From an uncultured Rhodospirillaceae bacterium (GTDB lineage Bacteria > Pseudomonadota > Alphaproteobacteria > UBA6615): 64,000 nucleotides of DNA. Position numbers and translations under genes: made by a program. Shown here one piece after another: positions 1 through 64,000 of this stretch (positions are counted from its first letter, which is position 1; the number at the start of each line of letters is the position of its first letter). Location: positions 1,919 to 65,918 of the forward strand of contig CAZHBA010000066.1 in the NCBI GenBank assembly GCA_964530225.1, read 5' to 3'. The notes under the pieces are model-generated. The model was not told the DNA's origin. It saw only the letters and a program-made list of their open reading frames with translations, and did not search any database.

Positions 1-1
1 A

Positions 2-1285
2 ATTCGCAAGGGAATCAAGTTCCACGATGGGACCCCGCTGACGTCCGCCGACGTTCTTGCAAGCTTCAACCGGCTAAAGGCGCCAAAAGAAGGCATTATC
101 TCGCCGCGGAAGGCATACTTTGCTTCAGTCGCACATTTTTCCGCGCCGGATCCCTTCACGTTTGTGGTGAAGTTTAGCCAGCCTTTTGCTTTCGGTCTTA
201 ATCTGTTTGCGACGCCTTACAACGCGATTTATGCCAAGCACGATATCGAAAAAGAAGGCAACTGGCATCACAAGAACATTAATGGCACTGGGCCCTTCCG
301 TTTTGTCGAGCATCAGCCGGGCAAAAAATGGGTCGCCAAGAGGTACGAAGATTATCATTTTGACGATGTCTATCTCGACGGCACGATAGCTTACAAAATC
401 AAAAACATCACCGAACCGATGATTGGTGGACAGATCATGGCGGAGATGCGCAGCGTTTCGCCACCGGAGAAAGCCAATCTGCAAAAACGGATGGGTAATA
501 AGGTTGCGTTCCACGAAAAGCCGACCTTGTCGGTTTGGATGGTTACGCTGAACTCTCGTCTGGAGAAATTTAAGGACAAAAGGATTCGGCATGCTTTGAC
601 TTTGTGCCTAGATAGGCATGCCGGTCTTAATGCGCTTTCCAAAATTACTGTAACGACCCGGCGCACCGGCTACATGTTGTTCGGCACGCAATTCGCTCAA
701 GATGATTCCGAGCTCGACAAACAGATAGGCTTCTCGCCGGACATCAAGGCAAGCCGTGCCAAGGCGCGTCAGTTGCTCAAGGAAGCTGGTGCCGAAGGGC
801 TCGAGTTTGGATACAGCAATCGCGGTGTGGCCCATCCATACGACCAGATTGGTATTTGGCTTATGGATAACTGGAAAAAGTGCGGCCTAAAGCCAACAAT
901 GGAAACCAATCCTACGGCTAAATACAAAAGTAAGCGGACCAAGGGTGGTTTCGATGCCACGATCGACTGGAATGCGAGCTTCTTGCCGCATCCGATGTTG
1001 ATGCTCAGTAAGTACCAGTCTTACAGCTTTAATCCGCTGAACTACTCGTTTAAGGAAAATCCGGAAGTCGACAAGCTGTATAAGGCCATGAACGCAGAAA
1101 TGGATCCTGCAAAGCTGAAAAAGATGGCGGCTAAAATCGAGAATATGGTTCTTGATGATGCCTGGTTCCTTCCTCTCGGGTATTTTGCCAGGTCGGTGCC
1201 AATGCTTTCTAAGATTAAGGGATACCACATCACCTTTACGCACGCTGCCAACAACGATTGGCGTGGAATGTGGATCGACGAGTAA
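2..1285 (+). CDS. ABC transporter substrate-binding protein, family 5 (dipeptide/oligopeptide/nickel type); 5'-truncated by the window edge
   Basis: Frame open from base 2: IRKGIKFHDGTPLTSADV (SBP family 5 signature), NGTGPFRF, KARQLLKEAG; followed by ATPase and permease genes. Confidence 0.9.
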   Translation: MRKGIKFHDGTPLTSADVLASFNRLKAPKEGIISPRKAYFASVAHFSAPDPFTFVVKFSQPFAFGLNLFATPYNAIYAKHDIEKEGNWHHKNINGTGPFRFVEHQPGKKWVAKRYEDYHFDDVYLDGTIAYKIKNITEPMIGGQIMAEMRSVSPPEKANLQKRMGNKVAFHEKPTLSVWMVTLNSRLEKFKDKRIRHALTLCLDRHAGLNALSKITVTTRRTGYMLFGTQFAQDDSELDKQIGFSPDIKASRAKARQLLKEAGAEGLEFGYSNRGVAHPYDQIGIWLMDNWKKCGLKPTMETNPTAKYKSKRTKGGFDATIDWNASFLPHPMLMLSKYQSYSFNPLNYSFKENPEVDKLYKAMNAEMDPAKLKKMAAKIENMVLDDAWFLPLGYFARSVPMLSKIKGYHITFTHAANNDWRGMWIDE

Positions 1286-1293
1286 GGGACGTC

Positions 1294-1329
1294 AAAGGGG
1301 GGCTGGTAGAATATCTGCCAGCCCTTTTT
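1294..1329 (+). terminator. Intrinsic terminator / stem-loop after the SBP gene
   Basis: GGGCTGGTAGA-ATA-TCTGCCAGCCC followed by TTTTT, starting 9 nt after the SBP stop. Confidence 0.75.
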
Positions 1330-1427
1330 GGCTAACTCATTATTCATAAAGAGAAATTTGGAAGCTGAGGTTAGGGCAGCTTGCTCTGGCTTTTTGGTTG
1401 CCAGATAGCGTTAAGATCGTTTGGGTG

Positions 1428-3473
1428 ATGTCTGATAATATCATGTCCGAAAATGAAGTCCTGCTCGATGTCGAGGATCTCGGCGTTGAGTTCCGCACAG
1501 CAGCTGGCGTTGTCAGAGCTGTCGATGGGGTAAGTTTTCAAGTTCGCCGTGGAGAATTTTTGGCCATCGTGGGCGAATCCGGCTGCGGAAAATCGGTCAC
1601 GGCTCTCTCCTTAATGAGATTGCTGCCCAAGAAAACCGCAGATGTTAACGCCAAAAAAATAAATTTCGATGGCTTGGATCTAAGCACGTTGCCGGAACCG
1701 GAAATGCGGGCCTTACGGGGACGCCATATTTCCATGATTTTCCAAGAGCCGATGACAAGTTTGAATCCCGTTCTGACAATTGGAGACCAACTTACGGAGC
1801 CGCTGATTACGCATCTTGAAATGGGACGCGCGGACGCTAAACAGCGGGCGGTAGAGCTGCTAAATATGGTGGGCATTCCAGATGCTGCCAGGCGCCTGCG
1901 TCAATATCCGCATCAATTCTCTGGCGGAATGAGGCAGCGGGCGATGATCGCGATCGGCCTGGCATGTGAGCCGAAACTGATAATTGCCGATGAGCCGACG
2001 ACGGCATTGGATGTGACAATCCAGGCGCAAATTTTGGAATTGCTGAAAGACATATCCGAGCGCTTGGGCATCGCGGTCATATTGATAACCCATAATTTGG
2101 GCGTGGTTGCGGCTTACGCGGACCGGGTCAATGTGATGTACGCCGCGAGGGTAATCGAGCGGGGGCCGGCCGAGGTGATTTTTAGAACGCCAGCACACCC
2201 CTATACGGTCGGATTGATGCGGTCCGTTCCTCGATTGGACAAGCCGCGCGTCGGTAGACTGGCTACAATTGAAGGAATGCCGCCCAACCTTCTTGCGCCG
2301 CCTTCTGGATGTCGATTTAGAGACCGGTGTCCGATCGTCGATGCGGCGTGTGAGAAGGAACCCCCCACAAGCCAAATTTCTGGTCTCGATGGTGGGCACA
2401 CGGTTGCTTGTTGGCTTTCCGACCATGTTTTGGATAACGCGGAAACTTTATATGGCTCTGAAACCGCTATAGCAGCAGGGCGCGTTGAGCACGGCGAAAA
2501 TGTTTTGCTGAGCGTAGATGGATTAAAGCAATACTTTAAAATTTCCATCCGCGAGGGTTTGAAAACCCACAAAATAGATATTAAGGCCGTCGACGATATC
2601 TCGTTTGATGTCCGTGCGGGCGAGACTGTCGGATTGGTGGGGGAATCGGGATGTGGAAAAACATCCGCGGGAAGAGCGATCCTGCATTTAAATAATCCGA
2701 CAGAAGGTCAGATAGAATTCGACGGAACCCTTCTCAACGGAGGAAACATTGCGGCTGTGCGCCGAGATATGCAGGTAATCTTTCAGGATCCCTTCTCGTC
2801 TCTTAATCCGCGGATGAAGATAGGTCAGATTCTTGGAGAACCTCTGAAGGTGCATGGCTTAAGAGACGGAAAAAAAGCACGACTGAGTCGGGTTTCGGAA
2901 CTTCTCGTCCAGGTAGGCTTGTACCCATATATGGCCGACCGCTACCCGCACGAGTTGTCAGGCGGTCAGCGGCAGCGGGTGGGAATTGCACGCGCGCTCG
3001 CGTTAGAGCCAAGGATGATCATCTGCGATGAACCGGTGTCGGCACTCGATGTTTCGGTGCAGGCGCAAATTATGAATCTGCTTGAAGACTTGCAGCGAAA
3101 TTTGCGGCTCGCTTACGTATTTATTGCGCACGACCTCGCCGTTGTTCGTCACATTTCCCATAGAGTAATCGTTATGTATTTGGGTAAAGTGATGGAAGTT
3201 GGAGAAGGGGATTCGCTTTATGAAAATCCGCAACATCCTTACACAAAGGCATTGCTGGATGCCGCACCGGTCCCAGATCCGCAAATCGAGCGCCGCCGCA
3301 AGCGTACTATTCTCGAAGGCGATATCCCTTCGCCGCTTAATCCCCCCAGCGGATGTGTCTTTTCCACGCGGTGCCCCGAAGCATCTAATGAATGTAAGGG
3401 CGTCGTACCAGCGCTTAATGCGTTTTGCGACGATCACTCGGTTGCATGTATTAAAACAGGAAGCGCTATCTAG
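1428..3473 (+). CDS. Fused DppD/DppF-type ABC transporter ATP-binding protein (two NBDs)
   Basis: Two GESGCGK Walker A motifs, FSGGMRQR and LSGGQRQR signatures, two oligo_HPY tails (HPYT...GCxFxxRCP); start 1428 or 1443. Confidence 0.93.
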   Translation: MSDNIMSENEVLLDVEDLGVEFRTAAGVVRAVDGVSFQVRRGEFLAIVGESGCGKSVTALSLMRLLPKKTADVNAKKINFDGLDLSTLPEPEMRALRGRHISMIFQEPMTSLNPVLTIGDQLTEPLITHLEMGRADAKQRAVELLNMVGIPDAARRLRQYPHQFSGGMRQRAMIAIGLACEPKLIIADEPTTALDVTIQAQILELLKDISERLGIAVILITHNLGVVAAYADRVNVMYAARVIERGPAEVIFRTPAHPYTVGLMRSVPRLDKPRVGRLATIEGMPPNLLAPPSGCRFRDRCPIVDAACEKEPPTSQISGLDGGHTVACWLSDHVLDNAETLYGSETAIAAGRVEHGENVLLSVDGLKQYFKISIREGLKTHKIDIKAVDDISFDVRAGETVGLVGESGCGKTSAGRAILHLNNPTEGQIEFDGTLLNGGNIAAVRRDMQVIFQDPFSSLNPRMKIGQILGEPLKVHGLRDGKKARLSRVSELLVQVGLYPYMADRYPHELSGGQRQRVGIARALALEPRMIICDEPVSALDVSVQAQIMNLLEDLQRNLRLAYVFIAHDLAVVRHISHRVIVMYLGKVMEVGEGDSLYENPQHPYTKALLDAAPVPDPQIERRRKRTILEGDIPSPLNPPSGCVFSTRCPEASNECKGVVPALNAFCDDHSVACIKTGSAI

Positions 3474-4430
3474 ATGCTGCAATATACGGTTCATCGACTG
3501 CTTCTAGTTATTCCAACACTCATTGCTGTCGCAATGTTGGTATTTTTTTTGGTCCGAGTGGTACCGGGAGATGTTATCGAAGTTAAGCTAACGGGAGAGT
3601 TTGGCGACGTAACTCCAGAGCAGATCTACAAGGAGAGAGTGCGTTTAGGCCTGGAGGACCCTCTGTCCATCCAGTTCGTAAAATTTATGGTCGGCCTGCC
3701 GCAAGGCGATCTTGGTATATCGTTGGTGACCGAGCGGCCAGTTATGCACGAAATCGGTGGACGTATTGGTATATCAATCGAATTAGCTGCCTATGCAACG
3801 ATTTTATCGGTGCTGATAGCATTCCCGCTTGGAACCCTTGCCGCTTTATACCGGGGCAGTTGGTTTGATTATTTAATAAGGATTGTCACTATAGGGGGGC
3901 TTGCTGTTCCATCGTTTTGGTTCGGCATGCTCATCATAATGGCGCTACTGGCGTTTGTCGGAACGCTGCCCTCGTTAGACACGAAGAGTATTTTCGAGGA
4001 GCCTTTGGCGAATCTCTACACTCTCCTCTGGCCGGCGTTGAGCGTGGGATACCGATACGCTGCGGTCACGGCGCGTATGCTTAGATCGTCAATTTTGGAG
4101 GTTTTGTCGGAAGATTACATTCGGACCGCCAGGGCAAAAGGCCTGTTCGAGCGCGTTGTGATCGTCAAACACGGTCTCCGAAATGCTCTACTTCCCACGG
4201 TGACAGTTGTTGGGTTGGAGTTTGCGTTCCTGATCGGCGGGTTGGTGGTGACCGAACAGGTCTTCAATATAAATGGAATTGGCAAACTATTTGTCGAGGC
4301 AGTGCAATTCAATGATCTGACGATGTTGCAGGGTCTTGTTCTTGTGGTCGCCACAAGCTTCGTGTTGATCAATGTCGTAGTGGACCTGCTGTATGCCACT
4401 CTCGATCCACGCATTAGATATAACGGGTAG
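3474..4430 (+). CDS. ABC transporter permease (DppB/OppB-like)
   Basis: EDYIRTARAKGL EAA loop, multiple TM helices, C-terminal DPRIR. Confidence 0.93.
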   Translation: MLQYTVHRLLLVIPTLIAVAMLVFFLVRVVPGDVIEVKLTGEFGDVTPEQIYKERVRLGLEDPLSIQFVKFMVGLPQGDLGISLVTERPVMHEIGGRIGISIELAAYATILSVLIAFPLGTLAALYRGSWFDYLIRIVTIGGLAVPSFWFGMLIIMALLAFVGTLPSLDTKSIFEEPLANLYTLLWPALSVGYRYAAVTARMLRSSILEVLSEDYIRTARAKGLFERVVIVKHGLRNALLPTVTVVGLEFAFLIGGLVVTEQVFNINGIGKLFVEAVQFNDLTMLQGLVLVVATSFVLINVVVDLLYATLDPRIRYNG

Positions 4431-4435
4431 AAAAA

Positions 4436-5398
4436 ATGGCACGGACAGCGATAACCGGTGCTGCGTCCGCAATAGCCGAAAATTTTGCTAGATCGGGTGA
4501 GACGGGCGGTCTTGCAGCCGGGTTTGCGGGTACACGCAGGCGGACTATCGTTGACTTTGTAATTCAACAGCCCTTGGGTGTGATCGGGCTTGTTATCATC
4601 GTAACTTTGTTCTTTGCGGCGATATTTGCCTCCACCGTCGCGCCTTATGATCCTGAAGCTGTTGATTTTATGGCGTCGCCAGCTCTCGGTGCTGGCCAGC
4701 CATCGAGTGAGCATTTATTGGGGGCGGATGCATTTGGCAGAGATATATTATCGCGTCTTATCTTCGGTGCCAGAACCGCGCTGTCTATTGGTTTCTTCTC
4801 GGCGTTTATTGGCTGCTCATTGGGAGCAATCATCGGCAGTGTGTCGGCATTTTGGGGGGGAAGGGCTGATATCTTTATTCAGCGGGCTATTGACCTCATG
4901 CTGTCGTTCCCCATCATCGTATTAGCTATTCTCGTTATCGCAATCGTCCCGAAAAACGTCGTATTTGGTATCGATATCAATGTCATCATCGCAATTTCAA
5001 TTCCGTTTATTCCCAAATGCGCGCGCGTCATCCGTTCGGCGGCATTAAGTATTGTTACGTTGGCGTACATAGATGCGGCAAAGGCGGCGGGTTATAGCGA
5101 ACGCCGCATCATATTTCGGCACATTCTCCCCAACGTCGTTGCGCCCTATTTAATTCTTATCACCGCCTATATCGGGCAGGCGATCTTGTTGGAAGCGAGT
5201 TTGTCGTTTCTTGGTTTGGGCGTGGTCGAGCCGACACCCTCTTGGGGCTTGATGCTTGCCGGCGTTAACTCAGACTATTACCTAACGGCGCCCTGGATGA
5301 TTATTTTTCCAGGTCTGGCTGTTACGCTGGCCGTTTTTGCATTCAATCTTCTAGGCGATAGTATGCGCGATTGGCTCGATCCAAAATTGAAGATCTAA
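4436..5398 (+). CDS. ABC transporter permease (DppC/OppC-like)
   Basis: HLLGADAFGRDILSR, EASLSFLGLG, PSWGLML, NLLGDSMRDWLDP. Confidence 0.93.
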   Translation: MARTAITGAASAIAENFARSGETGGLAAGFAGTRRRTIVDFVIQQPLGVIGLVIIVTLFFAAIFASTVAPYDPEAVDFMASPALGAGQPSSEHLLGADAFGRDILSRLIFGARTALSIGFFSAFIGCSLGAIIGSVSAFWGGRADIFIQRAIDLMLSFPIIVLAILVIAIVPKNVVFGIDINVIIAISIPFIPKCARVIRSAALSIVTLAYIDAAKAAGYSERRIIFRHILPNVVAPYLILITAYIGQAILLEASLSFLGLGVVEPTPSWGLMLAGVNSDYYLTAPWMIIFPGLAVTLAVFAFNLLGDSMRDWLDPKLKI

Positions 5399-5426
5399 AG
5401 AGCCCGTCCCGTTGAAGTATTCAGTT

Positions 5427-6314
5427 TTAAACTGGTGGAAAATTAAACAGCTCGGCTGGATTTTCCACAAAGACCTGATACCTAATTTTTTCGTCTGGTA
5501 TCCACCCCAGGACCATGTCCAGCAGAGCGACGTCATTGGGCATCGGTTTGAAGTACTGCGGGTGGGGCCAATCCGAACCCCATAACAACCGGTTTGGCGC
5601 TGTTTCGGTCAGCTTTGTTATGAACGGATAAGTATCGGCGAACGGGAAGTCTTCTTCAGCAGAAAAGCGCGGCGACAGTTTTACCCAGCATCTTCCGGTG
5701 TCGAGGCTTTTAAGAACGAAACCGAATTCAGCGCTATCAGCTCCCTTTTCCGCCGTTGGATATCCGGTGTGTTCCAAAACGAAGTTTCCCGGGGTGTTAA
5801 GTATCGCTTGTGCCCAGCCCTCTTGCAGGTCGGCGGTGCGAACTAGGTAATGGATCGACCAGCCAAAATCGCATAGCCGGTCTATCATTTTGGTATTGAG
5901 ACTCTTTTCGGTCCGCCATGAAAATCTCACGCCGACGATCCCAAGGTCGGTTAATAGCAGCAGTTCCCTGTCAGTTATTTCATCCCACGGCATCGTAATG
6001 ACGGATCTAAGTCTGTCCGGATACCGGCACTGCGCGTGGACCGCTATTTCATAATTTCGTTCGTACATCATCGACTGGACATGGAGACCGCGGGTTAGCC
6101 CAAGTCCGGCTTGCATCTTTTCCCAATCGGGGAATGTCGTGTCTTCAAACTGCAAATGGCTGAATACGTGCCCGTTCTTTAAGGGAAATTGGCTTTGTGG
6201 GCCGATAAAATGGAAATGACAGTCGCACGCCCCCGGCGGCAAAGTCAGTGTTGGCTTCGGGTAGGTGCGGTCGATCTTCGGAGAAAATGGCAGTTTCTGA
6301 GTTTCATCTTCCAT
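5427..6314 (-). CDS. Amidohydrolase family 2 protein (LigI / 2-pyrone-4,6-dicarboxylate lactonase-like)
   Basis: GACDCHFH (HxH), GVRF, WVKLS, RLLWGSDWPHP, VENPAELF. Confidence 0.8.
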   Translation of the reverse strand: MEDETQKLPFSPKIDRTYPKPTLTLPPGACDCHFHFIGPQSQFPLKNGHVFSHLQFEDTTFPDWEKMQAGLGLTRGLHVQSMMYERNYEIAVHAQCRYPDRLRSVITMPWDEITDRELLLLTDLGIVGVRFSWRTEKSLNTKMIDRLCDFGWSIHYLVRTADLQEGWAQAILNTPGNFVLEHTGYPTAEKGADSAEFGFVLKSLDTGRCWVKLSPRFSAEEDFPFADTYPFITKLTETAPNRLLWGSDWPHPQYFKPMPNDVALLDMVLGWIPDEKIRYQVFVENPAELFNFPPV

Positions 6315-6349
6315 GTCAAAACCATCTGTGCGTATCGTGAATTTGATGG

Positions 6350-8002
6350 TCAGGTCGCATAACTTGCGAACCGGACCGTTTGGGCGCGCGCTCTGAAGTC
6401 GGTCTTAACATTCACGACTGCCACACGGCCACGGTTGACTTCGGCCTGTGCTCGGTTCAAGGCCGGAATAATTTCATCGACGGTGTCGATATATTCTCCG
6501 TAACAGCCCAGTGCCTCTGCGATCTTCTCATATCGCATATAGCCAAGGTCGCGGCCGGCTTTGACCCCGTCCGGGTCTGCGGTCCAGCCCCCGTTAAGGC
6601 TTATAACCACTAAAACCGGAATGTTGTGACGGACGGCGGTATCGAGTTCCATGGCGTTCAAGTCCATGGAACCGTCGCCATGGAGTACGACAACTTGTTT
6701 ATCCGGTTTGGCGAGCTTCGCACCGAGGCCAAAGGGTAGTCCTACGCCCATGGTTCCAAACGGACCCGAGTTAAGTCGGTGGCCGGGTTCGAATGTGGGG
6801 ATCCATTGGCGCCCATAATTTAAAATTTCCTGACCATCAACGACAAGGATGGCGTCGCGGTTCAAAAAGTGTTTGATCCCATCACACAGCTGCAAGGGGT
6901 GGATAGGGTCGCCTTCTGGAGGTGTGTTAGAGCTGGGTTTTTGGCGCTTTTCCGCAGCCCCATTCTCAAGTTCGCCATGCCAGTCGGCAAAGCGTTGGGG
7001 GTTGGCGTCTTTCGGAAAGTTCTCGATTAATTGCTGGAGTACTGCTTTGCAGTCGCCGACAAGACCGATATCGACGTGCCGCGGCGATGAGGCAATGTCT
7101 TCGGCATCGATATCTATTCTGGCGATTTTTGCTGACGCGTTAAAGCGTGGGGGCGCGACGTGCCCGACGATATAGTTTAAACGCGTGCCAACGACGATAA
7201 TTAAATCGGCCTCACGGAATGCCATGGAGCGCATGGTCAGCCATGAGTACTTGTGATCGTCGGGTAAAACGCCGCGGCCTTGAGGGGTTGTGAAAAAGGG
7301 GATACCCGTCGTTTCAACCAAGCTGGCTAGTTCATCCCAGGCGCGTGACCAAATGACACCACTGCCTGTGAGTAGAAGAGGTTTCTGGGAATTTTGAATT
7401 GCTTTTGTGAGTTCCCTAACTTTTAGCGGATCAGCAGGGGGCCGATGCTGCAGTATCGGCTTGCCGGATTTCTCCCACTTAATTTCGCCTTCATCGATGC
7501 TTTCGTGCAGCAGGTCTCCGGGAAAGTCGAGATAGACCGGACCGGGTTTTCCCGACATCGCGATTTCGAAGGCATTATGAACTTGTTCGGGGATCCGCGA
7601 TAACTTGTAAACGCGCTCAGAATGTTTGGTCATCGGCTCCATGATCGCGATTTGGTCGATATCCTGGAACGCACCACGGCCGTATGTCGAAACCGAACTA
7701 TCGCCGCCGCAAATTACCATGGGCGCACAATCGATAAAGGCGTTGGCGATTCCGGTGCACAGATTTATGACACCGGGCCCGCTTGCCGCCATGCAAACAC
7801 TTGGTTTTTGTGTCAGCCGGCCCCAGGCATTTCCCATCATTGCGGCGGCCTGCTCGTGGCGCACATCTATGGGATTTATTCCCTCCTTTATGCAAAGTCC
7901 CTCGGCTTCGATCATGGGGCCGCCCATTAAAAAGAAGAGATGTTTAGTCCCTTCGTTTTTCAGGGATTTTGCTAAGATTTCTGATCCCGATAACATCGAC
8001 AT
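6350..8002 (-). CDS. ThDP-dependent enzyme, 2-hydroxyacyl-CoA lyase / oxalyl-CoA decarboxylase-like
   Basis: DVRHEQAAA (catalytic Glu), GPVYLDFP, GTMGVGLP, GDG...N ThDP-binding motif; adjacent to a CoA-transferase III gene. Confidence 0.8.
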   Translation of the reverse strand: MSMLSGSEILAKSLKNEGTKHLFFLMGGPMIEAEGLCIKEGINPIDVRHEQAAAMMGNAWGRLTQKPSVCMAASGPGVINLCTGIANAFIDCAPMVICGGDSSVSTYGRGAFQDIDQIAIMEPMTKHSERVYKLSRIPEQVHNAFEIAMSGKPGPVYLDFPGDLLHESIDEGEIKWEKSGKPILQHRPPADPLKVRELTKAIQNSQKPLLLTGSGVIWSRAWDELASLVETTGIPFFTTPQGRGVLPDDHKYSWLTMRSMAFREADLIIVVGTRLNYIVGHVAPPRFNASAKIARIDIDAEDIASSPRHVDIGLVGDCKAVLQQLIENFPKDANPQRFADWHGELENGAAEKRQKPSSNTPPEGDPIHPLQLCDGIKHFLNRDAILVVDGQEILNYGRQWIPTFEPGHRLNSGPFGTMGVGLPFGLGAKLAKPDKQVVVLHGDGSMDLNAMELDTAVRHNIPVLVVISLNGGWTADPDGVKAGRDLGYMRYEKIAEALGCYGEYIDTVDEIIPALNRAQAEVNRGRVAVVNVKTDFRARAQTVRFASYAT

Positions 8003-8077
8003 TTCGTACCTTTATTATTTTTGGTGAGGGGCATTTAATCGCTAGCCATAGGGATTGGCTGCTGGGAGGCGGTGTTG

Positions 8078-9334
8078 TTAGATGACCCCATCACTTTGAT
8101 ATTTCGAAATTTGTTCCGGGCTAAGATCTAGCCAGTTGCCAAGCACTTCACTGGCATTTTCACCGACAAGGGGGGCCGGCTTGATGCGCGCGAAGGCGCC
8201 ATCATGCCTCACTGGCCACCCAACCATCTTGATAGTTCCCAGGGTGGGATGGTCTATAGTCTGTATCAGACCCCGATTTTGAAAGTCGGGATCGTTCATA
8301 AGGTCCTGAGTATCCCGCACGTCGCCGACTGGGATCTTTGCTTCGCCGATGATGTCCATGGCCTCCTTCTTGGTGCGAGTCATAGTCCATTCGGAAATTA
8401 TCGCGTTGACCTCGTCCTCTCTTTCGACGCGGGCTTGTTGCGAGATAAATCGCGGGTCACCCTTTAAATCGGGCCGGCCGATTATGTCCAACAGGCGCTG
8501 AAACTGTTCCGGCACGCCAGGATGGCAATATAAGATGACGAAATCATTGGGGCCGTCGCCCTTCGTTGGAAAGACCCCTTGGGGCACCGTTGTACCGTTG
8601 ACGCCCTTGGCGCCGTGCCGGCCACAAGCATTGCCCGTATGCTGGGTGTATGCCCATGCCAGTCGAATGTACGACATGCAAGAATCTTGCATGGCGACCT
8701 GCACGCGTTGACCCTGGCCTGTCCGGGCCGCGCGGTATAGCGCAGAAAGAATACTGATGGTTAGCGTCATGCCTGTCCCGGTGTCGCCGATACCAGGTCC
8801 GGGCTTGCACGGTTGACCGCCACGCTCGCCGGTAACGCTTAGAATGCCGCCAACCGCTTGAGCAATAGGGTCGTAGGACAAAAAGTTCTCGTATTCGCCG
8901 CCTTCGCCAAAACCTTTTACCTGGGCGTAAATCAGCTTCGGATTAATTTTTTCGGCGACGTCATATCCAAGACCCAGGCGATCAATGGTGCCGGGTGAAA
9001 GATTTTCGACAAAGATGTCAGCTTTTTCTATGAGCTGCTTTAGGAGCGTCAGCCCGTCTGGTGATTTGATATCCAGAGTAAGCGATTTTTTATTGGCATT
9101 GAACTGACAAAAGTACCAACTGTCTTTATCGGCATCGACCCGAGCGTACCCATACCGGGCCGGCTCCCCGTTCCCTGGCCGCTCGATCTTGACAACCTCC
9201 GCGCCAAGCCAAGCAAGAGCCTCCGTGCATGAGGGCCCAGCCTCATATTGGCTAAGGTCAACCACACGAACACCCTCTAAACAGCCGATTTCTGCGGTGT
9301 GTTGCTCGTGCCCGTTTGTATTGTTATCTGACAA
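8078..9334 (-). CDS. CoA-transferase family III (formyl-CoA transferase / CaiB-like)
   Basis: LEGVRVVDL..AGP.C...LAWLGAEVVKIERP, NANKKSLTLD, GDTGTG catalytic Asp; TTG start at 9334 with GGGGAG RBS. Confidence 0.88.
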   Translation of the reverse strand: MSDNNTNGHEQHTAEIGCLEGVRVVDLSQYEAGPSCTEALAWLGAEVVKIERPGNGEPARYGYARVDADKDSWYFCQFNANKKSLTLDIKSPDGLTLLKQLIEKADIFVENLSPGTIDRLGLGYDVAEKINPKLIYAQVKGFGEGGEYENFLSYDPIAQAVGGILSVTGERGGQPCKPGPGIGDTGTGMTLTISILSALYRAARTGQGQRVQVAMQDSCMSYIRLAWAYTQHTGNACGRHGAKGVNGTTVPQGVFPTKGDGPNDFVILYCHPGVPEQFQRLLDIIGRPDLKGDPRFISQQARVEREDEVNAIISEWTMTRTKKEAMDIIGEAKIPVGDVRDTQDLMNDPDFQNRGLIQTIDHPTLGTIKMVGWPVRHDGAFARIKPAPLVGENASEVLGNWLDLSPEQISKYQSDGVI

Positions 9335-9552
9335 GATGATCTCCCCGCGCCATTTTTTCTTATTCAACGTTTTTGATAACGTTGTTTGCACAGTGTGCAA
9401 GCATGGTCCACAGAGGTAAAGCCCAGCAGATCCAAATAGCCACGAAAGCGCCTTGCAAACTCGATGAAAGTCTTTGTTAAACAGGGAGTTCCGACAGAGG
9501 TGGGTTCGCTCGAGACAGCGTTCACCACCAATTTTCCGATTGGAATTCCCGA

Positions 9553-10491
9553 CTAGTGCCCAACCGTCGCGTCGTGCCGGGCCGTCGCTACGCCGTAGAC
9601 CGATGTCGATGCAGTGATAAACATATACGTGCCGTTACGCCCGCCGAAGGACAGGTTGGCGACCGCCTCGGGTAGCCTGATCTTACCGTAGAGTTCGCCG
9701 TCAGGCGCGTAGCAGTGCACGCCGTCGGCGGCGCTGGTCCACACATAGCCTTCGCTGTCGACGCGCAAGCCGTCGGGCACGCCGGGTACGATATCGACAA
9801 ACAGGCGGCCGTTAGCCAGCGTGCGCCCATCGACCACGTCGAAGGCGCGAATATGGTGTGGCGCGTCGGTGTTAAAGCCCGGATCGTCGGCGCCCTTGAT
9901 GGCTCCGCTGTCGGCGATATAGAGAGTTTTTTCGCCGGGCGAGAAGGCGAGGCCGTTGGGCTTGTCGAAATCGTCGGCGACGATGGTAAGCGCCCCGGTG
10001 TGCGCATCGGCGCGGAACACATAGTTTGCACCCAACTCGCTTTTGGCCTTGTAACCCTCGACGCTGCTGGCGATGCCATAGGGCGGGTCGGTAAACCACA
10101 CCGCGTCGTCGGACGCCACCACAAGATCGTTAGGCGAATTGAGGCGCTTACCCTCGTAGCTGTCGGCGATCACCTGCACCGCGCCATCCTCGAAGCGGCG
10201 AATGACGCGCCGCCCGCCATGCTCGCAACTGACCAGGTGGCCGTTGCGGTCGCGGAAATGGCCGTTGGTAAATTCGGCTGGATTGAGGTATTCGCTGGCG
10301 CCCTCGCCTCGGCGCCAGGCCATCATGCGGTTGTTGGGGATATCGCTGAACAGCAGGGTTTCGGTCTCGGCGAACCACACCGGCCCTTCAGTCCACAGGT
10401 ACCCGGTGCACAGTTGCTCCGGTGGTGTTTCGGTGTCGACGAAGTCGGCGAAATCCGGGTTGACAATTTGATAGCCTGCTTCCGCTGCCAT
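9553..10491 (-). CDS. SMP-30/gluconolactonase/LRE family protein
   Basis: WTEGPVW, LFSDIPNNR, LNSPNDLV, WFTDPPYG, PNGLAFSP, PDGLRVD; ATG 10491 with GGAGGAG RBS. Confidence 0.9.
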   Translation of the reverse strand: MAAEAGYQIVNPDFADFVDTETPPEQLCTGYLWTEGPVWFAETETLLFSDIPNNRMMAWRRGEGASEYLNPAEFTNGHFRDRNGHLVSCEHGGRRVIRRFEDGAVQVIADSYEGKRLNSPNDLVVASDDAVWFTDPPYGIASSVEGYKAKSELGANYVFRADAHTGALTIVADDFDKPNGLAFSPGEKTLYIADSGAIKGADDPGFNTDAPHHIRAFDVVDGRTLANGRLFVDIVPGVPDGLRVDSEGYVWTSAADGVHCYAPDGELYGKIRLPEAVANLSFGGRNGTYMFITASTSVYGVATARHDATVGH

Positions 10492-10525
10492 GGCGTTCTC
10501 CTCCTGGGGTGTGACCGGCGTGATA

Positions 10526-11025
10526 TTAGCGTAATCGCGTTTCCATGATGATTGCGTCAACGGGAATTTTCAGCTCGCCGAGCATCGTCGTGCCCTCATC
10601 ATGGGAAGCGGATGTGACATTACCGAGGTCCGATTTGCGCAGTGCAGCTTTAATTTTTTCCAGTGGGTGCACGCGGAACCCACATTGGGTAAACGGCATG
10701 GCGTTAAGCGAGCCCGGCGAGCGGATGCTGAACACGGTGCGACCATCGGGTCTGAGCCAGTTGGCGATCTGGCCGAACAGGTCGGGTAGATTTTTGATGA
10801 AATAAAGCAGATTAACAACCATTAGCCCGTCCAGGCTAGCGGCCTCGACCGATGCGCTGCGGCAATTGCCATTGTGAATATCGACGCGCGAGGCGCCAGG
10901 GTTTTGGTCGCCCGCACCGTTATGGTGCTGTTGACCTCGTTTATTGCCGTGGCGATGGTTTCCGCGCCTTCGCTCGTGGGCCGCACCAGTTGGGCGATAA
11001 TGCTACGCAGTGTCGTTTCGTCCAT
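10526..11025 (-). pseudogene. Class I SAM-dependent methyltransferase remnant (internally deleted, split over two frames)
   Basis: N-terminal piece (AQLVRPTSEGA...INEVN) and C-terminal piece (VNLLYF...WLRPDGR...MPFTQCGF) are in different frames; the glycine-rich motif I is missing. Confidence 0.6.
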
Positions 11026-11040
11026 GAGTTACTTTTTCTC

Positions 11041-11289
11041 TTACGCGTCGGGCGGGATAATTTCCTGCACACAGACTTGGTCTACCAGATACTCCCGACC
11101 AATATCGTCCAGGTGGGCGCGCTTTTGGTCGTTAGTAATATCGGCTCCGATACCCTGGGTCATCGCCAGTACCAGCGAGTGGTCGCTCATGTCGAGCCAG
11201 AACCCGCGCCGCACCAGCTTGCCGTCGGCGTCGCGGGCGAACGGGTCGTCGGGGTTGGCGCCCAAATCGGGTTGGTAAAAATTTGCCAT
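11041..11289 (-). CDS. Small acidic hypothetical protein (82 aa)
   Basis: ATG start, GC3-rich codon usage, protein-like sequence; no family recognised. Confidence 0.7.
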   Translation of the reverse strand: MANFYQPDLGANPDDPFARDADGKLVRRGFWLDMSDHSLVLAMTQGIGADITNDQKRAHLDDIGREYLVDQVCVQEIIPPDA

Positions 11290-11398
11290 TGCGTCTTTAT
11301 CTTTTCTGTTGGTGCCAGCTACGCCTGTTCACCCAGACTAAACTAAAGCATTTGTCGCGCACTTTCACTGGCTATGCGCAAGCGGCTAGACTGGTTTT

Positions 11399-11573
11399 AT
11401 GACGTTGCCCGACGAACCCCACCACAACGCTATCGACGCTTATTCGCCGCGCGAGACCGCTGCGCTAGTCTGGGGGGGTGGGCGTGGCTAAGGCCCACCT
11501 GCCAGTGCTCGATACGCTGGTTCTGGGCGTTCTGGTCGGCGCTTTTATCGCCTTTGAGGCACGATTGATCTAG
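11399..11573 (+). pseudogene. Formate/nitrite transporter (FNT) 5' remnant
   Basis: MTLPDEPHHNAIDAYSPRETAALVW, then after a frameshift in a G7 run (11472-11478) VGVAKAHLPVLDTLVLGVLVGAFIAF; resembles the FNT N-terminus; stop at 11571-11573. Confidence 0.65.
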
Positions 11574-11632
11574 CCTGTCCTGCCGCAGCCTGATGCTGTT
11601 AAGCTTGGCACCACAACGAGGCGGAGGACATC

Positions 11633-12391
11633 GTGGCCGACGACACTTCCAATCTTTCGAACCGCAATCCGGACAAGATTACCCCGGTTATGCGTGCCAA
11701 CATCGATAAGACACTGGCGCGCGCGCTAACTACGCTGAAAGCCAAGACCAACCCGGCCCATACCGCTGTGATCGTGGTCGATGTACAGAACGATTTCTGC
11801 GCCGAAGGCGGTATGCTCGACACCGAAGGCTTTGATCTGACACGCATCCAGACGATGGTGCCGCGGCTGGTCGATTTGATCGCCAAGGCGCGCGATGCCG
11901 GCTGCCTAATCGTCTACATCCAAACCATCTACAATGCCGAGATGAACCTGATGTCTGACGTCTGGCTGGAGCAGTCGCTACGCCAGTGGAAAGGGCGCTT
12001 CATCGAGTATCCGGTGTGCATGGAAGACGGCTGGGGTGGCGATTTCTACGACGGTATCGAACCGTGCCCCGGCGAGCCGATCATCCATAAACATCGTTAT
12101 GGTGGTTTCATCGGCACTAATCTCGATATGGTGCTGCGCTCGAACGGTATCCGCTCGCTAATTATGACCGGCGCTATCACCAATGGCTGCGTCGAATCGA
12201 CGGCGCGCGACGGCTTCTTCCACGACTATTACATCGTCTTTGCCGACGATTGCACTGGCACCGTGACGGAAGAGATGCACAATGCCACCCTGGTCAATAT
12301 CGACCGCTGGTTCGGCCAGGTGGTGCAGGCCGAAGAGGTAATCGATTGCTGGCGTGAGACCGGCAAACTGGCCACCGAAGCGGTGGAGTAA
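11633..12391 (+). CDS. Isochorismatase-family cysteine hydrolase (RutB-like)
   Basis: TAVIVVDVQNDF, KHRY, TNGCVESTARD (Asp-Lys-Cys triad); GGAGGA RBS before GTG. Confidence 0.88.
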   Translation: MADDTSNLSNRNPDKITPVMRANIDKTLARALTTLKAKTNPAHTAVIVVDVQNDFCAEGGMLDTEGFDLTRIQTMVPRLVDLIAKARDAGCLIVYIQTIYNAEMNLMSDVWLEQSLRQWKGRFIEYPVCMEDGWGGDFYDGIEPCPGEPIIHKHRYGGFIGTNLDMVLRSNGIRSLIMTGAITNGCVESTARDGFFHDYYIVFADDCTGTVTEEMHNATLVNIDRWFGQVVQAEEVIDCWRETGKLATEAVE

Positions 12392-12397
12392 GGACGC

Positions 12398-12602
12398 TCA
12401 GCCCAAATAGAACCAGGAGCTATCCTCGTTGACGCCGTAGAACGGCGTGAACCAGCCGGCCTTGGCCGACGGGCGGATGATCGGCGATACGGTCGTTCTC
12501 AAACTGTAGCGTGTAGTTATCGTCGGGCGCCGCCCCGGTGCTGCTACCCAGCCATACGGTGGCTAGCAGGGCGGCGCTCGCAAACCGGTGCGGCGTCGCT
12601 AT
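12398..12602 (-). pseudogene. Remnant of an LpxR/DUF2219-like outer-membrane protein N-terminus joined to an out-of-frame coding tail
   Basis: From an ATA codon: IATPHRFASAALLATVWLGSSTGAAPDDNYTLQFENDRIAD (signal peptide + END motif), then in another frame PIIRPSAKAGWFTPFYGVNEDSSWFYLG-stop. Confidence 0.5.
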
Positions 12603-12613
12603 GGATGCTGCTA

Positions 12614-13309
12614 TCAGGTTAATTCGAAAGGATTGAAGCGGGCGTCGCGGTCGTAGGTATCGATGCCTTCGGCGCGCTTGAGCCAGCCGACGACGACATA
12701 GGTCAGTGGCGTGGCGAGTGCCTCGTAGCCGATTTTGACGGTGGCCTGCACCACGATCGTCATAATTAGCGCTTCGACCGGCAAAATGCCGCTAAAGGCG
12801 ATGACGATAAAAATCGTCGAATCGAGGCCCTGGCCGATCACTGTCGAGCCGATGGTGCGAACCCACAGAAAACGACCCTCGGTCGCGATCTTGAGGCGGG
12901 AAAGGACGTAGGCGTTGGAGAACTCACCTACCAGATAGGCGACCAGCGACGCACCAAGGATGCGCGGCGTGGCGCCAAGGATAGTGTCGTAGGCCTCCTG
13001 CGCGTCCCAGAAGCCGGCAGCAGGCAGCACGCCGACCACGGCGAAGGTGGCGACAGCGAACAAATTTGCCCCAAATCCCAACCAGATTACCCGCCGGGCC
13101 TTGGCATAGCCGTACACTTCGGTCAGAACGTCGCCGATGATGTAGGTGATCGGGAAAATGATAATGGCGCTGGGTAGAATGAAATCGGCCACGGTGATCA
13201 GTTTGACCGCAGTGATATTGGAGACGATGAGGCAGGTAACGAATGCGACCGCGATCAGCATAAAGCGGCTGGAAACCTGGATTGGGGTAGTCGGCGGAGT
13301 CTGGTTCAT
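12614..13309 (-). CDS. yhhQ: Queuosine precursor (preQ0/preQ1) transporter, YhhQ/VUT family
   Basis: [36 protein letters not shown]; divergent from queA. Confidence 0.9.
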
Positions 13310-13384
13310 GGTTTGCGGCTATTTTCGTTCGTTCGCAGGGCCTTGTGCCGCCTGCCGCTGCGCCTGTCAATTAAAGCTGATGCG

Positions 13385-14428
13385 ATGAGAACCACTGATT
13401 TTGATTTCGAGCTGCCGCGCGAGCTGATTGCCCAGCGTCCCTCTGCGCCGCGCGACAGCGCCCGTCTGCTCGACGCAGGGGACGCGCTGCACGACCGGAC
13501 CATTCGCGATCTGCCCGGCCTGTTGCAGCCTGGCGACCTGCTGGTGTTTAACGATACGAGGGTTATTCCGGCGCTGTTGGCTGGATGGGTGGGCGGAAAG
13601 AAGGTGAGCGTCACCCTGCATATGCTGGAAGGCGCGGACGTGTGGGCGTCGTTCGCTAAACCGGCCCGGCGGCTCACCGTTGGCGACCACATCGACTTCG
13701 GCGACAGATTTTTCGCCGAGGTGGCCAAAAAGCGCGAGCACGGCGAGATTTTGCTGCGCTTCAATCTGGTTGGCACCGACTTCCACGATGCCCTGCAGCG
13801 CTACGGTAGTGCGCCATTGCCACCCTATATTAAGCGGCCTGAAGCACCCGACGACCGGGATTGGGTGGATTATCAGACCATGTTCGCCGCGCATGACGGC
13901 GCGGTGGCCGCCCCCACAGCCGGGCTGCACTTCACGCCCGCGATCATGGCGGCACTGGCTGAAAGGGGGGTCGAAACTGCACCACTAACGCTGCATGTCG
14001 GCGCGGGCACCTTCCAGCCGGTGACCGTGGATAAGGTTGAAGACCACAAAATGTACGCCGAAATTGGCGAGATGTCGGCGGTGACCGCTGACGCCGTCAA
14101 CGCCACCCATGCACGTGGCCGGCAGGTGGTGGCAGTCGGTACAACCTCGCTGCGCCTGCTCGAAAGCGCCGCTGACAACGATGGTACAGTCCATCCCTTT
14201 GCCGGTGATACGCGCCTATTCATAATCCCGGGTTACCGGTTCCGCGCCGTCGATTTGCTGTTGACAAACTTCCACCTGCCGTGCTCGACGCTCTTTATGC
14301 TGGTCTGTGCTTTTGCTGGCACAGACCACATGCGCGTCGCTTACGCTCATGCCATTGCGCAACGCTACCGTTTCTATTCCTATGGGGACGCAATGTTGCT
14401 GAAATGCGCCGAAGGGAGAGCGCAATGA
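13385..14428 (+). CDS. queA: S-adenosylmethionine:tRNA ribosyltransferase-isomerase
   Basis: [56 protein letters not shown]. Confidence 0.97.
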
Positions 14429-14889
14429 CCGATGACATTTATGCCGGCCTGACCCAGCTGGGCGGCGACGCCAAGCTGCCGCAATCACCCGACGAGGGAG
14501 TGCTGGAGCGGGTCGCCAACCCGCAAAAGGGCAAAATTTATTTGGTGCGCTTCACCGCGCCCGAATTCACCTCGCTGTGTCCGATTACTGGTCAGCCCGA
14601 TTTTGCCCATCTAGTGATCGATTACGCGCCGGGCGACTGGATCGTCGAGAGCAAGTCATTGAAGCTCTATCTTGGCTCGTTCCGCAACCATGGCGCCTTC
14701 CACGAAGGCTGCACGCTCGATATCGCCAAGCGGCTAGTCGATACGCTGGCGCCGGTGTGGCTCAGGATCGGCGGTTACTGGTATCCGCGCGGCGGCATCC
14801 CCATCGACGTGTTCTACCAGACCGGCGAGCCGCCGGTCGGCCTGTGGCTACCCGATCAGGGAGTGGCGCCGTACCGAGGGCGGGGGTGA
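14425..14889 (+). CDS. queF: NADPH-dependent preQ0 reductase (type I)
   Basis: [30 protein letters not shown]; ATGA overlap with queA. Confidence 0.97.
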
Positions 14890-14893
14890 CGGC

Positions 14894-16057
14894 TTGGCCA
14901 TCGCGGCGACACAGCCTCCAGTGGCAGAAATGATCCGCGCCGAGATTCGCGATAAGGCCCTAGGGGCTGGGTTCGACGCGGTCGGTTTTGCTTCGGCCGA
15001 ACTCGCCGACGCCAACCGGCAGAATTTGGCCGAGTATCTGAGCCGCGGCTATCACGGCGATATGGGTTGGCTGGCTGGCAAGGCCGGGCGGCGTGGCGAT
15101 CCACGCGCGCTATGGCCCGACGTGCGCAGCGTTGTAGCGCTCGCTATCTCCTACGCACCCGATGGCGACCCGCTGGCCAATCTGGCGCAGCCTGGGACCG
15201 GAAACATCTCGGTCTACGCTCGTGGCCGCGACTATCACGAGGTGGTAAAAAAGCGGCTGCGCGCGTTTGGGCGCTGGATCAGCGGGGAATATCGCTGCGG
15301 CGTCAAGATTTTTGTGGACACCGCACCGGTGATGGAAAAGCCGTTGGCGCAACAGGCTGGCCTCGGTTGGCAGGGCAAGAATACCAATCTGGTATCGCGC
15401 GCGCATGGCTCGTGGTTGTTCCTCGGCGAGGTCTACACCACACTCGACCTACCCGCCGACGAAGGCGTCGGCGGCCATTGTGGCAATTGTCGGAGCTGCC
15501 TGGACGTGTGCCCCACCAACGCTTTCCCTCAGCCTTACCAACTCGACGCGCGGCGTTGCATTTCCTATCTCACCATCGAGCATGATGGCCCCATCGACCG
15601 CGACTTGCGGCCGCTGATAGGCAACCGGATCTACGGCTGCGACGATTGCCTGGCGGTGTGTCCGTGGAACAAATTCGCCCGCGTTCGCGCCGGCGTCGAT
15701 CCGGAGCTGGAACCGCGCGAAGAACTTACCGCGCCGCGCCTGGCCGAACTGGCGCGGCTTGACGATAGTGCCTTCCGCGAACGTTTCTCTAAGACCGCGA
15801 TCAAGCGCTCGGGGCGCGACCGCTTCGTCCGTAACGTGTTGATCGCACTAGGAAATAGCGGTGATAGCGCAGTGGTACCAATAGTTAAATCGCTGCTCGG
15901 CGACCCGGCGCCAGTGGTGCGCGGCGTTGGAGTGTGGGCGCTATCGCGTCTGGTGACGGCAGACGAGTTCGCGCGTTTGTATGCAACCCATCAGTCTGGC
16001 GAAGACGACACCGATGTACAAAACGAGTGGCAGAGCGCTATGCTCGATATTCGTTAA
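14894..16057 (+). CDS. queG: Epoxyqueuosine reductase
   Basis: YARGRDYH, VDTAPVMEK, CGNCRSCLDVCPT, CISYLTIE, GCDDCLAVCPWN, HEAT-like tail. Confidence 0.95.
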   Translation: MAIAATQPPVAEMIRAEIRDKALGAGFDAVGFASAELADANRQNLAEYLSRGYHGDMGWLAGKAGRRGDPRALWPDVRSVVALAISYAPDGDPLANLAQPGTGNISVYARGRDYHEVVKKRLRAFGRWISGEYRCGVKIFVDTAPVMEKPLAQQAGLGWQGKNTNLVSRAHGSWLFLGEVYTTLDLPADEGVGGHCGNCRSCLDVCPTNAFPQPYQLDARRCISYLTIEHDGPIDRDLRPLIGNRIYGCDDCLAVCPWNKFARVRAGVDPELEPREELTAPRLAELARLDDSAFRERFSKTAIKRSGRDRFVRNVLIALGNSGDSAVVPIVKSLLGDPAPVVRGVGVWALSRLVTADEFARLYATHQSGEDDTDVQNEWQSAMLDIR

Positions 16058-16095
16058 CCGTAATAGGCAATAATCAATATCGGGGAGACCGGAAC

Positions 16096-16596
16096 ATGGC
16101 AGACCAGGCCCAATCATCGAACAAGGAAAGTCATGAGTTCGTTGCTTTGTACGACCATGAAGTCGAATGGCAGGAAGGCGATGGCGTCAACGAGTTGATC
16201 GCGTTGCCACCAGGTGTGAAGGTCAAAATTATGAATTACGATCCGGTGATGAAGCGGGTCGATATGAAGGTGAAATTTCCGCCCGGCTATGTCGAGCCCG
16301 AACACAGCCATAAGAGCTGGCATTCGATCTGCGTCCTCGACGGCCGCATGTGCGTCGCCGGTAAGGACTTGCGGCCTGGTGATTATGTGTTCGGTTGGGA
16401 CGCTCCGCACGGTCCTTACGAATATCCCGACGGGTGCGAGGTGTTCACCGTCTTTATAGGAGAGGGCACCCAGCATGAGTGGGACAAGGCCAAACATCTG
16501 GCTCACGAAAACACCTGGGAAGCCGAGACCGACGCTGGCAAGGAAGGTGTGGAGCAGCAAAAAGCGGCGCGCGCTAGTGGCAAGGTCAGCGCCTGA
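16096..16596 (+). CDS. Cupin-domain protein (ChrR/cupin_7-like)
   Basis: FPPGYVEPEHSH...H, GDYVF...HGP cupin motifs; GGGGAG RBS. Confidence 0.75.
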   Translation: MADQAQSSNKESHEFVALYDHEVEWQEGDGVNELIALPPGVKVKIMNYDPVMKRVDMKVKFPPGYVEPEHSHKSWHSICVLDGRMCVAGKDLRPGDYVFGWDAPHGPYEYPDGCEVFTVFIGEGTQHEWDKAKHLAHENTWEAETDAGKEGVEQQKAARASGKVSA

Positions 16597-16607
16597 TAGG
16601 TTTTCGC

Positions 16608-17210
16608 GTGGAATATTTCTTTTATTGCCGCGACAAGCCGGGTACCGCAGCGGAGCGAAAGGCGATCGTCGAGGAACACTGGTCGTTCATGGACCAGTAT
16701 GCCAACTCGATGATCGCCCGCGGGCCGACGGTGACCGACGACGGCGCTGCGATCACCGGCAGCATGCACATGCTCGATCTGCCCGATGCCGAGGCGGCGC
16801 GGGTGTTTGCCTATGAAGAGCCCTATTACAAGGCAGGGGTTTATGCCGACGTTCTGGTGCGCCGTTGCCGCAACGCGATGGAACGCACCATGTGGGAGTT
16901 CGATGGCGATCCCGACAACAACCAGCGGTTTCTGGTGATCGGCCACGGCAGGCCGGGTATGAGTGATACAAGAGACGGTTTGCTGGAGGATCACCGGCGC
17001 TACTTCATCGAGCGCGGGTACCAGGAAAAGTTTATCGCCCGCGGACCGCTCTGGTCTGACGATGGCGAAGAATGGGTCGGTAGCGAATTTATCCTTGAGC
17101 TACCCGACCGCGCCGCCGTCGACACCTTTCTGGCCGATGAGCCCTATACCTGTGCTGGATTGTTCGAGAGCATCAAAATCCACCGCTGGCGGTTCGGCGG
17201 TCGGCACTAG
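16608..17210 (+). CDS. Tandem YciI-domain protein
   Basis: Two repeats of R...H......ARGP..DDG....GS...L.LPD..A...F...EPY..AG. Confidence 0.85.
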   Translation: MEYFFYCRDKPGTAAERKAIVEEHWSFMDQYANSMIARGPTVTDDGAAITGSMHMLDLPDAEAARVFAYEEPYYKAGVYADVLVRRCRNAMERTMWEFDGDPDNNQRFLVIGHGRPGMSDTRDGLLEDHRRYFIERGYQEKFIARGPLWSDDGEEWVGSEFILELPDRAAVDTFLADEPYTCAGLFESIKIHRWRFGGRH

Positions 17211-17304
17211 AGGCGCTGCCGTCCCGTTGCGGGCATTGCATTTGGCCCGCACTCGCCCTATGTGCTGGCATCAAGCTAAAACTCGATTCGACGGAGCCTA
17301 GTGT

Positions 17305-18984
17305 ATGGCCACGCATCAGTATGTCTATGTCATGAAGGGTTTGACCAAGGCCTATACCGGCGACCGGCCGGTGATCGAGAATATCTGGCTAAGCTTCTAT
17401 CCCGGCGCCAAAATTGGCGTGCTCGGGCTGAACGGGTCCGGCAAGTCGACCCTGTTGCGCATCATGGCCGGCCTCGATACCGAGTTTCAGGGCGAAGCCT
17501 GGTCGGCCGAGGGCGTCAATGTCGGGTTTTTGCACCAGGAGCCCCAGCTCGACGAAACCAAGGACGTTTTGGGCAATGTCATGGAGGGGGTCACCGAGAC
17601 CAAGGTGCTACTCGACCGCTTCAACGAGGTGAGCATGCGTTTCGGCGAGGATTTGTCACCCGAAGAAATGGATGCGCTGATTGCCGAACAGGCCGAATTG
17701 CAGGATCAGATCGAAGCCGCCGACGCCTGGGGACTCGACCGCTACATCGAGATAGCTATGGATGCCTTACGCTGTCCGCCCAGCGATGCCGACGTCGCGA
17801 ACCTGTCGGGAGGCGAGCGTCGGCGGGTCGCTCTGTGTCGGCTGCTACTGTCGAACCCCGACATGCTGTTACTCGACGAGCCAACCAACCACCTCGACGC
17901 CGAATCTGTCGCCTGGCTCGAGCGCTTTCTTGCCGAATATCCGGGCACGGTGGTGGCGGTGACCCATGACCGCTACTTCCTCGATAATGTCGCTGGCTGG
18001 ATCCTCGAGCTCGACCGCGGCAAGGGTATCCCCTTCGAGGGCAACTATTCGGCTTGGCTCGAAGCCAAGGGACAGCGGCTTGCTCAGGAGGAAAAAGAGG
18101 AAACGGTGCGGCAAAGAACCATTCGCCAGGAACTAGAATGGATTCGCCAGAGCCCGCGCGCGCGCCAAGCAAAAAGCCAGGCACGGGTCAGTGCGTTCGA
18201 GAAATTGGTTGCCGACAGCGCCGATCGGGCACCTGACAAGCAGCAGATTACCATCCCCGCTGGGACCCGGTTGGGCAATTTGGTCATCGAGGCCCAACAT
18301 CTGCGCAAAGGGTTCGACGACCGCATGTTGATAGAGGATTTGAATCTCAAGGTTCCACCCGGCGCCATCGTTGGCGTTATAGGTCCCAACGGTGCTGGTA
18401 AAACGACCTTCTGCAACATGGTGACGGGCCAGGAACCACCTGATGGCGGCATGCTGACCATTGGCGACACGGTGGTGCTCGGCTATGTGGACCAAAGCCG
18501 GGATACGCTGGCTAACGATAAGAATGTCTGGGAAGAGATTTCCGATGGCCTGGATGTGATCGAATTGGACAAGCACACAGTGCAAAGCCGGGCTTATGTG
18601 GCTGGGTTCAATTTCCGCGGATCCGATCAACAGAAAAAGGTTGGGCAACTGTCCGGTGGTGAACGTAACCGGGTTCATTTGGCGAAGATGTTGAAATCGG
18701 GTGCCAACGTGCTACTCCTCGACGAGCCGACAAACGATCTCGATGTGGACACCCTGCGTGCACTGGAAGAAGCGCTGCTAAATTTTGCTGGCTGCGCCAT
18801 CGTCGTTAGCCACGACCGCTGGTTTCTCGACCGGATTGCTACCCATATTTTGGCCTTCGAAGGCGACAGCGAGGTGGTGTGGTTCGAGGGCAATTACGAA
18901 GCTTATGCGGCTGACTACAAACGCCGGCGTGGCACCGATGCGGATCAGCCGAACCGGATCAAATACAAGTCCTTACAGGCGTAA
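17305..18984 (+). CDS. ettA: Energy-dependent translational throttle ABC-F ATPase
   Basis: [36 protein letters not shown] linker, two ABC domains, IKYK C-terminus. Confidence 0.97.
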
Positions 18985-19039
18985 GATCGGGCGTAAAACC
19001 AGCGGAAAACGGTTATTGAGAGGGTACGTGGATGCGCGT

Positions 19040-19666
19040 TTAGCTATCGCGCTTTTTTCTTAAGATCTCCAACAGCGCGTTGATCTGACCGCTGTTATTG
19101 CGTATCACCGACGCGAATTCGTCGCGATGGGTGTTGGCCATGCTAACGCCTTCAACCATGACATCGGTAATTTTATAAACATTGTCGCGGCTTGCCACCC
19201 GCCAATCGATGCGAATCGGCCTTTGCGGATTACTAAAAAATAAACTGCGGACAATGGCCACGTTTTCCGCTTCGTAAGCGCTTGGTACGTCGACCGCAGT
19301 TTGCACCGAAAATGTTTCGCCTGAATAGGAAGAAAACTGGTCGGCCCAAGTTTTCACGATCACGTCCTCGAAGAGGGCCAGATATTCGGTGCGGTCGTCT
19401 TCTGAGGCACGGCGCCAATAGCGGCCCAGAACAAATCGTGCGATACCGTTTATGGCGAAGCCCTCGCGAAATAGGCTGCGGAACGCGTCGCGCCGCATTT
19501 CCATTGTTTGATCTTCGGTCGTCATGGTGTTGATTGCCCTATTGGCAAAAGTGCGAATAAATTCAGACGAAGTCGCCAGATGCTGGTTGGCGTGCGCCGG
19601 CGTAACGGCAATGACGAGCACGATCAAAGGGCCAGCGATTGTTGTTGTCCACCGGAATCCGGTCAT
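19040..19666 (-). CDS. mlaC: Phospholipid-binding periplasmic protein MlaC/Ttg2D
   Basis: Signal peptide, ARFVLGRYWR, IDWRV, KITDVMVEGVSM..T.RDEF. Confidence 0.9.
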   Translation of the reverse strand: MTGFRWTTTIAGPLIVLVIAVTPAHANQHLATSSEFIRTFANRAINTMTTEDQTMEMRRDAFRSLFREGFAINGIARFVLGRYWRRASEDDRTEYLALFEDVIVKTWADQFSSYSGETFSVQTAVDVPSAYEAENVAIVRSLFFSNPQRPIRIDWRVASRDNVYKITDVMVEGVSMANTHRDEFASVIRNNSGQINALLEILRKKRDS

Positions 19667-19671
19667 GACGT

Positions 19672-20469
19672 TTACCGTGTTGTCGCGGAAGAACGCTGCT
19701 TGAGTGCCGGTTCTGCGTCGAGCTCAAGCCCGATCATCGGGGCCGCTTTCGTGGGTTTGAGACCGCCGTTCCTGATTTCAGACTCGCGACGTTGGCCGTA
19801 GAGACTGCGCACGGCGGCATAGTGGTCAACTGAATTTCTCTGTAGGTCGCGCACCTGCTCAAAGTTGCCCGCGCGTAACACGATGGCAGAACCGATCCCG
19901 CGCCCGATAGCTACCTCGGTGCCGGCAACGATACCAAGGGGGTCGACGAAGAAATCGACGATGGTACCCGACGTGTCGCGGAGATTCGACGGTCCCAGGA
20001 CCGGTAGCATGATGTAAGGACCCGTGCCGGTGCCCCAGGCACCAAGCGTTTGTCCGGCGTCTTCGTGGACTGGTGCGCGGTCAGGATCCGGGTTGCTAAG
20101 AAGTAATGCTGGCACGCTGGCAACGAAACGCATTGCGGCCTGTTCGGCTCGGTCGAAGTCGCCTTGAAGCATCGCGTGGAGGCAGCTCAAAGGCATGAAC
20201 AAATTGGTGAAGAAATTATTAATCGGCACTTTGAGCTCGTCGGGCACCAGATCGTGATAGGTAACCGCGGCCGGCTGGAGGACAAGTTGGTCCACGCCGA
20301 TATTGAACGCAAAGATAAACCGGTTGGGTAGCTCAAGGGGATCGTTTGTGGTTTCTTCGTCGGCTGGTGTGCTGGATTCATCAGACGGCGCGAAAGCGCA
20401 AGCGGTCAACAATCCAGCCAGCAATGCAACGCCAATAATATGGCCAAACCTGCGCTTGTAGAACGGCAT
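19672..20469 (-). CDS. mlaA: MlaA/VacJ outer-membrane lipoprotein
   Basis: Lipobox LLTAC, DPLE..NR.IF.FN, EDAGQTLGAWG..GPYIMLPVLGPSNLRD. Confidence 0.92.
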   Translation of the reverse strand: MPFYKRRFGHIIGVALLAGLLTACAFAPSDESSTPADEETTNDPLELPNRFIFAFNIGVDQLVLQPAAVTYHDLVPDELKVPINNFFTNLFMPLSCLHAMLQGDFDRAEQAAMRFVASVPALLLSNPDPDRAPVHEDAGQTLGAWGTGTGPYIMLPVLGPSNLRDTSGTIVDFFVDPLGIVAGTEVAIGRGIGSAIVLRAGNFEQVRDLQRNSVDHYAAVRSLYGQRRESEIRNGGLKPTKAAPMIGLELDAEPALKQRSSATTR

Positions 20470-20756
20470 CAACACCCCTCGATCAAACTGCCCATCCCGT
20501 TGGTGCAATGGCGCCAAATGCACGCATGACCTTATTGCGTTGCTGCCACACCTCGCCGTCGCCACACTAATGGAGGGCTAATCCACACGGCGAAACGGGT
20601 CATTGCAACACCAAACACTAGCATTCTTGCTACCACAGGTCCCTCTGTAACGCTAGTAAACATGCGGAATAAAACGTTATGGCGAAATAGATGTTGCAAA
20701 AATACACCACTGCGTCCGATTGGTTGGGGTTGATTAATTTACCCCTTAAAGTCAGT

Positions 20757-20778
20757 TATATAAATACATTGTTATATA
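20757..20778. promoter_or_regulatory. Palindromic operator, putative SahR box
   Basis: TATATAA-ATACATTG-TTATATA perfect inverted arms about 55 bp upstream of the ArsR-methyltransferase gene; SahR-family operators are about 20-bp AT-rich palindromes. Confidence 0.7.
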
Positions 20779-20831
20779 TTTAAGTTAAAAGATAACCTGA
20801 TCTTGGTCTTAGCCTGAAGCGGTATATCTCG

Positions 20832-22730
20832 ATGGATCAACTTCTTACAGGATTACGCGCAGTAGCAGAGCCGACTCGGTTGCGAATTCTCACCTTGTGT
20901 TTGTGCGGCGAGCTTACCGCTAGCGAGCTCACCCGTATTCTCGGCCAAAGCCAGCCGCGGGTCTCGCGCCATTTGAAATTGCTGTGCGAAGCGGGTCTGC
21001 TGGACCGGGTGCAAGAAGGCACTTGGGCGTTTTTCCACATCCCCCCAACGGGGCGCGGTGCTGAGTTGGTGCGCACCTTGGTTGACCAAGTTTCCCAAGA
21101 CGACACCACCGTCGCGCGCGATTTGCAGTGGCTTGAAGTGATCAAAGAGGAGCGCGCCGAACGGGCCAACAGTTACTTCAGCAAAAACGCGGAGAGTTGG
21201 AACCGTATTCGCGCCCTTCATGTCGACGAGGCCGAAGTCGAGCAGGCGCTTGTCGAAATGCTACCATCGAAACGCGCGAAACGGTTACTTGATATTGGCA
21301 CTGGCACCGGCCGTATTTTGCAACTTCTCGAAGGCCATGCCAAACACGGTCTGGGTATTGATTCCTCCCGCGAAATGCTGGCGGTTGCTCGCGCAAATCT
21401 GGCTGACCTCCGTTACGCCCACTACACATTACGACAGGCGGACATGTATCAACTGCCGGTGTCCGAAGAATCCTTCGACCTGATTGTGCTCCATATGGTT
21501 CTGCATTTCTCGGACCGGCCTGCCGAGGTGATTGCCGAGGCGGCGCGTGCGTTGGCCTCTGGCGGCCATTTTTTGATCGTCGACTTTGCACCCCATTCGA
21601 TGGAGGAACTGCGTGACGAGCACGCTCATCGCCGCCTCGGGTTCGCCCGCGATGAAGTCGAGTCATGGTGCCGCGACAATGATCTCGACGTCACCGAAGT
21701 GCGTGATCTGGAGGGTGATCCGCTGACCGTTTCCATATGGAAATCTCGCCGGCCCGCCGCGGTCGTCCGGTCACGGCAACCTTCTGCTGCACAAGACGCG
21801 GCACAGGGAACGGAACGGACAATGGCGCATCCCTCTCAACATATATCGGACAATATTTCGGTGAGCTTCGAGTTCTTTCCGCCGAAAACCGCCGAAGCCG
21901 AGAGCGCGTTGTGGGATACGGTTTGCCGTCTGGCGCCGCTGCAACCAGCATTCGTGTCGGTTACCTACGGTGCCGGTGGAACGACGCGCGAGCATACCCA
22001 CGCCACAGTCACGCGGATTGCGCGCGAGACGGCACTCACGCCAGCCGCGCATCTCACATGCGTAGACGCGACACGAGGCGAGGTCGACGATATTGCCCGC
22101 CAGTATTGGGATACTGGGATCCGACATCTGGTAGCGCTGCGCGGCGATCCGCCGGACGGCGCTGGCAGTTACAGTCCAGCAACGGGCGGCTATGCGTATG
22201 CCAGCGACCTTGTGGCCGGTTTGTGCAAGGTGGCCGATTTCGAGATTTCGGTCGCAGCTTATCCGGAGGTACATCCCGATGCGCCGAGCCCAACTTTCGA
22301 CTTCGACAACCTGAAACGTAAAATCGATGCCGGCGCGAGCCGCGCCATCACCCAATTCTTTTTTGATAACTCGGCGTATCTGCGGTTCCGCGATGCCGTT
22401 GCCGCGGCCGGCATCGACGCGCCGCTGGTTCCCGGCATCATGCCGGTCACGAATTTTAGCGGCATCCTCCGGTTTGCTGAGCGATGCGGTGCATCTATTC
22501 CAGCCAGGCTGGCGGACGCCTTCGCCGGCCTTGACGATGATGCTGACGGGCGCCGGCGCATCGCCGAAGAAATCGCCTGTGATCAATGCCTCGATCTCGC
22601 CGAGCACGGCGTGTGCGAGTTTCATTTTTACACCTTGAATCGCGCTGAATTGACAGCGGCTATTTGTCAGCGATTAGGAGTTGTAACGACGGAAGCGCCG
22701 TTGAGTAAGAAATTGGAGGCGGCTCGATGA
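20832..22730 (+). CDS. metF: In-frame fusion of a SahR-type regulator (ArsR HTH + SAM-methyltransferase domain) and 5,10-methylenetetrahydrofolate reductase MetF
   Basis: aa 1-90 AEPTRLRIL...SQPRVSRHLKLL; LDIGTGTG motif I; from Met331 (ATG 21822) VSFEFFPPK, VTYGAGG, AHLTC, LRGD, AYPE, ITQFFF, HFYTLN; no stop codon between the parts. Confidence 0.9.
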   Translation: MDQLLTGLRAVAEPTRLRILTLCLCGELTASELTRILGQSQPRVSRHLKLLCEAGLLDRVQEGTWAFFHIPPTGRGAELVRTLVDQVSQDDTTVARDLQWLEVIKEERAERANSYFSKNAESWNRIRALHVDEAEVEQALVEMLPSKRAKRLLDIGTGTGRILQLLEGHAKHGLGIDSSREMLAVARANLADLRYAHYTLRQADMYQLPVSEESFDLIVLHMVLHFSDRPAEVIAEAARALASGGHFLIVDFAPHSMEELRDEHAHRRLGFARDEVESWCRDNDLDVTEVRDLEGDPLTVSIWKSRRPAAVVRSRQPSAAQDAAQGTERTMAHPSQHISDNISVSFEFFPPKTAEAESALWDTVCRLAPLQPAFVSVTYGAGGTTREHTHATVTRIARETALTPAAHLTCVDATRGEVDDIARQYWDTGIRHLVALRGDPPDGAGSYSPATGGYAYASDLVAGLCKVADFEISVAAYPEVHPDAPSPTFDFDNLKRKIDAGASRAITQFFFDNSAYLRFRDAVAAAGIDAPLVPGIMPVTNFSGILRFAERCGASIPARLADAFAGLDDDADGRRRIAEEIACDQCLDLAEHGVCEFHFYTLNRAELTAAICQRLGVVTTEAPLSKKLEAAR

Positions 22731-23787
22731 CACGCGAGGAACGATTTGCCGCGCTTGCCACCGAAGTGAAAGATCGCATCCTGGTTTTGGACGGCGCCAT
22801 GGGCACCGAGGTTCAGGCCCTGAACCTCAGCGAAGCCGAGGTTCGCGGCGATCGCTTTGCCGATCACGGTCAAGATCTCAAGGGGAACCACGATATTTTG
22901 AACCTCACGGCGCCCGAACTCATTCAGAAAATCCATGAGAGTTACTTCGGTGCTGGCGCCGATATTGTTGCGACCAACACGTTCAATTCGTCGGTCATAT
23001 CGCAAGCTGATTACGGTACCCAGGATTACGTCTACGAAATAAACTGGGCTGGTGCGCAACTGGCCCGCGCTTCCGCCGAAGCGACAATGGCGGCCGAGGC
23101 TGGCAGGCGATGCTGGGTCGCCGGCGCCATCGGGCCAACCAATAAAACCGCTTCCATATCTCCCGATGTCGAAGATCCGGGTTTTCGGGCGGTTACGTTT
23201 GACGAACTTAAAGACGCCTACAAAGAGGCCGCGCGCGGCTTGATCGACTGCGAGGTTGATCTACTTTTGATCGAAACCATATTCGATACGCTCAACGCTA
23301 AGGCCTGCCTTTTCGGCATTGACGAATTGTTTTCAGAATACAATTATACCGTTCCAGTTATGGTTTCAGGAACGATCACAGACCTCTCCGGCCGAACCCT
23401 AACAGGGCAGACCCCAGAGGCTTTCTGGCATTCTCTGCGCCATGCCGAACCGTTCTCGGTCGGGCTAAACTGTTCGTTGGGCGCACGTGAAATGAGATCA
23501 TATTTGGCAGAGATTGCCCGGGTTGCCGACACGCTGGTCTGCGCCTACCCCAATGCTGGGCTGCCCAATGAATTTGGCCAATACGACGAAGGGCCTGATG
23601 GCACTGCCGAACATGTTTTCGAATGGGCGGACAGTGGCCTGGTTAATATCGTCGGCGGCTGTTGCGGCACCACGCCGGCCCATATCCGCGCGATCAAGGA
23701 AAGGGTAGCAAATGTCGTACCCCGTCAGATCCCCGAGGCCGAAGCGGCGATGCGTTTGTCAGGGCTGGAGGCGTTTTCGATACGGAC

Positions 23788-23791
<4 letters not shown>
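22727..23791 (+). CDS. metH: Methionine synthase N-terminal module (homocysteine-binding domain) of a split MetH
   Basis: [39 protein letters not shown]; ATGA overlaps at both ends. Confidence 0.93.
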
Positions 23792-26463
<2,672 letters not shown>

Positions 26464-26471
26464 TCTATGCA

Positions 26472-27632
26472 TCAAAGGGTCAGCCCCGGATCGCAACCGG
26501 TGGGTAGGTGCTTGGCCGCCCGGCTGTATTGTGCGGCCAACCAAGGGATGTATTTTTCCGCGTTAATCGCTAGCGATTTCAGCCATTCCGGTAGGAAAAT
26601 TGTGGCGCCGTAAACCCGCGTCCATCGTTGTGTGTGCTCGGTCAGTGGACGTTCGCGGTATTCCCACAGCTCCAGCGCGTTGGCCAAATCCGGCGCTTCG
26701 CCGACGGCGGCTGCGAGCCCCAATCCGTTCATCATCGCATGACCTGCTCCTTGCCCGAGATAGGGTGGCATCGCGTGTGCGGCATCGCCGAGAATGGCAA
26801 CGCGCCCCTCAGACCAACGTTTTAAGCGGATTGTCTGGAAGAGAACCCACCGGCATTCGTTCCAATCGGTGTCGCACGCGACTCGTTCGAGTAGCGAGCC
26901 CATTGTTGGAAAAGACTGCTGCCATGCGCCAACATCGATCGGTGTTGCACGGGCGGCCGTGTCGCGTTCCATGCAAGTGAGGATAACGTAAATTTCAGAC
27001 TGCGAATTCGGGCAATAGAGAATACGCCGTTTGTTCGACCAGGCTTCGATCATCGCCGTTCCGTCGTGCTCGTCGGTGGCGATGTCTTCGGGCAAGCGCG
27101 GGATGACCATTCGCACGCCGCCTTCGTTTTGCCAGACTTGGCTATCTATCAGACCCAACGACTCGCGGATGACCGAGTTGATGCCGTCGGCGGCGACGAT
27201 AAGATCGGCGTGGCGAGTTTCTCCACTACCGAGCACGATATCGCCGTCGGGGGTGGCGTCGATGACGGTCGATCCAGTGACAATTTCGACGCCGCATTGC
27301 CGTGCCCGTTGGGCAAGCAGGGAGACGATATGGCGGCGGCTGATGCGGTAGCGACCGAGCCCGGTTTTAAGGCTTAAAACCACACCGCCGGCGCCGTTTA
27401 TCGAATCGCGCCGGTCGATCTCCATGCCGCCGGCGAGGATCTCATCGAGAATGCCCAAGGTGGCGAAGACGCGGGTCATGTTGTCCTGGATGGCAATGCC
27501 GTAGCCTTCGACATGCAGTGCCTGACGCCGCTCATGCACCCGTACGGTCCACCCCCGGTCTGCTAATCCGATCGCGGCGACGAGGCCGCCAAAGCCGGCG
27601 CCGGCGATTTCAGCGTGGCCAGATGGCGCCAT
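26472..27632 (-). CDS. FAD-dependent monooxygenase, MHPCO (2-methyl-3-hydroxypyridine-5-carboxylate oxygenase)-like
   Basis: AEIAGAGFGGL, ADLIVAADG, RILYCP, GDAAHAMPPYLGQGAGHAM; layout resembles MHPCO. Confidence 0.75.
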   Translation of the reverse strand: MAPSGHAEIAGAGFGGLVAAIGLADRGWTVRVHERRQALHVEGYGIAIQDNMTRVFATLGILDEILAGGMEIDRRDSINGAGGVVLSLKTGLGRYRISRRHIVSLLAQRARQCGVEIVTGSTVIDATPDGDIVLGSGETRHADLIVAADGINSVIRESLGLIDSQVWQNEGGVRMVIPRLPEDIATDEHDGTAMIEAWSNKRRILYCPNSQSEIYVILTCMERDTAARATPIDVGAWQQSFPTMGSLLERVACDTDWNECRWVLFQTIRLKRWSEGRVAILGDAAHAMPPYLGQGAGHAMMNGLGLAAAVGEAPDLANALELWEYRERPLTEHTQRWTRVYGATIFLPEWLKSLAINAEKYIPWLAAQYSRAAKHLPTGCDPGLTL

Positions 27633-27669
27633 GTTTCTCTCCGTAAACTGTTATCTTCGAGAGTTTCCA

Positions 27670-27990
27670 CTACGGCGAAACCCAATATCCAGCTTCCAGA
27701 ATAAGATAGCCGATCGTCAGCACCAATCCATCGTCGGAAATGACGGCCCCGCTACCCTGGCGGCGGGTGCCAAGGGTGCTGGTGGTGCGGGCATTACCAG
27801 GAATTTGTGCGTCGATGCCGACGACAGCATCGAGCAATTTGGTCGAACTGGATCGGGATTGTGCGGTGACATGGCTGGATATACCGGCGGCCGTGATTGC
27901 AAATATGGTCGCCACTGCCAAGATTGTGCGCATGTTCGCACCGATACGTGCCGCTGTGCGTGGCATAACGGGCCAATGATCCATTATCAT
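27670..27990 (-). pseudogene. Truncated S1C (HtrA-like) serine protease
   Basis: Signal peptide + AVVGIDAQIP..ART..TLGTRRQGSGAVISDDGLVLTIGYLILEA, then stop; most of the protease domain is missing. Confidence 0.7.
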
Positions 27991-28132
27991 GTCCCCTTTT
28001 CGCTAGGGGGGTGAGTCCCACCAATATAAAGATTAGCACTGGAGTCGCCGTTCCGATACGCGATCAAGCGATTGTTTACACACCCTACACATCGGCGACT
28101 CATGGCCTGGCAGTGATATAATAAAGTTTCTG

Positions 28133-30418
28133 ATGACCGACCCGTTTCACATCGAAGACGAAGAGCCACAGCCGGTTTCGGCTGTTGCAGAGAGTGCTGA
28201 TGCGCCTTATCTAATGCAACTCAACGAGGCTCAACGCGACGCGGTGGAGGCGCTCGATGGGCCGACCCTGGTGCTGGCAGGAGCGGGGACGGGAAAAACC
28301 CGCGTTTTGACCACTCGTCTTGCCCATTTGCTGCGGTTACGTCGGGTGCGGCCCTACGAGGTGCTGGCAGTCACCTTCACCAACAAGGCAGCGCGTGAAA
28401 TGCGCGAGCGGGTGGCCGATTTAGTTGGTGGCCCAGCCGAGGCGATCTGGCTCGGAACGTTCCACGCGCTCGGCGCGCGCATGTTGCGCCGCCATGGCGA
28501 GTTGGTCAACCTGCAGAGTAATTTCACCATTCTCGACACCGATGATCAGGTCCGACTGTTAAAGCAGATTCTTGAAGCCAGCAACATCGACAGCAAGCGC
28601 TGGTCGGCGCGGGTGTTGATGGGCGTTATACAGCGCTGGAAAGACCGCGGGCTGACACCCGACAAGGTAACGGCCGCCGAAGCCGGCGATTTGGCCAATG
28701 GCCGGCTGGTTACTCTTTACGAAGAGTATCAAGAGCGTCTGCGCACGCTGAACGTCGCCGATTTCGGCGATCTGCTGCTCCATTGCCTGACCATTTTCGC
28801 TGACCACACCGATGTGCTCGAGGAATATCAGCAGCGCTTTCGCTACATCCTGGTCGACGAATATCAGGACACCAATGTGGCGCAATATCTGTGGCTACGA
28901 CTGCTCGCCCAGGGCCACCACAACATCGCCTGCGTCGGCGATGACGACCAGTCAATCTACGCCTGGCGCGGCGCCGAAGTGGGCAACATTCTGCGCTTCG
29001 AGAAGGACTTTCCTGGCGCCAATGTGGTGCGGCTAGAGCAAAACTACCGCTCGACCGCGCCAATTCTTGCCGCCGCATCCAGCCTCATATCTAATAACGA
29101 GGGTCGGCTTGGCAAAACCTTGTGGACTGCGGCCGAGGGCGGTGATCCGATTATCGTGCGCGGCCTGTGGGACGGCGAAGAAGAGGCGCGCTTCGTCTCC
29201 GATCACATCGAAGTTTTGCAACGGCGTAGTCGCGACGGCACGCCGATTAACTTGCAAGACATGGCGATTTTGGTACGCGCGGGCTTTCAAACCCGTGAGT
29301 TCGAGGAACGCTTTCTCACCCTCGGCATTCCCTACCGGGTGATCGGTGGTCCGCGTTTCTACGAACGCATGGAAATCCGCAATGCCCTGGCGTATTTGCG
29401 CGTTGTCCATCAGCCCGACGACGATCTGGCGTTTGAGCGCATCGTCAACCGACCCAAGCGCGGTATCGGCAACGCTACCCTGCAAATCCTGCATGCGGTC
29501 GCGCGCGCCGACGGTATCAGCCTGTACCGGGCGTCCGCCAAAATCGTCACCACCGACGACCTGAAGCCGCGCACCCGCAGTTCGTTGGCTACTCTGATGA
29601 CCGATTTCGCCCGCTGGCGGACGCTGGCCGGTGGTGGTCCCGACACTTTGCCGCATCCTGAATTGGCGGAAACGGTGCTCGACGAGTGCGGCTACACCGA
29701 GATGTTGATGAACGATAAATCGCCGGAAGCGCCGGGGCGGTTAGAAAACTTGAAAGAGCTGATCACGGCGATGGAGGAATTCGAAAACCTCGCCGGCTTC
29801 CTCGAGCATGTCTCGCTAGTCGTGGAGAATACCGAAAACGCTGGCACCGACATGGTCAACATTATGACGCTGCACGGTGCCAAGGGCCTGGAATTTGATA
29901 CGGTGTTCTTGCCGGGCTGGGAAGAGGGGCTGTTCCCCCACCAGCGTAACATGGGTGAAAACGGCACCGCCGGCTTGGAGGAGGAGCGGCGGCTGGCCTA
30001 TGTCGGCCTGACCCGGGCCAAGCGGTCGGCGGTCGTCTCGTTCGCCGCCAACCGGCGCGTCCATGGCCAGTGGCAAAGCGCCATCCCCTCGCGTTTCATA
30101 GACGAGCTACCGTCCGAGCACGTGTTGGTCGAAAGCGAGCCGGGGCTCTACGAAGGCGGCAGCGTCGTGGCGCAAAATAAACTTAGCGGTTTCGCCCGCA
30201 ACGGCGGCGGCAGCCGGTCTCGCTGCGCGATCGAATCGGAAGCCGCTCTGATCGAAGCCAAACCGGTCGGCTTTACGGTTGGCGAGCGCGTCTTTCACCA
30301 GAAATTCGGCTATGGCCGGGTCACCTCCATTGAACGTAATAAGCTGGCGATTGCCTTCGACAAGGCCGGTGATAAGAAGGTGCTCGACAGCTTTGTCGTC
30401 GCCGCCGACGCCGTGTGA
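28133..30418 (+). CDS. uvrD: ATP-dependent DNA helicase UvrD/PcrA
   Basis: AGAGTGKT, VDEYQD, GDDDQSIY, QNYRS, KGLEF, EEERRLAYVGLTRA, C-terminal Tudor-like HQKFGYG. Confidence 0.96.
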   Translation: MTDPFHIEDEEPQPVSAVAESADAPYLMQLNEAQRDAVEALDGPTLVLAGAGTGKTRVLTTRLAHLLRLRRVRPYEVLAVTFTNKAAREMRERVADLVGGPAEAIWLGTFHALGARMLRRHGELVNLQSNFTILDTDDQVRLLKQILEASNIDSKRWSARVLMGVIQRWKDRGLTPDKVTAAEAGDLANGRLVTLYEEYQERLRTLNVADFGDLLLHCLTIFADHTDVLEEYQQRFRYILVDEYQDTNVAQYLWLRLLAQGHHNIACVGDDDQSIYAWRGAEVGNILRFEKDFPGANVVRLEQNYRSTAPILAAASSLISNNEGRLGKTLWTAAEGGDPIIVRGLWDGEEEARFVSDHIEVLQRRSRDGTPINLQDMAILVRAGFQTREFEERFLTLGIPYRVIGGPRFYERMEIRNALAYLRVVHQPDDDLAFERIVNRPKRGIGNATLQILHAVARADGISLYRASAKIVTTDDLKPRTRSSLATLMTDFARWRTLAGGGPDTLPHPELAETVLDECGYTEMLMNDKSPEAPGRLENLKELITAMEEFENLAGFLEHVSLVVENTENAGTDMVNIMTLHGAKGLEFDTVFLPGWEEGLFPHQRNMGENGTAGLEEERRLAYVGLTRAKRSAVVSFAANRRVHGQWQSAIPSRFIDELPSEHVLVESEPGLYEGGSVVAQNKLSGFARNGGGSRSRCAIESEAALIEAKPVGFTVGERVFHQKFGYGRVTSIERNKLAIAFDKAGDKKVLDSFVVAADAV

Positions 30419-31314
30419 CCGCGCCCGCCGCGTCGCCGAGTTGGAAGGTGGAGGTGGTCGTCCCGGTCGCCGCCGGCGACACTATCGCTGACGTTCTTCA
30501 AAAACATGCTGGCGCGGTTAACCTGTTTCCAGCGCCTTGCGGTGGTTCAGTGCTAATCAGCGGTTACGCCGCCGCCGAACCCGATGAACCCACGTTGCGG
30601 CACGAAATCGAAACGGCTTCGCGCGCCGTCGGTATTGCCGCGCCGGCCGTCGATGTTGTGTGGCTGCCGGCAACCGATTGGGCGGCAGCCAACCGTGAAA
30701 GTTTTGCGCCCTTATGTGTTGGTGGTGTGTGGATACGCGATTCCTACCACGACGAACCGGCGCCGGCGGGCACCGTCACCCTTGTTGTTGACGCTGCCAC
30801 GGCGTTTGGTACTGGCCACCATGGGACGACCCAGGGCTGTCTTACCGCGCTCGATCAGTTCGTCGGGAGACGGCGCCTGCTGCCATCAGGCCCCGTGCTC
30901 GATCTTGGTTGCGGCACCGGGATTTTGGGTATGGCTGCGGCCAAGCGTTTGCGCCGGCGGGTGCTGGCGAGCGATATCGATCCCGTTGCGGTGGCGATGG
31001 CGCGTTACAACGTCAAAGCGAACTGTCTGGGATCGTTGGTTCAGCCGATATGTAGCCGCGGCTACGCCGCCCATAGAATCCGCCAGGCTGGACCATATGC
31101 GTTGATCCTGTCTAACTTATTGGCGCGGCCAATAGCCCGCATGGCACCCGAGTGCGCCCGCCATCTGCGGCGTGGCGGTTACGCTGTGTTGTCGGGGATT
31201 TTGACCTCCCAGGAGCGTCCGGTGATTGCCACCCACCGCCAGCAAGGTCTGATTCTAGCAGCACGCTACCGCATCGACGGCTGGTCGACCCTGGTTGTGC
31301 GGTGCAAGCCTTGA
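30415..31314 (+). CDS. prmA: 50S ribosomal protein L11 methyltransferase
   Basis: TAFGTGHHGTT, VLDLGCGTGIL, DIDPVAV, LSGIL. Confidence 0.9.
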   Translation: MTAPAASPSWKVEVVVPVAAGDTIADVLQKHAGAVNLFPAPCGGSVLISGYAAAEPDEPTLRHEIETASRAVGIAAPAVDVVWLPATDWAAANRESFAPLCVGGVWIRDSYHDEPAPAGTVTLVVDAATAFGTGHHGTTQGCLTALDQFVGRRRLLPSGPVLDLGCGTGILGMAAAKRLRRRVLASDIDPVAVAMARYNVKANCLGSLVQPICSRGYAAHRIRQAGPYALILSNLLARPIARMAPECARHLRRGGYAVLSGILTSQERPVIATHRQQGLILAARYRIDGWSTLVVRCKP

Positions 31315-31349
31315 TTTTGCTCCGACAACCCGTCAATTAGCTTCCCAAG

Positions 31350-33161
31350 ATGGCGAAGCTAAAGAAATCGAGCAAAGATGCAGTCGGCCGGCTGGCGGCG
31401 CTACGCGCCCAGTTAAAGTTGGCGAAACTCGATGGTTTCATCGTTCCCTACGCCGACGAGCATCAGAACAAGTTTTTACCGCCACGCGCCGAGCGGCTGG
31501 CTTGGCTGACCGGCTTTACCGGCTCGGCGGGCTTGGCCGTTATCTTAGCCGATGAGGCGGCGGTTTTCGTCGATGGGCGCTATACCTTGCAGGTACGCGC
31601 CCAAGTCGATGGCGATCTTTACAGCTACCATCACCTCATCGACGAGCCGGTTACCGGCTGGCTGGAGAAAAATCTCAGCAAGAGCATGCGGCTGGGCTAC
31701 GACCCGTGGCTGCACAGCGTACGCGGTGTCGAGTGCACGCGCAAGGCCTGCGACAAGGCCGAGGCTGAATTCGTCGCCGTCGAGGCCAATCCGGTCGATG
31801 CGGTGTGGAGCGATCAGCCGCCGTCACCGCAAACCCCGATCGTCCCCCACGAATTGCGCTTCGCCGGCCGCGCCAGTACCGAAAAGCGCCAGGAACTGAC
31901 GGAAAGGCTAACCGAAAACGATACCGAAGCGGTGGTTCTAACCCAACCGGATTCGATCGCCTGGCTGCTCAATGTACGCGGTAACGACGTGGATTACACG
32001 CCGTTGCCGTTGAGTTTCGCTATTTTGAACGCCGACACCACCGTCGACTGGTTTGTCGACCCGGCAAAAGTGTCCGACGATCTGACAGCCCATCTCGGTA
32101 ACAGCGTAAGGTGCCACAAGCCGGACGCGCTGGGCAAGGCGCTCGATAAACTCGGCAAAGCTAAAAGCCGGGTGCAGGCGTGTCCCGATACGGCGGCGGC
32201 CTGGGTTTTCCACCGGCTGGCCGCGGCCAAGGCCGACATCCGCCGCGCTGGCGATCCCGTCACGCTACCCAAAGCGATCAAGAACGATACCGAACTTGAC
32301 GGTACGCGCGCTGCCCACCGGCGCGATGGCGTGGCCCTGACGCGGTTTTTAGCCTGGCTGGCAGCAACGGCGCCGGACGGCGGTGTCACCGAGATTGGCG
32401 CGGTCGACAAGCTAGCTGAGATGCGCGGCGGCGGTGAACACTTCCGTCAGCTCAGCTTCGGCACCATCTCCGGTGCCGGCCCCAACGGCGCCATCGTGCA
32501 TTACCGGGTGACGCCTGAGACCGACCGGCCGCTGGCCTCCGGCGAGCTCTATCTGGTCGATTCCGGTGCGCAATATCTTGACGGCACCACCGACGTCACG
32601 CGTACCGTCGCCATTGGCACGCCGAGTGCAAAAATGTGCGACCGCTTTACCCGAGTCCTCAAAGGCCACATCGCTATTGCCACGGCACAGTTTCCCGCTG
32701 GTACCACGGGCGCGCAGCTCGACACGTTGGCGCGGCAATTCCTCTGGCAGTCGGGCCTTGACTACGACCATGGCACCGGCCATGGCGTGGGCAGTTATCT
32801 CGGCGTGCATGAAGGCCCGCAGCGCATCGCCAAGGCGGACACGGCGCAGGCATTGAAACCGGGCATGATTGTTTCTAACGAACCCGGCTATTACAACGAA
32901 GGCGCTTACGGCATCCGCATCGAAAACCTGGTCGCCGTGACGGCGACCGATGCGATCGAAGACGCAGAGCGGGAGATGCTCAGCTTCGAGACTCTCACAT
33001 TAGCACCTATCGACCGGGCCTGTATCGAAACGTCGCTGTTGAGCGAAGCGGAGCGCGCCTGGCTCAATGGCTACCATGCTCGCGTTATGGCCGAGATCGG
33101 TCCGCTGGTCGATGAAAATATCCGCGAGTGGCTCGCCGAAGCGACGCAACCACTCTCTTAG
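31350..33161 (+). CDS. Xaa-Pro aminopeptidase (aminopeptidase P, M24B)
   Basis: WLTGFTGSAG, DSGAQYLDGTTDVTRT, HGTGHGVG, VHEGP, SNEPGYY, RIEN. Confidence 0.95.
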   Translation: MAKLKKSSKDAVGRLAALRAQLKLAKLDGFIVPYADEHQNKFLPPRAERLAWLTGFTGSAGLAVILADEAAVFVDGRYTLQVRAQVDGDLYSYHHLIDEPVTGWLEKNLSKSMRLGYDPWLHSVRGVECTRKACDKAEAEFVAVEANPVDAVWSDQPPSPQTPIVPHELRFAGRASTEKRQELTERLTENDTEAVVLTQPDSIAWLLNVRGNDVDYTPLPLSFAILNADTTVDWFVDPAKVSDDLTAHLGNSVRCHKPDALGKALDKLGKAKSRVQACPDTAAAWVFHRLAAAKADIRRAGDPVTLPKAIKNDTELDGTRAAHRRDGVALTRFLAWLAATAPDGGVTEIGAVDKLAEMRGGGEHFRQLSFGTISGAGPNGAIVHYRVTPETDRPLASGELYLVDSGAQYLDGTTDVTRTVAIGTPSAKMCDRFTRVLKGHIAIATAQFPAGTTGAQLDTLARQFLWQSGLDYDHGTGHGVGSYLGVHEGPQRIAKADTAQALKPGMIVSNEPGYYNEGAYGIRIENLVAVTATDAIEDAEREMLSFETLTLAPIDRACIETSLLSEAERAWLNGYHARVMAEIGPLVDENIREWLAEATQPLS

Positions 33162-33170
33162 TCGAATCTC

Positions 33171-33227
33171 ACCCTTCGACAGGCGCAGGATGAAGCCCTC
33201 ATGGTGAGCCTGTCGAACCACGAGGGT
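33171..33227. repeat. REP-like palindromic intergenic element
   Basis: ACCCT-TCGACAGGCGCA-GGATGA...TCATGG-TGAGCCTGTCGAA-CCACG-AGGGT long imperfect inverted repeat between the converging pepP and ligA genes. Confidence 0.65.
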
Positions 33228-33242
33228 CGCTGAGCAACGGTC

Positions 33243-35357
<2,115 letters not shown>

Positions 35358-35373
35358 TTATTAGGGTTTTTTA

Positions 35374-36303
35374 TTAAGGTTTTCCACCAGTGGGCGCAGG
35401 CGCGGGCGTTACCGCTGATCCCGCAGGCCGCCCGCTGGAAACGGCGCCGAATATCCCGATAGTCACCAATATGATTGCAAAAACGGTAAAGATTGTCAGC
35501 GGTTCGCCCAAGATGACTAGCGCCGAGAGCGCCGAGGTTATCGGCACGAACGCTGTGATCATCGTAGTCAGCGACGCGCCTAGCGCACCGACAGCGCGGG
35601 TGAACAGCAGCAGCGAGATGATCATGCTGAGAAAACCCTGATACACGGCTTGTCCACCGATATCGATGAGGGGAGCGGTGGCGAATTTTGTCGGCAGAAA
35701 GGCGAAATGTAGCGGCACGTAGCCGATTAGCGAAATGACCGCAACCAGGGCCGTGCCGCGCACCGGTTCGACTCGCCAGGCGCGCGCCAGCACGGCGAAA
35801 ATCGACCAGTCGATGGCGCCGACGATAAACAGTGCATCGCCGCGCCACTTGCCGTCGTTAAAGTCAGTGAAACTGTCGCCGATGAGAAATACAATGCCGG
35901 CAAACAGCGTCAATAGTCCGAGGAGCCTAATGATGTTCAGCTGTTCGCCGAGCGCCAGCCAGGCGATCGGAACCGTGAACAACGGCAAAGTGCCAGCAAG
36001 GATCGCCGCACCGTGGGCGGCGGGAGCGAACTGATACCCGGTGAACGCCGGCAGCGCGAAACCCGGTCCGGCCACCACCGCAAGGATAATAGCTTGCCAC
36101 AAGCGCAAATGGCCGAGACCGTAACGCAGCAGGACCGGCAGCATGATGATGCCGCCGATACCGACGCGTAACGTCACAAGATCGTAGGGGGTGAGGCTAG
36201 TTTGTACACCAACACGCGAGATCAAGTGAAAGCTCGACCACAACACCACGACAGACAGGGCGCAGGCGAGGCCGATGACGAATTCGCGCGTGCTCGCTTT
36301 CAT
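35374..36303 (-). CDS. DMT/EamA family transporter
   Basis: About 10 TM helices in two EamA repeats (LGEQL / ILGEPL). Confidence 0.88.
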   Translation of the reverse strand: MKASTREFVIGLACALSVVVLWSSFHLISRVGVQTSLTPYDLVTLRVGIGGIIMLPVLLRYGLGHLRLWQAIILAVVAGPGFALPAFTGYQFAPAAHGAAILAGTLPLFTVPIAWLALGEQLNIIRLLGLLTLFAGIVFLIGDSFTDFNDGKWRGDALFIVGAIDWSIFAVLARAWRVEPVRGTALVAVISLIGYVPLHFAFLPTKFATAPLIDIGGQAVYQGFLSMIISLLLFTRAVGALGASLTTMITAFVPITSALSALVILGEPLTIFTVFAIILVTIGIFGAVSSGRPAGSAVTPAPAPTGGKP

Positions 36304-36327
36304 AAAGCCGAAAACCGGCAGGGGAAA

Positions 36328-38043
36328 TCAGGCTGCATCGCGTGGCGACGCGGCTATCTGTGGCTCAGCACTGCTGAGCAGACGTTCGGCGGCGGCGCGC
36401 GCTTCGTCGGTAATTTCTGCGCCCGCGAGCATACGTGCGATCTCTTCCCGGCGTGCCTGGCTATCGAGAGGCACCACGCGCGTGACGACCGAATCATCGC
36501 TGCCGTTGCTGTCTTTCGATACCAACCAATGGTGGTCGCCGACAGCGGCGACCTGGGGGCTGTGGGTGACCACAAGAATTTGCCGTCCGGAAGTGCTTGC
36601 CAGCGCTACAAGCCGTTCGCCCACAGCGGCTGCTGTGGCACCGCCGACACCGGCATCAACCTCGTCAAAAATCAATGTCGTGGCGTCGCCTGCATCGGCG
36701 AGCACGACTTTGAGGGCCAGTAAAAACCGGCTGAACTCGCCGCCCGAGGCGATCTTGCCGAGCGGACTGAGAGCACTACCCGGGTTGGTGGCGACGCGGA
36801 ATTCAATTGTGTCGAGGCCACTCGCCGACCAGGCGGATTCGGCAAGCCGCCCGATCTGGCTCTTGAAGGCTGCATTTTTGAGTTTGAGCGGCGTCAGTTC
36901 ACCGGCGACGGCCTGGTCGAGTGCATGGGCGGCCTTGCTGCGCCCAGCGGACAGCCGCTCGGCAGATGCCATGTAGGCGCGTCGCGCCGTCTCGGTGGCC
37001 TTGGCCAAAGCGGTCAATTTGTCGCTGTTGCCATCAAGCGCCGCCAGCGCGTTGGTTAGTCTGGCGTGAACTTCAGCAAGGTGATCGACGTCGGTATCGT
37101 GTTTACGGGCCGTCGCGCGTAAGGCGAACAATCGGCCTTCGACGGCATCGAGGTGGCCCGAATCGGTGTCTATGGCGTGGGCGAGCGCCTGCAGTTCCTG
37201 TAGCGCATCAGCTAGTTCCACTGTGCTCCGGTCGATTGCGGCAATGATCGGGTCGAGCTTGCCGCCGCTGAATTTTGCTGCCCGCGTCAATGTGCACGAC
37301 GCGTGTTGCAGGGCTGGTTCGGCACCGGCATCGCCCGCAAGTTCTTCCAACGCTTTATTGAAGGCCGCTATCAAGCGCTCGGCGTTTTGCATTATTTGAC
37401 GTTGGCTGACCAGCGCTACTTCCTCGCCGACGCTGGGTGCGAGATCGTCCAGTTCCCCAACATCGTGACGCAGTTGCTCTTCTTCGGCCCGGGCGGCAGC
37501 GACATCGGCCTCAGCTTCGGCCAGTGCGGTGCGGGCACTGGACCAGGCGGCAAACAAGTCCGCCGTCTTGGTTGCTTTTGTCGTAAGGTTTCCAAATAGA
37601 TCGAGTGCGGCGCGCTGAACAGCGGGCGCGGCCAGGGCGAAGCGCTCGAACTGACCTTGAATTTCCAGCAATTGTTCGCCGATCTGCCGCAACAGCCCCG
37701 CTGTCGCTGGCTGATCGTTGATGAAAGCGCGATTACGGCCATCGCGACCAACGATTCGGCGCAGATGAACACTGCCCTCGTCGGGTTCCAGTCCATGCTC
37801 ACTGAGCAGATTGCTTGCTGGGTGATCGGGTGCGACGTCGAACGTTGCCGCAACAACTGCTTGTTTGGCGCCTGGCCGAATCAGGCTGGTGTCGGCACGC
37901 ATACCCAGCGCCAGGCCGAGCGCATCTAGCAAAATGGACTTACCGGTGCCGGTTTCGCCCGTGAGAACACACAAGCCTGGATCGAATTCTAGTTCGAGGC
38001 GGTCGATCAGGACGACTTCCCGAACCGATAGGTGACGTAGCAT
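36328..38043 (-). CDS. recN: DNA repair protein RecN
   Basis: LTGETGTGKS, ASGGE, IFDEVDAGVGG, VTHSPQVAA, EEIARML. Confidence 0.97.
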   Translation of the reverse strand: MLRHLSVREVVLIDRLELEFDPGLCVLTGETGTGKSILLDALGLALGMRADTSLIRPGAKQAVVAATFDVAPDHPASNLLSEHGLEPDEGSVHLRRIVGRDGRNRAFINDQPATAGLLRQIGEQLLEIQGQFERFALAAPAVQRAALDLFGNLTTKATKTADLFAAWSSARTALAEAEADVAAARAEEEQLRHDVGELDDLAPSVGEEVALVSQRQIMQNAERLIAAFNKALEELAGDAGAEPALQHASCTLTRAAKFSGGKLDPIIAAIDRSTVELADALQELQALAHAIDTDSGHLDAVEGRLFALRATARKHDTDVDHLAEVHARLTNALAALDGNSDKLTALAKATETARRAYMASAERLSAGRSKAAHALDQAVAGELTPLKLKNAAFKSQIGRLAESAWSASGLDTIEFRVATNPGSALSPLGKIASGGEFSRFLLALKVVLADAGDATTLIFDEVDAGVGGATAAAVGERLVALASTSGRQILVVTHSPQVAAVGDHHWLVSKDSNGSDDSVVTRVVPLDSQARREEIARMLAGAEITDEARAAAERLLSSAEPQIAASPRDAA

Positions 38044-38049
38044 TACTGC

Positions 38050-38883
38050 CTAAAAAGGCCAGAGACGGCGGAAGAAGCCGCGCTCTTCGGGAACCGGGTC
38101 GGCTACGCCGTCACCGTTGATATCGCGAACGACGACACCTTCGACGAGTTGATAGCTGTCGACATACCAAGGGTCGCCTGGGAAGTTGTAACTCAGCACG
38201 GCGGCGTTTTCGCGCACCTCAGGTTCGATGCCGAGAGCGGTGTAGGCTTCGGTCAGCCGATGCAGGGCTTCGGGCGTATGGGTCGTCGACTGGTATTTGT
38301 CAATGACGTTGCGGAACCGGTTGATCGCCGCCAGATGCTGGCCACGGCGCAGGTAGAACCGGCCGACCTCCATTTCTTTCCCGGCGAGATGGTCTCGCGC
38401 CAAATCTATCTTTAGCTGGGCGTCGCGCGCGTATTTGCTGGTGGGAAAGCGCTTTGTAACATCGCCGAGCGAGGCCAAAGCTAATTCATTCATGCGCTGG
38501 TCGCGGCCGACATCGGAAATCTGCTCGTAGTAGCTCAAGCCTTTGAGATAGTAGGCGTAGGAGATATCGCGGTTACCCGGATGAAGCTGAATAAAGCGGT
38601 CGAGACCGAGGATCGCATCATCGTACGCGCCGCGGGAGTAGGACGAAAAAGCGCCCATCAATTGGGCCTTCGTCGCCCAAATTGAGTAGGGATGCTGGCG
38701 CTCAACCTCGAGAAATAATTCACTCGCAGCAACATAATCGTCGAGGGCGATCTGATCGACGGCCTCATTATAGAGCTCCTCGACCGGACGCTCCACGTAG
38801 GCCTCTTCGTCGCCGGTCGAACAGGCCGCGAGCACCGTGGTGGCCACCATCAGGGCCGCTAGCGGCCAGCCCCGGCGCTTCAT
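38050..38883 (-). CDS. bamD: Outer-membrane protein assembly factor BamD
   Basis: Lipobox LAAC, EVERQHPYS.WA, HLAGKEMEVGRFY, AAINRF. Confidence 0.96.
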   Translation of the reverse strand: MKRRGWPLAALMVATTVLAACSTGDEEAYVERPVEELYNEAVDQIALDDYVAASELFLEVERQHPYSIWATKAQLMGAFSSYSRGAYDDAILGLDRFIQLHPGNRDISYAYYLKGLSYYEQISDVGRDQRMNELALASLGDVTKRFPTSKYARDAQLKIDLARDHLAGKEMEVGRFYLRRGQHLAAINRFRNVIDKYQSTTHTPEALHRLTEAYTALGIEPEVRENAAVLSYNFPGDPWYVDSYQLVEGVVVRDINGDGVADPVPEERGFFRRLWPF

Positions 38884-39087
38884 CCCACGATGACCGGGTG
38901 AATCTTCTATATTTTGCCTGACGATCGGTAGTCGCCTATTGCTCACAATGGCCTTCCGCGCTTTCGGTTTGCTAACCCGCACGCCTGGCGCGTGGTCGAA
39001 TCTAGCGCCAATTATACCATCCGCACCTGGTTTTCCAATGTGCCGTAAGTTGTTTGCAACTACCTTTGAGACAGGCTGGTTAGCGAT

Positions 39088-40065
39088 TTAGGCGCTAACG
39101 ACGGCCGGCAGTTCGTTAAATTTTTCGAACAGGTCGTCCTGGTCGCGCTGCACATTCGTGTACCGCCAGCAGCTTTGGTCGGCTAACAAGGTACGCAGAA
39201 TAGCGTGGTTGAGAGCATGGCCCGACCGGTGGCCCTTAAAGTGTCCGATGATAGGGGTGCCAGCCAGGTACAAATCGCCGACGCTATCGAGGATTTTGTG
39301 GCGTACGAATTCGTCTTTATAACGCAGCCCACCCTCATTCAGCACTTCGTCGCCGCTAACTACCACGGCGTTGTCGAGGCTGCCACCAAGGGCCAGTCCC
39401 ATGGCGCGAAGCTGATCAACTTCCTCGATAAACCCGAAGGTGCGGGCCCGGCTAAACTCACCCTTAAAGGTTCCGTTGACCAATTGGATAGCCATATCCT
39501 GTTGGCCGATGGCGCCGGATCCGAACTCGATTTCGAAACTAACCGAGAAGCCTTCGTCGGGTAACAGCTCCGCCCGGCGATCTTGGTCCTCGACCTTAAC
39601 CGGTTTGAGAATTTCGATGGCACGCCGCGGTGCGTCCTGCGCAACGATACCGGCACATTCGATGAGAAATACGAAGGGTGCGGAACTGCCATCCATAATC
39701 GGCAATTCGCCACCCTCGACCTCAACGTACAAATTATCGACGCCGCAACCACTAAGCGCGGCCATCAGATGTTCAACGGTGGCAATGCTGGTACCGTTGC
39801 CGTCGCCCAGCGTTGTACACAAACGGTCGTCGACGACATTATCGACATGGGCAGCAATCTCTAACCCGTTTCCGTCAGCATCGGTCCGATGAAATACGAT
39901 TCCGGTATTTGGGGGTGCTGGCAGCAGGGTCATTGAAACCTTGGCGCCGGAATGCAGCCCGGTTCCGCAACAGCTAATCTTGCTCTTTAAAGTCTGTTGG
40001 AGGGCAAAATCGGAACACTTAGCTATCAGTTCCGTTACAGTCCGTTCCAAAATCAAGTTCCCCAC
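39088..40065 (-). CDS. lpxC: UDP-3-O-acyl-GlcNAc deacetylase
   Basis: G.GLHSG, TVEHLMAAL, PIMDGS, ARTFGF, HKILD.VGDL; start position uncertain. Confidence 0.97.
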   Translation of the reverse strand: MGNLILERTVTELIAKCSDFALQQTLKSKISCCGTGLHSGAKVSMTLLPAPPNTGIVFHRTDADGNGLEIAAHVDNVVDDRLCTTLGDGNGTSIATVEHLMAALSGCGVDNLYVEVEGGELPIMDGSSAPFVFLIECAGIVAQDAPRRAIEILKPVKVEDQDRRAELLPDEGFSVSFEIEFGSGAIGQQDMAIQLVNGTFKGEFSRARTFGFIEEVDQLRAMGLALGGSLDNAVVVSGDEVLNEGGLRYKDEFVRHKILDSVGDLYLAGTPIIGHFKGHRSGHALNHAILRTLLADQSCWRYTNVQRDQDDLFEKFNELPAVVSA

Positions 40066-40205
40066 GGCTTACTTACAATTCCGGCCAAAATGGCCGATCC
40101 CCAGAATTCAATTCTCAGCGCATTTACCATGCACCTCGAACGCTCTCATGTAACAAGCCTACCGAGTGGGCACAAATCACTCTTTGTTACAGTTTGTTTC
40201 GCCGG

Positions 40206-40238
40206 AAGCTACGGAAATCATTAAGATTTCCGTAGCTT
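40206..40238. terminator. 14-bp perfect hairpin after ftsZ
   Basis: AAGCTACGGAAATC-ATTAA-GATTTCCGTAGCTT, 13 bp downstream of the ftsZ stop. Confidence 0.7.
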
Positions 40239-40251
40239 TTATGTTTCCGGA

Positions 40252-41994
40252 CTAATTCGCCTGGCGGCGCAGAAAAGCTGGTATTTCCAGCGTGTCTTCG
40301 TTGCTGCCCGCCGCTTGCGGACGGCTATCCCGCTCAAGATTGGTGAGCGAAGGCTGAGCAGGCGCTGGTGGCGCTGTTTTAGCCGCAGTTTCAGCCGGAG
40401 CTTCGACGGGGGCTTTGGCAGCGGTTTTGGCCGGCGGTTGCGGGGAAACCGACGGTGGCGTTGACGCCGGAGCGATCAGACTCGGCTCCGGTTTTGGTGC
40501 CTCTGGAGCTTCGACGGGTGCAGTTGCGGCCATCTGTTCTTCGTCGGTCACCAGGCTATTTACCGCTCCGGTGACCTTTTGAAACAAACTGCGGCCGCGC
40601 CGTTTTTCGGTTTGCGACGCGCCGTTTTCAATTGCCGCTTCGGCAAACGCGTTTGGTGCGGCTTGCGGCGCCTGTATTTGCGGCTCTCGTGGGGCCGGTG
40701 TGGCGGGCCGTGGCGGGATGAACGGCTGGCCCGCGGTTTGAACCGGCGGCTGCGGCGCTGGTACCGGTGTCGGTTCGACCACGATCTGCTCCATTTCAGG
40801 TTCTGCCACGGCTGCTGCCGATGCCGTTGCCCCTGGAGTCGGATCGACGATCAGGGGAGGGGGCGATACGGGCGGCGTACCCGTCGACATTGTCTGATCG
40901 GCGGCGATTGGAGACGTTTGGCTGGCATCCTCCTGTGGCGCAGCGCCGCCATCCGACGACTGGCTTGTGGCCGAACGGTCAGCGTCGTGCACCAGCGAGA
41001 TCAGCGGGCGCGGCATTAATGTAGCTTCCGCGTCGATTCCCGTAGCGACGATAGAGACCCGCATCAGACCTTCCATCTTTTCGTCGAACGTCGAGCCGAA
41101 AAGGATGTTGGCGTCGGCATCCACTTCTTCGCGGATACGGTTTGCCGCCTCATCCACCTCGAACAGCGTCATATCGAGGCCGCCGGTGATGTTGATCAAC
41201 ACGCCGCGCGCGCCTCGCATCGACACATCGTCGAGCAGCGGATTGGCGATTGCCGCTTCGGCCGCCGAAATCGAGCGGCCCTCGCCGCTGGATTCACCGG
41301 TGCCCATCATGGCCTTACCCATCTCGCTCATGACGGTGCGGATATCGGCGAAATCCAGATTGATCAGGCCCGGCATAACCATCAGGTCGGTGACACCGCG
41401 AACGCCCGAATGCAGAACGTTGTCGGCCATGCAGAAGGCGTCGGCTAACGTCGTATGTTCGTTGCAAACTCTGAACAGATTTTGATTGGGAATAACGATT
41501 AGCGTGTCGACGAAGTGCTGCAATTCTTCGATACCCTCGTCGGCCGACTTCATGCGGTTGTTACCTTCGAACTGGAACGGTTTGGTGACAACGCCAACGG
41601 TCAGTATGCCTTGCTCACGCGCCGCCCGGGCGATGACCGGCGCCGCTCCGGTGCCGGTACCGCCGCCCATGCCGGCGGCAATGAACGCCATGTGGCTACC
41701 CTGGAGATGGTCGATAATGACATCGAGCGATTCTTCGGCCGATGCGCGACCGATGTCCGGGCGCGCCCCGGCGCCCAGGCCGTTGGTGATGTTGATGCCA
41801 AGCTGAATACGCCGTTCGGTTGCACTGAGTGCCAGAGATTGTGCATCGGTATTGGCCACCACGAATTCGACCCCTTCGAGGTTTGCCGAGATCATGTTAT
41901 TGACGGCGTTGCAGCCGCCGCCGCCGACTCCGACCACGACAATGCGCGGTTTCAATTGGGTTTCGGTTCCAGGTGCGCTTAGGTTGAGCGTCAT
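40252..41994 (-). CDS. ftsZ: Cell division protein FtsZ (long Pro/Ala-rich linker)
   Basis: [17 protein letters not shown]-terminal [12 protein letters not shown]; GGAGG RBS. Confidence 0.99.
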
Positions 41995-42123
41995 ATCAGC
42001 CTCCAATTAGTGACGTCCGAGGGCAAGGAATAGGGTGAATAGGTCCGCGATGGCGGCGATAGTGAGCCGTAACCCCACCACCCGCCGGATGAGGAAGAAA
42101 AGGGTGAGCAGGGCATCCAGGGT

Positions 42124-43488
42124 TTAAAAATGTTCATGGATCCAATGGCCAAGCCGGCTTCCAAGGCCGCCTGACTCACCCTTCATGATTGATGTTGGCT
42201 CGGTGACCACCGACGGGTTTTCCATCGCGAAGGCAATCAATCCGGCGCTGGTTGCAAATGCGGGTCCCGACATGGATTCGGGCAAGCCGCGTAATCTGAG
42301 CGGACGGCCCATACGAATCTGCTTGTCGAGGACCATCGCCGCCAGTTCACGCACGCCCTGAAGTTGGCTGGCGCCGCCGGTGAGCACCACACGGCGACCG
42401 GCAACCGGGTCGAAGCCGCTGTCGGTCAAACGCTCGCGCACCAGCTCGAACGTCTCTTCCAACCGCGGTTGGATGATGCCGTTGAGCAGGGAGCGCGGTA
42501 TGTGATTTGGACTGTTGTGTTCGTCTTCGCCAACATGGAGCACGTCGATCAATTCGTGCTCGTCGGCGGGTGTCGCCATGGTCGCGCCGTGCAGCGTCTT
42601 CAGGCGTTCAGCGTGAGAGATTGGGGTCGACAAGCCGCGGGCGATATCGTTGGTTACATGCGCCCCGCCAACTGGCACGATGTCGGTGAAGACGGCGTCG
42701 CCGTTGGAGTACACGGCGATACTGGTGGTGCCGGCGCCCATGTCGATGACGGTCACACCGAGATCGGTTTCGTCTTCCACCAGCGTCGATAGGCCCGACG
42801 CATACGGGGCGATAACGAAATCGTCGATCTGCAAATGGCAGCGGTCGACAACGTTGCGCAGGGTACGAATGACGCCGCTGCCCACGCTAACCAGATGCAT
42901 ATTGACCGACAGGTGATCGCCAAATATGCCGCGCGGGTCGCGAATACCGCGATTGCCGTCGACGGTATAGGCGACAGGAATGGAGTGGATGAGCTCACGT
43001 TCCACGCGATGACCGTTTTGTGCGCCGTGCTCGTTGGCGTGACCGTTGCTGTGGCCATTGGTGTGATCGCTATCGGCACCGTTCCCATTAGTGTCTATCG
43101 CCAGCGTTTGCTGGAAGGCCCGGTGCAGGTCTGTGTCGTCGATCTGCGTTCCGCCGATGTTGACGTTGACGCCGACGGTCTTCGATATCGGCTGACCGCC
43201 GTTGAGATTGACGGTGACCGATTTGATTGTGTCTCCGGCCATCTGCTCGGCGGCGAAAACGGCTTTGCGAATCGCGGTTTCGGCCATATCCACATCGACG
43301 ATCAGGCCCCTTTTCAGCCCCGCGCTGACCTGCAGACCGGTGCCGACGATGCGCGGCTGAGCAACCACATTGCTGCTGCTTTCGAGCGCTGGCCTGTCGA
43401 CCCGCGCGATCAGGCAGCACACCTTGCTGGTGCCGATATCGAGGGCAACAATAGTGCCGGTGCGCGGTTTGGTGAGGCGTTTTGTCAC
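42124..43488 (-). CDS. ftsA: Cell division protein FtsA
   Basis: LDIGTSKV, IDMGAGTT, GGAHVTNDI, VLTGGASQL, C-terminal amphipathic WIHEHF. Confidence 0.97.
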   Translation of the reverse strand: MTKRLTKPRTGTIVALDIGTSKVCCLIARVDRPALESSSNVVAQPRIVGTGLQVSAGLKRGLIVDVDMAETAIRKAVFAAEQMAGDTIKSVTVNLNGGQPISKTVGVNVNIGGTQIDDTDLHRAFQQTLAIDTNGNGADSDHTNGHSNGHANEHGAQNGHRVERELIHSIPVAYTVDGNRGIRDPRGIFGDHLSVNMHLVSVGSGVIRTLRNVVDRCHLQIDDFVIAPYASGLSTLVEDETDLGVTVIDMGAGTTSIAVYSNGDAVFTDIVPVGGAHVTNDIARGLSTPISHAERLKTLHGATMATPADEHELIDVLHVGEDEHNSPNHIPRSLLNGIIQPRLEETFELVRERLTDSGFDPVAGRRVVLTGGASQLQGVRELAAMVLDKQIRMGRPLRLRGLPESMSGPAFATSAGLIAFAMENPSVVTEPTSIMKGESGGLGSRLGHWIHEHF

Positions 43489-43508
43489 GACATTAAGTCC
43501 TCTTCGCC

Positions 43509-44357
43509 TCAAGTGTTTTCGCCGGTGGTGCGGGCCCGCTCGCTGCCGTCGCCACTAACGCGGACGATTAAGCGGTCGGGGATACGCAGATCGATGGCGA
43601 TAACGTTGCGCTCGAACAGTGCGTGTTCACGTTGGTATTCCGCTAAGCGGTCGAGCGCCGCTGCGATATTCTCCGCCGGCAGGCGGATGTCGATGCCGTT
43701 GCGCAAGCGCAAGTTCCAGCGCCGGCCGGAGACCCATATGGCGGCTTCGACCTGACCGGACACCGCCGGATAGGTACGCAACAGATCGAGCAGTGGCGCG
43801 GCGTTTTTTGGCGCATCCTGGCCGACGATGCGGGGCAGTGCGGCGAAACCCTCCAGTTTATGCCGTTGGATCACTACGCCTTCGCGGTCGATCAGGGCGA
43901 AGTGGCCCTTGTGCTGCCACAACGCTAGCGCCTGCCGTTCTTCGATCTGCAGATAAACGGTGTCGGGAAGACGCCGCGCGATGGCCACTGTCTTGACCCA
44001 GCCCAGAGATTCTATCCGCAGCCGCATTTCTTCCATGTCTATGGCCAGAATCGGCATGCCGCTGTGAACGTCGAGCGCGGCAATCAGGTTATCACGGGAT
44101 GTTATCTGGCGGCCACGCACGAGAACCTCGCGCACTGCCAACCCAGCGCCCGCGGTCGCCCCCCATATCGCCTTTTCGGCAATCTCCATCTGTCGTTCCA
44201 TCCAGCCCGACTCGACTGCGAACCAAGCGGCTCCACCAGTGCCACCCACAAACGCTATGAGTACGACACGGACGGCGATTCGCCGCCGCTGCAATCGACT
44301 CATCGCGCGCCGATGGGTCACTTTTTTGCGCTTAAAAAGAGTGGGAATCAGTCGCAC
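43509..44357 (-). CDS. ftsQ: Cell division protein FtsQ
   Basis: Single TM, POTRA domain, RRWNL, IDLRIPDRL. Confidence 0.93.
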   Translation of the reverse strand: MRLIPTLFKRKKVTHRRAMSRLQRRRIAVRVVLIAFVGGTGGAAWFAVESGWMERQMEIAEKAIWGATAGAGLAVREVLVRGRQITSRDNLIAALDVHSGMPILAIDMEEMRLRIESLGWVKTVAIARRLPDTVYLQIEERQALALWQHKGHFALIDREGVVIQRHKLEGFAALPRIVGQDAPKNAAPLLDLLRTYPAVSGQVEAAIWVSGRRWNLRLRNGIDIRLPAENIAAALDRLAEYQREHALFERNVIAIDLRIPDRLIVRVSGDGSERARTTGENT

Positions 44358-45268
44358 TGTGCCGTCTCCACCAGCCAGTCAACTAATTGTGTGAAAGCGA
44401 TGCCCTCGTGCGCCGCCTGCTCCGGCACCAGGGAAAGCTGGGTCATGCCCGGTTGAGTGTTGACCTCGAGCATCACCAGTTCCTCGTTATTGTCGTCGTA
44501 GCGTAGGTCGGATCGGCTGACGCCGCGGCATCCTAGAGTTTGATGGGCCGTGGCGGCCCAGTTCATCGCCCGTTCGTAGACGCCGGACGACACCGGGGCA
44601 GGTATCAAATGTTTTGCTTTGCCGTCGGTGTACTTGGCTTCGTAATCGTAGAAACCTGTAACCGGGCGCAATTCGGTGACCGCCAGCGGCCGCGGCTCGT
44701 GCGAGGCCGCGCCCATGACGGCGACCGTTAGTTCGCGGCCGGGGATGTACCGCTCGACCAATAGCTGCGGCGGCGTGTCGGGCATGTCGTCGAGCGACGG
44801 CCGGTCGTCGCCTTCGAGCACGATATGAACGCCGACGGACGATCCCCCGTTGATTGGCTTGACCACATAGGGCCGCGGCATCACGTCGCCCGCTTGTACG
44901 TCCTCAGGTGTGGCGATAACTGCGTCGGCAATACCGACACCTTGAGCAGCAAAGACTGCGCGGGCAGCGGCTTTGTCCATTGCCAGCGCCGATGCCAGAA
45001 CCCCGGAATGGGTGTAGGGAATATGCAGTAGGTTAAGCAGGCCCTGGATACAGCCGTCCTCGCCGTAGCGGCCGTGCAGCGCATTGAACGCGGCATCGGG
45101 GGCCGGATCGAGAGCTTCCAAAAGGGTGCCGATGTTGGCGGTCACGTCAACCTCATCGACCGTGTATCCCGCCTCGCGCAAGGCGGTGGCACATTGTTGT
45201 CCGGAATCGAGCGACACTTCGCGCTCGGCCGACGTTCCACCCATTAATACGACGATCCGGCGCGTCAT
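44348..45268 (-). CDS. ddl: D-alanine--D-alanine ligase
   Basis: GG.SAEREVSL.SG, LHGRYGEDG, YDYEAKY, LEVNTQPGMT. Confidence 0.97.
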   Translation of the reverse strand: MTRRIVVLMGGTSAEREVSLDSGQQCATALREAGYTVDEVDVTANIGTLLEALDPAPDAAFNALHGRYGEDGCIQGLLNLLHIPYTHSGVLASALAMDKAAARAVFAAQGVGIADAVIATPEDVQAGDVMPRPYVVKPINGGSSVGVHIVLEGDDRPSLDDMPDTPPQLLVERYIPGRELTVAVMGAASHEPRPLAVTELRPVTGFYDYEAKYTDGKAKHLIPAPVSSGVYERAMNWAATAHQTLGCRGVSRSDLRYDDNNEELVMLEVNTQPGMTQLSLVPEQAAHEGIAFTQLVDWLVETAQCD

Positions 45269-46200
45269 GACTGGTCTCCCGCCGGTACGCCGATGCGCTC
45301 GAGTTCCCATTCTAGTTCGACGCCGGTGGTCTCGCGCACTCGCCGGCGCACCTCTTCGCCCAGTCCCTCGATATCTGCTGCTGTCGCGCCGCCGAGATTG
45401 ACTAGGAAGTTGCAGTGTTTTTCAGAAACTTGCGCTTTACCCAGGCGCAGGCCACGGCAACCCGCCCGGTCGATCAGCCCCCAGGCCTTCTGGCCGTTGG
45501 GGTTTTTGTAGGTGCTGCCGCTGGTACGGGTGCGGATCGGTTGGGTCTCTTCGCGCACCTCTTGTACCAGTTCCATGGCGCGGGCGATTTCGTCTCTATT
45601 ACCCCAAGCGCCTTCCATCATGCAGCCGGTGAAGATCCAATCAGTCGGCACACCACAACCGCGGTACCGCGGCGACCAGTCTTCTGGCGACAACGATTCG
45701 ATGTCGCCTTGCGGGGTTAATGCCATGACGTCGACCACTAGGTCTTTCAGTTCGCGGCCATAGGCACCGGCGTTCATGCGTAACCCGCCGCCGATGGTGC
45801 CGGGAATACCGGCGAGAAATTCGAACCCGGCGATGCCGGCGTCGCGTGCTGCTTTAGCAACGTTGTAATCCAGCGTCATGGCGCCGGCTTGAATATGCGT
45901 GCCGTCGACGCGGATCGTTGAGAACGGCCGGCCGAGGCGAACCACCACACCGGGAATGCCGCCGTCGCGCACCAGCATGTTCGAGCCGACACCGAGGACC
46001 GTCACCGGCACATTATTGGGCTTGCCGGCGAGGAAATTGGCCAGATCAGTCACATCGGCCGGCCGGTAGAGGACTTCTGCCGGTCCGCCGACGCGGAACC
46101 ATGTGTAGCGGGCAATCGGCACCTGCGCATCGTAGCGGCCGCGCACAGGGGGTAGCCGGTCGACCAACTCGGTGGGTCGTTTACGGTCGGCCATCATCAT
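45265..46200 (-). CDS. murB: UDP-N-acetylenolpyruvoylglucosamine reductase
   Basis: [38 protein letters not shown]. Confidence 0.97.
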
Positions 46201-47627
46201 GCTCCCGTCCCCGTACCGCGCTCCATGAGCGGCGTCAGTTGATCGGGCAATGCCTTGGCCCACGCAGTGATGTTGCCGGCACCCAAACACACTACCATAT
46301 CGTCGGGGCGTGCCGCGGCGGTGATCAGTTTTGCTAGTTGGTTTGGTTCGGGGAGTGGGCGCACATCGCGATGGCCGTGGTCGCGTAGACCCGCCACCAG
46401 CGCATCGCGGTCCACTCCCTCGATCGGGCTTTCGCCGGCCGGATAGATGTCGGTTACAAAAACGATATCGGCGTCGTTGAAGCAGGTGCAGAAGTCGTCG
46501 AACAGGCTTTGGACACGCGAATACCGGTGGGGTTGGAAAACGGCGATAACCTGGCCGGACGTACTGTTGCGCGCGGCGTTCAACACCGCGGCGATTTCGA
46601 CAGGGTGGTGGCCGTAGTCGTCAATGATCGTCACGCCGGCCACTACGCCGGTTTTGGTAAAGCGCCGATTGACGCCGGAAAATTCAGCAAGACCATTGCG
46701 AATGGCCTCGTCGCCGACGCCCATTTCTAGTGCCACGCCAATGGCGGCGAGAGCGTTTTGCGCGTTATGGGTGCCGTACATGGGTAATTGTAGCGAATCG
46801 ATGGTGCGCGCTGCATTGCCGCTGCGCTCGGCGATATTGATGTCGAATGTCACTCCGTGGGGGCCTGTCACGATATTGACGCCACGCACATCCGCCTGAC
46901 GTGAAAAGCCGTAGGTGATAACGCGCCGGTCGGTAAGTTGTGATATCAACGCCTGCACTTCCGGATGGTCGATACACAGGGTGGCGAAACCATAGAACGG
47001 TATGTTCGAGACGAACGTGGCGAAGGCTTCGCGTACGGCGTCGAAGTCGCCGTAGAAATCCAGATGCTCGGGGTCGATATTGGTAACCACGGCGATGGTT
47101 GCTGGTAGCTTTATGAACGTGCCATCGGATTCGTCGGCTTCAACCACCATCCAGTCGCCGGCACCGAGGCGCGCATTGGTGCCGTAAGCATTGATTATGC
47201 CGCCGTTGATTACTGTGGGGTCGAACGCGGCGGCGTCTAGAACTGCGGCGACCAGCGATGTGGTGGTGGTTTTGCCATGGGTGCCGCCGACGGCGATCGA
47301 CCATTTCAACCGCATTAGCTCGGCCAGCATTTCGGCGCGGCGCACCACTGGTATTAGATTGGCGCGCGCGCTCACCATTTCCGGATTGTCGGGTCCGATC
47401 GCGGTCGATACAACGACCACCGCGGCACCGTCGATGTTTTCGCTACGATGTCCGATCGAAACGTCGATACCGAGTTGACGCAGACGTTCGATATTGGCGC
47501 CTTCGGCGACATCGCTGCCTTGAACTGCGTAGCCCAGGGCGTGTAGCGTTTCGGCGATACCGCTCATGCCGATGCCGCCGATGCCGACAAAATGAATAAC
47601 GCCGATATCCAAGGGAAGCGCTTTCAT
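46197..47627 (-). CDS. murC: UDP-N-acetylmuramate--L-alanine ligase
   Basis: [44 protein letters not shown]. Confidence 0.98.
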
Positions 47628-48781
47628 TCCGCTGCCTCCCGTAAAGGCGTCGCCGGATCGCCGGCGTCGCCGTTCAACGGCAGTAGACCCTCGACCATGT
47701 CGGCGAGCTGATCCGTAGCCGACGGATTGCCTAAAGCCCGCGCCGCTTCGGCGACCTGAATCAGTGATGCCGGATCTTCCAAAGCGGCCTCGAGCCAACC
47801 GGCCAAGGCACCGGGCGTGAATTCCGGTTGCGGGATAACCCAGCCGCCGCCGCTATTCTTGATCGCGTGGGCGTTTTCCGTTTGATGATCATCGGCGGCG
47901 TGTGGGTAGGGGACGTAGAGGGCGGGCCGGCCGGCCGCCGTCAGTTCGGCCATCGTCGACGCCCCGGCGCGGCAGATTACCAAGTGTGAGCGAGCCAGCC
48001 GCTGCGGCACGTCGGCGAAAAATGTCGCCAGATCGACCGGCATATGCAGCGTTCGATAGGTCGCGCGCACCGCTTCGATGTCTTCTGGGCGGCATTGCTG
48101 GGAGACCCGAAACCGCAGCCGTAATTCGGGCGCCATAGTTTCAAACGCTGCAGGTACGATTTTGGAGAAAACCTGGGCACCCAGACTGCCGCCGAGAATC
48201 AGCACCTGCATAATGTCGGTCGGCGGTGAGTAGGGATGCGTGGTCAACGCCGCGATTTCGTCGCGTATCGGATTGCCGACGATGCGTGCGCGAGCCGCAC
48301 CGGCGTCGCTGAGTTTCAACGTGTGCTCGAACGATAGCGCGAAGGCTCGCGCACCGCGCGCCAACCGGCGATTAGCGCGTCCGAGAACGGCGTTTTGTTC
48401 GTGAATGAGGGTCGGTACGCCGGCCATGCCCGCGGCCAGAATCGGCGGTACGGTTGGGTAGCCACCAAACCCGACGGCGAGGGCGGGGTGCAGGCGGCGC
48501 ACCAGTCGGCGCGCTTCGGTAAATCCCTTAACCAGTGCCAGAACGCCGCGGACGGTGGTGAAAATACCGCCGTCGAGCCGCCCGGCGGTGACCGCATAAC
48601 GCTCTATTTCCGGCGGAAGGCCGAGATTTTCCCGGCTTACCGCAGCGCCACGGGCATCGCTGACAAAGACGACGCGGTGGCCTCGGCCCGATAGGGTTCT
48701 TGCCAGCGCTACACCGGGAAACATGTGCCCACCAGTGCCACCGGCGGCGATCAGAATGGGGCGGGCGGAGAGATTATTCAT
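47624..48781 (-). CDS. murG: Lipid II GlcNAc transferase
   Basis: GGTGGH, GFGGY, HEQN, GNP, GGSLGA, RAGAST, DHQ..NA. Confidence 0.98.
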
Positions 48782-49902
48782 GTCCCCTCCACCTGACCGT
48801 TGCGCCGGCGCGTCAACGCCAACATCATGCCGATACCGAGCGCGATCGCCAGCAGCGATGAACCACCGTAGCTGATAAACGGCAAAGTCATACCCTTGGT
48901 CGGAATGAGCTGCAGGCTCGACGCCATGTTGATCAACGTCTGCAGGCCGAATTGCACCAGCAGACCCGATACCGCGAGCAAGACGAACAGATTGCTCTCG
49001 CCCATGGTTCGTATGAGGCCACGCAGTACGATGAACGCGAACAGGGCAACGATGACCAAAGTGAGAATGAGCCCGAGTTCTTCGCCGGCAACGGCGAAAA
49101 CGAAATCGGCGTGGGCGTCGGGCAAATTGTTTTTGACCGACCCTTCGCCGGGGCCTTGACCGAACAAGCCACCGTTCGAGAACGCCTCGATACTACGCTC
49201 GATCTGATAGGTGTCACCGGTAGCGGGGTCGATGAAGCGGTCGATGCGGCTGGCGACGTGCGACAGGATCATATACGAGCTGGCCAGACCGGCGAGGCCG
49301 AGCATGATCAACCCGACGACCAACCACATGGGCAAACCCGCCAGGAAGAATTGAGCCATCCACACCGCGCCGATAACTGCGGCTTGCCCCATATCCGGCT
49401 GTGAGATCGTTAGCCAGGCGAGCAACGCGAAGGTGACTACCGCCAAGGTGTAGCCGGGGAATTTAGCGTCGCGGACTTTCTCGGCGAACAACCAGGCGGT
49501 CACTATCGCGAAGGTTGGTTTAGCGAACTCCGTGACTTGTATTGACAGGCCGGCGATCGAGAGCCAGCGGCGCGCACCATTGTGTTCGTCGCCGAATAGC
49601 TGGGTCGCGCCGAGCCCCAGCAGACAGACGGCAAAGCCGATTAGCGCCAGGCGGCGAATTTGTAACGGGGTCATTAGCGATGTGGCGATGATCAAAGCGA
49701 CTGCCATCGGCAGGAAGACCAAGTGACGCCTAACGAAGTAAAGGCTATCGACGCCGATCCGTTCCGCCACTGCCGGGCTCGACGCCAACGCCAGCATGGT
49801 GCCGAATGCCATCAGCGCGGCGACGGCGGCGAGGGTCCAGCGGTCTACCGTCCACCACCAGCGGCCCATAACGGAAGTGTCGGCGCGCGAGAACGTCGTC
49901 AT
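48778..49902 (-). CDS. ftsW: SEDS peptidoglycan polymerase FtsW
   Basis: WWWTVD, GARRW, QPDMG, PDAHADF, KGMTLPFISYGGSS. Confidence 0.97.
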   Translation of the reverse strand: MTTFSRADTSVMGRWWWTVDRWTLAAVAALMAFGTMLALASSPAVAERIGVDSLYFVRRHLVFLPMAVALIIATSLMTPLQIRRLALIGFAVCLLGLGATQLFGDEHNGARRWLSIAGLSIQVTEFAKPTFAIVTAWLFAEKVRDAKFPGYTLAVVTFALLAWLTISQPDMGQAAVIGAVWMAQFFLAGLPMWLVVGLIMLGLAGLASSYMILSHVASRIDRFIDPATGDTYQIERSIEAFSNGGLFGQGPGEGSVKNNLPDAHADFVFAVAGEELGLILTLVIVALFAFIVLRGLIRTMGESNLFVLLAVSGLLVQFGLQTLINMASSLQLIPTKGMTLPFISYGGSSLLAIALGIGMMLALTRRRNGQVEGT

Positions 49903-51317
49903 ACCGCGCCCTCCGCCGCTAGCCCCATGACGGTCACGCGGAAGGCTTCGCCGCGTGCTTCGAAATCGGGAAACTGGTCGAATGATGCGCAGGCCGGCGA
50001 TAAGAGAACGACGCTAGGTTGCGGGTCTGACTGAGCTAGTTCCGCGGCTGCGGTGACGGCGGCAGCTAACTCACCACTAAGCGTAAAGGGTACCTTGCCA
50101 TCGAGGGTCTTGGCGAAATCATCGGCGGCCTCGCCGATCAGGAAGGCGTGGCTGATCCGCGGGAAGAATGGCTCCAGTGCCCCGATGCCGCCGGCTTTCG
50201 CTAAGCCGCCGGCGATCCAGATGATATTGTCGTTACAGGCCAGCGCGTGCGCGGCGGCGTCGGCGTTCGTTGCCTTGGAATCGTTGATAAACCGGCAACC
50301 ACCGATATCCGCCACCAATTCCTGGCGGTGGGCGAGGCCCGGGAAGGTCGTAATGCCATCGATCACGGCGCTATCGCCAATCGACGCATCACCAGCGGCG
50401 ATGACCGAGACAGCCGTATAGGCAACAGCGGTATTTTGCGTATTGTGATGGCCGGGCAGCGTGTCGACTTTACTTAGATCTATGATGCGCTTTGCATTAC
50501 CGCCGCGGTCGTCGATCAACCAGCCATCGACGACATAGACACCGCCGGCGACCGGCCGTTTAACCGAAACCGCGACCACCGGCTGGCCCTGCGTGGCAAG
50601 ATCGTCGTAAATTGCGTAGCTGGCCTTGTCGTCGATCCCGACGATGGCCACGCGTTCCGGCGTTAGTCCGGCAAAAATTCGGCGCTTGGCGGCGATATAG
50701 CCGTCCATGCCGCCATGCCGGTCGAGATGATCGGGGCTAATATTAAGTAATATCATCACATCGAAGGTGGCTGACGGCAGCAACTCGAGCTGATAGGAGG
50801 AGAGTTCCAGCACGTAGATGCCGCCGCCGCCCATCGGCGCCAGGGAGAGGACTGGTGCGCCGATATTTCCGCCGACCACCGCTTGTTTGCCGATCTGGTT
50901 CAAGATGTGGCTGATCAGCGCCGTCGTGGTCGATTTGCCGTTGGTGCCGGTGATGCCGATGTAGGCGGCGTCGCGTTCGGCACGCGCCAGCAATTCAATA
51001 TCGCAAACGATCTCGCAACCCGCCGCGCGCGCGCGTGTTACCGCCGGGTGCGGAGTCGGATGGGTGTGAGGAATGCCCGGGCTCAGCAGCAGGGTGGGTA
51101 CGTCCTGCAAGTCCGCCGTCGTTAGATCGACCAACGGCATACCGTTGTCCCGCGCCGCCTCGCGTCTCGCTGGGTCGTCGTCCCAGGCGCGTACGTTGGC
51201 GCCACCGTTGTGCAACGCGCGCGCTGCCGACAGTCCCGACTTGCCAAGGCCGAGCACAGCGATAGACGCGCCGGAAAAGGCGGACAGGTCGATGCGCGAT
51301 TGCGGTGCAGCGTTCAT
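49899..51317 (-). CDS. murD: UDP-MurNAc-L-Ala--D-glutamate ligase
   Basis: GLGKSG, ITGTNGKSTT, ELSSYQL, DHLDRH, NDSKATN, SPACASFDQF. Confidence 0.98.
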   Translation of the reverse strand: MNAAPQSRIDLSAFSGASIAVLGLGKSGLSAARALHNGGANVRAWDDDPARREAARDNGMPLVDLTTADLQDVPTLLLSPGIPHTHPTPHPAVTRARAAGCEIVCDIELLARAERDAAYIGITGTNGKSTTTALISHILNQIGKQAVVGGNIGAPVLSLAPMGGGGIYVLELSSYQLELLPSATFDVMILLNISPDHLDRHGGMDGYIAAKRRIFAGLTPERVAIVGIDDKASYAIYDDLATQGQPVVAVSVKRPVAGGVYVVDGWLIDDRGGNAKRIIDLSKVDTLPGHHNTQNTAVAYTAVSVIAAGDASIGDSAVIDGITTFPGLAHRQELVADIGGCRFINDSKATNADAAAHALACNDNIIWIAGGLAKAGGIGALEPFFPRISHAFLIGEAADDFAKTLDGKVPFTLSGELAAAVTAAAELAQSDPQPSVVLLSPACASFDQFPDFEARGEAFRVTVMGLAAEGAV

Positions 51318-51324
51318 TCCGGCC

Positions 51325-52410
51325 TCACCGCAGCTTCAGCGTGGCCAGACCGACGAGCGCCAGTATCGACGCGATGATCCAGAAACGGACCACGATTGTT
51401 GGTTCAGCCCAACCTTTTTGTTCGAAATGGTGATGCAACGGTGCCATGCGGAACACGCGCCGCCCGGTCATCTTGAACGACGCGACCTGGACGATCACCG
51501 AAACGGTCTCCAGGATGAACAGGCCACCGATGATGGCGAGCACCAGTTCGTGCTTGGTTACCAGGGATACGCCGCCTAGCGCGCCGCCCATCGACAACGA
51601 GCCGGTATCGCCCATGAAGACCATTGCCGGTGGGGCGTTGAACCACAAAAATCCCAACCCGGCACCGACCAGGGCGCCGCAGAAGACTGCCAACTCGCCG
51701 GAGCCCGGCACGGCGAAAATCAGCAGGTAATTGGCGAATACGGCGTTGCCCACTAGATAAGAAATCAAGCCAAAGCTACCCGCCGCGATCATCACTGGAA
51801 CGATTGCCAGGCCATCGAGGCCATCGGTCAGGTTAACCGAGTTCGACGAGCCGACGATGACGAAGATGGCGAAGGGTGCAAAAAACCAGCCCAGGTCGAG
51901 CAACACGTCTTTAACGAACGGCAGCGCCAGACCGGTTGACAGCGGTTCGCCCATCAGCGACATGATCCAGTAGACGGCGATGGCGGCGACGATAATTTCG
52001 AGCGTAAGGCGCTGTTTGCCTGGCAGACCGCCGGAGCCTCTCTGAGTGAGTTTGCGGTAGTCGTCAACGAAACCGATGGTGCCGAAGCCGACGGTGACCA
52101 GCAGTACGGCCCAGACGAAACCGTTGGTGAGGTCGGCCCACAATAGGGTCGACACGATGATCGCTAGAAGAATTAAAAACCCGCCCATGGTTGGCGTACC
52201 GGCCTTGGCAAAGTGCTGGGGCGGACCGTCCTCGCGGATCGGTTGCCCAGTCGGCTGCTGTTGTTTCAGCCAGCCGATGATCCAGGGACCGAAGACAAAG
52301 GCGACGATTAACCCGGTGACAACCGCGCCGCCGGCACGGAAGGTGAGTGAACTGAATAGAAACAGCACACTGTATTGGTCAGCCAGTGGAGCGAGCAGAT
52401 TAAACAGCAT
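51325..52410 (-). CDS. mraY: Phospho-MurNAc-pentapeptide transferase
   Basis: [32 protein letters not shown]. Confidence 0.98.
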
Positions 52411-53866
52411 ACCGGATGCCCCCCTCGTCAGCGACCGGTGCTCCACCATTTCCGTTGGCGCCGGTAATCAGCGCTTCGGCGATCGGTCCGACCCGGCTGC
52501 CCAGTGACCCTTTGACCAGCACCACATCGCCGGCTTGCACCGCGTCCAGCACTATCGGCAGTAGTTGCTCCGGCGTTGCCGCGTGGCTGCCACGCATTTG
52601 TTTTGGCAACGTCTCGGTTAGCGCGGCCATTAGTTTGCCGCAGGTGAAGACCTGGTCGGCGCCAATGGCTTCGAGGTTTCGTGCCAGCCTGGTGTGGAGC
52701 TTTTCCGCTTCGGGCCCCAATTCCAACATGTCACCTAGCACCGCTATGCGTCGACCTGTACCCTCGGGATGGGCGACGCCGAGCACCTCGAAGGCGGCGC
52801 GCATGGAGGCTGGGCTGGCATTGTAACTGTCGTCGATCACCACATACTCGCCGACCGCAGTAGCGATCCGGTGGTGGCGGCCGCGGCCGCGCGGTATGGT
52901 GGCATAGCTTAGCGCTGCCGCGGCGGTATCGAGATTGGCTTCGAGGCCGGCCACGGCCGCCAGAACGGCCAACGAATTGATCACCCGGTGCCGCCCCGGT
53001 GCGTTGAGCCGATAATGTACGGTATGGCCGTCGACATTGGCGGTGACGTCGCTGCCGTCATCGGTAGGGTCGCTGGCGATGAGGCGGGCGTGGGCTTCTG
53101 GGCTGGCGCCGAAGCCGAGGATCCGCTTGGCGCCAGTTTCGGCGGCAGTCGTGGCCAGCAGCGCGAAATAGGCGTTGTCGCGGTTGAGCACGGCAACGCC
53201 GTTGTCACCGAGCCCGGCGAAAATTTCGGCCTTCGCCTCGGCGATCGCGCAAACGCTGTCAAAGAATTCCAAATGCACAGCCTCGATAGTCGTGATGACC
53301 GCAATGTCGGGCCGCACCAGTTGCGACAACGGTGTCAACTCGCCGGCATGGTTCATGCCCAGTTCGATTACACCGTAGACGGCGTCCACCGGCATTCGCG
53401 CCAGGGTCAGCAGCGTGCCCCATTGGTTGTTCAAATTGCCTTGGGTAGCATGGGTCGTACCGCAGGCGCCGAGTGCGGCCGCCAGCCCATCTTTGGTGCT
53501 GGTTTTGCCGACTGATCCGGTGACGCAAACGAACTGCGCGCTCGAACGGTTGCGGGCGAACCGGCCCAATGCAGTAAGAGCAGCTTCGCAATCGTTGACC
53601 ACGACCAGTTTTGGTGAGTCCTCTAGCCCAGCGGGGATTCGGCTAACGACAGCTCCGGTGGCGCCGGCCAACAGCGCCGCGGCGACATAATCGTGACCGT
53701 CAAAATTGGGTCCGGCGATGGCAATGAACAGATCGCCGGGGGCACAGGTGCGGCTGTCGATCGATACACCGCTTGCCTGCCAGTCCGTCGATGAAGCGCC
53801 AGATGTGAGCCGGCCGTTAGTCGCCGTGGAGACATCGCTGCTGGTCCATAGGGGCAAAGCGCTCAT
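52400..53866 (-). CDS. murF: UDP-MurNAc-tripeptide--D-Ala-D-Ala ligase
   Basis: [44 protein letters not shown]. Confidence 0.97.
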
Positions 53867-55338
53867 GATGCCGTCTCGCCGCTCAGTTGGATAATGGCTT
53901 TACGCGCCACCTCGGCGTCGTCGAACGGCAGGACCTCAGTACCGACGATCTGGCCGGTCTCATGGCCTTTGCCGGCGATGATCAACACGTCGTCCGATGC
54001 CAGTTCGTCAATCGCCGCGGTGATCGCCTTGGCCCGGTTGTCGAATTCGGTGGCGCCCGGGCATCCGGTCAGAATCTGGCGGCGGATCGAAGTCGGATCC
54101 TCACGCCTTGGATTGTCGTCGGTGACGATGGCACGGTCGGCTAACCGCGCCACGACTTCGCCCATCATCGTCCGTTTGCCTGGATCACGGTCGCCACCGG
54201 CACCGAAGACCACGGCGAGCTTGCCGGCGACATGGGGGCGAATCGCCGAAAGAGCGGTCTCCAACGCGTCAGGCGTGTGGGCATAGTCGACATAGACCAT
54301 CGCGCCATTGGGGTGTTGCCCGACCAACTCCATGCGTCCGCGCACGCCCTTGAGCATAGCCAGCGCGGTGAATGCGTCGTCGACGGCAGCGCCGCAGCCG
54401 ATCGTCAAGCCTAGTGCGGCCAAGGCGTTATAGGCCTGGAATGCGCCGACCAGCGGTAGCCGGGTCTCGAAGGTGCGGTGGTCGATGGTGACGCACAGGC
54501 GCAGGCCGTCGGCCAGCGGCGACAGATCGTCGATGCGCATATCGCTGGTGTTCATCCCGTAGGACGAGATGCGGTGTCCGGCGAGGCGGCAAATATCGCG
54601 AATTTCTTCGTAATGGGAGCTGTCGGCGTTTAGTACCGCGGTGCCGTCGGACGGTAGCAATTGTTCGAAAAGACGCCGCTTGGCGGCGAAATAATCCGCC
54701 TCGGTTTCATGATAATCTAGATGATCTCGCGTCAGGTTTGTGAACGCAGCGGCGGCGATAACGATGCCGTCGAGGCGGTACTGATCAAGGCCGTGCGATG
54801 AAGCTTCCATTGCCAGATGATTGATCCCGGCATCGGAAAGGTCGGCCAATGTCTGGTGCAAGGCCACCGGGTCCGGCGTCGTCAGGCTTGGGCCCGGGTT
54901 GGGGCCGCCGGCGTCGATACCCAGGGTGCCGATGCTGGCAGACGGCAGGCCCAGGTGCGACCAGATCTGCCGGGTGAAGCCGGCGACCGACGATTTGCCG
55001 TTGGTACCAGTGATGGCGGCGACGGTCTTTGGCTGGTGCTGGTAGAACCGGGCGGCGATGAGGGCGAACTGTCGGCGCGGATTTTCGTCGACCACCAGTT
55101 GGGTGCCGTCGTTAAGCACGGTGTCCAGCGGCGCGAGGATGGCGACGGCGCCGCGCGCTAGCGCATCGCCGATGAAATTGCGCCCGTCGGTGCTCGATCC
55201 TCGCGTCGCGCTGGGCAGAGCGGCGAACAGATAACCCGGTTCGACCCGTCGACTATCGGCGGTCAGGCCGGTAATCTGCACGTCCTGCAACGTATCAATT
55301 TGCGGTGCCATTGGCATCATGAGCTCAGTTAGTCGCAA
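53863..55338 (-). CDS. murE: UDP-MurNAc-dipeptide--meso-DAP ligase
   Basis: TGTNGKSS, MEASSH, DHLDYH, DYAHTPD, DNPR (meso-DAP specificity), GKGHE. Confidence 0.97.
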   Translation of the reverse strand: MRLTELMMPMAPQIDTLQDVQITGLTADSRRVEPGYLFAALPSATRGSSTDGRNFIGDALARGAVAILAPLDTVLNDGTQLVVDENPRRQFALIAARFYQHQPKTVAAITGTNGKSSVAGFTRQIWSHLGLPSASIGTLGIDAGGPNPGPSLTTPDPVALHQTLADLSDAGINHLAMEASSHGLDQYRLDGIVIAAAAFTNLTRDHLDYHETEADYFAAKRRLFEQLLPSDGTAVLNADSSHYEEIRDICRLAGHRISSYGMNTSDMRIDDLSPLADGLRLCVTIDHRTFETRLPLVGAFQAYNALAALGLTIGCGAAVDDAFTALAMLKGVRGRMELVGQHPNGAMVYVDYAHTPDALETALSAIRPHVAGKLAVVFGAGGDRDPGKRTMMGEVVARLADRAIVTDDNPRREDPTSIRRQILTGCPGATEFDNRAKAITAAIDELASDDVLIIAGKGHETGQIVGTEVLPFDDAEVARKAIIQLSGETAS

Positions 55339-57022
55339 CCCCTCGTCCTCTTGTGCGCGGTGCGGCGATGTTGATGGTTAAGGCGCGGCGTATTTCGGGT
55401 GCGCTTTCGTCGACCGGTGCGATGCCGAACAATGGCGCGATCTGGGAAATCACCCGGCCGACGACCGGTGCCGCGGTCCAGCCGGCGGTGGCGTTGTCGT
55501 TGCTTTCCTTGATGCCCCTGGGTTCGTCTAGGTGCACCATCACCACATAGTGCGGTGCGTTAATTGGGAACACACCAATGAAAGACGAGATCAGGGCTTT
55601 GCGCTTGTATTGGCCGTCGACCTGTTTTTCGGCGGTACCGGTTTTGCCGCCGACCAGATAGCCCGGCGCATTGGCGTTGCGCCCGGTGGTGTTCTTGACG
55701 ACCAGACGCAACAGCCGGCGCATTTGTTCCGATGTGTGTTCGGATATGACCCGTTTGCCACTGGCCGGGGTTTTGCCGCGCCGGATCAGGGTGGCGGGGT
55801 ATAAGGTACCGCCATTGACCACGGCGGCGGCGGCGGTGGCGGCGTGCAACGGGCTGACGGCGATGCCGTAACCGTAGGCGATAGTCATAGTGTTAATTTC
55901 GCGCCAGGTAGCCGGATAGATCGGCCGTGCCTGCTCGGGCAGTTCGACGCTGGAGCGGCGCAACATGCCAAGCTCGGACATGAATTTACGCTGTCGGGTG
56001 CCGCCGATATCCAGTGCCATTTTCGCCGAGCCGATATTCGACGAGTACATGAATATTTCGGGAACCGACAACAACCGGGCTTTTGGATGAAAATCGGTAA
56101 TCCGGGAGCTAGCGGTGCGGATTGGTTTACGGGCGTCGTAAATGCTGGTCAGGTTGGCGGCGCCGGTCTCGAGCGCGATAGCGTGGTTGAATATTTTGAA
56201 AATCGAACCCAACTCGTAGACGCCAAGCGTGGTGCGATTGAAGCGCGCGTCGTCGGGGATCTCGCCGGTCTCGTTGGGATCGAAATCGGGCAGCGAGACC
56301 AACGAGATGATCTCGCCGGAGCGTACATCAAGCACCACGCCGGACCCGCCGATCGCCTTGAATTTTTTGATCTGGGCAGCCAGTTCGCGGCGCAGGATTT
56401 GTTGTGCGCGAATGTCAATCGATAGTGATACCGGTGCGCGGCGTTCGGTAAGCGCGGCATCGAAACTTTTTTCGATGCCGGCCAGCCCGTCATTATCGAT
56501 GCTGGTAAAGCCGACGATATGCGCCGTCAGCCGACCCAGGGGATAGATCCGGTCCTGTTCGTTGCGGAAGTCAAGCCCGGGAATTCCCAGGCGATTGATG
56601 GCGTATTGTTGGCGTGGCGTGAGGTTGCGGCTCAGCCAAATAAATCCCCGGTCCAACGACAGCTGGGCCATCACTTCGGCTTCGCTGAGTTCGGGCAATA
56701 CGCCCACCAGCGCACGTGCCGTGGCCCGCGGGTCAACAATCTCCCTCGGATTACCGTACAGCGACGCCGTCATCAGATTGGTCGCAAGAAGCACGCCGTT
56801 ACGGTCGACGATGTCGGCCCGGTCCATATGGTTTTCGGTTGTGATATTGCGCGCGATCGCTTGGCGCGACGGGCCGGTTTCGCCGAGCACGGTGACATCG
56901 ACCAGACGCACGCAGATGACCAGGAACGCCGTCGCCATTAGCGCGCCACCCACCAGCAGCCGGGTCCGTGCCACGTCCAACGCTTTTTTCTGGACGTTTT
57001 CGAAGGAGTTGTTCTCGGTCAC
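55325..57022 (-). CDS. ftsI: Septal transpeptidase PBP3
   Basis: RADIVDRNG, GSIFK (SxxK), SSN, KTGT. Confidence 0.96.
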   Translation of the reverse strand: MTENNSFENVQKKALDVARTRLLVGGALMATAFLVICVRLVDVTVLGETGPSRQAIARNITTENHMDRADIVDRNGVLLATNLMTASLYGNPREIVDPRATARALVGVLPELSEAEVMAQLSLDRGFIWLSRNLTPRQQYAINRLGIPGLDFRNEQDRIYPLGRLTAHIVGFTSIDNDGLAGIEKSFDAALTERRAPVSLSIDIRAQQILRRELAAQIKKFKAIGGSGVVLDVRSGEIISLVSLPDFDPNETGEIPDDARFNRTTLGVYELGSIFKIFNHAIALETGAANLTSIYDARKPIRTASSRITDFHPKARLLSVPEIFMYSSNIGSAKMALDIGGTRQRKFMSELGMLRRSSVELPEQARPIYPATWREINTMTIAYGYGIAVSPLHAATAAAAVVNGGTLYPATLIRRGKTPASGKRVISEHTSEQMRRLLRLVVKNTTGRNANAPGYLVGGKTGTAEKQVDGQYKRKALISSFIGVFPINAPHYVVMVHLDEPRGIKESNDNATAGWTAAPVVGRVISQIAPLFGIAPVDESAPEIRRALTINIAAPRTRGRGVATN

Positions 57023-57567
57023 CGCGATTCAACTCCTACGTTTTGGGCAACGTTTCCAGCGGTGTTACCGAGGATGGCACGCAATGACGCGTTGAGCGCT
57101 GCATTTTCGGACACGCTCAAGCCCGGTATTAGCTTGGCTGGCTGAGAGGCCAGGTGAACATGGCGCAACGGCCGGAGCGGCGCGGCGGGTTTCACCCTTG
57201 GCCTGGCATTTGTAGTGCTGGCAATTGGTATTTCCGAATCTACGGGCGCTGCCTCTTCCGGTGTTGTCGCCGCCGGCAGAATGTCGGGGAGCGGGTGCCT
57301 AGGCAGGGCGGCGATGTTGGAAAATTGGCTGCCTTTGAGCGGTTGTAGATCCAGGTAGCGGTGGCTCAGGCCTTCGAGGCGTCCCGGCTGGTTGAGATAA
57401 CTCCACTCGGCCCGCAAGATGGGGATCGCGTTGCGGTCGCGTGTGATCTCTTTATTCAGAACGACCAAGCGGTTTTCGAGTTCCGATACTTCGAACGCGA
57501 CGTCGAACAAAGCACCGCCGGCGATGATCGAAAGCGCGAACAGGAGGAGGGTCGCCGGCCGTTTCAT
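57019..57567 (-). CDS. ftsL: Cell division protein FtsL (alphaproteobacterial type)
   Basis: TM + coiled coil, LRAEWSYLNQP.RL; located between rsmH and ftsI. Confidence 0.88.
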   Translation of the reverse strand: MKRPATLLLFALSIIAGGALFDVAFEVSELENRLVVLNKEITRDRNAIPILRAEWSYLNQPGRLEGLSHRYLDLQPLKGSQFSNIAALPRHPLPDILPAATTPEEAAPVDSEIPIASTTNARPRVKPAAPLRPLRHVHLASQPAKLIPGLSVSENAALNASLRAILGNTAGNVAQNVGVESR

Positions 57568-58601
57568 GCGGTGTCCTCCTCTCTGACTGGTCCCCAGCTG
57601 GGTGCCTCGGTGCGTTCGGCGACGCGAAGCCGCGCCGAACGCGCCCGTCGATTTTGGGCGATCTCTGCCTCGCTTGGGCGGATCGCCCGTCGCCGGGTCA
57701 GGCGCCAGGCCGGGTCGCGTTGTGCTGGAATATCGGGACGATGGCGCGAGCCGCGACCCTCGTTGCCGCTGCGCTGGCGCAGGAATACTTTGACCCGCCG
57801 GTCTTCCAACGAGTGAAACGAAACCACAGCCAGCCGTCCGCCGGGCTTGAGGATGGCTTCGGCGGCGCCAAGCCCACGCTCCAGTTCAGCTAGCTCATCA
57901 TTGACCTTGATCCTGAGCGCCTGAAAGGTGCGGGTGGCAGGATCAATCTTGTTGTCACGGTTCCGTTTTCGTGGCGCGGCGACGGCGCGCACGATTTCGG
58001 CGAGTTGCCCTGTGGTCTCGATCGGCGCCTCGGTGCGGGCGACGACAATGGCGCGGGCGATACGCCGGGCTAGGCGTTCTTCGCCATAGGTGTGGATAAT
58101 ATCGGCAAGCTCGCCTTCGTCGACGCTATTCACCAGCTCGGCGGCGCTTTGCCCAGATTTCTCCATACGCATATCGAGGGGGCCGTCCTGAGCAAAGGCG
58201 AACCCGCGCGCCGGATCGTCGATTTGCATCGAGGAGACGCCGAGGTCAAGGGTTACGCCGTCGACAGCGTCGACCCCGCAGTCAGCCAGGAGGGCTTGCA
58301 TGTCGCCGAAGCGGCCGGAGACCAAATGCAGGTGGCCGGCATAGCGCGCTGACAGTTCGGCATTGCGCGCGATGGCGTCGGGGTCCCGGTCGATGCCCCA
58401 GACGATGCAATTAGCCGTTCTGAGTAGAGCGCTGGTATAGCCGCCGCTACCCAGCGTGCCGTCGACATAAACGGCACCGGTGCGCGGTTCGAGGGCGGCA
58501 ATAACGGAATTCAGGAGAACGGGTGTGTGACCAGTTGCAGGGGCAGGTTTGCGGCCTGGCTCGGTCGAATTAGAGCGACGCCGTGACACGGCGGCCGCCA
58601 T
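57564..58601 (-). CDS. rsmH: 16S rRNA m4C1402 methyltransferase
   Basis: HTPVLL, DGTLGSGGY, DLGVSSMQ, PLDMRM, FQALRI.VN, SFHSLEDR. Confidence 0.98.
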   Translation of the reverse strand: MAAAVSRRRSNSTEPGRKPAPATGHTPVLLNSVIAALEPRTGAVYVDGTLGSGGYTSALLRTANCIVWGIDRDPDAIARNAELSARYAGHLHLVSGRFGDMQALLADCGVDAVDGVTLDLGVSSMQIDDPARGFAFAQDGPLDMRMEKSGQSAAELVNSVDEGELADIIHTYGEERLARRIARAIVVARTEAPIETTGQLAEIVRAVAAPRKRNRDNKIDPATRTFQALRIKVNDELAELERGLGAAEAILKPGGRLAVVSFHSLEDRRVKVFLRQRSGNEGRGSRHRPDIPAQRDPAWRLTRRRAIRPSEAEIAQNRRARSARLRVAERTEAPSWGPVREEDTA

Positions 58602-59077
58602 TAATTTGCTCCCCCGTTGTCGCCGGGTGGACCGGCAGGGCGCAAGGTCAAGCCTTGCTCGGCAGCGCGGCGCACGGCTTCGCTCTGGTAGTCGGCGAAG
58701 TCTCCGGGATGCCAAATCTCAAACAGCGGTCCCCGTCCGACAAAGGCGGCGGTCTTAGTGATGTTGGCGTGTTCGACCAGAGACGCCGGCAATATAATGC
58801 GACCCTCGCCGTCGAAGGCGAGTTGCTGGGCATTGGCGAACAAGGTTGCAGTCAGGGTGTCGTGCTCGTCGGAGAAAATGTCGAAGGCACCGACCCCGGC
58901 GCTAAGTTTTTCCATCCACTCCATGCCGCCGCACTGGATCGCCGGATACTTGAAGGACGGCAGGGCGACGATACCGTGGAACGACTGCCCGGCCAGCACA
59001 GCGCGAAACGCTGCTGGTACTGAAACCCGTCCTTTGTTGTCGACCTTGTTAGTCGTCGTTGACAGAAACAACGCCAT
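58601..59077 (-). CDS. mraZ: Transcriptional regulator MraZ
   Basis: Two DxxGR motifs (VDNKGRV, FDGEGRI), FEIW. Confidence 0.96.
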   Translation of the reverse strand: MALFLSTTTNKVDNKGRVSVPAAFRAVLAGQSFHGIVALPSFKYPAIQCGGMEWMEKLSAGVGAFDIFSDEHDTLTATLFANAQQLAFDGEGRIILPASLVEHANITKTAAFVGRGPLFEIWHPGDFADYQSEAVRRAAEQGLTLRPAGPPGDNGGAN

Positions 59078-59189
59078 TGCCTTCGCCCGCTTGCCACATT
59101 GACGCCACACAGCGTCATTTGCCGGCCAGCATTTGCCTCCCCCTCGTTGCGACGGTCGCCAACCTCCATCAGGTCGTAGACGCCAAAAG

Positions 59190-59234
59190 TGAGATTAAAT
59201 GGGATATCATGGGATATCATGGGATATCATGGAT
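59190..59234. promoter_or_regulatory. 10-bp-period TGGGA direct repeats (MraZ/dcw box-like)
   Basis: TGAGA(59190), TGGGA(59200, 59210, 59220), TGGAT(59230); unit TGGGATATCA x3, about 115-155 bp upstream of mraZ. Confidence 0.75.
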
Positions 59235-59369
59235 AGTCAACGTGGAAACAACTAATAAAAGCAGTAGAAAATGAAAAAAATCAGTCACTTTCAATAATGT
59301 TTCGGGTGGTGTTTGCATTCGCCAGTGCGCCATCAAAAGAAGGATCACATGAAAATATGGCGATTGTTT

Positions 59370-59384
59370 GTTCTTGTAATGTTC
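59370..59384. promoter_or_regulatory. Alphaproteobacterial LexA (SOS) box GTTC-N7-GTTC
   Basis: GTTC-TTGTAAT-GTTC, perfect consensus with an AT-rich spacer. Confidence 0.6.
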
Positions 59385-59434
59385 TTACTTGGCCAATGGT
59401 GTCTGGAGTTGTGGATTAAATTTCTGCAAGCGAG

Positions 59435-59485
59435 CGCTGATTCCCGCTGATTCCCGCTGATTCCCGCTGTTTCCTGCCAATTCAT
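59435..59485. repeat. Tandem 10-mer CGCTGATTCC x3 plus two degenerate copies
   Basis: GATTC (GANTC) at 59439, 59449 and 59459; GTTTC at 59469, AATTC at 59479; reads CGGGA-N5 on the minus strand. Confidence 0.85.
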
Positions 59486-59539
59486 GCCCGAACGCCCGTG
59501 ACCGGCACAAGCGCTGCCGTGATGTCCGTGAAGTAAAAA

Positions 59540-59913
<374 letters not shown>

Positions 59914-59922
59914 CCCTTATAT

Positions 59923-60630
59923 TTAGGAGATCGGGGTATCGCCCGCAACCTGCGCCAGCAGCGTGGCCAGCCGGGCGCGGGTTTCGTCGTCGTCGGTGCC
60001 ATCGAAATGGTCGGGGCGAAAATGGCGCTGGAAGGCGGAAATCGCTTCGGTGAGCCAATTCGTCGACACCTCATAGCCGTATTTGGCCAACATCGCGGCA
60101 ATATTGCCGCCTGAGGTGTCGCCGTTTGTATCCGGCCACAGGCCGATACCGTTGTTGGCCAGTTGCTGCCAGGGGAAAAACTCGCCGGGATCGAGCTTTC
60201 GTGCCGGGGCGATGTCGGAATGACCGACCACGTTGCGTGGCGGGATCGGGTGGCGAGTGACAATATCTTGCGCGAGCGTAATCAGGGCGTCAATTTGAGT
60301 AGTTGTAAACTCGCGGTAGCCGAATTCGTGGCCAGGGTTCGACAGCTCGATACCGATTGAGCGCGAATTGATGTCGGTGGCGCCCCGCCAGGCGCTGGCC
60401 CCGGCGTGCCAGGCACGGCGTTCTTCCGGCACCAGCCGGCAGATCGTACTGGCTTCGTCGATAAAGTAGTGTGCGCTAACCTGTGAAGCCGGGTCGCACA
60501 TCCAGTCAAGCGCCTTCGCGTCGGGTATCATGCCGGTGTAGTGGATCACCAGCATATCGATTACGACCGTGCCTCCACCCTCGGCCAGGCGCTCGCCGTG
60601 GTTAGGCGAAGGGCGATCTGAAACGGTCAT
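59923..60630 (-). CDS. N-acetylmuramoyl-L-alanine amidase (Amidase_2, AmpD/AmiD-like)
   Basis: VIHYTGM, VSAHY, RAWHAG, NSRSIGIE, GHSDIAP.RK.DPG, AFQRHFRP. Confidence 0.95.
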   Translation of the reverse strand: MTVSDRPSPNHGERLAEGGGTVVIDMLVIHYTGMIPDAKALDWMCDPASQVSAHYFIDEASTICRLVPEERRAWHAGASAWRGATDINSRSIGIELSNPGHEFGYREFTTTQIDALITLAQDIVTRHPIPPRNVVGHSDIAPARKLDPGEFFPWQQLANNGIGLWPDTNGDTSGGNIAAMLAKYGYEVSTNWLTEAISAFQRHFRPDHFDGTDDDETRARLATLLAQVAGDTPIS

Positions 60631-62450
60631 GTGCCTGCTGCCTCTGCCAATGCTTCGCGCGCGGCTTCCAGTTCGATCCAGCGCGCCTCGGCGGTATCGG
60701 TGGCGGCCGTCACGTCTTCCAACTTCTTCGCCGCTGCGTCATAGGCGTCGGCGTCACGGCTGTAGAGATCGGGATCGGCCAGCAGGGTCTCCAGCTTTTG
60801 CTTCGCCGTTTCCAGTTCGGCGATGTGGGCGGGTAAACCATCGAGTTCGCGCTGGTCCTTGTAGGACAGTTTATGAGTATCTGTTTTACGAGGACGTTGT
60901 GCTGCGGGAGTAGCTTCGCGCTGTTTGGCCGGCACGGTTTGCGGCGAGCGGGATGTCGCACCGCGCTGGTGCAAATAATCCGAATAGCCGCCGGCATATT
61001 CGACCACCTGTCCGTCGCCCTCGACGGCGATGGTGCTGGTGACGATGCGATCGAGAAAATTACGGTCATGGCTGACCAGCAGCACCGTGCCGTCATATTC
61101 GTCGAGCATCTCCTGCAGCACGTCGAGGGTATCGGTGTCGAGGTCGTTGGTCGGTTCGTCGAGCACCAGCAGGTTGCTCGGCTGGGCCAGGATCTTGGCC
61201 AGCAGCAGGCGGTTGCGCTCGCCGCCTGACAGGGTAGCTACCGGCGCCTTGGCCTGTTTGTTGTCGAACAGGAAATCGCGTAAATAAGCCACCACGTGGC
61301 GCAGGCGCCCGCGCACGTTGAGCGCATCGCCGCCGCCGGGTACCAGGGTCTGCCAGAGGGTGTCGGTCGGCACCAAAGTCTCCCGCGTCTGGTCGAACAC
61401 TGCGGTGGTCAAATTGCTGCCCAAGCGTAACCGCCCGCTATCGGGCTCGAGCTTGCCGATCAATAAGTCTAGCAACGTGGTCTTGCCGGCGCCGTTGGGA
61501 CCGATTATGCCGATGCGGTCGCCGCGCAAAACCCGGGTCGAGAAGTTCGAGATAATGACGTTGTTGCCGAACGATTTGGCGAGGCTTTTCGCTTCGATGA
61601 CCAGGCGGCCGCTCAGCGGGCCGGCGTCTGCCTCGACCCTCGCCAGTTCCTTGCCGGCCAACAGGGCCTGGCGTTGTTCGCGCATGGTCTCGAGCTTGCG
61701 TAGCCTTCCCTGGTTGCGCCGTCTCCGCGCCGTGATGCCGTGCACAAGCCAGTGCTGCTCGGCTTTTAATTTCTGATCGAGACGGCGCGCCGCCTTCGCT
61801 TCGGCCTCGAGAATCGCGTCGCTCCAGCGGTCGAAATCGCCATAGCCGCGCGGGCTGTGTCTTAGTTCGCGCCGGTGCAGCCAATAGGTGTCAGTCGTCA
61901 CCGTCTTGAGGAAAGCGCGGTCATGGCTGACCATCAGCAGCGTCTTGCGGCCACCGACCAGGGTTTGCTCGAGCCATTGGATGGTCGGCAAATCGAGATG
62001 GTTGGTGGGTTCGTCAAGCAGCAGTACGTCGGGGTCGCCGAGCAGGGCGCGCGCCAGGGCGGCGCGGCGGCCCTCGCCGTCCGACAGGGACGTCACGTTG
62101 CGTTCGCCGTCCAGACCGACCCGCGATAACACCTCGTCGACCTCGTGGCGCGGTGCGCCGCCGGATTTGGCAGTAGAAACGAAATTGGCCACCGTCCCCG
62201 CGTCGGGCAACGGTACATCCTGGGGCAGGTAGCCGATGGTCAGGCCGGGTTCGAAATACAGCTCGCCGCTGTCGGGCTCGAACAGGCCGGCGATGATTTT
62301 CATGATCGTCGTCTTACCGCTGCCGTTACGCCCCACCAAGCAGGCGCGCATGCCAGGCGTCAAGCTCATCTCAGCGCCCGCGAACAATGGATCACCGCCG
62401 AAGCCGACGACGACATCGCGCAACGTTATGACAGGGGGATCGGTGGCCAT
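60627..62450 (-). CDS. uup: ABC-F ATPase Uup
   Basis: Two ABC domains, ARRRRNQGRLRKL linker, C-terminal KLSYKDQREL...RWIELE domain. Confidence 0.93.
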   Translation of the reverse strand: MATDPPVITLRDVVVGFGGDPLFAGAEMSLTPGMRACLVGRNGSGKTTIMKIIAGLFEPDSGELYFEPGLTIGYLPQDVPLPDAGTVANFVSTAKSGGAPRHEVDEVLSRVGLDGERNVTSLSDGEGRRAALARALLGDPDVLLLDEPTNHLDLPTIQWLEQTLVGGRKTLLMVSHDRAFLKTVTTDTYWLHRRELRHSPRGYGDFDRWSDAILEAEAKAARRLDQKLKAEQHWLVHGITARRRRNQGRLRKLETMREQRQALLAGKELARVEADAGPLSGRLVIEAKSLAKSFGNNVIISNFSTRVLRGDRIGIIGPNGAGKTTLLDLLIGKLEPDSGRLRLGSNLTTAVFDQTRETLVPTDTLWQTLVPGGGDALNVRGRLRHVVAYLRDFLFDNKQAKAPVATLSGGERNRLLLAKILAQPSNLLVLDEPTNDLDTDTLDVLQEMLDEYDGTVLLVSHDRNFLDRIVTSTIAVEGDGQVVEYAGGYSDYLHQRGATSRSPQTVPAKQREATPAAQRPRKTDTHKLSYKDQRELDGLPAHIAELETAKQKLETLLADPDLYSRDADAYDAAAKKLEDVTAATDTAEARWIELEAAREALAEAAGT

Positions 62451-62462
62451 CGGCGCGACCGG

Positions 62463-63194
62463 TTACTTGAGATTCCGTTGGGTGGCGATTCTGTCGTAGG
62501 CGGCGTTGATCGCCGCCAGCTTGTCGTTGGCGACTTCGATGAATTCTTCCGGCATACCCTGGGCGATTAGCGTATCCGGGTGGTTCTCGCGGACCAACTT
62601 ACGATAGCCCGATTTCACCGCCTCGTTGTCGGCGTCGTGGGGGACGCCGAGGACAGTGTAGGGATCGGCTTGGTCGGGGCCCATATGCTCGGCGCGCAGG
62701 CGGGCGAAATCGCCATCGCTGAAGCCAAAAATGTGGGCGACGTTCTGCAAATATTCGGCCTCTGCCTTGGCGACCGTGCCGTCAGCCTGGGCGATATAGA
62801 ACAGGCAACCGAGCAATTCCTCGAGTATCACCGGATTATCGGTGAACATGCCGGCGACCTGGCGCGCATATGGTTCGTATCCGGCGACGCTCTTGCGCGC
62901 CAGATTAAACACCCGCGCCACATTCTTGGTTTCTTCCGGGGCCACCTTGAAGACCCGCCGGAAGGCGCGGACCTCGTCTTCGGTGACGACACCATCGGCC
63001 TTGGCCAGCTTGGCGCCTAGCGCGATAACGGCGATGGTGAAGCCGATCTGCTTGGTCGGGTTGGCACCGGATTCGGCCGGCGCTGTCCTAGTACTGTCGT
63101 AGACATGGCCGGCAACGGCGCCGAGCAGCGCCCCCAAGGGACCGCCGAGCGCAAACCCCGCCGCGCCGCCGATCAATTTACCCCATATGCTCAT
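62463..63194 (-). CDS. djlA: DjlA-like co-chaperone (TerB-like domain + J domain)
   Basis: N-terminal TM, AKLAKADG, DPYTVLG, ENHPD, INAAY. Confidence 0.9.
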   Translation of the reverse strand: MSIWGKLIGGAAGFALGGPLGALLGAVAGHVYDSTRTAPAESGANPTKQIGFTIAVIALGAKLAKADGVVTEDEVRAFRRVFKVAPEETKNVARVFNLARKSVAGYEPYARQVAGMFTDNPVILEELLGCLFYIAQADGTVAKAEAEYLQNVAHIFGFSDGDFARLRAEHMGPDQADPYTVLGVPHDADNEAVKSGYRKLVRENHPDTLIAQGMPEEFIEVANDKLAAINAAYDRIATQRNLK

Positions 63195-63522
63195 GCCATT
63201 CATCTCACCAATACCGGAATGCCATCTGCCGGGCACTGCCTAGCATGGCGCGCGTGTCGCCGCCAATATCGCTAGGGGCGGTGGCCGAATCCCCGGCTAT
63301 CAAGTAAGCGAAGGGATCAACCGGTTGGTTTAATTGCGCCGGTGTGGGGGACGGTTGATGGGTGAACATGACGGTTGGGGTGTTGGCACGAGATAGTATC
63401 TGACGGTGGGGGTTGGTGCGGCCCTGATGGTCCACCGTCGCATCCGGGCGGACCGCTCCCACCCAGGCGTTTCTAAGACTGGTCTCAGCCCGCACCGGGA
63501 AAACCGGCAGCGATGGCCTATT

Positions 63523-63999
63523 CTACAAGCTAATCGGTTGCCCCTCCTTGCAGGACGTGTCGGCGGCCATGGTCAACGCCAGCACGTTGCGCCCATGGTT
63601 GGCGGATGCGAGCCCGACGCCGCCCAATTGTAAAATTGATCGGACGAAAGAATCGGTCTCTTCTTTCATGGGGCCGAAGAATTCCCCAAGCGCGAAATCG
63701 CCCGGCATCGCCGAACCGAGGAAGGCAACGTTGACCTCGTGTTCCGGCGTATAGGGAGTAGGAATTGGATCGATCGGCGCCAACACCACGTCACGGTGGG
63801 AATCGTCGATATTCAACGAACCGCCGGTTCCATGCAGGTCGATCTCCATCGTCGCCGTGTAGGCCGGCCAGTGATGCGGCGGCAGCCAGCTTGTGCCCAG
63901 CGTCGCCACGCTGCCATCGTCGAAGGTAACGATCATCCATTGGAAATCATCGCGATTGTAGGGGGCGAAAACCTTGCTGGCGGATTTGGCATAAACCTC
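63523..63999 (-). CDS. Gfo/Idh/MocA oxidoreductase C-terminal part; 5'-truncated by the window edge
   Basis: Open frame to the window end: EVYAKS...VTFDDGSVATL..SW.....GT.GSL.ID. Confidence 0.75.
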   Translation of the reverse strand, partial: EVYAKSASKVFAPYNRDDFQWMIVTFDDGSVATLGTSWLPPHHWPAYTATMEIDLHGTGGSLNIDDSHRDVVLAPIDPIPTPYTPEHEVNVAFLGSAMPGDFALGEFFGPMKEETDSFVRSILQLGGVGLASANHGRNVLALTMAADTSCKEGQPISL

Positions 64000-64000
64000 G

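Follow-up and report, generated by a model that had tools for sequence, protein, structure and literature searches.

SahR is an ArsR-family protein that Novichkov et al. reportedly described in 2014 as an SAH-responsive repressor of SAM-cycle genes. To our knowledge, the known bacterial MetF proteins are single-domain. Bifunctional regulator-enzymes (trigger enzymes) are familiar from PutA, BirA and NadR, for which experiments have established that catalysis and DNA binding are coupled. The available text on ArsRM describes a fusion of ArsR and methyltransferase in Brevundimonas (PMC10190100). In the accessible part of the SahR literature (Leyn et al., 2014, PMC4239095; preprint 10.1101/803072), SahR responds to SAH, recognizes a 20-bp palindromic operator and has metF and metH in its core regulon; the label “SAM-sensing”, which the initial annotation of this locus had used, does not agree with that description, and neither “fusion” nor “fused” is found in the same part of PMC4239095. 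No description of a SahR-MetF fusion was found in the literature searched, a body of text outside which the original SahR paper and its supplements lie. The regulatory domain of eukaryotic MTHFR, which binds SAM/SAH, is C-terminal, is described as unique and mediates dimerisation, according to the available portions of PMC5995969, PMC11018872 and PMC13001107, and the review among them, as far as its text was accessible, states that regulation by the SAM level is not a feature of prokaryotic MTHFR (PMC13001107).

The window, that is the whole stretch of 64,000 nucleotides analysed here, contains a single open frame on the forward strand (20832..22730, 632 codons and TGA) that encodes an ArsR HTH, then a class I methyltransferase-fold sensor and then a complete MetF, an arrangement that had been proposed from the letters alone and that Pfam and NCBIfam models bear out. 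The winged HTH occupies residues 14-57 (20871..21002, forward strand; HTH_5, E 7.5e-12), and NF033788, a subfamily model of ArsR/SmtB, reaches 69.2 bits (cut-off 55). Residues 135-288 (21234..21695, forward strand) match Methyltransf_11/23/25/31, with Methyltransf_11 at residues 153-249 (E 8.5e-22), and carry a DIGTGTG nucleotide-binding motif at 21291-21311 of the same strand. The MetF part runs from Met331 to the end of the frame (21822..22730, forward strand), with the MTHFR domain at 21846-22679 (residues 339-616, Pfam E 1.4e-95). PF02219 reaches 320.4 bits (cut-off 24) and is covered over profile positions 8-287 of 287, TIGR00676 reaches 340.8 bits (cut-off 293.7), and NF006950 gives 356.6 bits, under its cut-off of 382. 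These domain matches far exceed what chance would give. Over their whole length, the last 302 residues can be aligned with E. coli MetF (PDB 1zp3; E 9.4e-97 over residues 8-287), and Glu28, Asp120, Gln183 and Phe223 of the E. coli protein, which we take to be catalytic and FAD-site residues, are identical in the window protein. Unlike E. coli MetF, however, the latter has an N-terminal extension of 330 residues with DNA-binding and nucleotide-binding domains.

The protein resembles SahR in its N-terminal ArsR HTH and methyltransferase-fold effector domain, in the palindrome upstream of its own gene and in its position directly upstream of metF/metH functions; it differs in that it has no stop and continues into MetF. 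The assignment to SahR is suggested by architecture, operator and gene context. As in eukaryotic MTHFR, a catalytic domain shares one chain with a presumed binding domain for an adenosyl-sulfur nucleoside, but here the added domain lies on the N-terminal side, is of class I methyltransferase fold and comes with an HTH. The eukaryote-type model TIGR00677 scores 241 bits, under its cut-off of 310.05, and judging by the domain layout the window protein can count at most as an analogue of the eukaryotic-type regulated MTHFRs and does not belong to them. In its architecture it also recalls the trigger enzymes and ArsRM, with a domain for DNA binding and one for catalysis in the regulated pathway on the same polypeptide. 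Within the source genome, a draft of 130 contigs and 2.8 Mb with 99.4% completeness, the PF02219 match is unique to the fused gene, and so is the SahR-type match. As the genome has one MTHFR gene and one SahR-type gene, both predicted activities must come from the fused gene.

A SahR-type operator, the 20-bp imperfect palindrome ATATAAATACATTGTTATAT, lies at 20758..20777, 74 nt upstream of the start of the frame. All 10 relatives examined have kept such a box about as far upstream of sahR, and the palindrome appears to agree with the “20-bp palindrome” in the available part of PMC4239095, compared by description. With 31.4 bits it is the top PWM site genome-wide; the runner-up (21.4 bits) is found upstream of the gene for a PLP enzyme of Cys/Met metabolism. 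Operator scores in the four closest relatives scored are 31.4-35.8 bits. The PWM scan found no operator-like sites of 14 bits or more on the ahcY contig, the promoter scan no sigma-70 consensus promoter at the operator, and the Rfam scan no riboswitch (the only match had 13.6 bits against a 40-bit cut-off). Downstream, metH is split into two pieces on the forward strand. The N-terminal piece (22727..23791) encodes the homocysteine S-methyltransferase domain (Pfam S-methyl_trans, E 3.7e-94), and its start overlaps the metF stop (ATGA). The C-terminal piece (23788..26463) has pterin-binding, B12-binding and activation domains (Pfam Pterin_bind, B12-binding_2, B12-binding, Met_synt_B12), with ATG 23788, overlapping the preceding stop (again ATGA), as the probable start. 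The operon thus reads fused sahR-metF, metH(N), metH(C), with cistrons that overlap by ATGA.

The origin of the fusion can be read from the junction. In the five nearest relatives examined there, a stop codon stands exactly where the window has CAG as codon 325 (21804..21806, Gln325): TAG in L002, L004 and L005, TAA in L003 and TGA in L006. This bears out the recent stop loss that the initial annotation had offered as the alternative to a regulator-enzyme hybrid; the hybrid is real as an architecture and putative in its function. The initial annotation had also spoken of a 26-residue linker, of which only a small part is new. Residues 305-324 (21744..21803, SRRPAAVVRSRQPSAAQDAA) form the C-terminal tail that SahR natively has, whose homologs in the split relatives L002-L006 end in AA followed by the stop. 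Newly translated are residues 325-330 (QGTERT) alone, that is the old stop codon and the former 15-nt sahR-metF spacer GGAACGGAACGGACA (21807..21821, forward strand, residues 326-330), which doubles as the Shine-Dalgarno-like stretch ahead of the internal start of metF. An in-frame spacer of 15 nt also occurs in L002 and L003. The predicted fused chain reads AAQDAAQGTERTMAHPSQ across this stretch, and the codons CAG GGA ACG GAA CGG ACA precede Met331 (ATG 21822-21824).

The anti-SD duplex energy at the internal metF start is -5.7 kcal/mol, against -5.8, -6.9, -1.7 and -5.7 where metF begins in split relatives, while the start of sahR itself pairs more weakly (-3.3 kcal/mol). Random 20-mers have a mean of -2.67 (sd 2.3), with 8% at or below -6, and the internal signal is only moderate. 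The retained Met331 probably still gives rise to some free MetF; that internal initiation contributes is, in our estimate, an evenly balanced proposition.

In the concatenated tree, the window falls into a clade of support 96 with four split relatives, surrounded by clades of 6 and 10 rows (support 100 each) in which every other row is split. The split relatives stand at 77-81% identity, and genomes of the same genus were absent from the collections searched. The p-distances of the two halves to an outgroup lie only slightly above those of the split relatives. Lineage changes in the frame comprise 18 AT>GC and 45 GC>AT, which places the T>C stop loss in the minority class. The earlier argument that such a change runs against the local mutation trend is weak, however, since 12 of the 74 window-specific changes in the frame are T>C, so that the stop-loss change is not exceptional.

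Other fusions were searched for at several depths. Among 45 family genomes, none of the 39 others that carry these genes yields a match running through both halves without a stop; there are likewise 0 further stop-free fusions in 400 class genomes, 0 in 400 phylum genomes and 0 in 55 metagenome loci among the matches listed. The last of these is a frequency sample from a metagenome scan for closer relatives (2 of 64 parts), which gave no closer kin among the matches listed, the best being 67% identical. The in-frame layout with a separating stop is found in 16 of the 400 class genomes, 5 of the 400 phylum genomes and, among the matches listed, 4 of the 55 metagenome loci. At the protein level, the combination of ArsR, methyltransferase and MTHFR that the initial annotation had suggested looking for does exist elsewhere, including a stable clade in Rhodothermales. 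The tree requires 5 state changes, which corresponds to at least 4-5 separate origins, and the grouping of all fusions in one clade is rejected (p-AU 6e-28). On these comparisons the fusion is rare yet recurrent. A stop codon in close relatives, together with absence of the fusion from all other genomes, had been named at the outset as speaking against a hybrid; the stop is there in the relatives, but the CAG is confirmed (see below) and the fusion occurs in other genomes.

The Rhodothermales fusion, known from MAGs, spans at least 7 species genomes and 18 protein clusters and has a linker of constant length. It is 42-44% identical to the window protein and shares its domain order and operon (fused gene, then split metH), but it arose independently, through a frame change in the sahR tail and not through the stop loss seen in the window. 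It has been kept through speciation, whereas the window fusion is confined to one species-level lineage. Three of three chromosomes have no metF besides the fused gene. Loss of the internal Met suggests an obligate single chain; the HTH is kept, and an inverted repeat is still present upstream. The same architecture is thus stably tolerated in Rhodothermales.

These data are best explained as follows. In the ancestor, sahR ended with TAG, 15 nt before the metF ATG, and presumably encoded an ArsR-family SAH-responsive repressor of methyl-cycle genes. A T>C transition then changed TAG to CAG (Gln325). With the spacer in frame, ribosomes that start at the sahR ATG would now continue into metF and yield one chain of HTH, sensor, 26-residue tail and MetF; the open frame speaks for translation as a single chain. 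The fused chain would probably still bind the operator, repress its own operon until SAH rises, and also reduce methylene-THF. Both halves appear intact, and retention of both activities seems likely to us. Taken as a whole, we are fairly confident that this is a genuine lineage-specific fusion created by one base change and likely near-neutral.

That the stop loss is real we regard as close to certain. A sequencing or assembly error could have turned TAG into CAG in one assembly, the source genome being a draft in 130 contigs, and several singleton “fusions” in the protein database do resemble frameshift errors. But contigs that cross the junction without any difference or gap come from X2 (21659-23000; run of 2023), X5 (20788-21890; 2020) and X8/X9 (21477-22066; X8 from 2014), representing at least three independent seawater metagenome studies, and a separate 2078-bp contig encodes a 428-aa protein identical to residues 205-632, across the junction. 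The stretch or part of it is present in 20 run rows from 14 studies, and just 0.05 of its words in the RNA runs X19 and X20. The window allele is the sole allele seen in several of the metagenome studies, as represented by assembled contigs, in which rare TAG alleles, transcripts or translation would not show. The CAG is thus confirmed; an artefact is already near refutation, and we consider its probability negligible. If the fusion is real, the MetF extension could still have disturbed dimerisation or DNA binding of SahR, leaving the operon constitutive in a small, streamlined marine genome (2.8 Mb) in which only MetF matters. Unique substitutions in the lineage, mostly conservative, number 14 of 320 in the SahR half and 9 of 282 in the MetF half, about two to three times more than in L002, the nearest lone relative (5 and 4, respectively). 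Together with an operator score below that of most close relatives, the excess in the SahR half would be compatible with some loss of SahR function, and no further strong operator sites turned up near ahcY. But the MetF half has the same relative excess, which makes it lineage-wide and not specific to SahR. The HTH and sensor models also score well over their cut-offs, a single unique change (F60V) lies near the HTH, the operator is still far ahead as the top site of the genome, and the Rhodothermales proteins have retained HTH and upstream inverted repeat long after fusing. We therefore hold a loss of regulation to be very unlikely.

Another idea is that the tethered SAH/SAM sensor controls MetF catalysis allosterically, in addition to DNA binding, as a bacterial analogue of the regulatory domain of eukaryotic MTHFR. 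Transcription and the flux into the methyl cycle would then both depend on SAH/SAM through a single polypeptide. The repeated origins of the fusion and its retention in Rhodothermales, with constant linker, lost internal Met, sole metF and upstream inverted repeat, would fit such a selected device, as would the presence of the window allele alone across several metagenome studies and the minority class of the mutation. Yet the window protein has just six new residues and no visible adaptation of the linker, and every nearest relative gets by with split genes. With no more than one stop or an ATGA overlap between the genes, repeated origins are to be expected, and the fusion is rare (0/45, 0/400, 0/400 and, among the matches listed, 0/55). 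With T>C at 12 of 74 lineage changes, the mutation class loses its weight, and after loss of the internal start, the fact that MetF is essential would by itself hold the frame open, a ratchet that makes persistence in Rhodothermales no proof of coupling. We consider adaptive coupling unlikely, if less so than a loss of regulation. The fusion is probably not a designed allosteric device; a tolerated, near-neutral event, eased by a gene layout in which fusion is one stop codon away, is the most likely reading.

SahR and MetF are each well known, and the fusion is a real, young stop-loss event and a modestly interesting natural experiment. Even if neutral, it offers a clean and datable case in which a repressor merged with the enzyme that comes first in its operon by a single base change; the split relatives serve as controls, and the older, independent clade shows the later steps, in which the internal start is lost and the fusion is then locked in. 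It is a speculative and rather improbable thought that SahR-MetF fusions are prokaryotic MTHFRs, the first such, that carry an adenosyl-nucleoside sensor of their own, with Rhodothermales as the mature and the window as the young form, and with operon transcription and catalysis both tuned by SAH/SAM. Were it true, it would be a case of convergence with the eukaryotic MTHFR regulatory domain, and the window species and its one-stop-away relatives would form a natural before/after pair for evolving coupling. Should the tethered sensor affect catalysis, the statement in the review that SAM regulation is restricted to eukaryotes would need to be qualified.

As a separate remark, “near-neutral” may understate the case, as persistence and recurrence could also reflect selection for coupling.

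Several other candidates were set aside. Hyphomonadaceae loci that matched residues 1-623 looked like fusions, but on translation a stop appears near residue 326 and metF lies in a different frame, which makes them split. Sixteen HTH-less proteins with methyltransferase and MetF parts were considered as sensor-only fusions; many have scrambled segments or truncated ends, as from frameshifted assemblies. P0010, P0016 and P0043 are singleton clusters, and most of the 16 have one member sequence (P0024 has five). Six three-domain singletons (P0002, P0004, P0009, P0012, P0028 and P0037) lack the conserved LTVSxW motif and are therefore probably frameshift products. In a library of representatives at 50% identity, nearly all of the best 150 matches were SahR-sized or MetF-sized; fused forms are hidden inside such clusters, which makes the library unusable for counting fusions. 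An ESM Atlas search with P0023 returned only SahR clusters of about 320 aa at a score of 0.89, below the 0.9 level, which is a lead only and silent on absence. Fusion proteins of this kind are currently named only “methylenetetrahydrofolate reductase”, as in the NCBI record of a 629-aa Rhodothermales protein that is annotated just as “methylenetetrahydrofolate reductase [NAD(P)H]”.

The fused gene is a single, uninterrupted reading frame, as the initial annotation had proposed. The 632-codon open frame lies on the + strand (window positions 20832..22730), and its product carries an ArsR-type HTH (residues 14-57, Pfam HTH_5), a class I methyltransferase fold (residues 153-249, Pfam Methyltransf_11, with related models spanning 135-288) and a complete MTHFR domain (residues 339-616, Pfam, E 1.4e-95). 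With NCBIfam models, the N-terminus passes the cut-off for ArsR/SmtB and the C-terminal part that for the MetF equivalog TIGR00676. Over its whole length the MetF part aligns with E. coli MetF (1zp3, E 9.4e-97), and Glu28, Asp120, Gln183 and Phe223 of the E. coli enzyme, which we take to be catalytic or FAD-site residues, are identical. For the SahR part there is no close relative among solved structures, the best matches being generic methyltransferases and ArsR (E ~1e-11).

The fusion is real and no artefact. Twenty run rows, spread over 14 studies and mainly from seawater metagenomes, contain the stretch or part of it. Contigs of four runs placed on the window cover 21659-23000 (X2), 20788-21890 (X5) and 21477-22066 (both X8 and X9), and all cross the junction with no differing letter and no gap, which answers the suspicion of an assembly error. 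The pieces of X8 and X9 begin and end at the same positions, and these two runs are possibly not independent; one run is possibly the source sample. After these discounts, at least two independent further studies contain the junction. A rare TAG variant is possible, because contigs cannot display minor alleles. The identical coordinates of X8 and X9 (e.g., 21477-22066, 22042-22252, 22353-22882) occur despite different studies and organism labels, and the two may go back to one data set or one sample.

The origin of the fusion can be read from its nearest relatives, which whole-genome searches place in other genera of the same family (74-81% protein identity). We translated the junctions of five of them (L002-L006), all with separate genes, and aligned them to the window. 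In all five, SahR closes with a conserved Ala-Ala just before the stop codon, which is TAG in L002, L004 and L005, TAA in L003 and TGA in L006. At exactly this codon, the window has CAG (21804-21806). Between this codon and the metF ATG lie 15 nt in the window, as in L002 and L003, so that metF is in frame with sahR. Judged from this alignment, a single T>C transition suffices to account for the whole fusion. Most of the 26-residue linker of the initial annotation is nothing new: 20 of its residues belong to the ordinary SahR tail, and only QGTERT (325-330) has been added. The objection that a T>C change would run against a C>T/G>A trend carries little weight, since the 74 window-specific base changes in the frame (45 GC>AT, 18 AT>GC) include 12 T>C. 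A GC>AT bias of the lineage-specific changes is common to all lineages compared (window, L002, L004, L005, L006, L013). The GC content of the window frame, 0.590, is the lowest of the set (others 0.605-0.638), and the genome, at 2.8 Mb, is small for its family.

Such fusions are rare. Among 46 genomes of the family, 40 of which have both genes, only that of the window gives a stop-free match across the halves. Both halves lie in one frame in 17 of 401 genomes sampled from the class and in 6 of 401 from the phylum, and stops interrupt 16 and 5 of these, respectively, the one left in each sample being that of the window. In a metagenome sample of 80 loci, 55 of which extend across the junction, none is fused, 4 are in frame with one stop and 51 are in another frame. 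This proportion of in-frame junctions (4/55, loci L081-L160) is well under the one-third expected by chance, likely because overlapping ATGA-type junctions dominate. The shortage limits simple stop loss as a route to fusion.

The same architecture nevertheless occurs outside the window, in line with the suggestion to look for it in other genomes: all three domains are present in 36 of the best 120 matches in a large protein database. Group A comprises 18 cluster representatives of 624-631 aa with a linker of constant length and without internal Met; the linker of group B (four representatives) differs. In the singletons P0003, P0005 and P0006 the junction reads ARGGVM, a translated ribosome-binding site, which marks them as stop losses like that of the window. 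Six further singletons (P0002, P0004, P0009, P0012, P0028, P0037) no longer have the motif conserved at the SahR C-terminus and were set aside as probable frameshift products. P0040 (980 aa, on a 145-kb contig) combines HTH, methyltransferase, MTHFR and S-methyl_trans domains and looks like sahR, metF and the first piece of metH joined in a triple fusion; as a singleton, it may be an assembly error.

In DNA sequences, the counterparts of group A are seven Rhodothermales/“Bacteroidetes” MAG loci, in which a frame of 625-636 aa runs without a stop. In these loci the frame of the sahR tail has shifted and another residue stands in place of the old Met. All three complete chromosomes examined have the fused gene as their sole MTHFR gene; it is followed by the same split metH and keeps an inverted repeat (ATAAACA..TGTTTAT) just upstream. 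The same search returned 41 Hyphomonadaceae-type loci, which are split, the metF ATG being overlapped by the sahR TGA. In a concatenated tree of 55 rows, the window lies among split relatives and the Rhodothermales clade next to Henriciella genes that are split; the fusion state needs five changes, at least four of them forced by well-supported branches, and forcing all fused genes into one group gives a tree that is rejected (p-AU 6e-28, log-likelihood 794 lower). The Rhodothermales sahR-metF-metH cluster (L025-L031) is 69-78% identical (best segment) to those of Hyphomonadaceae (Henriciella, Hyphomonas; L032-L072) and nested beside them, which suggests that the whole cluster passed from Alphaproteobacteria into Rhodothermales, either before the fusion or together with it.

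Architecture, origin, reality, uniqueness in the genome and regulatory setting of the fusion are shown; its function is inferred. Both halves of the window protein look intact. Lineage-unique substitutions amount to 14/320 in the SahR half and 9/282 in the MetF half, about 2-3 times the counts of L002 in both, so the excess is lineage-wide and not particular to one half. At the internal metF start, SD-like pairing (-5.7 kcal/mol) is like that of the split relatives and stronger than at sahR's own start. From the intact appearance of the halves and the kept internal start, we propose that the fused chain probably still represses its own operon and reduces methylene-THF, with some free MetF probably made alongside, and that the fusion is most likely a tolerated by-product of a layout one stop away from it. 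In another, less likely model, the tethered SAH/SAM sensor would now control MetF catalysis, as the regulatory domain does in eukaryotes; the available parts of a 2026 review distinguish eukaryotic from prokaryotic MTHFR by regulation through SAM level (PMC13001107). The recurrence of fusions and the existence of a Rhodothermales clade hint at such control, but both are also expected from mutational opportunity combined with a ratchet after loss of the internal start. We found no report of SahR or ArsR fused to MetF in the literature searched, although an earlier mention in the original SahR paper or its supplements is possible; neither “fusion” nor “fused” occurs in the main text of PMC4239095 or in the accessible parts of PMC13001107.

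Besides the fused gene, the genome (99.4% complete) has no MTHFR-domain gene and no SahR-type gene. The fused gene is directly followed by metH in two pieces, an S-methyl_trans frame (22727-23791) and a pterin/B12/activation frame (start ~23788, end 26463), each start overlapping the preceding stop as ATGA. A two-cistron metH is also seen in the close relatives L002 and L003 and in the Rhodothermales locus L025, where gaps, not overlaps, separate the cistrons. A 20-bp imperfect palindrome 74 nt upstream of the fused frame (20758-20777) is a candidate operator, and the same box precedes sahR in all ten relatives examined. With a weight matrix from these 11 sites, the window box is the top site of the genome (31.4 bits versus 21.4 for the next). 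Palindrome and gene setting are consistent with published descriptions of SahR, as far as the available parts of these sources go: an SAH-responsive regulator with a 20-bp palindrome and a core regulon of sahR, ahcY, metH, metF and metK (PMC4239095), under which SAM-cycle genes are negatively regulated (10.1101/803072). The contig with ahcY (C35) has no site of at least 14 bits with this matrix, and scans detected neither a riboswitch nor a sigma-70 consensus promoter. The second-best site (contig C49, ~21291; L076 position 1992) lies ~330 nt upstream of a Cys/Met-metabolism PLP enzyme of 434 aa, a possible extra member of the regulon. Between mlaA and sahR there is a second conserved box, TGTTGCAAAAATACACCAC (~20692-20710), which L002 and L004-L006 share and of which L007 and L012 have a weaker version. 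Read as its reverse complement, this box is similar to a sigma-54 -24/-12 element, but with the spacing off by one.
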